The position numbers and the translations under genes are program-made. DNA of 9,815 nucleotides. It comes from Takakia lepidozioides (taxonomy: Eukaryota; Plantae; Bryophyta). The DNA is taken from contig JAKLZA010000229.1 in NCBI GenBank assembly GCA_030704615.1, positions 1 to 9,815 on the forward strand, given 5' to 3'. This document shows positions 1 through 9,815 of the stretch, piece after piece (position 1 is the stretch's first letter; the number at the start of each line of letters is the position of its first letter). Below the pieces are notes generated by a model. It was not told where the DNA came from. It worked only from the letters and a program-made list of their open reading frames with translations, and searched no databases.

Positions 1-5
1 CTTGT

Positions 6-581
6 ATGGCTAGGGGAAATGAGGACGTGATTGAAGGGCAGGTCTCTTCTCTTAGCCTGTGCACCAAAGGGGACAAGATTTATGTTTCCCAAGGAACTCA
101 GACTGATTTGAGTGGAGAACAGTTGGACGAGTTGATTGCATACTGGGAGTCAGGCATTAGTAGTGGACAACAAACTGCTGTAGTTGGCGTTGAGGGCCTC
201 AATATCGCCTTGGACAGTCAGAACTTTGTTGGAGCCAGCAGTTCTGCAGCTGTAGGTGAAATACCAAAGTGGGTGAAAGCTAGGCTTGGAACACAGCCAA
301 AGACAGCCCCGGGGACCAAGGTGTTCAGCCACAAGGCCGTGGTGTACTGGAGCAGAGGAGCAGGAGCTACACAAGTTTGTGCAATCAGACATGGTTGCAG
401 CCGGATACGCTCTGCACAAGGCAACCACGAGCGGGGGTTCATCAGCAATGATATGTTTGTTGTGTGGGAAGGAGATGCAGTCATTCGCAATGAGGACACC
501 CGCAACCGTCTCAAAGCTTTCGAGTTGAGAGACTATCAGACCCTACCTTTGTTTTCTTTAGTGTTCAGTGAGCGGAGATAG
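6..581 (+). CDS. Hypothetical protein, 191 aa, upstream of gag; frame is open to the window edge so it may start further upstream
   Basis: Uninterrupted 576-nt ORF on the same strand as gag-pol with globular-looking composition. No motif recognised. Confidence 0.4.
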   Translation: MARGNEDVIEGQVSSLSLCTKGDKIYVSQGTQTDLSGEQLDELIAYWESGISSGQQTAVVGVEGLNIALDSQNFVGASSSAAVGEIPKWVKARLGTQPKTAPGTKVFSHKAVVYWSRGAGATQVCAIRHGCSRIRSAQGNHERGFISNDMFVVWEGDAVIRNEDTRNRLKAFELRDYQTLPLFSLVFSERR

Positions 582-1073
582 GGGAGTATTGCTTTGTCTC
601 TACCTGGCAGAAAGAGGAGGAGGGTTGGTTAGAGCGAGCTACTGTAGCTTGCGACAAGGTTAGTGGCAGGTTTCTGGACATAGATATACCTCCTACACCT
701 TACCATCATGCAGAGCGAGGCACTTTGAGAGAAGTCTGGCAGTTGATAGCATAGATCAGGATTAGATCTTGCTTGGTCGGGCTTCTATTCTTCCCCTCCA
801 TCTCTGTACTATTTTCATTACCTTGTACTTGTAGTTGCCAAAGCCTCTCTTGGTGGAGGCCAGTCAGTCCGGGGTTTTGGGCTGGGCTATTTTGCAGGAT
901 CAGCATTGCAGCTGGATTTTGGTGTGGGGGTGTTGATGTTTTGATTTCTTGTGTTTGGATCCCCCCCAACACCTGCATGCTTGACTGTGCGCCATGTGGG
1001 TTTGTGTGGGCGCTTGCTTTCATAGGGATTAGGCCGGATTTGATCACCGGTCAATCCTAGAGTATGCTGTCGG

Positions 1074-1144
1074 TGGTGAGGCTAGATGATGACCAGCAAG
1101 ACCACCAGTGTTTCTTCTATGGTGAGGCTGGGTTGATGACCAGC
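1074..1144 (+). repeat. Short imperfect direct repeat, 2 copies of ~24 bp, in the leader before gag
   Basis: tggtgaggctagatgatgaccagc (1074-1097) vs tggtgaggctgggttgatgaccagc (1120-1144). Confidence 0.7.
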
Positions 1145-1271
1145 CAACCATAGGAGTTCTTGCGGTGGATGCAGGTGCAGGTGCCCTGAGCCATTGGGAT
1201 ATGACCCTTAAACTGCAACAGGTGCCCACCCGTGTCACTATTAGATTAGTACTAGAGCCTTATAGTGTCAC

Positions 1272-2473
1272 GTGGAGGAGGTGCACATTGTGAGTGTCAT
1301 TACGGAGTTACCCAAGGGTTTTGAGGGGAGTACGGCTACAGGCAGTAACAGTGAGAGTGGGTTCACAAGACGAGGTATTCGGTTCAGACCACCTTCACCG
1401 CCACCCTCAATTACTGTAGAGTCAGACACAGACTCGGAGGCTTCATCAACAGGTGTGCACTTTCATTCGCCATTGTTGTGGGACGACATGGAGGAGATGT
1501 ATGGAGCTACCAAGGGGCCTCGTAGGTACTCTGGAGCTGTGGGCACAATTGAGTTGGATGACTTTATCCAGGAGTTCGACAGCTGGTGTGATTTGCAGCA
1601 GATGCGCAATCCACAGCTATTCACCCCATTCATGGCGTGGAAGGGACTGTTCCAGCATTTGGAAGGCCCGCCTATGGACGATTACCACGAGTTCAGGCGG
1701 GGACATGAAGCAGAGATTGAGGAGTGGAGGATGTATTGGTCACCTGACTACGTCTCCATTACTCGAGGCACGACGCGACCAGTAGCTGCATCAGTACCAA
1801 TAGCTCCCACTGCCAGCACTAGTAGTGGAGCAAGTAGTGCTGGTACTCTGCAGGTGGTACCAGTTCAAAAGGTGCTACTACTCCTCCTGCCACGACTACA
1901 ACACATGTGCCTAGATTCAACCCGGTGGTGGAGTTCTTCCAGGAGTTGCGGAGGAACTACCAAGGTGTACGGACAGAGAAGCTGCGAAGTTTGCAAGACT
2001 TCCAGCGCAAACCCAGTGAGAGCCTGCGAGAGGCGTACACTCGTATGAGGCGCTTGATAAGTGTGACCCAAGGGGTTACTGAAGCTCAGGCAATCCAGTT
2101 TTGGTATGGAATTGGGACAAGGAGCTCAAGAGAAGGGTGCGAGATGCAACCCTGTTACAAGCAGCCCAACCCACATTAGCAGATGTGTTTCTGCTGGCTG
2201 AGCGGATTGAGCTCAACATGGTGGAGGAGCGAGCGAGTTGTTACAATTGGATTTGGCAAGGACATGCCTGCACGGGGCACAGCTTCAGCCCACAGGCACA
2301 AGGGACTGCCCAACAGCGTGGTCAGGGGGGCAAGGTTGCCCAGCCCAAGTTCCATGGAGCTTACAGGGGACCCCCCCCTCAGGTGTAGAGGCCCGTGGCA
2401 TGCTTTTGCAGGCCAACAACAAACCAGGGGTGATATGTTGGACATGGGAGGACCCCATTTCAAGAGAGATTGA
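1272..2473 (+). pseudogene. gag: Gag (retrotransposon capsid + nucleocapsid), frameshifted
   Basis: PRRYSGAVGTIELDDFIQEFDSWC resembles a Gypsy capsid N-terminus; LFQHLEGP follows. After a frameshift near 1850, LQDFQRKPSESLREAYTRMRRL is major-homology-region-like, then DKELKRRVR...TLADVFLLAERIE. True start codon uncertain. Confidence 0.8.
2436..2473 (+). other. Degenerate CCHC zinc knuckle of Gag (C-W-T-[C]-G-G-P-H-F-K-R-D-[C])
   Basis: tgt tgg aca tg- gga gga ccc cat ttc aag aga gat tga. Restoring one base at 2446 and a Cys codon at 2471 gives CX2CX3HX4C. Confidence 0.65.
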
Positions 2474-3135
2474 GGCTCGCGGGCCATGGCTTATAGCTCA
2501 GGCGGTACCGGCTCCCAGGCGGGATGGTCCACCTCCTGCTCCTGAGGGAGGAGATATGGGAGGCATGGGATTCATGTGCGGAGCAGCACTACCACTAGAG
2601 CAGGTGGAGTCTGCTGCAGCCGTGACTCGAGGAGCAGCACGAGTTCCTGAGCCACGAGGTGCAGAGGTGGAATTGGATCCACAGCGTGGGGAGGCAAGCC
2701 GTAGGCGAGGCTTCCTCAGTCATTCACATTGGCGGAGACTGTGTCGACGCCATCCATGGCACCTAGTTCTCGCCCGACTGTTACCGAGGCGGAGGTTACT
2801 ATGCCATTGGGGAGAGCTACACGTGCAGCATTGACTCCTGCTACCAAGGCTAGTGCGGCCGGTGTGTTATTGGGGGCAGCCACCTCTGTGTGTCAGGCCC
2901 CACTGTTCTCGGCAACCATGATTGCGACGCCGGAGGGGAGAGCAGCTGCAGTGTTCAGACTAGCAGCAACACTCTGTGAGAGTGGGGAGGTCACTTCATC
3001 TTCTGCGGAGTTAGTGGAGGGGTTGTAGTGGCAGAGGGATCCTCGGATTTGAGGGTCAAGACTGCCACGGCTGCGCCATGGCAAGCTGCAGCTGCCAGGT
3101 TGACGGAGCTGCCAGCTAGGCCAGCCTTTGAGCGC

Positions 3136-3510
3136 GCCATGGTGACACCTGGAGTTGTCTTGTTAGACAACCAGGGAGGCATTTTCACTTTGAGTGGACC
3201 GGCAGGCAAGAAGTACCGGCCACTGCGGGTCTTGTTGGACTCGGGAGCTCAGCCACTGATGTTGGGCAGAGCTGCTATTGCAGGTTTGGGCCTCATGGAG
3301 GCGGATATGGAGCCTTGTCCTTTCCAGATACAGACATCTCTGGGAGGATCAGAGCAGGCTCGGGGCATGACACGGCATCAGTTGGCCATTAGATTGCCGG
3401 ATCATCCTATCGATGGCTCAGTGTAATGCGAGCCAAGGCCATTGTGACAGACGCAGTCTCTTACGATGTCCTCGTTGGTGGGGCAGTGTTATACCCCATG
3501 GGCTTCACCC
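3136..3510 (+). pseudogene. pol: Retropepsin-type aspartic protease domain, frameshift near 3424
   Basis: RVLLDSGAQPLML with catalytic Asp at 3238-3240, flap-like IQTSLGG, and closing motif YDVLVGG (~3462-3483). Confidence 0.88.
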
Positions 3511-3951
3511 TGGACTTTTGGGAGGAGTCAGCATCCTACAGGCCTGGATGGCAGTCAGGCGATGGTCGCCGTGCACAGCTCCCTGTGACATTCATTGGGG
3601 GTATAGCGGCTGCCCAGCGGGGCAAGATGCCAACACTAGCCGCCTTTACAGCTGCAGTTAGTTGGCCTGGAGAGTTGCTGGAAGGCAATGCCCATGCAGA
3701 GGATGTGCCACCTCCAGCAGAGCAGGATGACATGCATGGTATGGCGGAGTTGCCTGCCATGGTTGCTCACACTCCATTGTGGGGTACGAGCAAGGATTTG
3801 CAGCAGGTTGCTGATCGACGGGTGCAACAAGCCTGGGTAGAGGCTTTTGTACCGTCGGAGAGAGAGGAGGAGAGTGCGGGGTATTGCACCAGGACCACCT
3901 CAGTTGTCACCATTGGATACCACACCTATTGTGTGGCAGTATCCGGATGAA

Positions 3952-4890
3952 GGCATTTGCCTTCTGGACTTGTTTGGCGGGATCAGCACGGATTGGCTGC
4001 TGGTACAGGCAGGTGTGCGGTAAGGCGTTACCTGTATGTGGAGAGGGATGAGACTGCACGACGCGTCTCACTGCGCCATGTTGCTCAGATGGTACAGCAG
4101 TACCCTGCTTGTTGCCAGTGTCTGCAGTTCGTGGATACCAACAAGCCTTGCCAGCAGACATTCGTTGCTGGGGGCGCAGGATTTGGAGCAGGTTGGCTCC
4201 ATTGATCTGGTAGTGGCAGGTTGGCCCTGCCAAGGGCATTCATCAGCGGGCATGGCAATGGATTGCGAGACTCGAGGACGGGTCTGTTTTGGGAGATGGT
4301 GCGGATTTTGCGCCACTTGCAGCTTCATCAAGCTGTATCTCCAGCATACATCTTGGAGAATGTGCCACTGATGGGTGATTCTCGGGCCAGGGTGATGGCC
4401 AGTGTGCATCAAGTCCGGTCGTGGCTTGGGTCAGCAGTGTTGCTGGATGCAGCTGCAGTGGGATCACGGGCTCATCGTCCACGGATGGTGGACTAACTTG
4501 ATGCCACCCGCACTGCTCAAGCGTGCATTTGATGGGGTGCAGCGGCCAGCACACCTCACGTGGATGGCATTTTGGACACAGGGAGGCAGTCTCAACGTGT
4601 GAGACACGATGACCGTTCGCCTTTGGCAGTGGTCAACAGGGTGGGTCAACCACGAGCAACATTACCTACACTGCTCAGCTTCCCAGGATCCCATGCTTTC
4701 GGGATGGTGGACCTGGCCTCCTGTGGGATGCTCAGTTGCAACAGTTAGTGGAGCCTAATGCCGACGAGCGAGAGCGGGCTATGGGGTTTTCCACTGGGAC
4801 CACGGCGGTGCCTTCTCTTTCTGAGGCATCACGTCGTCAGGTGTTGGGGCAAGCAATGGATCTCAATTGCTTGACCTGGATTATCAGCTT
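3952..4890 (+). pseudogene. C5 cytosine DNA methyltransferase catalytic domain (DNMT3-like) embedded in pol between PR and RT; frameshifted
   Basis: Motif I LLDLFGGIST(G) 3961-3990 (frame absent from ORF track); II YLYVERD 4029-4049; IV IDLVVAGWPCQGHS with PCQ at 4225-4233; V GLRDSRTGLFWE; VI YILENVP with ENV at 4356-4364; VII VLLDAAAV; VIII RAHRPR-WWTNL 4467-4500; IX ERERAMGF 4766-4789; X RRQVLGQAMD 4832-4861. Confidence 0.93.
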
Positions 4891-5259
4891 GGCTATGGCT
4901 GAGCAACGTAGAGTGCGGAGTGCACTCCCCTTCATGGTCTCTCTGCCTACCGAGACGGTACAGGCAGCGAGTGGGGGCGAGCCGGTGGTGAGGACCACGG
5001 GGTGTAGACATCCATGGCACACGTGGGAGGTGCTCGAGGTTCAGAGGGAGTTGGCAGCCAAGGCAGCTGTGATGGATGAGGTTGGGATTCTTCTCGGGTT
5101 GAGGAGGTTCTCAATGATGAGATGATGGGGCAGGATGAGGCCTTGTCATTGACTGAGCAGGAAGGGGGTACTGCTCAAGAGGTTGCAGCATAGCAACCAC
5201 GGGACGCGTCCTCTACCTCTAAGCCCACTGGACTTAAGGTTGCAGTTACGGAGGACAAT

Positions 5260-5990
5260 TGGGAGCCTGACATTGGACCCATTGTCACCGGAGGAGAGAG
5301 ACGACGTATACGGCGGTTCCTGAGGGCTTACAGGAATTGCTTTGCCTTCAGTTTGAAGGACTTGGGAGCACTGAAGGGTCAAGAGATCCGTATTGAGTTG
5401 GCCACTGACACGCCAATCTTTCGGAGACCCTATAGATACAGTGACATGGAGAGGTCTTTGATTCAGATGAGGACTCAAGATCTCTGGGAGGCAGGTTTGG
5501 TGGAGCTCTCTGGTGGAGAGTATGCTTCAGCCACAGTGATGCCAGCTAAGAAGGATGTCTATGGCAATTGGACGGAGAGACGTATGTGCGGTGATTACCG
5601 GCCTGTAAATCGTCAGACCAAGTCCGATAGGTATGCCATGCCGACACCAGAGGAGATCTTTGATGCCATTGGGCATTCCAAGGTCTTTAGCACGTTGGAT
5701 TTACGATCCGGATATCACCAGTTGCCGATCAAGGAGGCGGATAAGCAAAAGACGGCATTTGGGAAGAGTCGATGGACAGGATTCTAGCAGGGGGGGTGGA
5801 GTTTGCTCGGTGCTAATAGATGACATCATCATCTTTAGTGCTACGGTGGAGGAGCATGAGAGACACCTTCAGGGGGTATTTGAGCGCTTGAGGACGCACG
5901 GATTGAAGTTACATCCGGGCAAGTGCAAGTTTTTCCACAACCAGATTGAGTATCTGGGTCACATGATATATCCTGGAGGATTGGGGGTAC
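5260..5990 (+). pseudogene. pol: Reverse transcriptase (Ty3/Gypsy type) with internal deletion and frameshifts
   Basis: PIFRRPYRYS, YASATVMPAKKD, RMCGDYRPVN, FSTLDLRSGYHQ (Asp 5698-5700), KTAF, [Y]IDDIIIFS at 5814-5839 (Tyr codon lacks one base), GLKLHPGKCKFF, IEYLGHMI. The PFGLxNAP segment is missing near 5763. Confidence 0.95.
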
Positions 5991-6209
5991 AGCAGACTAA
6001 GGTAGAGTCCATTGCACAGGTTCCACGCCCCACGGATGTGAGCCGAGTTCGAGCTTTCATGGGGTTAGCAAACTATTACAGACGGTTTGTGCCATTGCAA
6101 AGGCTCTAACCAAGCTGACCAAGGTGGACCAGGAGTGGCAGTGGGAAGATGAGCAAGAACAAGCTTTTCAAGAGCTCAAGGCGAGGTTGACCTCGGCGCC
6201 CATCTGAGA

Positions 6210-6586
6210 CGACCTATCAGGGGGCGTCCTTTTCAGCTGCATACAGATTGGAGCATGTGGGGCTTGGAGCGGTGCTCACACAGGTGGATGATGAGGGAGA
6301 GAGTTCGTAGTGGCTTATGCTAGCCGCTCGAACAATGCTGCAGAGTCTAAGTATAGCTCATATGAGGGAGAATGCTTAGCTGCAGTGTGGGCCGTGGCAC
6401 ACTTCAGGTGCTATCTATACGGCAATCTCTTCACCCTTGTCACGGATCACCAACCACTCAGTGGTTGATGGAGTCAGACAAGCTTACGGGAAGTTTGCAC
6501 GGTGGGCACTCATCCTTCAAGAGTATGACTTTCAGGTGGTGCATCGACCGGGTTTGGTCAATCGCAATGCAGATGGGTTGAGTCGC
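6210..6586 (+). pseudogene. pol: RNase H (Ty3/Gypsy type), frameshifted
   Basis: PFQLHTDWS (Asp 6246), GLGAVLTQ, VVAYASR, YSSYEGECLAAVWAV (Glu 6370), FTLVTDHQP (Asp 6445), ARWALILQEYDF, NADGLSR (to 6586). Confidence 0.93.
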
Positions 6587-6807
6587 AATCCATGCACGAG
6601 CCAACAGGATGACACTGGAGCTCGGTGGCATGGTGAGACGGACGAGGAGATGGTGCCCGGATGGCATGCATCTGCATTTCTGTGTATCTTGGCAGCGGAA
6701 GGCCAGGTTGGACCTGCTGCAACAGGGATGACTGTAGATCAAGTGTCTGAGGACCCTGAGGCCAGCAATGAGCAAGGTGGCGCCAAAGATATACAGAGGA
6801 TTCAGTT

Positions 6808-8030
6808 GTGTTGGACTACCTCCGCACTGGAGACACGGCAGCCACTGTGACTGCCAAGGAGAGGGATCGGATCCTACAACGAGCCAAGAGGTTCAAGTGG
6901 GAGGGGACACACCTGCTCCGAGTGTGGGAGGATGGTCGAGTGAGGATTGTGCCTCACCCAACACAGCGGGCACGGTTAGTGCGCCATGCCCATGAGGAGT
7001 TGGGGCATTTTGGGGTGCGACGCACTCATAGTCTACTGCAGGGGCAGTATTGGTGGCGTGGTATGCACACAGAGGTGCAACAATTGTGGCTAGGTGCATG
7101 GTGTGTGACAGGGTGCGTGCTTCATTCAACGCCCCTACTCCACAATTGCACCTCTTCCGATCATGGGATTGGGCTACAGGTGGAGTCTTGACTTCGCAGG
7201 GCCGTTGCCACTGACCATGCGCCACAACAAGTACGTGTTGGTGATGGTGGAGCACTTCTCCAAGTGGATTGAATTGGTTCCATTGCCTGATAAGGCTAGT
7301 GAGGGAGCTGCGTATGCATTCTTGGATGTGTGTGCTTAGCCGATTCGGTGCTCCAGCTGAGGTACTCACGGACCAAGGGAGAGAGTTCTTGGGGGAGTTT
7401 CAGGCTTTGTGTGACAAGGCCTTGATAGACCACCGCACCACTTCTCGGGATCATCCTGAGGCCGATGGCTTGGCAGAGAGAGTTGTTCAGACAGTAAAGA
7501 GGGTTTGCGCAAGTATGGCTTGCAGAAGGGACACCTAGGAGATTGGGACCTTCAGTTACCCTGGTTAGCCATGGGCTACAGGTCAGCAAGCAAGCATCAC
7601 TTGCCTCCTTCTCACCATACTTTCTTCTCTTTGGCCGAGAGCCGGATTTGCCTACATCCATTCGCAGAGAAGCTGCTACAGTTCTTAACCTTGACGATCC
7701 GGACGTGTGGGCACGTGCATGTGAGCAGCGTGCAGAGTTGTTCAAGAGAGTCATGCCCATGGCTTTGAGAACCTTGCCATTGCACAACACCGTGATACGT
7801 TGAGGTATGCTACCATACGTGGTGGGGGCTATCGTCCTGGGGTTCGGAGATTCAACCCTGGTGACTATGTCTATCTGCAGCAGACTGCTCCTACGACCCT
7901 GGATGTGTGACTGCAGGACGTGTTATTTTGAGGGTTCGAGAGTCTTGCCCTCAGGCGTCTTGGTCTTGGAGGGTCGGGATGGCATAACTTGGAAGGACCA
8001 TGTGCGTAATTGTGCGCCATGTCACCTTCC
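6808..8030 (+). pseudogene. pol: Integrase (HHCC zinc domain, DDE core, C-terminal region), frameshifted
   Basis: His 6991 and 7006 (HEELGH), YWW, Cys 7095 and 7104 (CMVC); WSLDFAGP (Asp 7190), VLTDQGREF (Asp 7371), HPEADGLAER (Glu 7476); SPYFLLFGREP; FNPGDYVYL. Confidence 0.94.
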
Positions 8031-8085
8031 GAATGTCGATGGCAGGATTGACCCAAACCTGGCAGTGGTATCTGCAGGTTTGAGG

Positions 8086-8220
8086 TGCATGTTGTGTGGG
8101 TCTGCTAAAGGGGCAGCCACCATGCTGGTGTGTGATCGATGCTCTAGAGGTTGGCATATGGGATGCTTGACTCCACCTCTTGAGATGGTTCCGGATGGGG
8201 ATTGGTTATGTCCACATTGC
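8086..8220 (+). other. PHD finger (C4-H-C3) at the C-terminus of integrase; stop codon at 8227-8229
   Basis: CMLCGSAKGAATMLVCDRCSRGWHMGCLTPPLEMVPDGDWLCPHC has all eight zinc ligands plus the PPL..VP.G.W.CP.C signature, in frame with the integrase tail (ORF 7807-8229). Confidence 0.95.
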
Positions 8221-8475
8221 ATTGGATAGTGGGAGTGGATACAACCATGGAAGGCTAACAAGAAACGCAAGGCCCAGCTACTAGGAGACCTTGAACACAC
8301 GAGATCCTGGCTCAAGTTCACAGATTGCAAGACGGCGACTAACGATGGGGCTACTCTTGTACCCGGCCTCTTGGTCTATAGGGTTTGAGTACAATAGGAC
8401 AGTGATAGAGGACTTAGTACGGCTGTGGCTATTACATCTTGTAGCTATCTGGGTAGAGGGACCTATCCACCAGCT

Positions 8476-8482
8476 AGGGGGG
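8476..8482 (+). promoter_or_regulatory. Candidate polypurine tract (plus-strand primer)
   Basis: agggggg, 4 nt before the TG that starts the putative LTR and ~250 nt after the pol stop. Short for a PPT. Confidence 0.6.
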
Positions 8483-8611
8483 CGATTGTGGCAGACTACT
8501 TTATTGTGCATATATGTGTGGTTGTGGTTTGGACAGCGATGTAGTTGTGTAGCGATATGTATGCGCACGACAGCTGTCAAGTTAAATAAGCACAGTGTGA
8601 AAACTAGATAG

Positions 8612-8617
8612 AATAAA
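8612..8617 (+). promoter_or_regulatory. AATAAA, candidate polyadenylation signal in the LTR
   Basis: Canonical hexamer inside the putative LTR, within the loop of an aactag/ctagtt stem (8602-8624). Function not demonstrated. Confidence 0.35.
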
Positions 8618-8630
8618 GCTAGTTATTTGT

Positions 8631-8691
8631 ATTTAACACTTGGATTTAGGTCAAGTGTTAAATCAGGTGTCAAGTTTAGTTTGACACCTGA
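8631..8691. repeat. Two abutting perfect inverted repeats (12-bp and 11-bp stems)
   Basis: atttaacacttg (8631-8642) / caagtgttaaat (8652-8663), loop gatttaggt; tcaggtgtcaa (8663-8673) / ttgacacctga (8681-8691), loop gtttagt. Confidence 0.92.
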
Positions 8692-8717
8692 CCCGTCTTA
8701 TCTTCACGAGAGCGGCA

Positions 8718-8756
8718 GTCGCGCGGCTCATCTCTCTCGAGTTGAGCCTGCGCGAC
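8718..8756. repeat. GC/CpG-rich inverted repeat
   Basis: gtcgcgcggctca (8718-8730) pairs with tgagcc[t]gcgcgac (8743-8756) with one bulged T; inner ctc/gag closes a tctc loop. Confidence 0.85.
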
Positions 8757-9113
8757 CAAGCTCCTGCATGCGTTTAGATTGAGTGTGCTATGTGGGGTAC
8801 AGGTTGTTGTGGGATGGAGTCCCCATAGCTTGGGGTGCCCCTGGCTCGACTTATGTTTCAAAGAGTGATGGATGGATTAACGTGTTCTTGTGTTGAAGTG
8901 TGTGTCCTTCAAGCTTTCTTATCATTGTGGCAGACTATTTATTGTGCATATATGTGTGGTGGGTGTTTGGACAGCGATGTAGTTGTTGTAGCGATACGTA
9001 TGCGCACGACACTAACCCTGTTGTGCACACCCAGAGGGGAGCCAGGTTGACAGAGCTGCGGCTTGGAAGGCCTAGTTGTTAAGGGGTATCTGCTTTGGTG
9101 TAGTGTCGCAACA

Positions 9114-9815
9114 CCAATTGAAGAGGAAAAGTAGCAGTACCATCAAATTCTATGAAGAAAAAGAAGGAAGAAATGGAAATCCTAGAGGAACCAGCCACTG
9201 TGAGTTTACAGGATGAAGTGGTGACTGGTGTTGGACAATCCACAGCTGGATGAGCAAGTGAGGAGTGAATGTGGGAACTAAAGAGGACCGAGGATGGTGA
9301 AGGTGGAGCTGATTTGGAGCCAGAATTTTTTGAAGTAAGCTAGTATGAGTTGTTCATCAAATACAGAGATGTATTTGCTTGGAGCTATGAGGATCAAAAA
9401 GGGATACCACCTGAAATCTGTCAGCATAAGATTGAACGGAACCAGGAGTCAGTACCAATCAAGCAGGCAAGGTACAGAGATGAATCCCAACTACGCACAG
9501 AAGGTTTGGAGAAGAGATCAAGAAGTTGGCTGGAGGCTAAGTTTATATCCAGACCGATAGGAGAGTATACAACTTGGTTGTCACCCATTGTGATGTTCCA
9601 AAGAAGAATGGGTAAACTAAGAGTTTTGTGGTGAACTACAAGAAGTTGAATGCTTGTACGAAGAAAGATCCTTTCCTTTTTGCCATTCGTTAGAAGCAGT
9701 ATTGGACACTGTGGCAGGCCTTAGATGTGACTCATTCATGGATGGCTTCAGTGGTTATAACCAGTGCCAAGTGGCAGAAGAAGACCAAGGAAAGACAGCT
9801 TTCATCACAGACTGG
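9114..9815 (+). mobile_element. pol: Fragment of a second Ty3/Gypsy element (non-chromovirus, Tat/Athila-superclade-like): PR-RT linker and N-terminal RT, degenerate, runs off window
   Basis: KYRDVFAWSYED (Asp 9368), GIPPEICQHKIE, PIKQARYR-MNPNYAQKV, WLSPIV, GKLRV, KLNACTKKDPF, SFMDGFSGYNQ (9732-9764), KTAFITDW (9792-9815). Clearly divergent from the RT at 5260-5990 and more A-rich. Confidence 0.9.

Follow-up and report, generated by a model that had tools for sequence, protein, structure and literature searches.

The closest described system to the element analysed here is KnitGypsy-Dnmt3 of the alga Klebsormidium nitens, a published Gypsy retrotransposon that includes a Dnmt3 domain (de Mendoza 2018, PMC5890265). 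As far as the accessible text of that paper goes, Gypsy-Dnmt3 elements are reported in K. nitens only, with the DNA methyltransferase (DNMT) in the Pol ORF, and this sole earlier Gypsy case is a low-copy element whose enzyme activity was not demonstrated: no methylation was observed in yeast, a result that the authors treat as not decisive. The same text describes SymbioDIRS-Dnmt3 and SymbioLINE-Dnmt, dinoflagellate retrotransposons with cytosine methyltransferases, and two of the SymbioDIRS domains carried out de novo CG methylation in yeast; these differ from the present element in being tyrosine-recombinase or LINE elements. EpiLTRs likewise carry a cytosine methyltransferase, but in the portion available (bioRxiv 10.64898/2026.05.21.726589) theirs is sister to DNMT4 and is found at the 3' end of pol, together with DAM and a chromodomain. 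Both that preprint and PMC12344493, in the parts seen, refer to 'streptophytes', citing de Mendoza 2018. One question that has stood since 2018 is why retrotransposons keep an enzyme that hosts employ for their silencing.

The window, that is, the whole 9,815-nt stretch of Takakia lepidozioides DNA that was analysed, contains a plus-strand Ty3/Gypsy element that extends from base 1, if not from further left, to 9011 (Table 1). A Pfam scan of 26 frames gave the plus-strand order gag, protease, DNA_methylase, RT, RNase H, integrase and PHD, in which the Ty3/Gypsy order Gag-PR-RT-RH-IN, with a DDE integrase, is present. We regard it as very nearly certain that this is a Ty3/Gypsy element carrying a DNMT3-type methyltransferase. 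The concept itself is already published, as a first-pass annotation of this DNA had correctly stated (PMC5890265, in the text available); what is added here is the occurrence in land plants, a stop that follows the DNMT, the PHD finger, a further (third) layout, and the presence of intact copies in a plant model species.

Table 1. Features of the element in the 9,815-nt window
Feature	Position	Strand	Basis or remark
5' internal region of element	1..1487	+	left terminal repeat A1 outside the window, likely to the left
Gag (capsid and nucleocapsid region), ORF1 start	1488..2500, right end approximate	+	broken in window copy
Aspartic protease	3130..3560, limits approximate	+	DSG motif in 3229-3249
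Predicted DNMT3-type C5 cytosine methyltransferase, unpermuted, last ORF1 domain	3949..4891	+	75% identity to intact P0003
ORF1 stop TAG, then CAA CCA, in RT frame	5191..5199	+	sequence; match to CAR YYA readthrough context
Reverse transcriptase and RNase H, ORF2 start	5194..6600, right end approximate	+	Pfam RVT_1, RT_RNaseH
Integrase, H2C2 zinc finger and DDE core	6950..7700, limits approximate	+	Pfam Integrase_H2C2, rve
PHD finger, ORF2 end, then stop	8086..8229	+	Pfam PHD, E 3e-11
Short polypurine tract AGGGGGG, directly before B1	8476..8482	+	G-run at same place in L058, L048, L080
Split terminal repeats: B1 8485-8572, GC, A2 8575-8923, B2 8924-9011	8485..9011	+	B1/B2 93% identical

The start of the first frame is placed by the sequence MEEMYGA at 1488, which aligns with residue 1 of Marchantia Mp4g09160 (P0030), and the similarity to that protein (60% identity across 1136 residues) continues to 5032 and takes in the whole first frame. 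Within it, the Retrotrans_gag match (E 2e-4) lies under the Pfam cut-off, and the protease gives a weak Asp_protease_2 match (E 0.02) collinear with relatives that match better. An IDD motif of the RT is found in 5813-5836 and integrase motifs at 7181-7201, 7368-7388 and 7464-7484, and the closest solved structure to ORF2 of the intact relative L050 is Ty3 Gag-Pol (E 4e-98). For the PHD finger, the best solved matches include CHD4, PHF12, KDM5A/B, ATXR5 and PHF21A. Upstream of gag, contigs of other copies cross 3-708, 496-943 and 741-1344 at a family-like depth, and in relatives A1 lies approximately 1.15 kb ahead of gag. The 5' region also contains an open frame of at least 192 codons (3-581, plus strand) that has no Pfam match, and neither 110 candidates of similar length nor the loci of relatives yielded a homologue; its Atlas look-alikes score 0.86-0.87, below the reliable range, and include a putative 2OG-Fe(II) oxygenase cluster. 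An imperfect short tandem repeat occupies 1085-1160, with an extra unit in one contig of another copy.

The first-pass annotation had reported a full C5 methyltransferase domain with intact PC, ENV and RxR motifs, intronless and co-oriented on the same strand between the protease upstream and the RT downstream, and split over several reading frames. All of this stands. A frameshift-aware alignment of the DNMT domain of P0003 (319 aa) with window positions 3949-4891 gives 234/310 identical residues and a score of 1156, whereas reversed DNA scores 32 and none of 20 shuffles exceeds 54. The motifs can be read directly: LLDLFGG (3961-3981), VVAGWPCQG (4210-4236), YILENVP (4347-4367), RAHRPR (4467-4484), ERERAMGF (4766-4789) and GQAMDLN (4847-4867), such that motifs I, IV (PC), VI (ENV), VIII (RxR) and X are all present in unpermuted order. 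Seven frameshifts (near 4019, 4108, 4164, 4253, 4485, 4559 and 4696) and no stop lie inside the domain, and two single-frame pieces match PF00145, one above the cut-off (E 5e-5) and one below (E 0.004).

The type of enzyme was deduced from comparison with solved structures. DNMT3A is the best match to P0003 (E 6e-12), and a profile of 62 relatives ranks DNMT3A (1e-26) ahead of DRM (3e-15), HhaI (4e-9) and DNMT2 (1e-4) in the PDB. The structural model of P0003 (pLDDT 92.9) again finds DNMT3A as its best fold match (E 3e-19), with all top ranks taken by DNMT3. Judged from these searches, the window domain is a C5 cytosine methyltransferase of DNMT3 type with predicted DNA methylation activity, a class assignment based on profile and fold searches. 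A DRM identity was rejected because the motif order is unpermuted, and the DRM profile score is likewise the poorer one. The motifs GWPCQG, ENV and HRxR are kept in 20/20 proteins of the type that ends at the stop described below. Further out in the family, the residue ahead of the catalytic cysteine is not always proline, as in the GWECQG of the distant member P0048.

The window copy is interrupted by approximately 35 frameshifts and a single stop over 6.7 kb. Of the 26 breaks in three stretches that were scored, 25 are base losses and none is a stop; by comparison, the DNMT of 67 metagenome loci has 218 stops and 28 frameshifts. Because the window shows losses without stops, unlike the stop-rich decay of the metagenome copies, its frameshifts are more likely to reflect assembly error than ordinary decay, and the copy may be less damaged than it appears. 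CpG observed/expected is 0.51 in the element versus 0.22 in a 516-base neighbouring element, and there is thus no extra CpG loss that singles out the element, a point against the model proposed below. That neighbour (9300-9815, plus strand) is the RT start of a second, unrelated Gypsy-like element, also frameshifted, the two pieces of which have no Pfam match.

Relatives of the domain are abundant: 329/600 metagenome pattern matches encode one, from which 80 loci were kept, and a search of 50%-identity representatives returned 269 matches at E 1e-30 or better. The first-pass annotation had left room for a segment that lacked a profile match, or that was peculiar to this copy and out of frame with pol; instead, the profile matches are significant, many copies and relatives carry the domain, and in intact relatives it is in one frame with the protease (P0004, P0014 and P0030). 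Furthermore, contigs of four runs cover the DNMT at summed depths similar to those of the protease and RT, where summed contig depth is not equivalent to copy number and 85,201 contigs came from one run, possibly that of the source sample. The DNMT is therefore, as far as sequence can tell, an integral, conserved and intronless part of a Gypsy element family. Two scans of viral contigs found no relatives. The closest named relatives are proteins of the liverworts Marchantia polymorpha, M. paleacea and Calypogeia fissa, from which the host would be judged a likely non-seed land plant. In M. polymorpha, a model plant for which methylation mutants exist, the annotation contains complete Gag-PR-DNMT frames (1278-1281 aa) at no fewer than six loci, and PF00145 matches in liverwort annotations should accordingly be treated with caution, as they can be transposon genes. 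Four such Marchantia copies annotated as genes (P0225, P0226, P0227 and P0230) are on the V (male) chromosome.

The dN/dS comparison across copies that the first-pass annotation had proposed shows that the DNMT is under purifying selection across the family. Among three pairs of intact copies, dN/dS of the DNMT is 0.097, 0.068 and 0.071 (0.07-0.10), versus 0.051, 0.053 and 0.065 for the RT; the window compared to L013 gives 0.08, with dS near saturation. These values belong to a set of 15 pairs, in which several window pairs are saturated and only codons from stretches of 30% local identity were counted, a filter that may depress the ratios. For close copies that have decayed, four pairs give dN/dS of 0.40-0.98, as is expected following insertion. 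Two of the loci, L048:4001-13203 and L058:3997-13203, occupy the same insertion site with the same CATA duplication in two assemblies, and their DNMT coding sequences differ by approximately 4% with dN/dS near 1, indicating one old insertion that is decaying in two lineages.

Where the first-pass annotation was mistaken was in placing the enzyme inside the Pol polyprotein. A conserved in-frame TAG divides the DNMT from the RT, and a single continuous PR-DNMT-RT ORF, which it had proposed to look for, finds no support in this clade; here the Gag-PR frame closes with the DNMT, and the RT comes after the stop. Both sides of the junction could be read in 58 of 81 sequences (80 loci and the window), 50 of them distinct, and in 43 of these 50 the stop is at the same position (32 TAG, 11 TAA). 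The six bases that follow are a full CARYYA in 5 cases (among them the window, L049, L050 and L051), CAR YY with a different sixth base in 35, and TAA CCC in 3. The seven remaining junctions consist of five from a distant single-frame group, one that is frameshifted, and one with an insertion after TAA CAA CCC. Most of the 43 stops come from one metagenome family, in which the commonest hexamer is CAA CCC (off CARYYA at the sixth base), and the independent evidence therefore amounts to about three subfamilies. In that large family, TAA makes up 11/38 of the stops, which sits at the top of the G-to-A background seen at other TAG columns (mean 0.125, range 0-0.32).

The arrangement is clearest in the intact L050, where a 1369-aa Gag-PR-DNMT frame ends in TAG CAG TTA and is followed, in phase, by a 1047-aa RT-RH-IN-PHD frame. 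TAGCA forms an invariant island within an otherwise unconserved, drifting linker, and in four elements only 1/276 other TAG triplets is followed by CAR YY. The motif persists although dS is about 3 (saturated), while the second codon varies among Pro, Ser and Leu. Among the matches listed from four runs, one of them from a second organism, there is no difference at 5191-5193. At the protein level, 27 of 30 long protease-DNMT proteins (1270 aa or more and 48% identity or more to P0003, several being cluster mates and not independent) end 81-173 residues past the DNMT, without an RT. The three exceptions are P0048 and two Marchantia gene models, P0031 and P0032, which fuse DNMT to RT without the stop region and are known here as proteins alone. 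Past the stop, an in-frame Met first appears at residue 85 (window) or residue 117 (L050), in both cases inside the RT.

A single in-frame stop between two frames is familiar from the TMV replicase, MuLV gag-pol and soybean SIRE1 pol-env (the last through the available part of PMC2194720), but here the stop comes after the protease and an extra enzyme and before the RT. CAR YYA after UAG is the established TMV signal, with 32% readthrough in a plant reporter (PMC2754532, in the part seen), and the TAG CAA CCA of the window fits this context. The gag stop of Candida Tca2 had been presumed leaky, yet no readthrough was found in baker's yeast, according to the accessible part of PMC2194720, an example of how such presumptions can prove wrong. 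Folding of the sequence 3' of the stop gave no support for a stimulatory structure (z -0.6 to -2.2), and nothing as strong as that of MuLV.

Three layouts of DNMT-bearing Gypsy elements can be distinguished by comparing relatives: (i) DNMT at the end of Gag-PR, ahead of the stop; (ii) DNMT between PR and RT in a single frame, as in K. nitens KFL_009030040 (PR-DNMT-RT-RH-IN); and (iii) DNMT approximately 950 residues past the RT start, after RT-RNase H and before integrase, found in 60 proteins (P0083, P0054, P0063 and 57 others) that often also have a PHD finger. KFL_009030040 is collinear with Marchantia P0030 from the protease through the DNMT (31% over 594 columns, E 2e-60), and KnitGypsy-Dnmt3, as described in the text at hand, shares with the elements studied here an intronless, unpermuted Dnmt3 domain, DIRS-like split repeats and purifying selection. 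It differs in that DNMT and RT share one ORF there (as also in the partial P0060), whereas a conserved stop lies between them here, and in that the closest named relatives of the window element are in liverworts. In a quick DNMT tree (56 rows, with 20 of the 60 type-iii rows, a midpoint root and the broken window copy left out), a branch with an SH-aLRT of 96 has the 22 stop-type rows all to one side, and in a FastTree of the RT (35 rows, three having been removed for short coverage) five stop-type rows likewise fall on one side of a branch. The stop thus likely arose once, on trees that lack a true root.

Together, these observations suggest a model in which a Gag-PR-DNMT3 frame ends in a leaky UAG, the DNMT is packaged with Gag, and the enzyme likely methylates the element's own cDNA; we give this reading as a whole a probability of roughly 0.55. 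Most ribosomes would terminate after the DNMT and yield bulk Gag-PR-DNMT, and some would read through the UAG and add RT, RNase H, integrase and PHD. Readthrough is the firmest of these steps and is probable given the conserved context, and packaging of the DNMT with Gag is likely, though slightly less so. Because the stop leaves the enzyme joined to Gag, methyltransferase is predicted to outnumber RT greatly in a particle, so that each particle would hold many methyltransferase domains beside the cDNA, which the DNMT would methylate before or at insertion. That the cDNA is the substrate is an evenly balanced proposition, and one that placement on the Gag side makes directly testable. Several of the KDM5, ATXR5, PHF21A and CHD4 PHD fingers read unmethylated H3K4, and it is conceivable, if somewhat doubtful, that the PHD finger would steer the integrase to chromatin, perhaps to unmethylated H3K4. 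The broader proposition, of a widespread and little-noticed split-repeat Gypsy lineage that extends to land plants, in which readthrough loads every capsid precursor with DNMT, new copies are pre-methylated and the PHD finger picks chromatin, is speculative and rather unlikely in full; under it, non-seed plants would have DNMT3 activity from these elements in addition to that of their own enzyme.

A different site of action would leave the anatomy unchanged. The DNMT could be an active enzyme whose targets are integrated copies or insertion sites within the nucleus, where it would damp its own family or set local chromatin, rather than cDNA inside the particle. In moss, de novo methylation and most CHH methylation are the work of DNMT3 (PMC10952607, in the part seen), bulk synthesis with Gag would supply enough free enzyme, and self-limitation was raised as an option by de Mendoza et al. 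(PMC5890265, in the text available). In ORF1, however, the DNMT is not accompanied by a targeting module, and as a fusion behind Gag-protease it would end up in the particle; we consider nuclear action unlikely, though it survives better than the remaining alternatives.

Somewhat less likely still is that the DNMT remains with Gag but that RT-integrase is made from a spliced message, with the TAG as 3' splice site, or from one separately started at a downstream AUG. Ogre elements splice pol. Foamy viruses do likewise (PMC2194720, in the part available), and TAG fits a YAG acceptor: the 25 bases before the stop are 64% pyrimidine in L002, L006 and L058 and 56% in L049-L051. In the window, however, they are only 40% pyrimidine, with three other AGs within 13 bases upstream of the stop. 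One contig crosses the junction without a joint, but it comes from a run that may be DNA and so does not bear on splicing. A separate start could use the in-frame ATG found 3-14 codons past the stop in L006, L049 and L051, and the large metagenome family has both a U-rich stretch ahead of the stop and an ATG two codons after it, but the window and L050 have no such early Met. Moreover, splicing would leave unexplained the conservation of CAR YY and the open frame on either side of a single stop.

It is improbable that the domain has been retained to bind nucleic acids or methylate RNA within the particle, without methylating DNA. The algal relative showed no DNA activity in yeast (PMC5890265, in the text available), and of the 193 full-length domains in the wider family only 98 have PCQ, but the 20 stop-type proteins keep all three catalytic motifs without exception and DNMT3A scores far above DNMT2. 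That the element encodes one continuous PR-DNMT-RT polyprotein, or is a one-off capture of a host gene, with the stop as mere damage, can be dismissed as highly improbable: a single frame does run through DNMT and RT in more distant relatives, K. nitens KFL_009030040 included, and 5/50 junctions are of this kind, but the stop recurs at the same spot in 43/50 junctions, intact elements included, does not differ among the matches listed from four runs, and marks off one side of a branch in both trees.

Reports of these elements were sought in the literature. The words 'PHD' and 'readthrough' are absent from the main text of PMC5890265, whose Fig. 4c may show more domains, and 'methyltransferase' and 'PHD' are absent from the text of the REXdb paper. 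Land-plant Gypsy-DNMT elements are not described in the portions seen of PMC6317226, PMC10952607, PMC11982613 and PMC12440569, and a search of mainly open-access literature turned up no account of the land-plant members such as the Marchantia loci, of the stop, or of the PHD finger. The supplements of the EpiLTR preprint and PMC12344493 could list land-plant copies. Gypsy-like domain order is shared with Troyka, Phygy and Selgy, the latter two being non-seed-plant lineages. Membership of Troyka was rejected: that group is confined to animals, and its ends are CG..CG, flanked by duplications of 3 bp (PMC12440569, in the part seen), versus TG..CA ends and 4-bp duplications in relatives here. Phygy prefers NCGN sites, and the two sites known here are CATA and GGTC.

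At their ends, relatives have, instead of two full LTRs and a tRNA primer site, an A-coding-B-A-B arrangement of repeats, seen whole over 9.2-9.3 kb in L058/L048 and L080. These elements have TGTCA..GACA ends and 4-bp target duplications at two independent sites (CATA and GGTC), and in the window the element ends in CGACA at 9011. The window contains no second copy of A2, a search of it for tRNA genes found none, and in three relatives the 26 bases past A1 do not start with TGG. The B1/A2 junction (8567-8580) is a palindrome, GACAGCTGTC, that resembles the junction of a two-LTR circle and may act as template for both element ends in reverse transcription. The same ten junction bases are found in L037, L065 and the distant L078.
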